The translations under genes and the position numbers were made by a program. The notes under the pieces were generated by a model that was not told the DNA's origin, did no database searches, and saw nothing but the letters and a program-made list of their open reading frames with translations. Below are positions 1 through 64,000 of a stretch of DNA of 64,000 bases, piece after piece. The stretch is from Parasitella parasitica NRRL 2501 (taxonomy: Eukaryota; Fungi; Mucoromycota). Location of the stretch: the NCBI GenBank assembly GCA_025201805.1, contig MU619254.1, positions 181,351 to 245,350 on the forward strand. Direction: 5' to 3'. The stretch's first letter is position 1. Each line of letters starts with the position of its first letter.

Positions 1-3000
1 AAAAAAAAAAGCCTGCTCCCGCAACAGAAGACGACATGATGATTGCTATTTTCGAGTATATGGATCGTATTGTTAACATGGTTCGTCCCAGAAAAGTTCT
101 GTACATGGCTATTGGTAAATATACAAACAGAAATCAATCCAAAGGCCATGTTTTAACCATCTGCTCTATTCAGACGGTGTTGCCCCTCGTGCTAAAATGA
201 ACCAACAGCGTTCTCGCCGTTTCCGTGCGTCACAGCTGGCTCAAATTGAATATGAAGCTGCTGATCGAGTTGCCAAAGAATTAGAAGGTAATTTACGACA
301 TAGCGGCATAGTCTAGTGCACTTGAATAATGCATGTTGTTAACTCTTCTCTCTAATTAGCCATTGGCCAGCAGCATCAATTGCCTGAAAAGAAAGAGCAT
401 TTCGACTCTAATTGTATTACACCAGGTACTCCTTTCATGGCTCATCTGGCCACTTGTTTGCGCTATCATATTGCTGCCAAGCAAAACTCTGATCCACTTT
501 GGAAAAATGTAATTTCTTCTTTTTTTTTTTTGCAGACAAAGAAGAAGCGTTTTACTAACAATTTATGATAGTTAAAAGTAATTTTGTCTGATGCTACAGT
601 TCCAGGTGAAGGTGAACACAAGGTCATGGAGTTCATTCGTGTCGAACGCTCTCGTCCTGAACATAACCCCAACACCAAGCATGTCATGTACGGTTTGGAC
701 GCAGATTTGATCATGTTGGCTTTGGGAACACATGAGCCACATTTCAAAGTATTGCGTGAAGATGTTTTCGAAGACAAGAAGACCAAGGGCGCTTGTTTCA
801 AGTGCAAGCAACAAGGCCATTCAGCTCACCAGTGTCCTGTCAGCCCTGAAGCACTCGAAGAAATCAAGAGGGAGGAAGCTAAAAACGCACCACCAAAACC
901 ATATGTGCTGTTACACGTCAATATTTTGAGAGAATATCTGGAGCATGCGTTGAAGTTCAATATCCCAGGCATTACTTGGGATTTGGAAAGAGCAATTGAC
1001 GACTGGGTATTCATGTGTTTCTTTGTCGGTAATGACTTTTTGCCACATTTGCCGTCTTTGGAGATCAGAGAGGGTGCTATCAGTACACTCAGTCTACTAT
1101 GGAAGAGTACAATGCCTATGATGGGTGGTTTTATGACGCATAACGGTGATGTAGATTTGAAACGAGTCCAAGTACTAGTAGCAGAATTGGGCAAAATGGA
1201 AGATACCATTTTCACTGAAAGAAAAGAAACCGAAGAAAGAAGAGCTCGCGGAGCCAAGAGAAGAAGACTGGAAAATGATAGACGTGCCCGTGAAACCAAG
1301 ATGTTCGACCCCAATGGTCCCAATTTTGGTGATATGACAGCTGCTCCTGTATACAATCCTAATGCCGGTATGTCAAATGCCGAAATTATCGCGAATCGTG
1401 CTGAAATTCGCATTGCCAATATCAATGCTGCTGCAGCACTGAAAGCAGAATTGTCTGGTAACCCTCTTCCTGAACCAGCTTCAGAAGAGATGAACGAAAG
1501 GGGCACAAAGAGAAAGTTAGAAGAGGACGATAAAGAAGAAGAAGAAGAGGACGACGAAGAGGTCGACGACGAAAACGAAGAAAACGAGGCCGAAACTGAT
1601 CAATCAATGGAAGCAGACACTCCCCTCTCTGAAGCAGATGCCATTGAAAAGGGCAAAGCTATTCTAAAACGAGTGCAAGATGAAAAGAAAGAAAAGGAAG
1701 AAGTAGCCCGTCAACGTGAGCCTGAGGATGAAGTTCGGTAAGCATTTGCACGAAATATAGATGTAGTCCTGCTCTAATATTTTCTATTATACAAGTCTCT
1801 GGGAAGCTGGCTGGAAAGAAAGATACTACAAAGCTAAATTCAATCTTACCTTGGTAGATAGAGATGAAATCAGAAAGTAAGTCCTTTTTTTTTTTTTTTT
1901 TTTTNNNNNNNNNNTGGATAGTTTGTGAAATCATATATTCATTTCTTGCGCAATGTAGCATTGTGAAATCTTATTGTGAAGGTCTTATTTGGGTGTTTAA
2001 ATACTATTATGTCGGCTGCGTATCTTGGTCATGGTATTACCCTTATCATTATGCTCCTATGGCTTCTGATTTTACTAATATCGATGAATTTGATATTCAG
2101 TTTGAAAAGAGTGCACCTTTAAGACCATTCGAACAACTTATGGGCGTATTACCAGCCGCAAGGTAAGATGCGATATTACCGCTTTGTGTCAAATTTCTCA
2201 CGACTTTTACAGTAAGGCGCACATCCCTAAACCTTTCCATAATTTGATGACGGAAGGCGATTCTCCTATTATCGATTTCTACCCGACACAATTCGAAGTA
2301 GACATGGATGGCAAAAAATGGGAATGGCAAGGCGTTGTCAAATTGCCGTTTATCGACACCAGTCGACTTTTGGAAGCCATGGAAACCGTTTACGATCAGC
2401 TAGATGAAGAAGAGGAAATACGTAACTCTGAAGGACCTAGCATTTTGTATGTTAGCGAAAACCATAAAGCCTATAATTTTATCAGCACCGTTTACACCAA
2501 AAGATCAACAAACGAAAAAATGGTTCTGGATGCTCGATTGACTGACGGGCTAACTGGTGAAATTGACAAAGACAGCGAATGCATTCCTCGCAGCACATTA
2601 CGCACGCCTCTGCCAGATTTTGATCTACCCGACATTGCCAACGATAAATCTATCAGTGTTACATATTCACTACCTCGGTTTCCTGATGGCTTTGCCTTTT
2701 CGCCGCAGCTGCTCAAAGGTTTAAAATTAGAGAATAGCTTGGGCTATGAAGATTTACAGCTGGCAACATTTGAGAAGATTGACACTCGTCAAAGGTATCA
2801 AAGCAACCGTGGTTGGACAGCTCAAATAAACCATATGGAAGATTACCGTGAATAGTAAGTTGACTAAACTCTGCATGAGAATTTTTTTTTAAAATCCAAT
2901 TTCCTTAGTAATAACCAACGTAGCAGCAGAAACAGAGGTGGTGGGCGTGGTGGCTACCAACAACAAGGCTATGGCGGAGGCTATAATCATGGCTACGATG

Positions 3001-3329
3001 ACGGATCGAGATTCCCTGGTACACAATCGTATGGTGGTAGCTATCAGTACAATCAACGAGGTTATAATTCCTATCAAAATCAGCACTCACAGCAAAGCTA
3101 TGGCAACAATACTAGTTATTATGGCAATCAACAATACCACCAGAACAATAATCCAGGCGGCGGATACGGCCACCAACAACAGCAAGGCTATGGTGGTTAT
3201 CAGCGCGGCAACAGCAATCAATATGGCGGAAGCAGAGGGCGTGGCGGCTACCAACAGCAAGGCTATGGTGGGAATCGTGGTGGTGGATACGGAAACAATA
3301 GAGGCCGTGGAAGCGGCGGATATTATTAG
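1..3329 (+). CDS. XRN2: 5'-3' exoribonuclease 2 (Rat1/Dhp1/XRN2), 5' end outside the window, multi-exon
   Basis: Motifs [10 protein letters not shown]|[80 protein letters not shown] knuckle [14 protein letters not shown]. Last exon 2909-3329 (after intron 2855-2908) is G/Y/Q/R-rich and ends TAG 3327-3329. Confidence 0.97.
1905..1914. other. Assembly gap (N run) in an XRN2 intron
   Basis: N characters after a poly-T run. Confidence 1.
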
Positions 3330-3559
3330 TTGGGCATTATTTACTTTTCCAAATAAAATTGGCTCATCAAAGATTACATGGCATGTTTGTTACATGTATG
3401 AACATAAAACTCTTTTTATTTCTAAAAGTTCAAATATAAGGCCTCCTGCTCATCTGTGTAGATCAAATGAAAACAGAGGCGTCGCTTATGTATCTCAGAC
3501 AGGTGGATATATAATGTATTGTTTTGTTTATTATCAAAATTTTGAATTAATATACAGTT

Positions 3560-6339
3560 TTATATATAAATTCTTTCTCCATACATTGATATATGAGGGG
3601 CGTGTTGCAATGATCCAGATTGCTGTTGACCGCCTGCTGCTGATGGAGGATGAGGATGAGGATGAGGGGGGAATCTTCGGTTTCTAAATGATGGTTGATC
3701 TGTTTGTTGTTCGCAAAGTAAATTAGCACCGTTTTCCGAACTACCAGGCGGAGGCGGAGGTGGCATGCCATACGTACCTTGAGGAGGACCCCACTGATAA
3801 CCACTGTACGGCTGCTGTTGCTGCTGCGTTTGTTGGTTTTGCTCATCAGCTGCAAGTGCGGCCATCATACGCGGGGATATTCTTTGAGAAGGAGGCATGT
3901 ACGAAAAATACTCATTGCTTGGCGGCGGAGGCATGTTGTTATAACCATAAGATGGAGGAGGTGGTGGAGGCCTCATTTTCATGCGCTCTCTATCCATAGG
4001 ATGAGGCAACGGAGGAGGAAGACCGTTTGGATATCCAAACATAGTTGGCGGCATATTGCCCATGCTTCCTACATGAGGAGGATGGCCACGGCGAATTCTG
4101 CCACTACCACTACCTCCGCGATGCCTTGCTGTGTCTTCTAAGCCCATCTCCTGCAGTCTTGCAGTCTTCTTCTCCATCGTGCCGCTCTCTCCTTCCTTTT
4201 TTGAAGCGGAAGGTTGATCAAAGCTTTCGTATAATTCGTTTCTTGGATCCCTGTTATAGTTGTCAGAATCAGAAGATGAGCTCTTAGCACTATGCAGAGA
4301 CGATTTTCTAGACCTTGTCCGAGGTATAGGATAGTGACCACCTTTGTCCTGATACATGTCTGGGTATGGTATATACGGATTTTCTTGTTCCTGCCACTGC
4401 GATTCCATGGATTTGGATCGAGGACGACGCTGTGATGAAGGCTTTTGACGAAATTTCGGTGAATCTATTATAAAAGAATCTACAAACTGATTCTGATTGC
4501 CATTCATTATTCTCACCATATCAAATTCAGGGTTATAATCTTGCGGGTAGCCAAAGTGAGGAGGATAGTTACTAAATTCACTCATGTCTGGAAAGTATTC
4601 ATTTTGAGCAGATAAGTTTTGATTAGCAGAAGGAACAGGCCGTCTACTTCTCTGCTTGTTGGCAGCTGGTTGCTGCTGTTGATTTGGGAGCGAATGATAC
4701 GCGCTACTAGCATTTCCCGAGGCACCTCCTGCTGCAGAAACGTTTGATTTGATCTTTCTACTTCTTGTTGTGTTTGTTGAATTGGATGCTCTCATAATAG
4801 GCTCTCGTTTATCTGAAAGTTGCTTTTGCAGCCCATGATCCCCGCCTTTTTCTGTATGATTAGTAAACATGTTTTCAGCAATAGCCATTTCAAGTCTTTG
4901 TTTAGTCAGTTTGATTTGCTCTAAAATCTCCTTTTCGCGCTGCTTTTGTTCAGCTACTCTTGTCAAATGGTCCTCAAGGTCTGAAACACGCTGTTGTTGC
5001 ATTCGATCTACAGTGCGTTTTAAGTCCAGCAGGTCTTCGTTCAAAGCCATCTTTTTCATTTCGCTTTGCAGCATCTCTGTAAGAGAGTCCATCATAATCG
5101 TGTTGTTGCTTTGGATAAAAGCGGAAGGCTCGGAAGAAATGGATTGTAACAAAGCGCCAGGTGGTTTGTTGCTGTTGTTATTTGCAAATCTGCTTTGGGA
5201 ATGTGTAACATCGTGTCCAACAGTGGCTGACGATCCTGACGAAGAGGTTGGAGGACGACTGCCTCTCCTGGTTGTTGGGATAGCAACAGGAGTAGTGCTA
5301 TTATTGCTTTCATACTTATCAATAGGTGACAGGTTTGGGTGGTCGTCTCTTACAGTATTCGGATTCGACGATGGCAATGGAAACGCTTGAAGACCAGCGC
5401 TATTAGAAGTTGAGGACGGTTTAGGAGTATTTTGTTTGTCGTGCGCCTCTGTCATATCAACAGTGGCGGTAACAATGGTGGAAGACAAAGGCGGGGGAGC
5501 AGAGGAAGAGGTAGCTCGTTTGGGTTCATTATTACCAATATGATTCATGTCATTACCTGCGTATTTTACAGGAGAAGAAGCAGAAGAAAAAGAAGGAGAT
5601 AATGCAGTATCAAGATTTGCTTGATTCATACTTGAAACAATCGAGGAAACTGTTAGAAAAGGGGATTCTGAAGCAGAGACATACTGCTTGATCGAATCAT
5701 CGCTGGTTCTTGTGAAAAATGTAGACGATTGGTAGCTCTTATTATCTTCATCTATCATTGTTTATCATCAGTTGATGCAATGTGTAGTTAGACAAAGTAG
5801 AACCTTATTAAGTTACCTGCTTTCACTGGTCTCAATGGTAGTGGTGATGACATAACTGGCTCATTCTCATCTTCATCTTCATCTTTATCCTCGTCCTCGT
5901 CCTCGTCCTCGTCCTCATCTTCCTCTCCACTACTGCTAACACTAATGCTAATGCTACTTGAACTTTCGACAAGAGTCTTTTCATATTCATAATTGCCAAG
6001 TAAATATCTGGTAGGCGGAACACCATGCACTGGTTTCGGCATTACCAATATAGGTGGCGAGCTAATTGATCTGCTCAAGATGACAGGTTGATGCTGTATA
6101 GGATTACTTGATGGTGCTTTTACAGTTTGTGTCGTATTGTTTGTTCGCTGGCTTGATAAAGAAGAGGCCGATTTCTTCTTAGGGTAATTTTTATTTGCAC
6201 CACCAATAAGTGTCGATATTTGAGATTCTGTTAAATTAGCATATTCCACTCCATTGATCATAGGAATGGGTATTTTCAAGCTTCTTGTTTTCAAATTACT
6301 TGATTTTTTCTTCTTATTAGCTCCGAAAAATTTGCGCAT
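3560..6339 (-). CDS. Uncharacterised low-complexity protein (acidic tract, central coiled coil, P/Q-rich C-terminus), 2 exons
   Basis: ATG at 6339 (MRKFFGANKKKK). Intron 5816-5752 (GTAACT...TAG) joins exon 1 in frame to the 732-codon ORF. No recognisable domain. Confidence 0.8.
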
Positions 6340-6342
6340 GAT

Positions 6343-6345
<3 letters not shown>

Positions 6346-6411
<66 letters not shown>
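6346..6411. repeat. Poly(dA:dT) tract, about 66 bp
   Basis: Uninterrupted A run ending 6 nt upstream of the ATG at 6339 (T run on the coding strand). Confidence 0.95.
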
Positions 6412-6415
<4 letters not shown>

Positions 6416-7914
6416 AAAAAGGGGAGTGTTACAAAATTTAATGTGTTCGAGTTGCACATTGGATGACCTTTTCCCAAATAAAAGCCACTGCAGCTAATAA
6501 TTTTCTGTTGTACAACAATGCATGGCTCTTAAATTTGTAACAGGAATCTTGAACAATTATAGATGATTAAGTTGCCATAAGTCATAAAAAGGCTTACGAA
6601 ACATTCTAATAAAATGATCACATATAGACTCATTTTTATTCAAGCATTATTTAATAAATGCCCCACCTCTTCTCTTTGATTTGCTTGATCTCGGCTGCCA
6701 TAATTTTTGCTACCTTTACTACATTGAAACCAAATCATATTTCAGGCACTTCAGTGATCATTATGTGTGAATAAGATCATGCTTTGTTATGACTAATAAA
6801 CAGTTTGTCACAAAATTTTATTGAAGATCATCATCCATTCCAATTATACCTCAAATGCTCGAAAATAGCTCTAAACACCTGCATGCGTTTGTATTTTGAG
6901 ATGGATTCTGTACCCGCAGAATACTTTGATCACCACTATTGCTACTCAGTTGTCATAGCAACCGTTCCTGGTCAAATGTTGTATAGGGAACCATCTATTT
7001 GGGCTCTGCTTACTCTAAAATCGCGATGCCAAACTGATTGATGAATGGCTTACATTCATAATATTAGCCTGTAATAAATAAGTTTTGCCATGTCTAAACC
7101 GTATTATCATATTGTTTGTTGACAATGCAATGTCAAACATGATCTAGTTATATTGCAAATTAATAGTCTGTATTACTTTCTCGTTTCTGTTGACAACTTT
7201 ATCAATATCGATATTTTCATGGATAGAAATGCTTTTATTTCATAGCGCTCCTGAATTGTCGCTATGTTTTTCAGGTTCGATTGCGGCTCTACTCAGTTTC
7301 TTTAGCAGAAATTCTGAGCAGCTGTTTGAAATCATGAAAATCAGACTTGTTTCATTGTACATGACTGATATGAAATAGCACCTTTTTTTGTGATATCATT
7401 CTATCCGTGCAGAATATATTCTATGATCTGGTGTTTTCACTTCTCATATGAGTTTTTGCATTTATCTGGTATCTGGTTTCAGGATAGATGATTATCAAAA
7501 ACGACAATTCACATCATTTATACTGTAACAGCTTCTTCAACTAACGACGCAGAACTAACTCATGTGATTTCTTACTTGGACAAAACTGCGTTTGCAGATA
7601 ACTTTTGATAGAGACTTCGCCCAGCGCGGAAAGCAAGTTATGCTCAAATAGCGAATATCATACCTGATTTGATGGCGTATAAGACAGGCTTTGTTTTGCT
7701 ATTTATCAAAGCTTGGAATATGGGTCTTTAGCAGGGAACCAAGTATTCTCTCCTCCAATTAAAGAGCTAAGCATTAACTCAGTCGTAATAGTCTGGATAT
7801 GTCTTTTTGCATAAATCAGTAGCTGACGTCTTGCAGATAGAGGATAACCTCATCAAAAGCCCTATGCGTGTAGTTTTATTATTGCTTAAAATAAGCAATA
7901 CACAATCTATAAAC

Positions 7915-8067
7915 CATGATTTTTTTTTCCCCTGCTTAAAGGCATGATTTGCAGTCCTTAATATCTATGCAAATTACGAAACGATGGAGGCACAACCTTC
8001 AGTCAAACCTTCTTGTTTTGAGAGCCCTTTTTACAACATGTTCAGGCCTCTACCATCTCCAACCATT
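7915..8067 (+). repeat. Diverged dispersed repeat, copy 1 (copy 2 at 44274-44427)
   Basis: Ungapped 72-nt core starting GCTTAAAGGCA aligns at about 75% identity, with mismatches mostly transitions. Confidence 0.8.
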
Positions 8068-8328
8068 ATGTCTTTAAAACTTGTGGGCTATGAGCTTCCT
8101 ACTCCACCACCACCACCACCACCACCCCAAACATACCATAGTGTATAAAACTACGTATCATCTTCATCAGACTTTAGTCTGATCATTTAATGGTCGTGTA
8201 AATGCCCTTGTTAAGTATATTGATAACTCGGCAAAATTGTTAACACTATCATATTCACATATTGGTTATATGAGGAAGAGTTTCTATTTTTATTGAATCT
8301 ATCTGTTGTTATATACAAGGTTAAGGGT

Positions 8329-9804
8329 CTAAAGTTCACTGCTCTGAGCTCTCCCATAACGCAAGACCTCCATAGTCAATTTTGTGGGTTGAATGCCGCT
8401 GTTTTTCATGTCGTCATATACGTCTTTCACCTTTTCCCAACGACCTACTTTAGCCCACGCTCTCATCATAATGGTATAAACAACTGCATTCAGTTCCAAA
8501 TTGTTATTTTTAAGCTCGGTCAGAATATGCTGGCATGATTCAGGGTCAGGAACATAGGCATGTGCGAGCATTAGTGTTGCATAGGTGACGAGTGAGGGTT
8601 GTATGTGCTTTGCGATCATATCAGCGTAAACTTGGCTGACCATGGGTAGATTATTACGGCGAAGAAAGGCGCGCATAAACGTGGTATAGGTATATACATT
8701 GGCTCCAATAAAAAGATCATTTCTTTTGCTTTTGTCCAAGATACTGGATTTATATAAGTTGTAGTAATTTGCAATCGTATCGTTGTCTGCGTGCCCAACG
8801 ATTGCGTTTAGTAGAACATTGCGAGTATGATGCGAGGCTAGTAGTATACTGGACTTTGAACGGAAAAACTCGTTGAATAGCTGGATAGTATTTTCATTGT
8901 CGTGTTGTTTTACGTGCATTCCCATCAGCGTAGTTGCTACAACTTCGTTTATCTTTACTTTCTCCTCCTGCATTGTCTTGAATACACGCCATGCCTCGTC
9001 TATTCGTCCCTCCTCACCTAAACCATGTAATATGATTGCAAATGTGTACACGTCCGATTTCAGACCTGCTTCAAGCAAATTCCCCCAAAACTTTAGAGCC
9101 GATTCCATGTTCAGTTGTCGGGCTGAGTGGTGCATCAGAATGTTGTAAGTTACGATTGTAGGCTTGACGTTCTCTTCCATCATATGGCGAAAGATTTCTT
9201 CAGCACGGTCTAAATCAGTTTGTCGCATGTAGCCGTCAATGAGAGTAGTGTAGATATGTGCATCTGGCATGATTTTGTTTTTCATCATTCTTTTCAACCA
9301 CTTGTTTGCCCGATTCATATCAGATCTTTTGCTGAATTCATTAATGATGCAAGTGTATGTTTTGATATTTGGTTGGAGGCACTTGTTTTCCATTTCGCGA
9401 AATAGGCTGATTGCTTTATTCAGTCGGTTTTCGAGAAGCACGTTGAATATCAAGCGATTGTAATCCTTGGCTGTCATATTGTTGTCTTTCTTGTTTTTCA
9501 TGGTGAATCCTTTGACGTATGTGTTTGATCCGTTTGCATGTTTTGTCGCCAAGTAGTGGTATTTTTCTTTCTTTGTTGGCTTTTTATCTTCATTGCTGCT
9601 TGTGATTAAATTGATATTGGTCGTGTTGGCTAGAGCTGACGTCTGTGTTGAATAGAGTCTTGGAATGCCATGCTTTGTGTGTAAAGTGTGGTTTCTAAAG
9701 GCCAGCAGGGGCTTCTTGGTATGTGTAGACACTGGCCTCGAAACAATAGCACAAAGAACATCAAAAATAACCGACCTTGACAGAAGAGAATGTCTAGAAG
9801 ACAT
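8329..9804 (-). CDS. Pentatricopeptide-repeat (PPR) protein, probably mitochondrial
   Basis: Tandem 35-aa PPR motifs (PNIKTYTCIINEF, PDAHIYTTLIDGY, PTIVTYNILM, SDVYTFAIILHG, PSLVTYATLM). The R/S/L-rich N-terminus resembles a presequence. Confidence 0.93.
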   Translation of the reverse strand: MSSRHSLLSRSVIFDVLCAIVSRPVSTHTKKPLLAFRNHTLHTKHGIPRLYSTQTSALANTTNINLITSSNEDKKPTKKEKYHYLATKHANGSNTYVKGFTMKNKKDNNMTAKDYNRLIFNVLLENRLNKAISLFREMENKCLQPNIKTYTCIINEFSKRSDMNRANKWLKRMMKNKIMPDAHIYTTLIDGYMRQTDLDRAEEIFRHMMEENVKPTIVTYNILMHHSARQLNMESALKFWGNLLEAGLKSDVYTFAIILHGLGEEGRIDEAWRVFKTMQEEKVKINEVVATTLMGMHVKQHDNENTIQLFNEFFRSKSSILLASHHTRNVLLNAIVGHADNDTIANYYNLYKSSILDKSKRNDLFIGANVYTYTTFMRAFLRRNNLPMVSQVYADMIAKHIQPSLVTYATLMLAHAYVPDPESCQHILTELKNNNLELNAVVYTIMMRAWAKVGRWEKVKDVYDDMKNSGIQPTKLTMEVLRYGRAQSSEL

Positions 9805-10281
9805 GCTTGTGTTTTAATACGAGAAAGAAGGCCCTTTTGACAGAAAAGAAATAGGTATGCCGCTATTCGTTCCTTTCAATAGGTACCCTGTAATGGAGAG
9901 GAGATAACGGCTCGTGGCACATGTCTGGGGGGGTTGAGCAAAAATAGTGACGAGAAATGGTCTCATGGAAACTCCGTAGATTCAAATCATGTAATTACCA
10001 AAGGCTTTGTGCCTGTTGAAGCAATCCGATAGTGATGTTCAAACAAACATTATATATATATATATGATTGTCCAATCGTTGCGTTCTTCTTTCATTGAAA
10101 ACTATATGGCATAGAACTGTTGTGGATATATTCACTCATGACGGGCCCACGCCAAACGAAGGCATACTACCAAAGACCTTGTAGACAGCATTGAGATGTT
10201 GGCCTTCCACTCTAATTGCATGCATACAACGAGAGATACCAACTTCCATACGCTTTAATTTACACTAGTGCTCATAAATTT

Positions 10282-11040
10282 TTATTCATCCAAATCATCT
10301 TCCAAAGCACTTTCCCTTGGCTCCAACTCGTCATTTTGCTCTAGCACATATCTACTGCTAATGCGTGGCAAAATGATATCGCATACACGCTCTTTTTGAA
10401 AAAGACTATCTATAAAGCTGTCCATATTTGTTAAACTATATCCATCTCCAGCACGCACACGCAGTTTCCTATAGTCATTCAGCAATGGCTCGAGATACTG
10501 ATATATTTCTTTTGATTTTCCAGTCAATCGCATGTAAAAAGCACCTAATGCACGCAAATATCTAACAAAGCGCAAGTTAGCATCGGCTTGGGAGTGGGTT
10601 GTTGTTGTTGTTGTAGTTGCTGTTGTTAATAATACTCACTTATTGTCTTCCTGTTTAATCAACTCAATAATGATATCTTTTTCTGGCTCCAATGCCAAAA
10701 GCTTCAAGGTCAAGCATAGAAATTCTGTAGGCTGATGGTTGCCATACATGCCCCCGATGTATTCAAGTTCAAAGGCTCTGTCCATAAGTGTCACAGCTGT
10801 TTGGAAGTTTTGATTAGGTATTACAATTTACAGATTTTGAGGTGTCTTCATTACCAGATAGACCATAGCATTTCTCTTTCCAATAAAGAGAGCTTTGGAT
10901 TCTTTCGCGGATGATTTTTTCAACTAAATGTAGCGGATGGCGACCATGGATCGATGACCCTTCATGAAAATTTGGATTTTCGGCTACGTTGATGAATGTT
11001 ACCGAGTGAATGCACAAGAAAATTAGGCCAACTTACACAT
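10282..11040 (-). CDS. PRP38: Pre-mRNA splicing factor PRP38
   Basis: IHGRHPLHLVEKIIRERIQSSLYWKEKCYGL, PTEFLCLTLKLLALEPEK, YLRALGAFYMRL, LEPLLNDYRKLR. First coding exon is ATGT (11040-11037), followed by intron 11036-10984. Confidence 0.95.
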
Positions 11041-11758
11041 CTCGAGGTTTTTTTTATTTTGGTAGAAGGAGCGTATAGAAAAAAATTGAAGTTTTGCTGA
11101 GCCATCACATCAATTTCTTTATCGGACAGCCAAATATTGAGGAGAAGATGGTGCTCGTAAGCTGGCTAGCATTAGGGTTCGTTTTACATGGTGACCCGCT
11201 ATCACTGCTGCCCAAAAGAGGGTTTTTCTCTTTACAATAATCCTCGCTATAATTTGCTATGAACTGGCATATAAACGGGCCAAGCTTATCATATGCATGA
11301 AATCAGAAAATGCACAGCAATGTTGTCGGTGTAATGGGTTTGTATGGAGTCTCTAGCAATATCAGAAACATAGATTACCGGATCCAACACAACAGAAGGC
11401 GCAAAAAAAAAAAAAGATCAAGTAGAGACATTCAGCAGCTTTTTAACAAGCAAAGGTGGAAACAGAGAGAACTACGTTCCCACAAATCAGATTTGAAATA
11501 TCCTTTAAACGAAACGCCACAGTGAATGTAAGAGATTGATCCAGAGAATCGACTAGCCATTAAAGAGAAACACCACAGATGCTGCAACGCTTGCTAGCTG
11601 TATCAAAGTCCTGTCATTAACTTCTTTGCATGATGTAATTAAAGCAGCGGCAGGAAAATCGTGAGTATATTTTACAATGGCTATTTCCCCGAGTGATGTC
11701 TTTTTTTCATTTTCTTTTTCATTTTCTTTTCTTTCTACTTGTTATACAAAATAAATAA

Positions 11759-14700
11759 ATGTGTAGGAAACTACTGTCCATAACAATACTCTTATGGTGC
11801 ACTCTAATTATATCTGTTTATGGTGAATCCAGCAAAATCAATCATGAAAAGGGCGTCTGTGTCATGCGCGGACAATGTGGAGGAAGCCTTTTTAGCCCTC
11901 TTCCCTGCGTTGATAACGCACCCGCCGTTATACCCGAAACAACATCATTCAGAAAACTACTAGTCGATACCTGCGGCGCTGAATACATGACAGGCCCTGC
12001 CTGCTGTGATGAAAATCAGCTAAACAGCCTCGTTACGCAAGTGAAAAAAGCAGAAACCATTATTGCTTCCTGCCCTGCTTGTTGGAAGAACTTTTTGCAG
12101 TTTTGGTGCTCATTCACCTGCTCGCCTGATCAATCCACCTTTGTCAATGTTACAGCTACTGAAACCAACGCAGACAATACCATTTCAGTAACCGGCACGG
12201 ATTTCTGGGTGGGCGATAATTTTGGGCAGCAGTTTTTCGATAGCTGCAAGGACATCAAGTTCGGCTCCTCGAATGGCTATGCTATGGATTTCATTGGAGG
12301 TGGCGCTATTGAATGGCATGGTATGCTGTCGTATATGGGTAAAAAGCGTCCAGGCTTGGGAAGCCCTTTTCAAATTGACTTTCCTGCATTAAATCAAACT
12401 CCCACCGAAGGGATAGATCGCTACAATGAAAATGGTCGGCCATGCAACGATACAGATGCTGCGTACCGCTGCGCTTGTGTTGATTGTCAAGCTGTGTGTC
12501 CTATTTTACCATCTGCTCCGGGGGAACAGCCCGAATGTCATGTTGGATTATTACGGTGCTGGAGTTTTGCTATGCTGATCACCTATGCAACTATCTTGGC
12601 CATGGGTGTTACTTTACTGGCTGCGAGAAACAAGCGAGTTGGCCAATGGATGCAACAATTCTTGGGCGTCCATTTAGATCGTGCAGAATCAAGAGGATTA
12701 TACGAACGTTTAGCTCTGTCAGATGATCGAGACGATGAGTTGGAAGACGAGGATGGTGAGAATTTACTGGATCCTGACTATACACCAAGCAGATACTGGC
12801 TTAATTCCCGCTTGCAAAACTGGTTCTATTACCAAGGTCTCTTCTGTGCTCGCTATCCGTGGGTTGTCATTATGACGTCGCTTGCATTTGTAGCTATCTG
12901 CTCTTCGGGATGGTCTCGCTTTTCTTTGGAAAGGAATCCTGTGAATTTGTGGGTATCTCCCTCGTCGACTGCATTAGCCCAAAAGAATCACTTTGACGAC
13001 AATTTCACCCCTTTCTACCGTACATCGCAGCTCTTTTTTGTCAACGAAATCGATGAGCCCATTGCTACTGCCGACAGATTGGAAAACTTGTTTCAATTGG
13101 AGGATGAGATCAGGTCTTTCAAGTCCAATGTGTACAATAATACACTACAGGACGTTTGCTTCCATCCTAACGGAAATGCATGTATAATCCAGTCTGTTAC
13201 TGGTTATTGGCAGGGCGACATCGACAATTTTGATCGTGCCATGTGGAGAGAGACTCTGCAGCAATGTACATCTGAACCCTCCATGTGTTTGCCTGAATTC
13301 CAGCAACCACTCAAGCCTGAAATGATTCTCGGCGGCTATAAAGACAAGGATTATCCTACTGCTAGAGCCTTTGTCGTAACGTTTGTCTTGACAAATTCTG
13401 TCAACGAGACTGAAAATGACAAATCTGAGCACTGGGAAAAGACACTACTGGCCAACATTTTGACAGGTTTGAATGATCGCCCTGAATGGAAGGGCGTCCG
13501 CATCAGTTATTCAACTGAAGTGAGTTCCAGTCAAATAATCAAGATAGTATGTGCAAATACTAATATTTTGTGTCGGGTAGAGCTCCCTGGAGAAAGAGTT
13601 GAACAAATCAAGCAATACAGACGCTGGCACCGTGATTATCAGTTACCTGGTCATGTTCATCTATGCATCTATCGCATTAGGCCGTCTTTCATCGCTTAAC
13701 CCTCGCCGTCTTTTGATTGACTCCAAGTTCAGTCTTGGTGTCTGCGGCATCCTGATTGTCATTTTCTCTGTATCCACTGCAGTTGGATTATTTTCCTTTA
13801 CAGGCAAAAAAACCACGCTGATCATTGCTGAAGTCATTCCATTCTTGGTGTTGGCTGTGGGTGTGGACAATATCTTTATTCTCTGTCATGAGTATGCGAG
13901 ACGTGCTGAATTGGGCCAAGATGAGTCTATTGAGGAGCGTGCTGCAAAGACTTTGGGCAAAATGGGGCCTAGCATCTTGCTCAGCTCTCTTAGTGAAACT
14001 ATCGCCTTTGGTCTCGGCACTCTGGTGACAATGCCAGCTGTCAGCAGCTTTGCTATCGTTGCAGCTATTGCTGTTTTCGTGGATTTCGTCCTTCAAGTAA
14101 CTTGTTTTGTGTCCTGCTTAGTACTGGATGCCTACAGAGAACAAAGTAATCGCATTGATTGTGTTCCATGTGTTCGTATCAAGGCCCCCGATGCTGTTGA
14201 AAAAGAAGGCTTTTTGCAGTCTATTGTGAAATTGTACTATGTTCCTGCCGTTTTGAATCGTACTTCTCGCTATGTCATTTGTTTTGCCTTCCTGGGTCTC
14301 TTTTGTGTTGGCCTTTCCTTAGCTCCTCAATTGCCAATGGGCCTTGACCAGCGTATTGCTTTGCCTTCTGATTCTTATCTGGTGCAGTACTTTAACGATC
14401 TGGATCAGTATTTTAACGTCGGCCCTCCTGTTTATTTTGTTGTAAAAGACGCAAACGTTACCGAGAGATCAGTGCAAAAGAAGATTTGTGGCAAATTCCC
14501 TGGCTGCCATGAGCGTTCTTTGGCCAATGTACTGGAACAAGAGCGAAAAAGACCCAACGTGTCATATATTGGAGAACCCACTAGCGTCTGGTTTGATGAT
14601 TTTATGATGTGGCTGAATCCTGCTACCGAATGCTGCAGACTGAAGAATGACCAAAGCATCTCCCGTCGGCCCTTGAGTGATCTGGAGAGACCTTACTATT

Positions 14701-15840
14701 CACGCAAATGGAAGTTATGTGGCGAATGGGATGATGAGGATGAGTGTACCTACTGCAACCCGCAGTGGGATGTCAGCATGGATTCTTTCCCTCAAGGCCA
14801 AAGTTTTTTGGACTTTTACGACCTTTGGATCGATATCCCCCCAGATGAAAGTTGTCCTCTTGGAGGCAAGGCTGCCTACGGCGATGCTGTTGTTGCAAAT
14901 CACAAAAATGTTACTGTAAATGCATCTCATTTCAGAACATTCCATACGCCGTTGAGAAATCAAGAGCAATTTATTGCAGCCTATGCATCTGCGCAGCGTA
15001 TTGCTGACAATCTCGGCAAGGAATTGGGATTGGAAGTGTATCCTTACTCTGTATTCTACATCTTCTTTGAGCAGTACACTTATATCGTGGCCATGGCTTT
15101 CCAGATCCTTGGGTTGGCCATCTTGTCTATCTTTGTTGTCACTAGCTCTCTTTTAGGCAGTATCCGCTGTGGTTTGATCGTAATGAGTGTCGTTATTATG
15201 ATTCTAGTGGATGTTATTGGTGTTATGACTTTGTGGGGCGTTAGTTTGAATGCTGTGAGTCTTGTGAATCTTGTTATTTGTGTGGGTATAAGTGTTGAAT
15301 TTTGTTGCCACATTGCCCGTGGTTTTATGGTTGCCAGTGGAAGCCAAGAGGAAAGAGCTGGTAAGAGTATGGTTGATGTTGGTAGCTCTGTATTCTGTGG
15401 GATTACCTTGACCAAATTTGCTGGCATCATTGTGTTGGCATTTACTCGGTCCAAGATCTTTGAAGTGTACTACTTTAGAATGTGTATGTGTATGAATATA
15501 TGTCATATACTTACAACTGTGCTCACAAGTCTTTTTTTTTTTTTTTAAAAAAAAAATAGACCTTTCTATTGTCGTCTTGGGCGCTTTGCATGGTCTTGTA
15601 TTATTGCCGGCTCTCCTTGCCATGTTTGGTGGGGAAGGGATGGCTCTAATGACTGAATTTGATGAGGATGGTTTTGCCTGGTCAACTGGACATGACTGGA
15701 GAGGATTAGGTAGAAATAACAATAGTTTGTTGATTGACGATAATGAAAGCTCGGATCAGGTTTTGATTACTGATATGCCTGATGAAGACCAGCAACGATC
15801 AACGGAATACAGTCCCTCAAATAGAATGACCGTTGAGTAA
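11759..15840 (+). CDS. NCR1: Niemann-Pick C1 sterol transporter (NCR1/NPC1)
   Basis: Signal peptide. Cys-rich N-terminal domain (SCPACWKNFLQFWCSFTCSPDQS). Sterol-sensing domain (EVIPFLVLAVGVDNIFIL). GISVEFCCHI. Introns 13520-13580 and 15484-15559. Confidence 0.97.
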
Positions 15841-16710
15841 CATCTATCATCATACTAGTAGCTTGATTAAAATAAACTACACTGTGCTTTGGATTTAAAC
15901 AGACAACACTATAATTGATGTTCAATAGTAACACAACGTATATGCCACGTAGTTGGTGGCAATGTTTAGAAGGGCAATGGCAAAGGATCTATACATGCAA
16001 TGTTCACATTTGAAGCACAAATACTACTACAACAACAGTAACGAAATCTGTGGATATTGACCTTATCAACAATTGTTGTCCGAATAGGCCGTGGTCGATG
16101 CACACAATCAACGGTGATCTACCCTCTTTAACCTCAGTTCTCAGTTGGTTTTGAAAATACCGTACTTTCCGTGATGAAGTGGTGTATTGTAAAGTGGTTC
16201 GCCGTCCAAGGTAGCGTTCTATTTGATAGAAAGTCTTTTTGAGGAGCTTCATACAATCAAGTTTCTCAGCGGTGGCATGCACACTGGTCACAGCCTGAAC
16301 ATCTCTTGACGCTTGGCCTTGTAAAGATGAGCCCGCAAGAGCTTTAGTCTCGATAGATTGAGGGGAGATGGTCATAAATTAACAGTCTTCAAGCTTCCTC
16401 CGAGCAATTTCCATAAGAACTAGGAAAAATTGAACAAACTCCCTTTTCTCCTTTTTCATCTTCATTTATACATTTAAAGAAAGAAAGAAAGAAAAGACAA
16501 AATAAATAAAAAATAAAGAAAAAAAAAAAAACGAAAAAAAGACATAAAATAGGTTTCTTCTTCATAGCATATTGAATAAGCAAACTTAAACTTGAACTCA
16601 TATCACAATCTCTTTATATAATCACACATACAAACCAAACCAAATTACCTACCAAACCACACACCCACACATTCATTCGCTCACACTCTCGCCTACCTCT
16701 GTAAACAACC

Positions 16711-18888
<2,178 letters not shown>

Positions 18889-18989
18889 GGTTACATCTTT
18901 TAAATAAAATTTACCCGTACATATACAACAACTGTTCAAAGTCGCACTATTATTGGTTTATTTGGTATTTAAAAAAAAAATGACTACTG

Positions 18990-20403
18990 CTAGTCTCTGT
19001 ATCGTTGTTGTCTCTGTGATCTCTCTGATTTTTCTCTGTAATGCTCTGCTAGGTGTGTATTGTTATTTCGCTTGTGTCTCTGGTATTCGCGAGTGCTGTA
19101 GTCTTGTTCAAGGGTCCTGCTATAAGGTGAATGACGGTATGATGTACTCGAATTCTCAATCCTGCGGTAAGGATTTTGCCTGCTGTCATTTCTTTTGTAA
19201 TCGGCAAAAGACTGTCGATCCTCACCCGCTTTGTGTGCAATGTTATCATGGCGACGTTGAAACCCTTTGTTTTTCGCGGCAGGAGCACCTGTATCAATCC
19301 ATGTCTGTAACAACTTGAACCGAGTTCCTTCTCTTCGCCGATCCCTATAGTGGTGGGACTCTACTCTAATGATCGACGATAAAATTGACTCATTCTTTGA
19401 GCTGGATGCAATACGTCTGCGAAGATTTTCAAATGCCTTTCCAAATATAAGCTGAACTGTCTCAAATCGCAATGTGCTGCGGGCTACATTGACATCTAAT
19501 TAAAGAGATTTTTAATTTGTATTCAAACAGGTATAATGCTGTAATGTGAATCAAACCTTTTACATCAGGATCAACAATTGTCAGTTTCCCGGTTTTTGTC
19601 TCCAGTGGAATAGGGCATTCGCTTTTTGAGAGATAAGCGCCACCACCCGTCAACGAGATGGCCTTTGTAGTACTCGGGAATTGAGAATAGAAATCAAGGA
19701 ACCCTATCAATAGAGTGCCATAGTACGAAGGATCTGTCGGCTTTACTTTATCATTTACCTGCAACTAATAAAACAACAAAACTGTTTATTAAGCTTTTCA
19801 ACATGCATCCAAGCCTGCGCTTACCTGAAGATAACTGACAATCATACATATTAGCGAGTAGCTGGCGAGCCCTGCAGTTTTAGCCGACAGAGGCTCAAAT
19901 ACCGGCAGACTAGACACACGATAGTTTGATATAGATTGCTTTAATATCAGAAACAGCTGTTTTAACGCTGGATATTCCGTGATCCATGCCGCTGTTCTGT
20001 CAGAACTGAAGCATTGATTCTGTACAGTGATGTCGATAGAAACGCCATTATCGTCTGTACCCATCAGCACAGGCACCTTGGCATTTGCAGCAAGTCGTGT
20101 ATTGTTAAATGTGAACAGGCGATGCGAAACAGCTTTTTTACGGATAATCTTGAGCACATCAATCCTGTTATTTTTAGGCATTTCATCGAAATCAATGTTG
20201 ATGTCAATATCGCTCGCTGGGAATTGCAATCCTGTAACGCTGGATCCAAACGCAGTAATCACAGAGTTGTTGGGCCATAGTGAGTCAACCAATTGAGTGA
20301 TGCTGTAAAGCATTGTGTCTCGATTAAGTTTTTCGGTTCGGGTTGGTTTAATGTAATCTGCAAAGTCGACTATTTCTTTTGACAATCTTTGGAGGTTTTT
20401 TTT

Positions 20404-20434
<31 letters not shown>

Positions 20435-20534
20435 TTTTCAGAAAGACGATATGGCTTTTATTGCTAGCTGGAGCTTACCTGATGAGCCGGTCTTTGGTCC
20501 CGAGAGTCTCTTTGCTACTCCATGGCGCATCCAT
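18990..20534 (-). CDS. Non-canonical poly(A) polymerase / terminal nucleotidyltransferase, divergent Trf4/Cid14/PAPD5-like
   Basis: FGSSVTGLQFPASDIDINI (GS-x10-DxD), third Asp in VSIDITV, GLASYSLICMIVSYLQ, GTLLIGFLDFY, LTIVDP. Probable ATG at 20534 (MDAPWS). Confidence 0.88.
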
Positions 20535-21005
20535 ATTTTTTCAGTTGATGAAATGTAGAGCTAAAAGCTTTTTTTTTTCTCAGAAAAAAAAATTTGCTTT
20601 AAATCAGCCAAACTTTCTATTGGCCAAACGAACCGAATTGCACTGGGATCGACAACGTTAGGTCTCAAACTTGCGATTCTTGTGCATTCAAAAAGGCACT
20701 CATATGAGCGCCATACACGCTTTATAATAGTTTTTCGCATATCAAACTTATTTGCTTTTTTTTTTTTTCAGAGTAAAACGATGCCGTGCAACAGGGAGAT
20801 CAGAAAAACTGCTAAATAGGTGTGGCAATCCAGTGCAACCATGCTAATCATCCAGAAATACACACATGCACAAGGGCTTCATATTTATTGTTGTCAAGCA
20901 GAAGGGAATATATAATAGTATCTATGTGCAAGTATGGCAAAGGTAAATTACATTCTAAATACAAAGTGGGGGAGGGGGGGGGTTGATATCTACACAGTAA
21001 AGAGT

Positions 21006-22676
21006 TTAGGTGGTGATTTTTTTCTTTGATTTTGGCGGCAAGTGCATTAAAAGCATCTGTTTTCGAGGCACTTTGCCAGCTAAAAGAGACAGTGAGTTGG
21101 ATTTTCAGTGTACTAACGTAAACAAATACATACCAGCTTTCTTAAGCTTACGATTATCCTTGCATGACTCACTGCAATACCAATAAATGGAATCAACAGC
21201 CTGATTAACTGTATTCAACGACTTGTGACATTGTTGATGGTACGCACGAGAACATACACCTTGACAACAAATCAACCGATTGCTAGGGGCTTTTTCTTTA
21301 TCGGTTTGTTCCGGGAACTGGCAAACAGTGCAAAACTCCTGAATAACAGGTAAAACACGGTCTTCTAGTCTTTCGTTTGCAAACATCGATAGATCCAGTC
21401 GAGGCACACGGGTTGCAAGGCCATAGCCCTTGTAATCACATCCGTGTTTACTAGAAGAAATTCCCTTGTTAATATACAACATACTGCCTGAAGATGAAAG
21501 TTATCCTTACTTGCAAAGCGTGCGTTTTCCCCAAGGTCCAGGTCTCCAACTGACGCCTTTTCTAGTTCCACAATATCTACACCAGTCAATGTTGGAGTCT
21601 GTCAATTGCTGAAACATTGTTCTGCTCTCTCTCTCTTCATCGCTTGCAACAGCTTCTAATAGCTGGTCCACGCTATGCGTCTCTTTGTTTTGTTCCACAA
21701 CATCATGTTGTGTTTTAGCGATGACTGATTGCTGGAGTAGCCCAACATCCTGAGGATCAGATAAGATCTTTTTCTTGAGTATTTTCTTGGTAATAGTAGC
21801 GGTAGCGACAGTGGGGGTGGTGGCTCTTTTCTTCCTTCCACGCTTTTGACGATGCGCTGCTTTGGGCGTTTTCCTTGACTGATCCTGCGTGCTACGATTG
21901 CGCTTTTTTGAACTGTTAGATGCCGGGTGTTGTGATGTTACGTAAGCCTCCATATCACTCTCACTGCTAAGGCTGCTGAGGCTCATATGATCATCATTAT
22001 CATCACCATCACAGAAAACATCCAAAAGTTTCGACCAGTGGATATCCTCTCTAGCTGATAAGCGACACACTGGCTGATTCAGCATCGCAGACGAGGAGTC
22101 TTCGCAATTCCTGCCCTGGCCATGATTACCCAACATTGTCGTTTCGTCAGTTCCGATGATGCTGCCTTCAAACAATGGCTCATGGTTGTACAAGAACTTG
22201 GTGGGCGAGGTGACAGGAGACAAACGGGGCGATCTTGGGAGCTTTTCGCCGCCGTGCTGAGAAGAGGATAACGAAGAGCGGCTACTGAGAGAAACATTGT
22301 CTTCTATTTCTGTGTAAAAAACTGAGGGCTGAGCCAAAAATACGTCGTCCTTGATTACGCTGTGCTGGAGGTGGAATGGCATATTAGGATGATACGAGGA
22401 ATCGAACATCGGAGCTGCTGCGAAACTAGAAATTCCCAATCTTGGTGTGTTTACTGCTAACAATGCTGCTGCAGAATTGCCCTCGTGATACAGATCCTGT
22501 GATAAGTTTCCAATAAGCTGTGGACTGTTGGTTGAGTCCAGTTGCTCCTGCTGCTGTTGTACCAGGCTGTCCCAGAAATTGTTTGTGAAGCTTATTGATG
22601 GGGGAGGCATCAAGTCAGTAAAGGACTGTGAGCGAACAGTTGGAAAAAAGTCGTAATTAACTGATGTCTTGTCCAT
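21006..22676 (-). CDS. GATA-like zinc finger plus PHD finger protein, 3 exons
   Basis: Spliced CRYCGTRKGVSWRPGPWGKRTLCNKHGC, then CTVC...CCQGVCSRAYHQQC...WYCSESC (C4HC3). Last exon ends KKITT-TAA at 21006. Confidence 0.88.
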
Positions 22677-25469
22677 AATGTCTGGTGAATATTTAGGGCC
22701 TTTTTTTTTAAAAATATATATATGAAATGGAAGAGAAAAAGAGAAGGTGTAAGACTAGGTCATTTAGCTTTTTATTTATGAACTAACATTTAGAATGATT
22801 GTTGGCTTAAAAAAAAGGGGGGGATGGTGTGTGTGTGGGTGTGGGTGTGGGTGAGAGACACAACGATGCTAATCAGTTTCCGCCACTAGCATTTCTTAAT
22901 TCGGATTGCACCCGTGCTGTTGCGCATATTCTTTGTTTCCTTTTAAACAACATGATGAGCAAGTAGAATGAAGCATTGACTTACCGATTTCAAACAAATA
23001 CAGATGGCCATTATCACCACAAATGCTTGACTAGTTGATGCTAATGACTGCATTAACTATCAAGCGACTCGGACAACCTTCAACATGACATCCATGAGCC
23101 CATCTTTTGGACGTAAAACAACAAAATCAGCCTTTACTACTATATATCTTCAATCGCTCTCGCCGTAACAGACCAATCACTTGACGGAGTTGTCCCTTTT
23201 TATAGGAGACATTGGTCACAGGTTGGGCTTTTTCATGTTATACCTTTAGAGCAAGGATTCCCTTTGAATGTGGTAGTGCGTAAATTAAGCGTTGTTATAC
23301 GTCTCTGTTAATCCAGGACTATATTAATCAATTTAATTTCTTTCCTTTATCATGCAGCGTAACCCACAAACTGGTAGGGTGAGGGTATTTTGATTTGCTG
23401 AAAGCTTCCATTGCAAACTGTATCATATCTCGATTGCTCTCTGAACCTTTCAAGGCACATTGAGCTGGTTATAACCTTGAATCATGCGGAGACTATTTAT
23501 ATATAAAGCCTACTTGATCACTTGATCAGCATAATATAAGGGTGATTACAGCACCTATAATTTAAAAGGTACCTTTGAGGTAAATGAATGACGCCAACGA
23601 TCGAGTAAAATACACGGAGTAAAATTTCCTGCTATAGAGAAACGACAGACCAGCCACACCAACAACTGCATCACACATGGCGACATTGTCCAAGTCTGAA
23701 CTACTGAACATCATGAGTCTTATCTTAGCAAATCTCCAAAGTTTTGGTTCTCCTCTGTTTCTCAAGTTGATCTTTATTAAGCTTTCATGCACACCTTCTG
23801 ACATTCACATGAATTTGATTAATACATAGATTAATGGCGACTCGATTGACTACTAATTGACAAAGCTACATTAACATCAAAGTTCTTTACACTACCTATC
23901 TGACAAATCGGGTAGAATACTTGACATAGATGCATTGCAGAACCAACAAAATCACCTTGGTTGAAACAAAATCTTGATTCTCTTGTTTCCAATCCTCAGT
24001 ATTTCCTTCCTCAGCTTCAATTGGAGATTGAAGCATGCCACTCTGATCGTCCATAGCATCCTGGCAGAACAAAATGCTCAGAGTGCGCATTCATTAAACA
24101 TCATCGGCGCCAGGTCGATGATGACAAAACCTCCAGCAGATAATTTACTATGCTAATGTAGATAATGTGACATCTCTATGGCACCTTTACTTTTGCTATT
24201 ATGGTGTAAAGAAACAGTGTAAAGAGAAGGCAGTGTCTGATCCATGCATAACTTCTACTAAAGAAGCCACCTATCTAATATTATATATATATATATATAC
24301 TTCATCCTCATACATTGGAACCAGTTTCACCTGAGAACCCTAATCTATACATAAATAGTTGACTACAAAAAATGTACATGAATGTCCATACCTTTACATA
24401 AAGAACAAACCAAGTCATGCTTTATACTTGTCTGATACCGCCATGATCAGAGTTGATTGATATATACTTTATATCCCCAATAAACTATTGATATGTTTGG
24501 ACTTTGCCATATAAAAATCAGGAAAAACCTTTAAAAAGTGATGTATTGGATATTGAATGTTTTGTTCCTTGAATCACCGTTGATTTCACGATAAATGGCA
24601 CAAGTCGCTTACAAAGAACCTCAATGGAACGAAGAACTGTAAAGTGTGTATCATGATGTCGATTTGAAAATAGTTTTTCTTGATTTAATAACTGTTCGAA
24701 CCGCTTTAAATTAAAAGATGCTTCACGCAGCAAGTGGTATATAGAATTTAGTTGTTATAGCCAACAGCCTGCTGTAACAAAAAATTAATTAGCATGTCGC
24801 TTATTTTTGATTGTTGAATGGGTAATTTTACGTGCTACCTTATAACAAAACAATCGATTGACAACGTAGATGTTATAGTAAGGTTGAAAAATACTCGGTA
24901 TTCATCTTACCACGCCCTCGCTGTCAGAAACTGCAAATGTGATTTTTTACTATCATGAATCTTTTTCCTCAATCCCCGCTGCTGCTCTATTTGTATATGC
25001 TACGGAAGTTGTTCCTTCCCTAATCTCTATATACACGATTATGAGGGCTGAAATTAACGAATTTCACAAGCTTCTTTGCTTGTTTTTTTTTTCTTTCTTC
25101 TTTATATAATGAAAATATGATGCACTACTTGAAAATAATAGCCCAGATGTTCACCAAAGATAATTAGAGTGGCAGTGAAAGGACCACACATGAACGAACA
25201 AACTCTATAAGGTTAAAGGAGAGGCAACAAGTTATTTATAGAATTTTTGCCTCACACTTTCGCGTTACACATCCAGGATTTTCACAAATAGACTTTTGAC
25301 CCCGGAATCAAATGGGTTTATGCTCCTACATTCATATGAATAATATATATCATTAAAACTTGATACTGCAAACATGGCATCTGATTACAAAGATAACAAA
25401 TGCATGTATACATGCACAACCAAAACACATACACAAACAGAATAAATATATTTAGATAACAGTGTACTT

Positions 25470-25564
25470 NNNNNNNNNNNNNNNNNNNNNNNNNNNNNNN
25501 NNNNNNNNNNNNNNNNNNNNNNNNNNNNNNNNNNNNNNNNNNNNNNNNNNNNNNNNNNNNNNNN
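25470..25564. other. Assembly gap (N run)
   Basis: N characters. Confidence 1.
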
Positions 25565-25572
25565 AGAATAAC

Positions 25573-27123
25573 CTAATGGTAGTTATTCCAATCGATTGAA
25601 GCTTTTTCAGAAAGACCCAAGTAAAACTCGACGTGTGTGTCTGTGGGATATCTAATCACACTTCGTATAGCTTGACCTAATGGGAAAATCCTTTCTCGTT
25701 TCAAATCAGAAATAACGACCCTTTTTCCAGGTGGAGGCGATCCAGCAAAATCAATTTCCGACAGCAAATCTCGAAATGTGTATGAATCTGTAATGGCTAA
25801 ATTTCTTATATAATATACTTGTTGTTGCTCGTCATTGTTGTTCAATGATGGCGAGCTCTTCAAAGAGACGGTTTCTATCACTTTGGAGTATGTGGGTGGT
25901 ATCATGGACCTTGCTGAATTATACGAAGGTGTCACATGCAGTTGCTGTTGTAGTGTTGAAGATAATGATGATAAAGATGGTGTGCGTAAATGAAGCGGTG
26001 GCAATTGTGAGGAGAAGCTATGGTTTGGACGAGCGACTTGTTGCTGCGAGGACGGAGGCGCCTGTGGAGGAGGGTGTTGATGATGCAGATGATGATGGTG
26101 ATGCGGATGCTGGCCGTGGTTGTTGTTTGAATATAATAAGGGTGTTGATGCGCTTGCGCTAGGCGGTTTAGACATTGTAGTTGTCCGTTTTCTCTTGACG
26201 GATGTTGAGGAGGTCATCATGGAAAAGTCAGGTGTTTCAGCCATAGGCTCATGTCGATTGTTGCTGTTGTTGTATTGTTGCTGGAACGATATTTCACGTA
26301 CCTTTTGAGCCAAAGCGCCGCCAGCTACCACATTATTGTAGTAGTTGGGCGAAGGCTGAGGTAATAGTGGATAGGAGTCCACCGATGAGGATCTGTGAAC
26401 GTCTTCCATCATTGTGCCGTTGGAATCAGCAGGCGAGGGCGGAGCTTGTTGTTGGCTCATGTTACGCTGATGCCTCTTCTTGGCACGGTAAAGGGTACTT
26501 GAATGTGCCTTGCAAAGTGATACCTCTGTCAAGTCATTCAAGCCAACTATATGGTGCTCCCTATCTCTGTAGATGCTGTGTGTAAATTCATCCAACCACT
26601 TTAATGTAAATTCATAGTCATCCCTGTCCTGAGGTGATAATTTTTTCGCCCTGGAATCAAGACCTCCCTCTGGCAGATTCTTGCCACGACGCGGTTGGGC
26701 CTCTGAGCATTGACAATTTGCGCCATAATACTAAACCAATGCAATGAATAAAGCCAGAACGGAATATTGGAGGAGGGGCGGGGGAGGGGAGGGGGAGGGG
26801 GAGAAAGATATATATAAATTTATATATAAAACTTACGTTGGAGCAGGTGAAACAAATCGCACATACAATGCACGCATTCTACAGCGAAATAAAAAAAAAG
26901 AAAAAGACAAAAAGGTCAGAGGTACGGATTAAACACTGATAACGGGGCATCCTACTTTTCTGGCTAGTAGCGGCTGTTGCTGTGGATCATTAGAGCGTGT
27001 GTTTGGCATGGGAGAAGAAGGTTGCTGCCGCTGTTTCTCTTGCTGCTCCATCTTGAGGTGATGGCGATGGAGTGGGAGTTCGGTTACCACTTGAGCCAAC
27101 TGAAATAAGTTATTTTCAGCCAT
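25573..27123 (-). CDS. Uncharacterised Cys-cluster protein (candidate metal-binding regulator), 3 exons
   Basis: Exons 27123-26956, 26878-26837 and 26730-25573 join in frame through GT-AG introns. This gives CIVCAICFTCSNYYGANCQC...LCKAHSSTLYRAKKR, a Q/H/P-rich middle and a globular-looking C-terminus. Confidence 0.8.
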
Positions 27124-27326
27124 TATGATAGTTTTAAGGAGTAAAAAGGAAAAGGAAGGAAAAGAAAAAAGTATTATTATTATATACAGTTGGAATCAAG
27201 GGGTGGCCCTTTATTTTTTTTTATTTTTTTTATGCTTTTGTGTATACATTTTTATATTGTGCTCCACTTGAAAACGAATGCAGTAAGCTATAATTGGCAG
27301 TGTTTCATCTACGTGAATTATGTGGG

Positions 27327-28234
27327 CTATGCCTCCTTGGTCTCAACACTCCAAACCAAATATCCAATTGCGACTGTATCCAACATTCTATCTTTGACTA
27401 CAACCTCAGTCTTGATTTCATGCCTTCCCTCCTCTAAATCACTCGGGAGCGTATAATCCGAGCTAGCAGTCAGAAGTCCGCATGCCTTCTTCTTGTACTA
27501 TACAAACAAATTTGTTCAGTAAAAACAAACACCTCAATACAACAAAAAGGCGCTTACCTCCATCTTGATCGACGTCAGAATTGCTTTGTCCTTCTTTTTC
27601 AGATTGCTCAATAGTGCTAACCCGCCTGTTGTTTCAGCAAATGTTGCCAGTGCCGTTGGATGAATTCTACTCATTGGATTAGAATGGCATGTTTGTGTCA
27701 TGTAAATCTCTGCAATTACCCTTTCTGTGTGTTATGTGTGCTATGACGATCCTAAAATAGTATTACATTATCCTTTTCAATTAATAATTTGCCCGTAGAC
27801 ATTAGATACATGTGTCCCACTATACTATACCCGCATAATAGCAGTACAGAACCCACGTGAAAAAGTAGAGACACGCATGTCTACATGACTTTAAAAATAA
27901 ATACATCAATAAACGCTGCAATAGTCTTACCAATAGAACGGGCGTAAGGGTCACTGCTGTTCAAAAGTCGAGCAAACGTCCAAGGTCGAAAAATTTTCAC
28001 TACAGGTTTGCCCAGCTTTTCCCAAATCATTAATGGATGGCGTCCATGTCGCAGGGTCACCAGGATGTAGACGATATAAGCAAGCGTAAAAAACATCAAA
28101 ACTGCTACAAGTCGACTGAAGATTGTCCACTCTAGTTTCAGAGCGACTTGCACCAAGTGAATAGTTGCTTCCAAATGTCCATACAAGGCTGCAATAAGTG
28201 GCGAAGTAGAAGCTTCGGGTAATGGTGATTTCAT
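27327..28234 (-). CDS. Hot-dog-fold thioesterase (PaaI/DUF4442-like) with an N-terminal transmembrane segment, 5 exons
   Basis: Spliced ...PYARSI|DMRVSTFSRG...HNTQKGIHPTALATFAETTGGLA...SIKME|YKKKACGLLTA...; TAG at 27327-27329. Confidence 0.78.
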
Positions 28235-28381
28235 CGTATATCTTTCTGCGGTGAATGCTCCAGGTAATTTTGCCCTGCTGTTGTTGATCTGTTTCTGCAC
28301 GCACAGAAAAGAGAGTGAAAAGGGCGATAGCAACACAATCTCAAAGATGTTATTAAAATACCAAAATCCTTCGGATCCTTA

Positions 28382-28384
<3 letters not shown>

Positions 28385-28414
<30 letters not shown>
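28385..28414. repeat. (AC)15 microsatellite
   Basis: Direct reading. Confidence 0.95.
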
Positions 28415-28416
<2 letters not shown>

Positions 28417-29482
28417 TCGTGGCAGAGACACTCTGAACACGGATCCTGCTCGTTTTTGATGGCAAAAACATTTAGATTCATGCTCGCAATTGCAATAAAT
28501 GTATGTGATTGCGTACACGCCCTCATCGTCAGAATTCTGGAGGAGGGAATTGATAATCTTTGATTTTACGATATGTCATTTCAGATAAATATTTGCATAC
28601 ATCATAATAATAAATTCCCCCCCCCCTTTTTTTTAACGTCTATTAAACTAAGAACACGTTTCATCGTTGCAGCCTTGTAATCATTCATTTCTTTTCCTAG
28701 CCCTGCAGAAATCTGTCAGCTGCTTGCAGTAAGCAATTGATGCGGTATATACATTTAGAGCCGAGTTGCTGTCCCAAAGTGAGAAGTTTTGCGTCGGATC
28801 GAAAAAAAAAAGAAAAAAAACCCTCAAGTCGTATGACAAAGATGTTTCTGCTAATGATCAAGATCAACATTCACAGGAATAAACGCCAATGGCGGTTCCG
28901 TTATTTATATCGTATCGAGGGGGTACATAAACAAGTACAAGCGCCAATCTCATATAATCAAGACGTGGCAGTTAAGCCTCTTTTGCAAAAGTCAAGTTTC
29001 CTGGGGCGAATACCTTGATATTTGTGGTCGTAAACATTTTGCCTTGGGAGTCGACGACGGTAATTAACCTAATTTCAATCAAAACTTTGATTGGCGAGGT
29101 GGTATCTTTTTTGCAAATGGTTATTTGAAATTCGTTTTATGCGCTTTCCACTGTCCGGTTAGTGGTAGCTGGTTTACAAAAATCCGGATCGGGATAAGGA
29201 AGCCTGAGAGACTGGAAGCTCACTCGTACACATGAAAGGAGACGATGGTGCTTGGTAAGTAGATTCTTTCTTTTTCCAAAACCATAGGTGAGTGACTCTA
29301 ACAGTTTAAAGATGTTGTCGTGAGCAGATGGATATAGTCGCTGCGATGACTCTGCGCAATAGATGGATGGAATGCAGCAACTATATCACAAATGCAAATG
29401 AACATCTGTAATATGTCATGGATGAATCTAGACACTCACGATTTTTTTTTTCTTTTTCAAACATGGTAATTAGATATCTACA

Positions 29483-29935
29483 ATGGCTCAACGTCTCACC
29501 TACAGACGCCGCTGTTCTTACAACACTCGCTCTAACCGTGTCAGAGCTGTCAAGACTCCCGGTAAGAAAGAAAGCAATCACAAAATGCATGGAGATATTG
29601 ACATAAAACACAGGTGGAAAGCTCGTCGTTCAATACGAAAAGAAGCCTGTCAAGGCTCCTCGCTGTGGTGACTGTGGCGAGAGCCTCTCTGGTGTAAGTT
29701 GATGCGATGGAGATTTTGAAAGATCAAGATTTTATTGATGTCATGTTTTATACTATATGTGTAGATCAAGGCTCTCCGTCCTCGTGAGTTTGCTACCGTT
29801 TCCAAGACCCAAAAGAACGTTAGCCGTGCCTATGGTGGATCCCGCTGTGCTCACTGCGTCCGCAACCGCATTGTCCGTGCTTTCTTGATTGAAGAGCAAA
29901 AGATTGTCAAAAAGGTTCTCAAGGCCCAAAAATAA
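29483..29935 (+). CDS. RPL34: 60S ribosomal protein eL34, 3 exons
   Basis: [26 protein letters not shown]|GGKLVVQY...PRCGDCG...[34 protein letters not shown]. Confidence 0.98.
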
Positions 29936-30023
29936 ATCGAATAACTTTTTGGATTCATGAGGGGGGGATTTTTTTAAAAGAGATAAAAACATGGCATTTA
30001 TTCTTTTTCTATATGGTACAAGT

Positions 30024-32257
30024 TTATTTCTTTTGACGTTTGCCAGTGTTATTGGATTTTTCTAGGTTAGCTTTGCGCTTCACTGAGGCAACCAAGGATT
30101 CGAGAGATGACTTTGAGGGTTTGTCCACAGACATTGCTGCTGCTGCTGCTGCTGCTTTTGATTTCTTTTCCTTTTTCCATTCATCGTTCACAGTTGCTGT
30201 AGCGTCTTTCATCTTTGATTGCCTAGCGCTCATCAGCTTCTGCATGCTTTTGGTCTTTTTGAACTGAGGGTTGGTGGGGTCAATCGCAAAATGATGCGAC
30301 TCCTGGACAGCAGCAAAACGAGGATCGCTGACGTTGATCTCAAAGTCGTCTTCGCCTAAATCAGCCGCCATCTTCTTGCCCTTTTTGCCCTTCTTCTTTT
30401 CTAATTTCTCTCTTTTAAGGACTTGCTTCATATTGAAACCCTCGCTCTTGCCATCATCGTCCATGAGTAGCTCAAGCTCAGCTCTTTCACGAGCCTTCTC
30501 CTCACGCTCCTGCTTGGAAGCTCTCTTCTTTTTGGCATTCTTTGATTCGTTGGATTTGGCAACAAATCCTTCATCGGCCATTTCCTCCATAGCCTGCTTG
30601 AAGAAGGGATCGTTCTTTGTTTCAGCATCCATGTCCGCTATAGCAAACGAGTTAGTAATTTTTTTTTTTTTTGTATCAAGTCAACACCCTCAACGACTTA
30701 CAATCGCCTTCATCTTGCTCAGATTCGTCTTTCTTGTGTTTGTCTGCCTTTTTGGCTTGTCTTTTTTCCTTTTGCTTGCGCATGTATTTTTCGATAGAAG
30801 TTTCTTCCGCAGGCTCATCTTTGCTCTTTTCGCTGACAAGAGCACCAGCAGCTTCACTCAAACCAGGCGTGAATGAGATTTCCATATCACCATCATCGTC
30901 GCCCTCGTCAACTTTATCTTTGTACGCAGATTGTTCATTCGCACCACCCAATAGCTTTCGGTATTTCTCGCGCAGAGCATCAACGTCTTCATCGTCTTGT
31001 TCATCGTCATCAGAGGAAGCAAGATAAACATCAAAGTCAAGGTCTTTGATATCGTCTTGGGTGAAGTTTCTTCGGGTTATCTGGAAACGGTCCACATCGT
31101 CTTCATCCCAGGTCAAACTTACTTTTGTGCGTTGAAGAGCCTACTTGATGATGAGTGGATGACATGCTAAACATAATGCAGCAAAAACTTACGTCAGTCT
31201 TGAATTTGGTGGGTTGGTAACCTTCAGGGGCAACAGTGGCTGTATCCTTGGGCTGGTCGTCAAATGTCATGTCTTGGGGTATATAACGCAAATCAAAAAA
31301 GTTTGCACTGCTTTCATACTCGGTGTTGTCGCAGGCTCTGTAAATAACTTTGGCGGTTTGAGCAGAATCACACTCGACAACTGCATAGTAGTACTTGAGT
31401 CTGTCCAACTGATATTTACGCAACGCTTCTTGATCGAAATCTTGGCCATCTCCCTCTTCCAGTTGATTCTTAATGACGGTTTCGGCAGTTACCTCCTCGT
31501 CAGACTCGTCATCACTGCCGCTGTTCTTTTTCTTGCTTTTGAAAATGTCCTTGGGAGGGCCTTGAGTTTCTTCTAATGCCAAACGCTCTTTACCAAATTC
31601 AGAGGGGTAGATGGTGACACTCTTGATACTACCAGTATCGGGCTTGAAACCGCCCAGCACTTTTAAAATGTCGACAGCCTTAATCTTGTCCCAATCCATG
31701 TTGACCAAAGCCAAGCGGCTCGTCTCGTCCCCTTCCTCGATATGTTTGATACGGTCCATCTCATCCACTTCACTCTCTGCATCGCTGTCGACCTCACTCT
31801 CATCCGACGAATCCTCATCAGATGAAGTCAGATCACCACGACCACGCATACGGTCGTATCCAGTCTTTCCGTCCGCTTGATCTCTTTCGTCGCTGGACTC
31901 TTCATCGGCCAGATTATCAGGATCTTCAGCCAGCTCCTTTTCCAACTGTTCCAAGCTCTTATCGTGTTGTTCGTCATCCTCGTCATCCTCGTCAGAATCC
32001 TCCAATTGATAGAAGCGCTCCAGCTCTTTCTTGGCATTTCCCTGTTGTAGACGACGACCGTACTTGTCTACTCGGGGACCATCACTGAAATCCTTGGAAT
32101 CCATCATTGATGCAAAACGTTTGTCGATGGTGACCTTCATGTCCTTTTTCTTGGGTCGCAAGAAACGAGGATCATGATGGACACTAGCAAAACGAGGGTC
32201 GTTGGTGATAGGAGTCTTTGGTGCTCTGTTCTTGTTGTTGGATTTATTCGATGCCAT
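30024..32257 (-). CDS. ESF1: Pre-rRNA processing factor ESF1
   Basis: DPRFASVHHDPRF, RLALVNMDWDKIKAVD, VTIYPSEFGKERL, LRKYQLDRLKYYYAVVEC, TWDEDD, NUC153-type DPRF...FAIDPTNPQF. ATG at 32257. Confidence 0.96.
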
Positions 32258-32400
32258 GGTAGTCTTTGAGCAAAAAAGAAGTAGTTGAGCAAATGTCAAA
32301 TGTCAAATTGAATTTTTTTTTCTTTTTTTTTTTTTTTCCTTAGTCTTCTCAAGAAGCCTATGATATACCGTCACTGTCAAGCCACCGTTGCCAAAGACTA

Positions 32401-32414
32401 TACCGTATACGGTA
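32401..32414. promoter_or_regulatory. Perfect 14-bp palindrome TACCGTATACGGTA in the divergent ESF1/ERH promoter region
   Basis: Self-complementary. The same TACGGT(A) half-site occurs three times at 63444-63472. A regulatory role is inferred. Confidence 0.45.
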
Positions 32415-32743
32415 GCATTTGGCATGAATGGCATGGGAACTAATGATGGATGATTTCCCTCCCTAATGACCTCTAAATGTCGAATTAGTAATAGAAATAG
32501 TTTTATAATTTGGCTCGAGATATTTTTGTCTGGAATATGTGGTAAAGTAGATACGTAAAAACCATGTTGAAAGTGTACTACATGATGAAATGGTCCCTAA
32601 CTCTTCCTTAAAACTCAGTGCTTCTGTTTGCTATATGGTGAGTGAAAAGAACAGGACGGTCACTATGGTGCAGAGACTGATCATTTCAACATTCTAAACA
32701 ATTCTTTATTTTTCTTTCCTCATAAAAAGAGTCGTATAAAACG

Positions 32744-33409
32744 ATGGTATTGAATTAAAGACTACTACGTGATGTCGACATGCTAATTCTTTCTAGGATA
32801 ACCACACCATTCTCTTATTGCAAGCGCAATCAGGACAGTCGTAAGATGTTGAAATATCTGCCACGCTGTTTCGTTTGTACAAAATACTAACCAAAAAAAT
32901 TACAACACTGCAGCTCAAGAACTTATTAGTGAGTAGACAAATGTACGTTGCCCGATTCAGACGTCAGGCTAATTTTTGATTGTAGCGATTTCCCATCAGA
33001 AAGCGAAGCTATGGACCGTAAGTAGAGACCATTTAATGCAGCGGAACTAGGATGCTTACCGATGATGGTATTAGACATTGCCGGTCTATATGAGCGTCGG
33101 CTTGCCAAAGAAAACCCTAATGCAGGACAAGTACAATATAGGTTGGTATCGGCGAGCTCAAGAGGATGAAAAAAAAAAAAAAAAACTAGGCCACTAAATC
33201 GCAATGTATAGAGCTGAGGATCTTTTCAGATTCATTGACACATATAAAGAGTTTGTTGCTCTTGTATTCGATGCAAAGAGACTTGTAAGTTTTTCTGCAC
33301 ATGTCCACCGAAACGACAATTAACGTTATAGAGCGAATAGATATACCAACCACGCGATAAAGATTGGATCAAAGACCGTCTGATCACCCATTTCAGCGGG
33401 CAGCAGTGA
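32744..33409 (+). CDS. ERH: Enhancer of rudimentary homolog, 100 aa, 7 coding exons (absent from the ORF track)
   Basis: Exons 32744-32746, 32797-32840, 32914-32928, 32986-33017, 33075-33141, 33212-33284, 33341-33409 total 303 nt. Protein MDNHTILLLQ...SRTYYDFPSESEAMDHIAGLYERRL...ENPN...DLFRFID...LVF...YQPRDKDWIKDRL matches the ERH signature. Confidence 0.93.
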
Positions 33410-33957
33410 ATCAGCAGCCCGTACATTGTAGCAACCAGAATTCACGTCGTAGACGCTATTAGGATGAAAAGACAGAGAGAATACATGTATAGATACATGT
33501 CATATATAAATAAAAAAAAGAAAAAAAAAAAGAAAACAAACATTTAATCATGTACGTTGACCCTGACTTACACAAACTGGTTCGTTCATAAGAAGCGCGT
33601 GCACGAGTTCAATTAAGGCAGCCGCAAAAAAAGAGCAATCTATATTTGTACAATGAGCAGGTACATCTCAGCAACCAGTCCCACCCAAAGGTGCGAGAGA
33701 GAAAGAAAGAAGAGACGAGGAGGAAGGAGGAGGAGGAAGAGGAGGAGGAGGAGGAGGAGGGAGATCCACAAATTTTTAGAAATTTTCGTTATATACCACC
33801 TCTTTTGAATTTCCCTCTTCCACCCCCCTTTTTTTGTTATTCTTTTCATTTTTATTATATTTGAACATCAAAATATACCAAGTAAATCACACACACACAC
33901 AAACATTTTAAAATTGATGGAGCATCTTATTATTTTGATTTGCAATCTAGGGAAAAG

Positions 33958-35036
33958 ATGTCAGTGTACAAACCTGTTGTTAATTTGCCAGGGAAAAAGC
34001 GCAACACGATCAAAGTCAGCGATGGCAGCCCAAAGGAGCTGCTGTTTGATCCCACCGACTGCCTTGTCTCTGATACACTGTATCTGAGCAAACTGCCCGC
34101 TGATATCAGAGAAAGCGATATTCGCACATTGCTGCAACATTGCATGCCCATCGAGTAAGTTGGTTACTAATTTATTTATCAAACTCCTACCCTTCCAATA
34201 ACATGTGTCTCTTCTTATTAAAAAAACAAAAAAAGAATATGTATTGATCGAGAAAAAGACATTGGGCATTTGCGGTTCAGCCAGGCTAAATATGGTACGT
34301 TTATGACCAGAGATACTCGAGCTGGATGTATACTAATTCAAACAAGCCGACAGAGCCTACTCTCTCTACAACGGATTCACGTTTACAAACAATACAAAGT
34401 TAGAGTTACAGATGTATCAGGACAAGCGATTAGATCCCGAGGCTAAAGCCGCATTGCTGGAAATTAACGGCCTGCCCGAGCAGTTTGATGACAACAAATT
34501 GTACGATATATTCCGTCCATTTGGCCCATTGAACCTGTGTAAATGTGTAATGAAGGACGGCGCTTTCAAAGGCACGGCTTTTGTTCAGTTCTTCAATCCG
34601 CACAGCTCGAATGAAGCAGTGGCTCAGATGGTATGTGTGCTATTGGTGAGTTTATTGTCATTCAACCTAACCTTTTCTTGTTTTGTACATCAAGGATGGT
34701 AAGCATAATCTGTAAGTAATTTAATTCCAGGGGATGAAAAAAAAAGGGTTCACCTATTATTATTGTATACACTGTGTTTTATTTCCCAGTAGTGTTTTAA
34801 AGGCTTATTTAAGGAGAATACATATTAACTCTTTTATTATTTTGCTTTTCTTTCTTCCTTCTTTCTCCAGATCTGTTGTCCCTTTTATGCCCTCAAAGTC
34901 GCATGCATCCCAGCAGCAACAACAATATCAAGAAGAGGTAATGTGTTAAAGAGTGTAGAGTGTTGAGCAAATATGCAAATTCCTTATAACACGCCGCTCT
35001 CTCCAGTCTTTAAATAACAACAGCACAGATAACAGC

Positions 35037-35067
<31 letters not shown>

Positions 35068-36656
35068 CTAGTCCTAATTCAGAAGATCCTAATTCAGTAG
35101 ATATCATGAATTTATACATCAAAAACCTTGATCCTCAGGTAATGAACGACGAATTGACTCGAGCCTTCCAGAATTATGGCCGGATCATTTCGGCCAGAGT
35201 CATGACAGATCCCAAAACAGGGCAGTCAAAGGGCTTTGGCTTTGTCAGTTTTGGTACGCCTGAAGAGGCTGCCAAGGCCTTGAAAGGGATGAATGGCTCC
35301 ATACTTCACAAAAGACGGCTTGCAGTTGCCTATCACGAGCCCAAAAAGGGGAGATCAAACACCTATTACCACCAGCATCAGAACGGCTCCCAGCACAACA
35401 ATGGCAATAATAATATGAGTTACTGTAAGCTCCCTAAATCAATCACAACGTACCATGTATAACCTAGTTTTCTACTAGTGCCTAATGGCCTCGGGATCGA
35501 CAATATAGAGGAACTAAGAAGAAAAATGGACATTGACAACCTTTCCATTGGCCAAAAGCCTCCTTCATCGCACACTGCTACTAATACAAAACTTCCACAT
35601 CACCCATTAACTCCATTTTCTTCCTCGCCCACGTCAGCTGCAAGCAACAATATGTCACTAGCCTCTCTTGCACAAGGTTACAGTATCCAGTCACCACCTC
35701 TAATGCAGCAGCAGCAGCAGCAGCAGCAGCAGCCACAACAACAACAGCAGCCACAACAACAACAACAACAACAACAACATCAGCAGCAGCAGCAGTACTC
35801 GGTTAACAACGGGCGACCTACTTTGCGTCGCCGTGGTTCGTTAGAATCTGTAATGACAGAATCTAGTGCCAACAACCAAAGAATCAAATTAGAGGAAGCA
35901 GTTCGCAATTGTGGTGACTACGGCAAAGCGACATCGGATATCGTCGACATGTTGCTGACGCTGAAGCGAAAAGAAAGATCGCTATGCTTGTTTAACCCTG
36001 ATTTTCTCCGTGACAAAGTAAAGTTGGCATTGGAGGCTTTGGAAACATGCAATGAGACCGACAGCGATGAAGATGAAGACGAGGACGAGGACGACGTACA
36101 TGGTTCGGACATCGTGTATGACTCGAGAAATGCTAAAAATCTAGACCTGACTGCACCCCCTCTTCCGTCGTCGTCATCATCATCAGCAGTGCAGCCGTCG
36201 TTTTATCCACACATTCATCGCAATAATATACCATCAAGAGCCATTCCCATCACTTCCCCAACTGCTGCCCAACTAGGAAACGCTGCTTCATCCGCCAAAC
36301 TGGCAGAAAATGCCAAGCTGTCAGGAACAGGAACATCTGTAAACAAAGAGGTCGAATCCATGTTGGCTTCGTTTCAGGGAAAGCCAATCCATGAGCAGAA
36401 GCAGCTGTTGGGCGACAAACTATTCCCACTTGTCAAGGTAAGCTTTATATATATATATATATATATACTTATTCAAGGAACAACATCCCGCTCACAATTC
36501 TGGATATAGTCTACTGGCACCAAGCAAGCACCCAAAGTAACCATTCATCTACTGGATACAGTCAACTTGAATGAATTAGCGCGTATCATGCTTGATACCT
36601 CATTGCTGAAAAAACATGTTGAAGAGGCTTATAGTTTTTTACAACGACAGCCTTAA
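33958..36656 (+). CDS. rrm4: Rrm4-like RNA-binding protein: 3 RRMs plus 2 MLLE/PABC-like domains
   Basis: RRM1 LYLSKLP; RRM2 LYDIFRPFG...KGTAFVQF; RRM3 NLYIKNL...SKGFGFVSF. MLLE-like IVDMLLTL...LFNPDFLRDKV and QKQLLGDKLFPLVK...APKVTIHLLD. TAA at 36654-36656. Confidence 0.85.
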
Positions 36657-38987
36657 AGCTTTAATGAGTCTGTTATAATCTGATTCTGTCGATTATTCAG
36701 TTCAGATTCTTCGTTTTCGTAATAAATTCTAGCTCTTTGTAAACCATAAAAGTACTGCGATGGAATGTGATCCATCAAAAAGAAGGGATACAGCTTCTCG
36801 ATAAAGTAAATGGGGTTGCCAGTGGGGAGATGTCTCTGTGCCCAAGGCTTGTAGATGAAAAACTTTGCCCAATTGGGTAACATGGCCTGCTGCTCCTCGA
36901 TACGCTCTTCCTGCTGCGGCTTCAAAAGCTTCTTGTGAACGACTACCTGATGCTGATTGCTGCTGCTGCTGCTGCTGCTGCTGCCGTTGCCCTTGCCCTT
37001 GCTGCTATCAGTGATGATTTTTAGCTGCATGGGTGGTTGATAGCTGGAGGGGTACGATTTCAATGGCTTGGAGTGCCATTTGTGGGTGATCTGGATAGCA
37101 TGTCCTACATGAGAGTAATTGAAAAAGTCTGATTCCGACATGAAACGACCTTTTTTTTTTTCAGGGAGAGAGAGAGAGATAGGGAGACAGACATGTTATT
37201 AGATCATTGATCGTCATATAGGAGTGTGCTCATATACTCTACCACATGTTTTGCTATCATATCCTGGAGGGAGCCTTGAAAATATATCAGATTTGTTGAT
37301 GATACGGAACAAGGTCGATGCTCGTGTCACAGGCTGGTTTGAGTGAGAAGCAAAGGTCGACGCAAAGTCGCTGTCGCCTACTGCTGGTGTTCCTATCACG
37401 TAGGCGTCGCGGAGCACTAAGCGACGACCGAGATCAGAAGGGCACTTGAGCCATCTTGAAAACAAAAGAGAGCTCAAGGCAGCACCTGCATTAGGCACAT
37501 AAATCAGCCCAAAAAATATCAAAACAATCATGTATGTAATGTACCAAGTGAATGTCCTGTGATCCAAAGTTGCACAGGCTCATGTGTGCCTAGCTGATTT
37601 TGTATTTGCTCGGCCTTGTCCTGAACAGCTGCGAGGATGGCTCCGTAAGGGTCACGCACGTCCTGATCACCAAAACCGCTGGTGCTGAACAGCGACTCGT
37701 AGAACCCTTGGTGGACACATCCAAACAAGTACGAGCGAGCGTCCGTACGCTGAAACGTAGCGTCGACAAGGAACTCTTCATAGTTGGTTGGCGTAGTTCC
37801 CTTGAAGGCTACGAGGATAAAGGGGACAGTCTCGGACCAAAAGATACCACAAAAGGGGCCGCCTAAAGACTTGAGCTCAGAGACGCCTGCAAAGTGCAAG
37901 CCCCAGCTCTCTGCGATCTGGCGGATACGAGACTCAGACTCCCATAGCAGCTCCTTCATTCTGCTTTCAATGATATTTTCTGCCTGCGCTTCCATTGCTG
38001 GATTTTTATGAGTGCCGGCCTTTCTTGACGCGGCGTACAGGTCGTAGGCTTCCTTCACCTTGCGTGCATCGCGTTCGTAAATCAGCGATGACAGCAGCAC
38101 AAAAGTTTGAGCTATAGAGAGATCAAATGTGCGTCGTCTGCAGCCTGAAACGCTAATGGGCGCTGCATGCAACCCCAGAGCGGGCAGCGTCTTTTGCACG
38201 AGTTGAGCAGATGAATCCGACAACAAAAGCTCCGGCGCGCCTGGATATACAACAGCGGTTGTCAATAATGCCTTCCCCCTTTTTTCATGTGTTTGCAAGT
38301 TACAAGTGCGACTTACCCCAATTGATAGCTCCAAATCCCTGGCCGTACTTTAAGCTGATGTATCGAACCACTTCATTGCCTCTCCATGTCTCCATGAACA
38401 ACTTGAGCCCTATTTCAAACAACACGAGAAATGTAACGCTGCTAGGATACACAAAAATCAAGGCTGCAGAACTGATTGGCGCCGTGAAAAGCATAGGCCA
38501 GTTGAAGTAAAACGTCAGGAACAGATTCTTGAAGCCGTTAATCATGTAACCAAGATAAGGCCATGGGCGGCTTCTGCCCGGCTCTGGTACCCCTTGCTGA
38601 CGGAAGCTCTTGAGTATGCTGTGCCCCTGTTTCTTGTCGATAAAGATGGGGATCCCAGAAACGCTCGTCATAGCATGGCCCGAGTCATCTCTTTCTGTCG
38701 TTTTATGGACAGACTTTTTGGATCCGGTGGTAGTTGTGCTGCTGGTGCGACTATGGCCGCTATCTTGGTGATGGTGGTAATGGTGGTGGTGGTGGCTATG
38801 ATTGGGATCTTCCTTAGCGTACAACGGTTGCTTTACGTTGGTGACTTTGGCGGTAGTGTCAGAAGAATTGCTACTGGCATCAAGTGACCTGGATCCTTTC
38901 ACTGCATGGCATGGTTTGAATGATCAGTTTGCAATTTACAGTACCCATTGACTTACTGTGATGAAGACTATGCGAATGCGCTGACAT
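36653..38987 (-). CDS. Class 3 lipase with an N-terminal hydrophobic region, multi-exon
   Basis: ILVAFKGT, VHQGFY, LWITGHSL-G|AAL nucleophile elbow, YVIGTPAVG, RIINKSDIFSRLP, YSHVG, MDH. ATG at 38987 in a short first exon. Confidence 0.92.
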
Positions 38988-39023
38988 GTACTATTTTTAC
39001 TGTGATAAAAAAAAACCAAGGAA

Positions 39024-39031
39024 TAGAGAGA

Positions 39032-39065
<34 letters not shown>
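39024..39065. repeat. (AG)n microsatellite upstream of the lipase gene
   Basis: Direct reading; imperfect. Confidence 0.9.
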
Positions 39066-39651
39066 AAGAGGTAGAAAAAATACTTGTGTGCTACTATCAC
39101 ATACAACTGTTAATGTGGGCGTTTTATTGTTTGGCCGTTCTCGTTTTCATTTTGAAAATCTTGTTTCATCTTGTCATTAATAATGCTGCCCTGCACCAGG
39201 AACATTGTGTTGGATAAACAAAATCATATGCCAACACGAAATACATAGGCTAGCCCGGACGAAATTTGTATTTAGGCAAATTTAAACATGAAACGCCATG
39301 TATCCTTTTCTTCTTCTTTTTGTGTTTACACGCTTATGGTCGAAATGATTGTCCATATCACAGCCTTACATGATCTTCAAAATACATTTCAAGTTTGGCA
39401 TTCAAACAGCAAATTGTTAGCATCTGTGATTTGAAGTGTTTGCTTCAACCCAATACGGAAGCAGGGCAATGCTATCAAGGATTGCAGCTTTGTATATTTG
39501 GGAAAAAAAAAGTTCATTGACAAATACTACAAAGTGCCGGAATCTCTATGGCTCCATCCATTGCTGCTGCAGCTACTATAGATACATTTTGTTTGCAAGG
39601 ATTGCAAATTCTTTAATACGTTTTTTACTTTTTTTTTTTTTTTTTTTTTTT

Positions 39652-39851
39652 NNNNNNNNNNNNNNNNNNNNNNNNNNNNNNNNNNNNNNNNNNNNNNNNN
39701 NNNNNNNNNNNNNNNNNNNNNNNNNNNNNNNNNNNNNNNNNNNNNNNNNNNNNNNNNNNNNNNNNNNNNNNNNNNNNNNNNNNNNNNNNNNNNNNNNNNN
39801 NNNNNNNNNNNNNNNNNNNNNNNNNNNNNNNNNNNNNNNNNNNNNNNNNNN
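39652..39851. other. Assembly gap (N run)
   Basis: N characters. Confidence 1.
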
Positions 39852-39870
39852 TTCTCTTCAACTTGCAGCC

Positions 39871-42800
39871 ATGTCAAACGAAAGCAACGTAAAGAAGAGA
39901 CGATTGGAAAACGGCACCAAAAAGGCCAGCAATCATTCCAAAATATACCAGCCTTTTCGGGCCATCGGTTACGTTACCAACGAGATCCCCTACGTTGTCA
40001 ACAATCATGGACAAGAGTATTTTTTGACATCTTGCGTTGGAAGCAGCTTTCAAACCTACAATGTAACGTACAATCTGAATAGCTTTTATTGCCGTGAGTA
40101 TTAACCCACTATATGCCGTTATGCTAGCTCGGCAAAATGAATTTGCTGTTTGTCAGCACACCCACTGCGAAACCTATCAGTGCATTAGCTACTCACAAAA
40201 AGCTGATTTATGCTGCTGCTGGCAACTGTGTGATTGGCTATAAGCGTGGTAAAGAAGTTTCTCGAGTCGGGGGACAAGGCAACTTTAACGTCGTCCAGAT
40301 CCTTATTTTGGGCGCTTACATTGCTGCCCTGTGCGATGACAATACTCTTAAATTGTGGGACACTACGAATGGAGGTATTAATGATATACAGTAAGCGGTA
40401 ATAATGGACCTGTATTAATCAAGCTGATACGGTAGAACTTTACACTGAAATCGAATTTGGAGAGGAATTCACAGCAACCAACATGCTTCACCCTTCAACG
40501 TATCTCAACAAAATCCTAGTCTCTAGCACTCAAGGCACCATGCAACTTTGGAACATTAGAGCTAATAAGCTGGTACATCAATTTACATATTTTGGGGCTG
40601 CTGTCACCTGTTTAGCGCAATCGCCCGTTGTAGACGTGGTTGCTATAGGTTTATTGGATGGCACAACTATTCTCTACAATATCAAGATGGACGAAAAGAT
40701 TGATAGTGTGCGCCAGGATGATAGAGTTACTGCCATTACCTTTAGGACTGGTAAGCGGGAAACTGATGCAAACTGTGTGTGGGGGAAAGCCTTGTCCTGA
40801 CTTGACTTTTAAAAAACTAGACGATGAACAATTTATGGCAACGGGTAACATGCATGGCGACGTTGCTCTGTGGGATCTCTCCAATCGTAGATTAGCCCAT
40901 ATTATGAAGAATGCTCACGATGGATACATAACATCTTTAACCTTCTTACACAACCAACCTGTGCTAGTAACTGGAGCAACGGATAATGCGATCAAGGTAA
41001 GATCAAACATGGAGCTAGGGAACAAAGACTTGCTGATGGGCTCCTTTGTCATATAGCAATGGATTTTTGAGAAGCATAATTCAGTGCCTCATCCATTCAA
41101 ATCTCGCAGTGGACATCACGCGCCGCCCTCAAAGCTGAAATATTACGGCGAGGGTTTCAAAACAATCCTGAGCGCAGGTCGAGATCATTCGCTTCGATCG
41201 TTTAGCACTGTCCGAGACGCACAAAACTTTGAATTTTCACAGGGCCATCTTGCCAGAAAGGCCAACAAGCACGGTGTTAGCATGGACGATTTGAAACTGC
41301 CCCGAATTATCGATTTCGACGTCAACGATGCAAAGGTGAAAGAGTGGGATAATATTATCACTTGTCATGGCAACGACAATGCCTGTCGCACATGGTCATC
41401 CAAGACAAAAAAGCTGGGAGCACACACTATGATAAGCACAGATAAGACAGCAGTAAAGTCTACTTGCATCTCATCCTGTGGCAATTACGGTTACTTGGGC
41501 TGCGCGTCTGGTGCCGTTGACATGTATAACATGCAATCTGGGCAGTATCGCAAGACATTTAATGGACACAAAAAGCCTATCACAGGCCTAACAACAGATA
41601 CCATTCATCGTTATTTAATCACAGCATCAGTTGATAAAACAATCAAAGTAAGTGACCCTCCACCTTTCCCCCCCCCCCCTCCCTCCAAACACCTCTCGTT
41701 CATACCACAGTAAGACCCAGTGCTCAAAGTCCTGTTTGATTATCGTAGATCTGGGAAATCAAAACTGCTAAGATTGTGCATACGATCGAACTTGAATCGC
41801 CTGTGGTATCTATCCGCTATCACATTGAAAATGACTTGTTGGCTGTTGTCTGTGATGATTTAGGCATCAGAGTGATTGATCTTGAAACCAAAAGGATTGT
41901 AAGAGAATTCTGGGGACATAGAAACCGCATCACAGACTTTGTAAGTTTGACACACCATATTGTTTTTGTGTAAACTGCAGACTCTCTCATGCTTACAACT
42001 CATTTAGACCTTCAGTCCTGATAGTCGCTGGATTGTTTCTGCTTCACTAGACGGCACTGTACGCACCTGGGATTTACCCACTGGAGCCATGATTGATATC
42101 TTCAAAGTGGAAGACATTGTCACTTGCTTAGCATTCTCTCCAGACGCAGACTTTTTGGCTACTGGTCATGTGGATAACAACGGTATATTCCTTTGGGCTA
42201 ACCTTACGCAGTACGCCAATGTATCTCTGCGTAGTATTCCAGATGATTATGATGCTAAATTGCTCGCATTGCCTACATTGACTGGCAGCGAGGAGGATGA
42301 GGAGGATCTAGAATCTGATCCAGAATCGGACACCGAGGAAACTGTGGAGCAAGAAAAGATGGTCGATCAGCTTACAGACAAGATGATCACCTTATCGACG
42401 GAACCTAGGTCAAAATGGCAAAATTTGTTACATTTGGATACAATTAAAATGCGCAACAAGCCCAAGGAAACGCCCAAATTACCGGAAAAGGCGCCTTTCT
42501 TTTTACCCACATTACCTGGAGCAAAGGGCCAATTTAACCTGGAGACCGTCATCACCAAAGACGACGAGAATTCAGACTCCAAGAGAATACGTTTCTCTCA
42601 GCTAGATACAGACACAGAATATGCCAAGCTATTGAGATCGGGACATGAGGCTGATGGCCAATGTAAGCTTCTTTCATGCGAGTTGATTGTCCAATGTCCT
42701 TACTCTTTTGTGTGTAGTTGAATCTTTTGTTGAATACGCTAAATCTCTCAGTCCTTCTGCTGTCGATGTTGAAATCAGGTCATTCACTATCGATGCAGAT

Positions 42801-43049
42801 CTCGTGCTATTGAATTATTATTTAGAGGCGATCCTTTACATGTTGAAAACACGAAAGAATTTCGAATTAGCACAAGCCTGGTTATCTGTGTTTCTGAATA
42901 TTCACGGCGATTTGATTGTGTCAAACCCAAACAACCCAATTCATGGAAAAATAGATTCGATTTTAGAGGTGCAAGGCAGTGAATTCGGTAGATTATCAGA
43001 ACAAATTCACTATAGCTTATGTTTGATCGATTTTGCTCGTAGAACATAG
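39871..43049 (+). CDS. UTP21: SSU processome WD-repeat protein UTP21/WDR36, multi-exon
   Basis: SKIYQPFRAIG, HPSTYLNKIL, RSGHHAPP, WD repeats, and C-terminal PRSKWQNLLHLDTIKMRNKPKETPKLPEKAPFFLP, NFELAQAWLSVFL. Confidence 0.96.
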
Positions 43050-43177
43050 GCTCGCCCCTCTCCCCCCCCCCCTTCTTTTTTTTTTTTTTTCTTTTCTTAA
43101 ATATGATAAATAAATGATGGACCTGGAGATTTCTTACAAACTGCACATGATTTATGCTGATAATCAGTGCAGATTTA

Positions 43178-43759
43178 TTATTTTTTGTTTCTAAGCATGA
43201 TTTGTGTGGCTATAGTTGGATGAAATGAATATTTGACAGAATTGCATTGCTCTGCTGTAGATGTTGCTACAATAGGCAAGGCACCTTCACTACTACTGAA
43301 CCATCTGGCTAATAAGCCGCTTTTCTCTGTTAATACAAAATAAGATCCATCTTTTGTTGGTATACTACTAGAGGTATTACTTGAGCTTTTACTGCTACTT
43401 CTACTACTGCTGCTGCTGCTATCACTTCTAAGAGGACGTTCCTGCTGTTGTTTATCTGATTTGGTCGATCCTGAGGCGACCACTCGCCTAAATGATTCTT
43501 GAAGAGGATCTTGGTAATTTCGAATGCTGCAGTACTCTTTGTTCATTTTATCAAGCTCCGTTGCTAATATTTTCATGTTCTTGGGGTGGTCTAAATTGTT
43601 TTTACCATTCGTTAACAATGATGGCCGTTGTAACTGCAGTTTGTGTTGTTGAGTTCGACTCAATTCGGCCTGTTGCTGCTTTTGTTTCAGGATTTTGCTT
43701 CTGTTTTGCAGAATGGCACGACGATAGTAGATGTTCTGGTCCTGATTAGCCAATGGCAT
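43178..43759 (-). CDS. Small protein with a TCO89-like conserved block
   Basis: SRTQQHKLQLQR...ELDKMNKEYCSIRNYQDPLQESFRR resembles the SRTQQKL.LQR...EY..RR..NP..S..R block of Tco89-family proteins. Confidence 0.6.
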   Translation of the reverse strand: MPLANQDQNIYYRRAILQNRSKILKQKQQQAELSRTQQHKLQLQRPSLLTNGKNNLDHPKNMKILATELDKMNKEYCSIRNYQDPLQESFRRVVASGSTKSDKQQQERPLRSDSSSSSSRSSSKSSSNTSSSIPTKDGSYFVLTEKSGLLARWFSSSEGALPIVATSTAEQCNSVKYSFHPTIATQIMLRNKK

Positions 43760-44273
43760 CTTTGGCTACTTTTTTTCTTTTTTTAAAAAAAAAGAGAGAT
43801 GTATGAATGCAAAATGAAAGCGAAAGAAAGAGAGAAACGTTAGATGTAAATGTCTTTCTCTTTCTTATTTTTTTTTTTTTTTTCAACCTACTGCGAGGTC
43901 TGAGGAAATGTTATAAACACATGATACTTATGTTTGTCTTCATGTTGAAATTAAAATAATATTTAATTTTCACTAGTTGGTTTTATGCTGCTCACAGTTG
44001 CTTAAGAAGGGATCAGCGACATGACCTCTCGCATGAGACTGACGGGAAATACACACATGGTACAATGGCAACAACTGCTGAGATTGAATTTACCACTGCG
44101 AGTAGTGGTCTTTAGAAGTGAAGCACCTATTTCAATTGAGGAGCAAAACATAAAATCCATAAACATTCAACTTATACCTTGATACAAATCAATAGCCAAG
44201 GTGCTGTAAAATACGAACTCAAAATTTATTTTCATGTATCTTCATGTTTTGGTTAAAATAAATGCCACCTAAT

Positions 44274-44427
44274 CATGACCACCGCCTTTTTCCCCGCTTA
44301 AAGGCACAATCTACAATCTCTAATACCTTTACAAACTATTAAGCAATGGAGACACAATCTTCAGCCAGAATCATCTTTTTTTGCACCATTCTACAACATA
44401 TCCGAGTTTCATGCATCTCTGACCATT
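44274..44427 (+). repeat. Diverged dispersed repeat, copy 2, at the edge of an AT-rich putative transposon relic
   Basis: Homologous to 7915-8067; followed by an inverted repeat at 44448-44530. Confidence 0.8.
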
Positions 44428-45931
44428 TTTCAAATTTTGCTATGTTTGGACCCCAAACCTCATATCTGATTTTCAGTTTTCAACTTTGAATCAACCTTCA
44501 GGGTCATTTTCAGGTACGGATTTGGGGTCCGAGGCAAGTATAAATCCAAATACTAGTATGATAACTGTACCTCACTACGTTTTTGGATTCTGAATATCTA
44601 TCTTTGCTGTCGAGATATTGCCAAAACCAGATTTTACAGATTTCGCAAATTTTACAGCATATGTTCCTTTAACAAGTACAAAATTTTGCAATTAAATTAT
44701 GTCTAACTTCCTAAGTAAAGTAATAAAGCATGTTTTGGTACACCTACTCGTATTAAACATATCGTAATGAAGCTTGGATTCGACAAACTTGAGCCAGTTT
44801 TGTCTTTTTACGTTAAACTTTGTCCGCCTGTTTCTCAAAAAGCCACTATGACACTTTGGCTTGAGTGATTATTAAAATCTTTTTGAAACTTAATTTTCTA
44901 CTAGATGTACTAGTTTTTAGATAGATATGTCGAAAAAAATATTTTTTCATGTGTTTTTAGCAGAGGCTGGATTTATTTTTATAACTTTCAAAGCAGTAAA
45001 TAGTATTTAAAGATACATGCTATAGCAATACAAACATAGAGCTACAAAATAGCTACGGAATGGTTTTTGTTTGGTTAAAAAATGTCAATTTTCGAGCGAG
45101 GTAATGGCGAAAAAAAGTATGGATTTTTTATCCTTTTGAATGGCTCCATTTTGGCCCTATAAGTCTAGGGACGAAAAAATGTAGGTTCAATTTGGTCGAG
45201 ACAAAATTTTGATTTTTGGCAGAAATAATAAAGCTACAGTTATAAAAAAAATATTGACGTGTAGGTATTGACAGGATGGTTTGTTTGGTCAGCTTTATAG
45301 AGCTGAATGTGCTCAAAATATGCTTGATTTTACTCAAAAACTATCAAAAATGGCGTTTTTCGAATATTTGAAATTGGTAATAGCAAAAGGTATTTATATA
45401 GCCTTGTAATACATATTGTTAGATGCAGCATTTAATTTATGTTATAAAACTCTTAGAACGCATATCCAATATACCTATTACGTTCTTGAGATATCTAGCA
45501 ATGAACTATGCGAGATTTTTGAGAATCTGATTTTGGCCAAATGGACACGCACTGCTGAGATTCAATCTACAGCCTATTTTGTCGCTGTATCAAGCTCATG
45601 CATCCCACGCGTTGTTCCGCCAGCCAAGCTTTATTCAATTTGCGGTAAATGCTTTACCAAATCTGCTCAGTTTCTATCATGTCAAGCACCTTTTTTCAGA
45701 ATTTTCGGGCAGAGTTGCAGAAAGAGATGACTTGAACCAAACACCTGGTTTCCTACTGAAGAAATAGTCAAAGTGAGACTTTTTATATAGGTTCCTGGCT
45801 CAGGCATTTAGTTCAAAGCTTGCCGCACGCACTGTGCGAACCGAAAAAAGATGAGACAGGTAGGAATTTTCTCATTTTTGTAAAAATAATTTGAGCAAGC
45901 TTTTCATCTAATCACCATAACAGCGACCAAA

Positions 45932-46453
45932 ATGCGGTTTCGAATTCTTGTAGCCTTATTCCTATTCCTCATACTGATGGGAATCTTGGGGTTTGCACCT
46001 ATTCATCTTCATGAACAAATAAATGATAAAGCACTTCATTTTTCCATCTTCTTCATAGTAGCCGTGTTTTTGTACTTCTTATGGAACCTCTCGGTGAAGC
46101 GAAACTTGATATTAGCCACAATCATCTTAGTCGTACTAGCTGTTGGCAGTGAGTTTATACAAGGTTTATTGCCGGTACGTTTCGATTTGTACAGCATATG
46201 CAAAAGAAAATAGCTGATTCACTTTTAACAGTACCGTGCGTTTGATGGTTATGATATTCTGGCGAATTTGCTGGGCGGCACATGCGGAATTGCAATATCT
46301 TCAACCATTGATTGTTTGATCGATAGACACCGAGAAAACAAAAGAAGGTTTGGTGGTATACGAGAAGCAGAATATCAGAGCGCTTTGATGGAGTTTACAG
46401 ATGACGATGACGAGGAATACGACAATAGTTATAAGCTTTCTGATCGTGTTTAA
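45932..46453 (+). CDS. VanZ-like small membrane protein, 2 exons
   Basis: NDKALHFSIFF...AVGSEFIQGLLP|YRAFDGYDILANLLG; intron 46175-46231. Confidence 0.88.
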
Positions 46454-47008
46454 CTTGTTAAACTGTAAAACCATGTGTATATAGACATATTATATCAACT
46501 AGTAATATCCCCTTCTCTTACTCGACAAGCACTATTTTTGACGCCGCAAAACATGCAAGAATCTCTGCCCATAAAATAGCTATCGGATGCGCATTATGAC
46601 AGCCATTTGATTTGCTAAATTTTTATTACTTAATTTTCACGCACATGCAAATGATCGCAAATATCTTGTCATCATCTGCTTTTCAGATACTTTCTGTGGC
46701 AGACTTTGGGGGGGGGGGGAGAGGGTTTTTTCTAAATGAAATACCACCACAGCCCAAATTTATAGCCTGTAGCTTATGTACAATCTTTACCTGTCTGAGG
46801 GAGGGCTATTTAAAAATAGCATCGCATAAGTGTAAAGTACAACTTGGCCTGTAGGTTGTTTGTTCATGTATTCTACTATCAAAGGATCCATCTCGTCATA
46901 GACTGAGCAGATCAAAGCAGCTGCATTTCGGTGACTGAATCATGACAGTACAAGTTAGTGCGCCTCCTTCAATTGGTTTTATCCTTTTTTTTTTTTTTTT
47001 TTTTTCAA

Positions 47009-50000
47009 ATGAAACAAACTAGTAACATGTCTTCGACACAGACATTAGCTGGATTTCCATGTATTTGGATATTTCGATTTCTATGCGAAGATGAAGAGCC
47101 ATTACCGGGATCGCCAGCGCAAACATCCAAGTCTCCTACAGGTTTTACAACGCAACTAATTCTCTGCACAAGCGTAGGTTTGTTATGCTTTTTGCTGTTT
47201 TGTTTTCTCAGAGTGAGGCAAGTGATTGTTGTTGCATGTCAGTGCGGCTCTATTGACGGGCTAAGAAAACATGGTTCATGTGTAGATGGACTGCTATATA
47301 CTCTCCAAGATTACGAATGAGAAAGTAAGTGATTTCTCCAGCCAAGCGAGCTTCCACATACCTGACTGAAAAATCATGCAACCAGACATGCGCCAGATCA
47401 ATTGCCAACAAGTCTCTTTGGCTGGATTATTCCGTTGCTAAGGACGCCAAATTCAGTGGTGATGGACAAAGTTGGACTTGATGCAGTTGTGGCAAGTATA
47501 CATGCGGTAGTTTGATGTAGGTAGCAATAACACCACCCTTTTTGATCAGATGCTGCAGTTTTTGCTGATGAGTGTGAAACTGTTTAGCTTTTGTGGATTT
47601 TTTGGTACGGTAGTGCTGTATCCCATTAGCAAAATGGGAGGAGACATAGCAAATGGAACACATCCCGAGAATCCAGGCAACAGCACCGATGGCAGTAACG
47701 GCACCAGCACATTTTTGTTTACACAGCAGCATCACTTTTTTGCGGGGACTGTAAGCACCAACATCAGCTTTGTATCACACTCGGTTTCGTTTTTGTGGGT
47801 CTATTTGTTCTTTACCTACTTGTTTGTGTTTGCTACCTTTTACTTTACCTTTCTCAACTACAGAGACTATGTGCGTATTCGTCGAGAGTTTCTCCTGAGA
47901 AAGGCCAAGACGCTGTCATCTCGCACGCTACTGATCACAGGCATCCCACCTTATCTGCGATCAGACCGCAAACTGGCAGACTATTTCGAAAAGCTCGGCA
48001 TTGGAGTTGTGGAGTCTGTGCATACGATACGGCATGTAGGAAGGCTGTTGGAATTCATCAAAGAGAGAGCACAGCACCTGAGACAGCTAGAAACTGCGTA
48101 CACTAATTATCTGGGCAACCCTTGCGACGATCTGAATTACGATCCAGATGAGATCCTGAACGAGCAGGATTCTCGGCAAGTAACGTTGCACGAAACGTGC
48201 TCCACATCCAATACATTGCCAACGCATCAGAAGCAAAAACAACGGCCCAAGTTTCGACACGGCATCTGTTGCGGCCCCAAAGTGGATTCGATCGACTATT
48301 ACACTGAAAAATTCGACGAAATTGACGCTTTGGTTGTGAAAGCTCGAAAGGTGGGTAAGTTTCTGCCCACAAGTGTTGGCTTTGTTACTTTCGAAGAGAC
48401 AATCAGCGCGGTAAGTGTAGTGCTATGGGCTGGATTTCCAGTCGCTGATTTTGTTTTGCATGAATTCTGTAGTATGTGGCTTCTCAGGTTTTGATTGATT
48501 CCACGCCATTCAGACTTCGGGCACAGCTCGCACCTGAACCAAGAGATGTGCTATGGGAGAATATTGCTATGCACGGTCGGGAGAGAGTTATTCGCAAGGC
48601 CTTGGTCATGCTTATTTTACTGTTTCTGGTGTTTTCATGGACCATTCCCTGCAACTATCTCTCTGCGTTGACGTCAACCAAATCGCTCAAGGCCTACTTT
48701 CCTTGGCTGCTGAAACTGGCCGAGAAGAACAAGATCCTGAAGCAGATCGTCGCTGGTTTCATCCCGACCTTGGGCGTGGTCATCTTTTTCTCTGTGCTAC
48801 CTATTGTATTCAACAGTTTGAGTGTTATTGAAGGGTTTACAACTAGAAGTGAGTCGGAGGAATCTTGTTTCGCAAAGTAAAGGACGATTTCCATAGAGTG
48901 ATGACTATAGACAACACATTCATCTTTTTTTTTTGTAGGCAATTCTTCTTTTTATTTTCAAACGTACTATTGTTCATCACAGTAGCAAGCACCCTGTTCA
49001 AGTCGCAAAAAGATATATTTGAAGATCCCACCAAGATCGCCAATATCTTTGCGTCTAAACTGCCTGAAGTAGCACCGTTCTACATCAACTATACAGTGCT
49101 TCAAGGCATCATGCTGTGTCCTATCCAACTACTGCAGATTGGCCCTATTATCGTTCAGCAATTCTACCGCACATTTTTATGTAAAACCCCTCGTGATTAC
49201 GCTGAAGTTTTTGCACCTCGCATGTATAACTTTGGATGGGGCTATCCTGTCCCTGTATTTATGTTTGTCGTGATTCTGGTGTATTCGACCATTTCTCCTT
49301 TAATTTTGGTTTTCGGGGTCATTTACTTTGCCATGTCATATCTCGTCTGTAAATATCAACTGTTGTATGGTAAAGTAGCAACGGTGGCATATATATACAC
49401 AAGCATAGATATAGTGATCAACTCATGTTTGTCTTATAGTGTACTTTCACTCGTATGAAGTTGCGGGAAGAATGTGGCCGCTGGTCTTTTCTCGTATTAT
49501 TATAGGCCTCTTGATCTTTGAATTGACATCTGCGGGTTTATTTACACTAAACAAATCGTATCCGCTGGCCGCTCTCTGCATCCCACTCATTTTTCTTACA
49601 GTGGCGTACAAATTTATGATGGACAAGGCATATCAAAGGAGTACCCAATTCTTACCCCTGCAGTTGCTATCCGAAAAACTCGGGCCTATGACAACCATTG
49701 CTCTGCAGCAAAATCAACTAGCAGATAGTGCAACCGTGAACGATATTAATGTGCATCCATTAATCAAGGACGTCCCCGCCGAAACAAGCAAAGGTGCTGC
49801 AGATACCCCACATGCCGAAGCTAGCACCAGTAGCGCTGCTGCAATGAAAAGGAACAGAAAACGGCGTACCGTATTGGACGAAGATGATTATGTTGCTGAT
49901 CCGAGAAAGTTTACTGATTTTAGGGAACCACCCATGACGCTATTGAATGGTATTTTAAATACGGGCATGAAGCAATATGGCCATCCAGCGCTACTAGGCG

Positions 50001-50468
50001 TTTTGCCTCAGCTTTGGCTCCCCATCAAAGCCGGATACGAAGACCGTGCTGTGCTTGACAAAAATAATACTGGCAGTAACGAGTCTTCTTCGGCATCATT
50101 CTCGTCCTCTTCCTCTGCCGTGAAAAAACGACAACAAACAGACTCGCCAGGTTATTAGATGATATCAGTGTAACTGCTGTAGTATAATTTTTATTAATCG
50201 TTGTCCTATTCTAGATCAAATTAACGAAAGTCAGCCCCTTTTGGATAATGATATACTAAATCGTTCATTAAATAATGCCACGAACATACCAATCAAGAAG
50301 AAAAAGAAAAGGACTCAAGAGGATCAAGAGCGAGAAGAAGGAGGTCAGACTGACGAAGAAGAGGAAGAAGATAACTCTGCCACTTACTATCACCATCCAG
50401 AGAGACGCCATTCCAAGAACCTACTGAGTCGCTCCTACGGAGCAACATCGTCGACGTCCAAGAAATAG
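47009..50468 (+). CDS. OSCA/TMEM63/CSC1 (RSN1/DUF221) calcium-permeable stress-gated channel, multi-exon
   Basis: IYSPR, FGWI, GLDAVV, SRTLLITGIP, GFVTF, APEPRDVLWENI, YSTISPLILVFG, KYQLLY, GRMWP. Two GC-AG introns. Confidence 0.94.
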
Positions 50469-50890
50469 TTGCGATAAAAACCAGCAAGAATATTAGTATA
50501 TAGCTCAATTGATGCCATTAAAATTGAAAATGTATCTATTTATTCTTTTAAGGAGATGTGGTAAAATAACGTTTTCAGTCTTGACTTCTCCCTCTCTCCT
50601 CCTATACGCTGTAGAACTCGAAAACCAACCCCTTTTTATTATTATAGAAGGGGGGAAAGAAGGGGAGGAGGAGCAGCAAACAGAATTTGAGTAGGTTTAT
50701 ATGTGCAAAGGACATTTGCCCTTTTGCTTTCTATATCTCTCTTTCTTTCTTTCTTTCTTTCTTTTACATTTACCTTTTTGTTCCATCTTAATTTCATATA
50801 ACCTTTATCCCCCTCCCCCTCCCCCCTTTCCCCTTTTACAAGAACCTTTTCTTACACACTGCAACCCAGCTTGCCCCCCTAATTTTCACC

Positions 50891-53800
50891 ATGGCAACCC
50901 AATATTACTCATCCTCTGCTGCCTCTGAGAAGCTGGAAGAAATAGACGAAGAAGAGCAGCTCATGTGGCAATCTGAACATGCCGCAGCTCATCAGCACCT
51001 TCAACAGCATCACCATATCCCCGAAGAAGACGAATATGAGGATGACCAAGACAGTGAGGAAGAAGACGAATTGATGATCGAGGACGCATCCTCCATGTCA
51101 TCGTCTCCTAGCATACCGGATGAAAACATCAACTTTGACCTCGTATACGCGCTGCATACATTTGTAGCAACCGTGGAAGGCCAGGCGTCTGTCGTTAAAG
51201 GTGATGCTCTGATTTTGATGGAAGATACAAACATTTATTGGTGGTTAGTTGAGGTGTTAAAGACACGTGAAGTCGGTTATATCCCGGCAGAGAACATTGA
51301 GGTAAGCGACATATAGCGGCGCTGGATAAATTCATGCTGAGTAACGTTCTTTGATAGACACCATACGAAAGATTGGCTAGATTAAACAAGCACCGTAATG
51401 TCGAAATCACTTCGCCGTCGATCCACGATACAACTCCTTTGCCTTTAGCTGCTCAGCACCCGCTGCACCCACCTCGTAGAGTCGTCATTGCCGACGAATC
51501 CATGTCGCAGATCTTTTTTTATGAAGTGGAGTCAGAGATCGACGAAGACGAAGACCCAGAACGCTTTGATGAAGAGGACGAGCGCGACATGGAGGACGAC
51601 GGCCAAGATGCAGAGAATACTAATGAACAAGCCCACAGTACTTTACAGGAATACCAGAATGAATTCCATGAAATGGTCATGGACCCAGAAGAGCCTGCCG
51701 AATCAAAGCAAGAGTGGCAAGAAAAGAGCTGGGAAGTTGACGATACGCCACACCCTATGGAGGCACCCTCTGCCAGCACGACATGCTCAACCTTGGAGCA
51801 AACCAGTGAGGAAGATCAGCCACAGATAATGGAGCTTCGCGTGTTTGCAGGAAACATTGGAACAGGGCCATTGTTCCATACATTTTCGATATCACTCGCT
51901 ACTACGGCCGACGAGCTGATCAAAACGTCCGTGCAAAAATTTGGCATGCACGCAGAGCCTTCTCAAGACACCACAATCGAGTACTACTTGGCTGTGCAAG
52001 GCATGGATGGCGACGAATACGTATTGTCTGCTCAAGACAAGCCATTTTCCATTTTCAAAACATTGACAGATTCGTTGACTACACCTATGCCGTCATTTTC
52101 GCACGTCAAACGCATCTCACAGCAATCACTGTCTTCTCTGCAATCACGCAACAGTACGTCTCGTCGACCCAGATCAAGCAGCTTTAGTAACTACGAGCAG
52201 ACAAGCTTCGATGAGGACTCAGTCATCCGATTCTACATCCATCGCCGCATCAAGCGGGCACATGAACGAGAAGGTTTGCTCTATATCAAAGTATCTCTTT
52301 ATCCAGATGAAACTGCAACTACAGCATCTACTGTTGCGAACCCCCAGCCTGCATTTATCAAGAATCCTACTAAATCTTCAAAATTGTCCAAGAAGCGGCA
52401 GCAGCAGCAGCAACAGCAACAAATTCGCTCTGAGATCGACCGCATCGACAAGATCATCTCTGTCCGTCAAGAGTCTCCAATTGGCGCAGTTATTAATCTC
52501 GCCCTTGAAAAGTTCCATGTGCCTGACGCGGTAGCAGATGATTACCAGCCCGGCAATAATCAGCAATTACGGAATTCCAGACAACTAGGCAAATACAGAA
52601 TGTCGGTACGGGGCAACGGTCAAGGTAAAATTCAGGGAGGATAAAGGAGAGGGAAAGAAAAAGAGAAAGAGAGAGAGAGAGAGATATTAATAGCCCTTCA
52701 ATAATTAGAAACTGAATTAAACCCAAATGAACTCATGTCAAATGTGCTTTTACAACAAAAGTCCTTCTCTCCTAATCACACGGGTCCCATTACAAGCGAT
52801 CTGCTATTTGTCGTACGCAAAGCTGGCTCCAACACAAAGAAGCAATCGCAAAAGGAAAGACACACAGGCACAGCAAAGTCATCGCAAATAGAGCAACTGC
52901 CTCAGCTATCCATTGCAAAAAACGAAGAATACGTGCGACGACCAAGCATCCTTGATATTTTAATGGATGCTGCTCCTAAAATGGGTGAACGAAGACCGAG
53001 TGTCATGAGTAGTTTACTCGAACCCCCAGCACGTTTAACGGAGGATGGCAGGAGGCCATCTTCTGGTCTAAATAATACGCAGCAAGCCTCACCTTCGTCT
53101 TCTTCTTCCTCTTCTTTTCCTACAAGTACAAAATCACCCAACTCACTTCTTGGGTTCAACAGACGCTCTTCTGCTCAATCATCCTCTGTAATATCAAGCT
53201 CTTCTATTGACGAGCAGCAATTGATTCATTCAGACTCCACCCTAATTATGGACAATTTAGAAGTTACACCTACATCCTCATCATCCATCATGCGTCCGTC
53301 CAACAGTATTAGCACAGAAAATCGAAGAAAAGAATCCTTCAAGCAGCAGCTCAAACGCTTTGTCGGCTGGGGTTCTTCCTCCTCTGCGTCTTCGCCTACC
53401 AAAAAGACCATCCCTCCTCCCTTGACAACACCTTTCTCTAATTACAGCGATATTCAATCTCCATCTGATATCAGTTTCGTATCTGCTCCATCTACTCCAC
53501 TGCCCCCTACACCTGGTACGCCAAGATCATTCGTACCAAACAGTGCCAAATCTCGTCAAGGAAGCACAAGTCACCCGTTAGAAACAAGCACTCCCGTCAT
53601 GTCTAGAAGACCTAGTGAGAACGCTGCCCTGAACGACCCATCGGCAGCTGCCATGGCTGCAGTTGCTGCTGTTACGGCTGCCAACAAGCGATTGTCTACT
53701 GTATCCTCCGTGTCCTCCTCCACAACCTCCTCAGTTACCTCGGAAGAAATTGCTGCTGCTACGAACCAAGGACTTATGATGGCCGACGCAAACGATGATG

Positions 53801-54495
53801 ATAGTTCGGACGAGGACGACGAAGACGTGGGCGCTAAAGACAGTAAAAAGCAAGTGTCTTTCGATCAACAAAAGTCTTTAGAACAAATCGCTGAACCACC
53901 ACAAGCAATCCAAGCTGAAGCAATGGTGCAAAACAACATGGCGGCAGAGGAACCAAACGATATCCAAGCACAGTATGCCATGTGGATGAACAGCCAAACC
54001 AACATTGGTGTCCCAGAAGAAGAGGTCAGTGTAGCCCCTATTCCACCCGCTAAGGTTCCTTCTACGGCAGCAAACACGGCAATTTCGACCAAAGCGCTTC
54101 CCCCTGTTGCTCCACAACAACCTGCTAGAAGCCCATTAAGGAATAAATCATCCAATATTTCAAATGCTACTACTGCAACAACAAATAATGTGCCCTCAGT
54201 CGTTGCCACAACCCCAGCACAGTCTACCTGTGCAACAACTGCTACTCCCTCCATCGCCTCAGCAAACACCAAGACGGAAATTGACGAGTCTGTGCTACCA
54301 GATTCATCTGTCCAGAAACAACAGCAAGAGCCACTGCATCCCATGCCATCTAATAACGGACAAGACATTGATGACTTGTTTTTACTGGTTGCTCATGGTG
54401 TTGATTTCCTGACTTCAAGAGAGAATACAAAATGGGAGGAAGAAGGAGGCTATGAATTCCATCCATGGAACAGACCTCAAAGCTCGTTTTCCGTA

Positions 54496-54533
<38 letters not shown>

Positions 54534-54767
54534 TAATAAAGCAATGCCAACGCTTCCAGGCGATCATAGCAATGAGGGTTCTATGGCAGACTCATCAGCA
54601 AGTAATGGCAACAATGATGTTGCAGATAATACAAGTGCAGCCTTAGCAATGGCTAGATCATTGCTGTTGGCTCCTACTGCTTCTGAGGGACAGCAGCAAA
54701 ACAAGCCAATTTCTCCTCCTTTGACTCCTATACCTCAGCAACAAGATAATTCTCAAGAGGAACATGT

Positions 54768-54828
<61 letters not shown>

Positions 54829-55050
54829 ACACAGCAAGAATCACCATTATCGATGGCTAAACGCATTCTAGGGGCCAAAGTTGAAATTCCATCACCAACT
54901 CAAACACAATTACAGCAACAGCAACATCAGTCTGTTGACGATGAGGTATGTTTTGTATATAAAGTGAGATTTTGCTTGTGCATTGACGCTAATAAATGTC
55001 ATAAATTTTAGGAACTACAACGTATTGTTGCTGCGCATATAGTGTTTTAA
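50891..55050 (+). CDS. Tea4/Bud14-like SH3 plus Ras-association-type polarity protein
   Basis: SH3 VYALHTFVATVEGQASVVKGD...YWWLV...GYIPAENIE|TPYERLARLNKHRN, characteristic of Tea4/Bud14. RA-like LRVFAGNI. PolyQ tracts. Terminal exon 55012-55050. Confidence 0.87.
54769..54828 (+). repeat. (CAA)20 coding repeat (polyQ); a (CAG)11 lies at 54499-54531
   Basis: Direct reading. Confidence 0.95.
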
Positions 55051-55844
55051 AATTCATCCATACTATCATTAATTTATAAATCCCAGTAGATTTGTCACAA
55101 TTATTCATGTTAATAAAATTATATTCACTGGAAACTAATAAGGAGGAAGACGAGGAAGCTGCTTGTTTATTAATGTGTAAATTGAGGAGGATATCATGCA
55201 TTTTACCATATTAATGCATGCCTGACTTCATACTACTGCTATAGCTTTTTTTTTTCTGGGATCTCACCAAGCACTTTTGTTAGTATTGGAGTCAATATAA
55301 AAGAGCTATGGGATTTAGCAATCAAAATATGGGTTTGAAAGCATTGGGTTATAACTGTAGCTTTTCATGGACAGAAAACATGTTGGGCCAGCTTGGAACT
55401 TTCTCGAATTGAATGTAGCAATAGTTTTCATTTATGGCATTATGGCAACCTCAATTGTGTTAGGAACGACCCGCAATGATGCTGTTGCCGAGACGAAGAC
55501 AGAGGATGTGATGGGATCCCGCCGCAAAAAATTATGAAAAGTCCTTGTCGTTTAAATAAGTTTTATAAGCTAATTTCGCTCCCATTTGCCACCAACCCAT
55601 CAAAAGAGTTGGGTACTTAGCTTTAGATATAAAGAGAAGATAGTATTATATTATGAGTTAAAGCGTGGCTTGAAGGCCTATAACCACATCCTCTGTCTTC
55701 GTTTCGGCAACAGTACCATTCTCAAAAAAAGAAATTCTATTGGTCTAAAAAAATTTGTAATCTTCTCAAATGCAACCGAAAATACATGTCTTTGGAGCGA
55801 TAGAAGAGTCATTTTTCTATCGTTTTTAAACATATTTACACGAA

Positions 55845-56246
55845 ATGTCCAACGACTCTGGAGTTACTGCTGATGGTTTAAAAAAAACCATTAGCGACAA
55901 GCTCAAAGCAACACATGTCGTAAGTAGGATCTAACATCAACAAGTTTGAACAAAGTCTACCAATTTTTTTTTTTTTTAAAAAAAAGGTGGTGGAGGATTT
56001 ATCAGCAGGTTGTGGTCAAATGTTTGAAGTAATCATAGTCTCTCCTCTCTTTGAAGATAAGCGTCTTTTGACTAGACACAAGCTTGTGAATGAAGCGCTC
56101 AAAGAAGAGATCAGCAAAGTTCACGCTTTCACTCAAGTAATAATAGATTTGCTTTGATCATCAAATAGCTCGACTAATTAATTCTTCTTATTACTGTGTA
56201 GAAATCATACACACCCGAGGAATGGGCAAAAAAAAACGCAGAGTAA
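55845..56246 (+). CDS. BOLA2: BolA2/Fra2-like protein, 3 exons (absent from the ORF track)
   Basis: [25 protein letters not shown]|[50 protein letters not shown]|KSYTPEEW. Confidence 0.92.
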
Positions 56247-56657
56247 ATGCCTACAATACAATCTTTAGTAATAAACACACACACACACACACACACAGGA
56301 TTCAAACTGTCCAACCTTTGCCTAATTAAGATGAATCAAGATTACTTGATCGTGAATATCGTCATTAATTGACCTGCTTGTATTGAGTCTTTCAGTGAAA
56401 TCTATCAACGCAAATTGAGCCTCTATCGTCTTGAATGGACGAGCGTACGCTTGATGCGACCTCTGCGTACAGCTTATGCCTGTTTACTGCGACTGCAAGG
56501 AAGCAAGTAGACATGGACATGCCATCCGAGTCACACGCACAAGGATCCGTCCCTACGAGGTGTGTCCTAACAGAATAAGGCCAGGAGAGTGCTTTTGAAA
56601 TGTATCTATTTCTCCTTAAAACTAACGCTATTTGCCCTTTCTAATTGAATACAAGTG

Positions 56658-57667
56658 ATGGCTCGGTGGACGCTAACAGGCCTTCAAGAAGGCATCACAT
56701 ATGCTGTTCAAGGCATCGCCATTGTAATCCAAAACCCAAGTATTCGACAACAACGTTTTCTAAAGACTTTTATATATCTATCCATGCTATCATTCATTTT
56801 ACTAGGACTTACCAATGTGCTGATAGCTACTCCAATCCATGTTTTTCGATTCATCTTGTGGTTCTCGACCAACGACAAGGCCTCACAAGCGGATAGAGCA
56901 TTAGAGTCAGCCAATCGATTTGTGCGTGAATTGGTAGCATCAGTGCCCCTTTTAGCGTTGCTATTCATGCGATATGTATATCCCAAGCCACTAGATGATT
57001 TGTTCATGGAATCTTTACGCTATTTAGATTCAATCCATCCTGATAGAGCACCGTATGCTAGCATTTTGGCCCAGCAAAGATTCAAAAGAAGATATTGGGT
57101 TGATATGAGGGATTACCTGTCTCGAACTTGGAAAAAAGTGAGGCTGGGATTACTGCTGCTGTTACTATCCATGATTCCTTTTGTTGGTAAATTTGTTTTT
57201 CCTGCAGCTGGTAATGTATACACCTGTAGATGGCCATGAACAGACCAACTGATTCCAAGTGTATAGGTGCCTATACTACTTACAAAGCATTGGGCAAAAC
57301 ACAGGGCATTGCTGTAGGTATCTGCTTTTTCTTTCTTCCTAGATGGGCCACAATGAAGCTTGTGCGTGCCTTGATTGGAATGAGATCACTCATGCGTGAA
57401 TTGCTGGCTCCTTACTTTGTGAGAATGCGAATGTCTCACAGAGAAAAGCGCAGATGGTTCAGTGGGCGTAAGGATGTTCTATTTGGGTTTTCTGGTATTG
57501 CATATATCATTATTCGATTGCCCATAGTTGGCATCATTGGATACGGCATTGCTCAAGCGGCTTCTGCCTACATGCTGACGGTTGTCACTGAACCACCATC
57601 AAGGGACATATTCACTAAAAAGTTGGATGAACACGAGAATAGCGTAGACGATTTGAAAGGTGCCTGA
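56658..57667 (+). CDS. Multi-pass membrane protein, EI24/UsgS-like, 2 exons
   Basis: Several hydrophobic segments; LDDLFMESLRYLD, RSLMRELLAPYFVR, WFSGRKDVLFGF, AQAASAYML. Intron 57211-57267. The family label is tentative. Confidence 0.75.
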
Positions 57668-58427
57668 CAAACTTAATGATACAAAGATGGAGAAACTATT
57701 TTATACTTCACTATATGAAGAGTCAATCGTATCTGTTTCTTAATGCATAAATGCTTCTTTATTTTACCATTACGTTGCGTAATAATGTAGCACATCATGC
57801 GTAGAGTAACTTTTTCATTGTGTGCATGCATACATCGCTGACTGTACGTCAGAATCTATACGGATTGCGTACATGATTCAAATTTATTAGAATAATTATC
57901 GACTTTGAATACAGCAAATGTTACTTAAACATATCCATGTTGGCATTATGGTTTTTGGCAACGTCTTAGATGTGGCTTAAACACTGAGGTTCCAGGGCAA
58001 GTTCCGATTACTCCAGGGCCAGGATCAGATGTACATTGGATATAGTCTTTATCAACACCAGCGACCGGATAGAGGCCAGCAGCACCAGCACCACCTTTAC
58101 AAAAGTCTTCTCTTTCTAAATTTTACTAGTCAACTAATAACGCCATAACAATAGCACAGTTAATATATTTACTCGAAAGAATGCTAGCAGCGTTCACACC
58201 ATATGCGATGCCAAGGGTCGCAATGATTAAAGTAAAAGAAATGTGCATTTTTGAATAATGTCAAAAGGATTGCAGTCGCTGGGCACCCTTATATACTTGT
58301 GTTTCCTATGCAAGCAGCTGTTTTTAGTATCGCACCTCATGCTAAACTACCATACCCTTTCAAGAATTTGATTCGTATTCTTTAATTAAATCTACTAAAA
58401 CATTATACGCCCCTCAACACAACATAT
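57169..58427 (+). repeat. Left arm of an inverted duplication (partner 59642-60820)
   Basis: 57169-57534 is identical to the reverse complement of 60455-60820. The 3' flank, peptide gene and promoter align as diverged homology. Confidence 0.93.
57946..58248 (-). CDS. Small secreted Cys peptide with a CBM14/peritrophin-A-like (putative chitin-binding) domain, 81 aa, 2 exons (absent from the ORF track)
   Basis: Exons 58248-58173 and 58115-57946 give MHISFTLIIATLGIAYGVNAASILSKR-EDFCKGGAGAAGLYPVAGVDKDYIQCTSDPGPGVIGTCPGTSVFKPHLRRCQKP*. It has a signal peptide, a KR site and a TATATAA about 40 nt upstream. Confidence 0.85.
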
Positions 58428-58855
58428 TCAAATTCCAGATTCCAGTATACATAAAACGCTGTGGCAATCTTGATGTCCCAGTAAAACAGTATGTTTGATG
58501 GTGTATATATTGGCTGTTGCTGTTCAAAAGAGGCTCAAGTGAATCTTTTCTGTGAACATTGTAACTGCGGTTCACCCAATCTGTACGTGTTCAAAATTAC
58601 AACTTTCTTGGCATACAATGAATATTGCCTCATGCACATCTAGGAAATGATTTACGACACAACAGTGTGCTAAAGTTACCACACAGAATACAGTCCAAAA
58701 CCATGTGCAACTGGTATTCCGTAACTCTATAGTTATAAGTGTCCGGGCACAGTTTCTGTTTTATTCTTTCATTTGATAAATAGCTAACATTCAAATTGTC
58801 GCAACATCCATCAAAATTACATGTAGCGACACCAGGACGATTTCTATAACGAGAG

Positions 58856-59120
58856 GCAGCACTGGAAAGCTATAGCAAATAATTTTACAGGCACGATCAA
58901 CAACTTTAAGCAATGATTATTTTCCGGATTCAATGACAATACAAATGCCCATATATACGTAATAGGCAAACTTGAGCTTCGGGAAATAATGAAACACATC
59001 CCTGCTGATCATATCAAGGAGATGAATAAAAAAAGTTGAAATTATCTTCAAGTTGTATATGATGAACTATAGGCATAATATATGCTATAGGCACTTGATG
59101 CGTGAGCTGCTTGTTAAAAA
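58856..59120 (+). repeat. Direct repeat, copy 1 (copy 2 at about 60832-61097)
   Basis: About 265 bp alignable, with a shared exact core AAACACATCCCTGCTGATCATATCAAGGAGATGAATAAAAAAA. Confidence 0.9.
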
Positions 59121-59814
59121 CGATCAAAAGTAGGCTGACTTTCCCAACCTAACACCTTTGAATGCGGTATAATAACAAAATCCGCTTCGGTTGACACACC
59201 TCGAGCAAACAATCAAAATTCCGTATGTAGAGTAATTTCTCATATCGTTTGTATACCATCGTCTTAATAACCTATACTTTGTTTTGATCATTTAAAAGAC
59301 TGACAGTTTATCATATCAGACGTTAGCAGAAAAGCAAGAAAGATTTTCTGGACATTATCTGGTCTTGTAGTTGCTATGAGCGTCGCATTCAAGAAAATTT
59401 ATAGCTACTACTTGCCTGGAGAATTAACATAGCTGAAATGCCGAATTATGATGTTAAGATATTTCATTTCGTTGTGTATAACAAACCGAAGAATGAAAAT
59501 CAATCATACGGCATCTGTTCTCTCCTTTTTTTTTTTTTTTTGAGACATCTTTTCCCCTTTTTTTTCCTTTTCATACATTTCTTTTTACTTTTTTTTTTTT
59601 TTTTTTTTTATTAATACCTCAGATTGTCCGCCACAGCGAAATAATGTTGTGTTAAGGAATATGCCGGTATGGTATTCAAGTAAAACCAGCAAGAATATGA
59701 ATCGAATACTTGAAAGGGTATGATAGTTCAGTATGATGTGCAATACTAAAGACAACTGCTTGCATAGAAAAACACAAGTATCTAAAGATGCTCAAACATC
59801 ACAATACTTTTGAC

Positions 59815-60129
59815 ATGATTCAGAAATGCACTTTAATCATTAGCATCCTTGGAAACCTTGGTATCGCATTCAGTAGTGGCGAGATTTTTTAAGCAGGTAA
59901 GTAAACTAATCATGGGATTTTTATAGTGTTGATGGCTGACTTGCAGACTTAAGTATTGGTAGAGCTTTGTAAATATAGTCCTGGCAGCGCTGGCCCCTAT
60001 GAATTCCCTGATTCCACCGTCGATAATTCGTATATTAAATGCACATCTAATGCTGGCAATGGAAAAATCGGATTCTTCCTCACAGGCGCAGTGTATAAGC
60101 CAGCATTAAGATGTTGTCAAATGAAATAA
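59815..60129 (+). pseudogene. Disabled paralogue of the CBM14-like peptide gene
   Basis: MIQKCTLIISILGNLGIAFSSGEIF*A|ELCKYSPGSAGPYEFPDSTVDNSYIKCTSNAGNGKIGFFLTGAVYKPALRCCQMK*. In-frame TAA at 59890-59892, third Cys replaced by Phe, TATA changed to TATCTAA. Confidence 0.8.
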
Positions 60130-60363
60130 AACATGCATATGTTTTAGTATCTGATAATTTATTGCATTCGAAGATAATCAAATATTCTAGTAAATTCGAA
60201 TCTCATATACGCAATCCGTGTAGATTTTTGACGTACAGACAATAATGTATGTATGCATACAATGAAAAAAAAGTTTCCCGACATATGATGGTTTAAGATA
60301 AAGGAGGTTTATTTTGACATTTATGCACAAAGAAAAAAAAACATATATTGAAACGAAGAATGA

Positions 60364-60820
60364 CTACAGTATTCTTTTAGTCATCTTAAATGGCAGCCAA
60401 GTGACAGCGGTCAGCATGTAAGCAGAGGCTGCTTGAGCAATGCCGTATCCAATAATGCCAACTATGGGCAATCGAATAATGATATATGCAATACCAGAAA
60501 ACCCAAATAGAACATCCTTACGCCCACTGAACCATCTGCGCTTTTCTCTGTGAGACATTCGCATTCTCACAAAGTAAGGAGCCAGCAATTCACGCATGAG
60601 TGATCTCATTCCAATCAAGGCACGCACAAGCTTCATTGTGGCCCATCTAGGAAGAAAGAAAAAGCAGATACCTACAGCAATGCCCTGTGTTTTGCCCAAT
60701 GCTTTGTAAGTAGTATAGGCACCTATACACTTGGAATCAGTTGGTCTGTTCATGGCCATCTACAGGTGTATACATTACCAGCTGCAGGAAAAACAAATTT
60801 ACCAACAAAAGGAATCATGG
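60364..60820 (-). pseudogene. 5'-truncated inverted copy of the EI24/UsgS-like gene (intron retained)
   Basis: Identical to 57169-57534, then diverges; lacks the 5' part of the CDS. Confidence 0.88.
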
Positions 60821-60831
60821 TTGGTAATAAT

Positions 60832-61097
60832 AGCAGTGCTGGAAAGATATGGCAAATAATTTTGCAGGTATGTGATCAGCAGCTCTAATCAATGATCATC
60901 CCCCGGAATCAATAACAATACAAATGCTCACATAAACGTAATAGCAAACCTGAGTTTAGGGAAATAATAAAACACATCCCTGCTGATCATATCAAGGAGA
61001 TGAATAAAAAAATTTGAACTTGTCCTTAAGTCATACATGGTCAGCAATTTGCATAGTATATGCTGTAGGCACTTGATGCGTGAGCTATTTTTAAAAA
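60832..61097 (+). repeat. Direct repeat, copy 2
   Basis: Homologous to 58856-59120; abuts the end of the inverted arm. Confidence 0.9.
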
Positions 61098-61739
61098 AGC
61101 ACAAAAGCTAATTTCAAAGTGCTTTTTACATTATAGGGTGCATAGATAAACAAAGAAACCTTTTGTCTTTGATTCGTGAATACATATCAAGTCGAAGCAT
61201 GAATGAAGCTACATTATACTTCAAAAAGACAAAAAAACCCTAAGTAAAGCTTTCATTTTAAAATGATGTTGCGTCTTATATTGTGTAAATTATAATACAT
61301 GTCATTTTTGTAGTATTAGCAATATGTATAGTGTACTGATACATTTTTTACATGCGAGTTTTCAATGAATTTATTAGTTAAATTTGAGTATATTGACATG
61401 AGATGCTACAGAATAGGTGCGATTCACTATAGTATTTCATCAAGACAATCGTGAACGAACGTATCGTAATGTCTTGTTTGAATACATCATATGAAAAAGT
61501 ATTATAAAAGCAATCACGTCGCAGGACAACACTTGAACCATACACTTGCGGCACACATCTCGGCTTTTGCGGGTAATCATTACGTAAAATGTCAATAGCA
61601 TGACAAGAAAAGGCTGTTTTATGTAAGAAAGCTTCTGTGCTCAACGTACTTAAAAAAAATACAGCGTTTTCTTCTACAAGAGAGGGTGATATACATATAA
61701 GGGTGATGATACAAAAAGATTCTTCGAGCTTTAACGAGA

Positions 61740-63348
61740 TTACGGTGGGCTGTTATTGCTGGATGAAGAGCTTTTAATCGTGTGATAATGTCTCCAGCCA
61801 TTATCCAGTTCTCCATCATGACATAATTCGATTGATTTCATCCACTTTGTCTCCAAAGCTTGATCAACTGTCCAACGAGTTTCTGGGCTGGGGTCCAGCA
61901 TGCCCGCTAAGCATTCCTTTTCGTCATCTGTGAGACAATCACTTTGATCAAAACTATCCCAAAGATCACACGAAGCAGGGCCTAATTTGCTTCTTTGTTG
62001 AACGTACAATCCGAAATCTTTGTCGCCTCCATCTTGAGCAGCAGCAGCAACAGCAGCAGGTGACCCTGCCGTGGCATTAGGAGGGGGACTGGGGCCAGGT
62101 TTACCCGTATAGAAAGCAGCAGCAAAAGGTAAGCTGTGGTAGCGAATACAGAAATAAGTGACGGCAGCACTCCACACATCCAATGCCTGACCCAGATAGC
62201 CATCTTCCTTGCCTTTTAGGTTCCATAATTCAGGTGACCAAAAGGGTTCAGAACCACACCATTTGTGACACAGGTGAATGTCTTTTTCAAAGCATGTTTG
62301 AACAACATCAGCTACACCAAAATCTGCAATTTTGAGAGTGCCACCTTTTGTCAAGATGAGGTTTTCAGGCTTTATGTCACGATGAGCGATGCCGAGATGA
62401 TGCAGATGCTGTAAACCCAAAAGTAGTTGCTTGAATAAACAAGCGCCTTCCATCACGGGCATATTAGGTTTTTCATTAAGTAGATTGAATAAATCGCCAC
62501 CATCGCACTGTATTGAAATATACAGACATTTGAGTAGATTACTTTTGGACATATACAAGTCTACTTACATATTCCATTACAGTGCACCATCTATCGTGCT
62601 CGTCTATCACTAAATCCATTGTCTCTACCACATGGGGATGTCCGCTCACAGTCTTACTGATGCAGTATTCGTTGTGCATTCTCTTTAGATATTCCTTCTC
62701 ATCTTCCGTCTTGCCTCGTTTAATAAATTCCTTTACGGCAAGAATGCGGCCTTCGTGCGATTGAACAAGGCGGATCACAGCAGTAGCCCCGCTCCCAATG
62801 TTGTTCTTGTTGGTTGCTCCGGATGCCTTAGTGCTAGCATCTTTGGCCGGCTTAATGTAATCACCGTACTTTTCATTCAACCTTGGCACATTACTGGAAG
62901 GAGAGGATGTTTCTGACGAGTCATTGCTTGCATGTAGATGCTTTTTAGTCCAAGAAGCAGGACTAGCAATGAAATTACCTATGGATCTGCTCAGTTTATG
63001 ATGTTGACGTTGATGTTCACTGGTAATGGTAGCTGACTCGACACTGAGGCAGCTTTGGGCACCGCTGCTGCTTCGTCGATGAGGTGTGGAGTTCACGCTG
63101 TTCGGTTGAGGCTCGGGCGTACCCGCTGGTGTCATTTTGAGATTTGATCGAGAATTGTTGCTGCTTGAAAACAAGAACCCAAATCGACTAGATTTCTTGA
63201 TGGGAATAGATTTTGAACGAAAAATCACGGAATCGCCTCTTAATACATTGGAAGGCTGATGCTGTTGGGGTGATGTCGGTACATCCATGGGCACTGGTGA
63301 TGAAGACCTATGCTCGAGAGCTATAATTTCTTGATTCGTAGCTGACAT
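61740..63348 (-). CDS. NPR/HAL/Hrk1-family Ser/Thr kinase, 2 exons
   Basis: IGSGATAVIRL, AVKEF, EYCISK, VMEY|CDGGDLF, AHRDIKPENL, KIADFG, CGSEPFWSPE, DVWS. Confidence 0.93.
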
Positions 63349-64000
63349 TTTATTGATGAAGAAGAATAAAAGGAAAAACGATGAAATAGATCATATGTAT
63401 ATTTTTTTTCTTTTTTTTTTTTTCGCAAGTTTCACTGTATTTTTACGGTTATACGGTATGACAATTACGGTATTATGCCAATTCACCCCGCTTTTTCACA
63501 ATTTAAAGTATCCAATGGCCGTTCAAGACTAACGTTCGACATGGCTTGTAATTGGCTATCCTCAACGTCACTTGGCACTAGAGAAATTCTTTGATGAAAA
63601 AGGTTTAATTATCAGATTCGAGCAAAATGACGTTTTGGAAAATAAAATTACAGTGCTTTCACTCACTTTATTGAAAGAATTGGTCGCTTTTTGAATTTCA
63701 ATTGGTCAATTTTCTGAACCCTAATTGGTTAGCTTAAAGAATCACTAGTAACAGCGTACTCTTATAATATATTGGTGGCTCGAATCCTTCAGTGTTTAAA
63801 CTATGGTTTCAATGTTTACATGCTTTATTTTTCTCAACAATTACTCATTAAAATTGGAAGAAATACAATTTTGATTGAAACCCTTTGGGATTCCATCAAA
63901 TATCACATTGCTATATTACCTAAAGTGTTGAATGCACCAATGTTTTCGTTGAAAATATGAAAATTATGTTTATCCTGGAAGCTAATATAATTTTAAAAGC

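Follow-up and report, generated by a model that had tools for sequence, protein, structure and literature searches.

A small two-exon gene predicted to encode a secreted, two-disulfide CBM14-like protein, and its relatives in Parasitella parasitica

The 64 000-nucleotide stretch of DNA analysed here (the window) carries on its minus strand a small gene, designated copy A, whose product contains a domain with four cysteines. As judged from its sequence and from a structural model, this domain is homologous to the CBM14/peritrophin-A family and is more than a chance match to it. The explanation that we favour, tentatively when it is taken as a whole, is that copy A is a genuine gene of two exons whose product is a secreted pre-protein of 81 residues, with binding of chitin or chitosan as the single most likely, if doubtful, function of this product.

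To our knowledge, stand-alone fungal CBM14 proteins have been studied almost only as the Avr4 effectors of Dothideomycete plant pathogens. For the Mucorales, CBM14 is represented only by counts in CAZyme tables (PMC7928374, PMC5238444), and a literature search found no paper characterising mucoralean CBM14 modules. These survey counts, the automatic domain name of the orthologue described below and the two-disulfide form of CBM14 were already known. What is new is the copy A gene, an intact but unannotated gene in P. parasitica (Pp2), a further paralog (paralog C) and evidence of fast evolution by birth and death. Mucoralean genomes contain very small CBM14 genes of two exons that have in part escaped annotation, as in the case of Pp2, and that change several-fold faster than their neighbours. 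If the products turn out to be chitin or chitosan binders, they would be wall-shielding candidates in a group to which mycoparasites and the agents of mucormycosis belong; if not, they would be another case of reuse of the peritrophin-A scaffold. Either way, they are a modest extension of a known family and no new kind of system.

Structure of the copy A gene

Copy A was read from the minus strand of positions 57600-58600 of the window. The initial annotation had proposed two exons separated by an intron, and each of these elements was found as described. The ATG start codon is at 58248, and exon 1 (58248..58173, 76 nt) includes this codon, a signal-like peptide ending in VNA/AS, the residues SILS and the first base of a Lys codon. 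The intron (58172..58116, 57 nt) has GT..AG boundaries (GTAAAT...TTTAG), is in phase 1 and splits the Lys codon, the remaining two bases of which open exon 2 (58115..57946). They are followed by the 55 codons of the four-Cys CBM14-like domain and a TAA stop. Without splicing, the frame ends at a stop after 40 residues.

The 25 residues translated from exon 1 consist of a short n-region, a hydrophobic core of 15 residues (mean Kyte-Doolittle value of 1.85 over residues 3-17) and then V-N-A/A-S, which agrees with the -3/-1 rule for signal peptidase. It is from this signal-like peptide that we infer secretion. Exon 2 translates into 55 residues with a leading R, giving a precursor that reads ...S-K-R-E-D-F-C..., and the C-terminus is Q-K-P, three residues past the last Cys. 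The exon 2 translation contains the motifs GLYP, YIQC and CP..SVF.P....C and the spacing C-x21-C-x11-C-x12-C that had been listed for it. The dibasic KR is also present as a sequence, made up of the split-codon K and the R that follows it, and 54 residues are left after the R.

Upstream of the start codon, also on the minus strand, a conserved promoter block (58288..58382) can be aligned in copy A, its sister copy B and both intact P. parasitica genes. It includes a CTGCTTGCATAG-like motif (58317-58306) and a TATATAAG box (TATA; 58295-58288) which in copy A is approximately 47 nt upstream of the ATG. An AATAAA polyadenylation-like signal (57883..57888, minus strand) is located 58 nt after the copy A stop, and such a signal is also found 3' of the stop in Pp1 and Pp2. 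A scan for bacterial-type promoters and terminators was uninformative.

Relatives in Parasitella parasitica

An exhaustive HMMER (phmmer) search of 1.84 billion representative sequences using exon 2 as the query recovered one close relative, the 84 aa protein CEP14939.1 (P0001 in the search, here Pp1; E 1.8e-14, 63% identity), and the next matches were animal CBM14 repeat proteins. The UniProt entry for CEP14939.1 (A0A0B7NHG0) bears the name Chitin-binding type-2 domain-containing protein, which is an automatic annotation. Another match, P0002, is a true CBM14 protein with an E-value that is inflated by 17 weak repeats, while P0004-P0006 were rejected as repeat-summed artefacts that are not relatives. 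A word-indexed protein search gave no matches to exon 2 from either copy A or paralog C, and when it was run with a three-sequence alignment the matches were two P. parasitica proteins only.

The Pp1 gene (locus L006) has a 76-nt exon 1, a 58-nt phase-1 intron and a four-Cys spacing identical to that of copy A. It differs in having S-R-G before the domain, where copy A has S-K-R, and three extra C-terminal residues. A tblastn search identified a second intact gene in this locus, Pp2, which is unannotated (L006 9237-9538). Its exon 1 is again 76 nt long, its phase-1 intron measures 59 nt, and the cysteines of its domain have the spacing C-x21-C-x11-C-x12-C. A third copy, Pp3 (P0008, locus L007), is frameshifted and decayed and is found beside a DDE_3 transposase. 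The family in P. parasitica, as read from these sequences, is made up of the annotated Pp1, the intact but unannotated Pp2 and the decayed Pp3.

The surroundings are also shared. On one side is a protein kinase gene, with the P. parasitica version 83-92% identical to window positions 61740-63348, and on the other a gene for a 326-aa membrane-like protein that is 87-97% identical to 56655-57667. Pp1 is taken from these comparisons to be the syntenic orthologue of copy A. In a four-way DNA alignment of copies A and B with Pp1 and Pp2, the promoter block with its CTGCTTGCATAG-like motif and TATA box was conserved, as were the exon boundaries. The phase-1 intron is at the same position in four genes (57 nt in copy A, 58 in Pp1, 59 in Pp2 and 60 in paralog C), and all four cysteines are invariant among these four, which share only 20-62% identity. 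Conservation across the relatives of the position and phase of the intron, the promoter block, the AATAAA signal, the synteny and the cysteines argues that copy A is a real gene.

Copies in the window genome

A six-frame scan of the whole window genome (32.8 Mb, 450 contigs) with PF01607 returned just three weak matches, the best two of which were copy A and paralog C, on contig 9. In both cases an upstream exon encodes a signal peptide and is separated from the domain by a phase-1 intron of 57-60 nt. For paralog C (L004 1297-1596), the signal exon is 79 nt and the intron 60 nt long, and the spacing is C-x22-C-x9-C-x14-C. The third match, on contig 14, is spurious, as it includes in-frame stops and overlaps an aminotransferase gene, and a match on contig 118 was not significant (E 0.46). 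Sequence searches of the window genome's contigs did not find Pp1 or Pp2. Despite the close synteny, this absence and a dS of about 0.5 show the window genome to be that of a relative and not the assembly that encodes Pp1 and Pp2.

Comparison with copy A revealed an inverted, decayed sister, copy B, on the plus strand at 59826..60129. In copy B, the ATG and the signal-like sequence are in different frames, one stop precedes the donor site, a TAA interrupts the frame downstream of the homologous acceptor, and another residue stands in place of the third cysteine. Copy B gave no match to Pfam CBM_14. Its exon-2 frame is 47-49% identical to that of copy A, with a dN of 0.44 and a dS of 0.55. The two copies lie within an inverted duplication. 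A repeat search identified its outer arm as 57152..57589, paired with 60400-60837 (438 nt, 97% complementary). This arm takes in the 3' half of the adjacent gene for the membrane protein, and the ORFs at 57230-57667 (+) and 60364-60759 (-) are near-identical over approximately 118 aa. A further inverted repeat (58302-58382 versus 59691-59771, 86% complementary) falls within the promoter block. Between the two copies, nucleotide identity is 65% in the coding region, 78-86% in the promoter and approximately 82% in the 3' flank. The earlier description of the locus as prone to duplication is borne out by this arrangement. In the window genome, the sequences point to a family made up of copy A (intact), copy B (decayed) and paralog C, a distant intact paralog.

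Rates of change

When the flanking kinase and membrane-protein genes were compared with their P. parasitica counterparts, dN was 0.01-0.08, dS 0.42-0.62 and dN/dS 0.03-0.14. For exon 2 of copy A and Pp1, dN was 0.33 and dS 0.66, giving a dN/dS of 0.50 with a bootstrap 95% interval (0.21-1.12) that just takes in 1. The dS of exon 2 is about that of the neighbours, and this fits orthology of copy A and Pp1. The dN of the exon 2 domain is 4-25 times that of the neighbouring genes, and the signal exon is better conserved (exon 1 dN 0.21, dS 1.06, dN/dS about 0.2). By these values the mature domain appears constrained, yet it changes its amino acids fast. The pattern formed by the exon 2 rates, the divergence of copies A and B and the presence of decayed copies in both genomes is that of small secreted proteins whose family evolves fast through birth-and-death turnover.

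In such a family, copy A might be intact by sequence but silent, or already decaying and simply not yet broken. We regard this as improbable. Decayed copies are found in both genomes (copy B here and Pp3 beside its transposase), and the upper end of the dN/dS interval, at 1.1, would suit this possibility. However, the reading frame, splice sites, four cysteines and their spacing, promoter block and AATAAA signal of copy A are all intact, and they are so at a dS of about 0.66, a divergence at which copy B has several lesions.

Relationship to the CBM14 family

The curated cut-off for Pfam CBM_14 (PF01607) is 22.1 bits. Exon 2 of copy A scored 21.8 bits (E 2e-4), just 0.3 bits short, while Pp1 and Pp2 scored above the cut-off at 31.9 and 30.4 bits, respectively, and paralog C reached 21.6 bits. 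A phmmer search of the PDB with exon 2 of copy A alone returned noise only. Profiles built solely from the fungal sequences gave a different result: with three sequences, all nine of the PDB matches were CBM14 (best E 2.8e-5), and with four sequences eight of nine were. The four-sequence profile matched EHEP (8in3) with an E-value of 5.5e-7, Der p 23 (4zce) with 1.2e-4 and the CBM14 of CHIT1 (6so0) with 3.7e-4. Language-model features likewise led to clusters of CBM_14.

The cysteine pattern is in agreement with these results. Peritrophin-A domains have the canonical motif CX15CX5CX9CX12CX5-9C, in which C1 pairs with C3, C2 with C6 and C4 with C5 (PMC10619976), and C1-C3 and C4-C5 are the two disulfides conserved in all solved CBM14 domains (PMC4844120). 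In copy A, x21 equals the canonical distance from C1 to C3 (15+1+5) and x12 that from C4 to C5, and the cysteines align column for column with those of insect and fish CBM14. The position of C2 is occupied by Asp47, and the chain ends three residues past C5, before C6. The two missing cysteines had been identified as C2 and C6, a single disulfide pair, and the canonical pairing (PMC10619976) agrees. The C2-C6 bridge is also missing from Der p 23 and CHIT1 (PMC6128652, PMC4844120) and from fish CPG2-like repeats (P0003) that have the same four-Cys pattern and score 46 bits against CBM_14, so its absence from copy A does not exclude membership of CBM14. The initial annotation had preferred a folded minimal variant to chance resemblance. 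The form is not a new one, as Der p 23 and the fish repeats already have two disulfides.

It is very improbable that copy A is a small Cys-containing ORF that resembles CBM14 by chance. The sub-threshold Pfam score of copy A on its own, the lack of a direct phmmer match in the PDB and the weak Foldseek E-values reported below would be expected of such an ORF, but not the scores of Pp1 and Pp2, the almost exclusive recovery of CBM14 by the fungus-only profiles, the canonical cysteine spacing or the finding that every top structural match is CBM14. The Pfam scores, the fungal profiles and the structural matches all support the homology to CBM14/peritrophin-A that had been proposed for this domain.

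Predicted fold

An AlphaFold (AF2) model built from a 10-row alignment had a pLDDT of 87.5 and five strands, while a model from the single sequence (pLDDT 49.6) was unusable. The alignment-based model predicts a distorted beta-sandwich, consisting of a three-stranded and a two-stranded sheet, which is the fold of CBM14. In a Foldseek search the top 12 matches were all CBM14. The best was CHIT1 (TM 0.73, rmsd 1.8 Å, 29% identity), though the E-values are weak (0.036). In a VIA search, which is independent of Foldseek, the first eight entries were likewise all CBM14, with Z scores of 6.1-3.6, and unrelated chains had Z scores of 3.1 or less. These entries were Der p 23 (6.1), EHEP (6.1), CHIT1 (5.6), CfAvr4 (5.4), Blo t 12 (5.3), PfAvr4 (5.0), tachycitin (4.0) and Der f 23 (3.6). 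Because the 10-row alignment included animal CBM14 sequences, the structural matches corroborate the sequence evidence without being independent of it.

Putative function

In the mechanism that we propose, the signal peptide of the 81-residue pre-protein would probably be cut after VNA, as the sequence pattern suggests, to leave a mature protein of about 61 residues that would be essentially one reduced CBM14/peritrophin-A domain. Oxidative folding would then produce a small distorted beta-sandwich with putative disulfides between Cys31 and Cys53 (C1-C3) and between Cys65 and Cys78 (C4-C5), the peripheral C2-C6 bridge having been lost on both sides. The gene would belong to a small, fast-turning-over family of the Mucoraceae. 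Its mature product may be located in or on the chitin/chitosan-rich wall of a fungus, either its own or another, or in the medium, and a role at the wall could be that of a small glycan-binding shield or a wall-associated protein. Binding would involve Tyr41, Tyr50, Pro66, Phe71 and the basic C-terminus, not the canonical Trp/Tyr beside C5.

A mature peptide of 54 aa released at the KR site had been proposed. The KR is there in the copy A sequence, but it is found in copy A only, and the three P. parasitica copies have S-R-G (Pp1 and Pp2) or P-R-G (Pp3) at the same position. This lack of conservation makes release by Kex2 doubtful; a Kex2-released 54-mer is possible for copy A, but does not appear to be a feature of the family.

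The residues available to bind a ligand were compared with those of known binders. In CfAvr4, the ligand is contacted by W100, D102 and Y103, which correspond to C5-1, C5+1 and C5+2, and the counterpart of Y103 in the alignment is W465, which is crucial in CHIT1 (PMC6128652). The equivalent residues of copy A are R, Q and K, and Pp1 has R, V and K. In the paralogs, C5+2 is still aromatic, as Tyr (Pp2) or Phe (paralog C). The Pro at C4+1 is the only one of the three crucial residues of CHIT1 that is retained in copy A.

It is quite possible, if somewhat doubtful, that the same gene and the same CBM14 fold serve a protein that does not bind chitin, with the scaffold in another role as in Der p 23 or Aplysia EHEP. 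The partner could be an acidic glucuronan or other wall polymer, polyphenols, or a protein encountered in contact between fungi or with a host, and the fast-evolving surface would reflect that interaction. The two best structural matches, Der p 23 and EHEP, the latter also the best match of the fungal profile, are reported not to bind chitin, and some members of CBM14 are non-binders (PMC10619976). The aromatic and acidic residues that flank C5 (PMC6128652) have been replaced by R, Q and K, and the high dN is in the mature domain, with the signal exon and the flanks better conserved. On the other hand, the known CBM14 chitin binders rely on differing, non-conserved residues (PMC10619976), so that losing a single aromatic need not abolish binding. 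Pp2 and paralog C have kept an aromatic at C5+2, the Pro at C4+1 and the tyrosines of GLYP and YIQC have been kept, and the producer has a wall of chitin/chitosan. The replaced residues around C5 and the non-binding nearest structures leave chitin binding just slightly ahead of a role that does not involve chitin.

A more elaborate proposal, which we consider unlikely in its entirety, is that copy A, Pp1, Pp2 and paralog C make up a family of two-disulfide CBM14 mini-proteins that is restricted to the Mucoraceae, diversifies by birth-and-death evolution, has a basic surface where the canonical aromatic platform for chitin used to be, and acts in interactions with other organisms or polymers. 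The conserved signal exon and promoter, the hypervariable mature domain and repeated pseudogenisation would then belong together. Such molecules might be effectors or shields in fungus-fungus parasitism, act against host or bacterial chitinases, or bind wall polymers other than chitin. Parasitella is a mycoparasite of other Mucorales.

Comparison with known CBM14 proteins

Copy A had been put forward as an Avr4/tachycitin-type chitin binder, and the comparisons do not support this assignment. The Avr4 proteins of Cladosporium fulvum (6BN0) and Pseudocercospora fuligena (4Z4A) are fungal, secreted, stand-alone CBM14 proteins and match the copy A model with Z scores of 5.4 and 5.0, respectively. 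The C1-C3 and C4-C5 disulfides, predicted in copy A, are common to both. Only Avr4 has eight cysteines in four disulfides, an N-terminal helix and an extended chitin-contacting loop with Cys50-Cys56 (PMC6128652). In contrast, the copy A protein lacks the C2-C6 bridge and the extra loop, and the E-value of the fungal profile to 6bn0 was 0.64. With four cysteines, none of the helix or loop residues, and R, Q and K in place of the ligand-contacting triad, copy A was rejected as a member of the Avr4 family.

Tachycitin (1DQC) is also a stand-alone small peptide with the CBM14 fold, and is both antimicrobial and chitin-binding. Of the full-length CBM14 structures it gave the poorest match (Z 4.0, 16% identity), and it is an animal haemocyte peptide. 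Tachycitin keeps three of the four disulfides of Avr4, including the equivalent of C2-C6 (PMC6128652), which is lost in copy A, and so has more of them than the copy A protein. The copy A protein is not tachycitin-like beyond the common fold.

The CBM14 of human chitotriosidase, CHIT1 (5HBF, 6SO0), resembles copy A in the FC.G...GLYP motif, the two core disulfides and the Pro at C4+1. Unlike copy A, this domain is attached to a catalytic domain of the GH18 family and has an extra disulfide, C460-C462 (PMC4844120), and its crucial W465 (PMC4844120) is replaced by Lys in copy A.

The closest in form are Der p 23 and Der f 23 (4ZCE, 5ZJL), which are secreted, stand-alone proteins with a single small CBM14 domain and the two core disulfides (PMC6128652). 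Der p 23, the best-known CBM14 with two disulfides, is the best structural match to the copy A model, with an rmsd of 2.2 Å over 48 residues. It differs in being a peritrophin-like allergen of house-dust mites with 17% identity and a Thr/Pro-rich N-terminal region, and its evolutionary link to copy A is no closer than the shared domain family. On the combined evidence of the sequence and the model, the copy A protein is placed with the two-disulfide, stand-alone type of CBM14, nearest in form to Der p 23.

Inverted duplication at the peptide locus

The locus containing the intact peptide gene, copy A, at 57946–58248 (−) and its decayed sister, copy B, at 59826–60129 (+) is a complex inverted duplication. 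Its outer arms, at 57152–57589 and 60400–60837, are 97 % identical and take in the 3′ half of the adjoining membrane-protein gene. A second repeat pair was found at 58240–58382 and 59691–59834, and a 226 nt direct repeat (58895–59120 and 60874–61098; 79–85 % identity) connects the spacer with the region past the right arm. Between the two peptide genes, identity is 78–86 % in the promoters and only ~65 % in the coding parts. Identity reaches its minimum where the peptide is encoded and does not drop steadily with distance from the arms, a pattern suggesting that the arms have undergone gene conversion, that the peptide has changed at an accelerated rate, or both.

The duplication also includes a truncated ORF of 131 aa at 60364–60759 (−), which duplicates the C-terminal half of the neighbouring gene. 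It is identical to the ORF at 57230–57667 (+) over ~118 residues and diverges beyond, and neither ORF had a Pfam match. This truncated copy may represent either part of a pseudogene or an ORF of chimeric origin.

The spacer separating the head-to-head peptide genes contains long tracts of poly-T and T-rich sequence at 59530–59610. Elsewhere in the window, a long Ser/Thr-rich ORF at 52735–55011 (+) includes several long poly-Gln runs, the longest of ~20 Q.

Further members of the peptide family

An intact second peptide gene, Pp2, was found at bases 9237–9538 of the P. parasitica locus L006 (GenBank accession number LN731777.1, assembly GCA_000938895.1), which also holds Pp1, the orthologue of copy A; the public annotation of this locus includes no call for it. 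In Pp2, a 59 nt phase-1 intron separates the 76 nt signal exon from the 4-Cys domain, whose Cys spacing matches that of copy A and Pp1. It scores 30.4 bits against Pfam CBM_14 and retains the Tyr at the second position after the last Cys.

A distant, intact member, paralog C, was found on contig 9 of the window's own genome (G000:C9:177632–177931, equivalent to L004:1297–1596). Its 79 nt signal exon and 60 nt phase-1 intron precede a 4-Cys domain with the spacing C-x22-C-x9-C-x14-C and a C-terminal end of C-V-F. Paralog C is just 18–20 % identical to copy A, and its CBM_14 score is 21.6 bits (cut-off 22.1).

A decayed copy of Pp1 is present at L007:5001–5373 in P. parasitica (LN718810.1), where it is annotated as an 85 aa 'hypothetical protein' (P0008). 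Frameshifts were found in its start region and in the second half of the domain, and a DDE_3 transposase gene lies 1 kb away. This decayed, frameshifted copy so near a transposase gene suggests transposon-associated dispersal of the peptide gene family.
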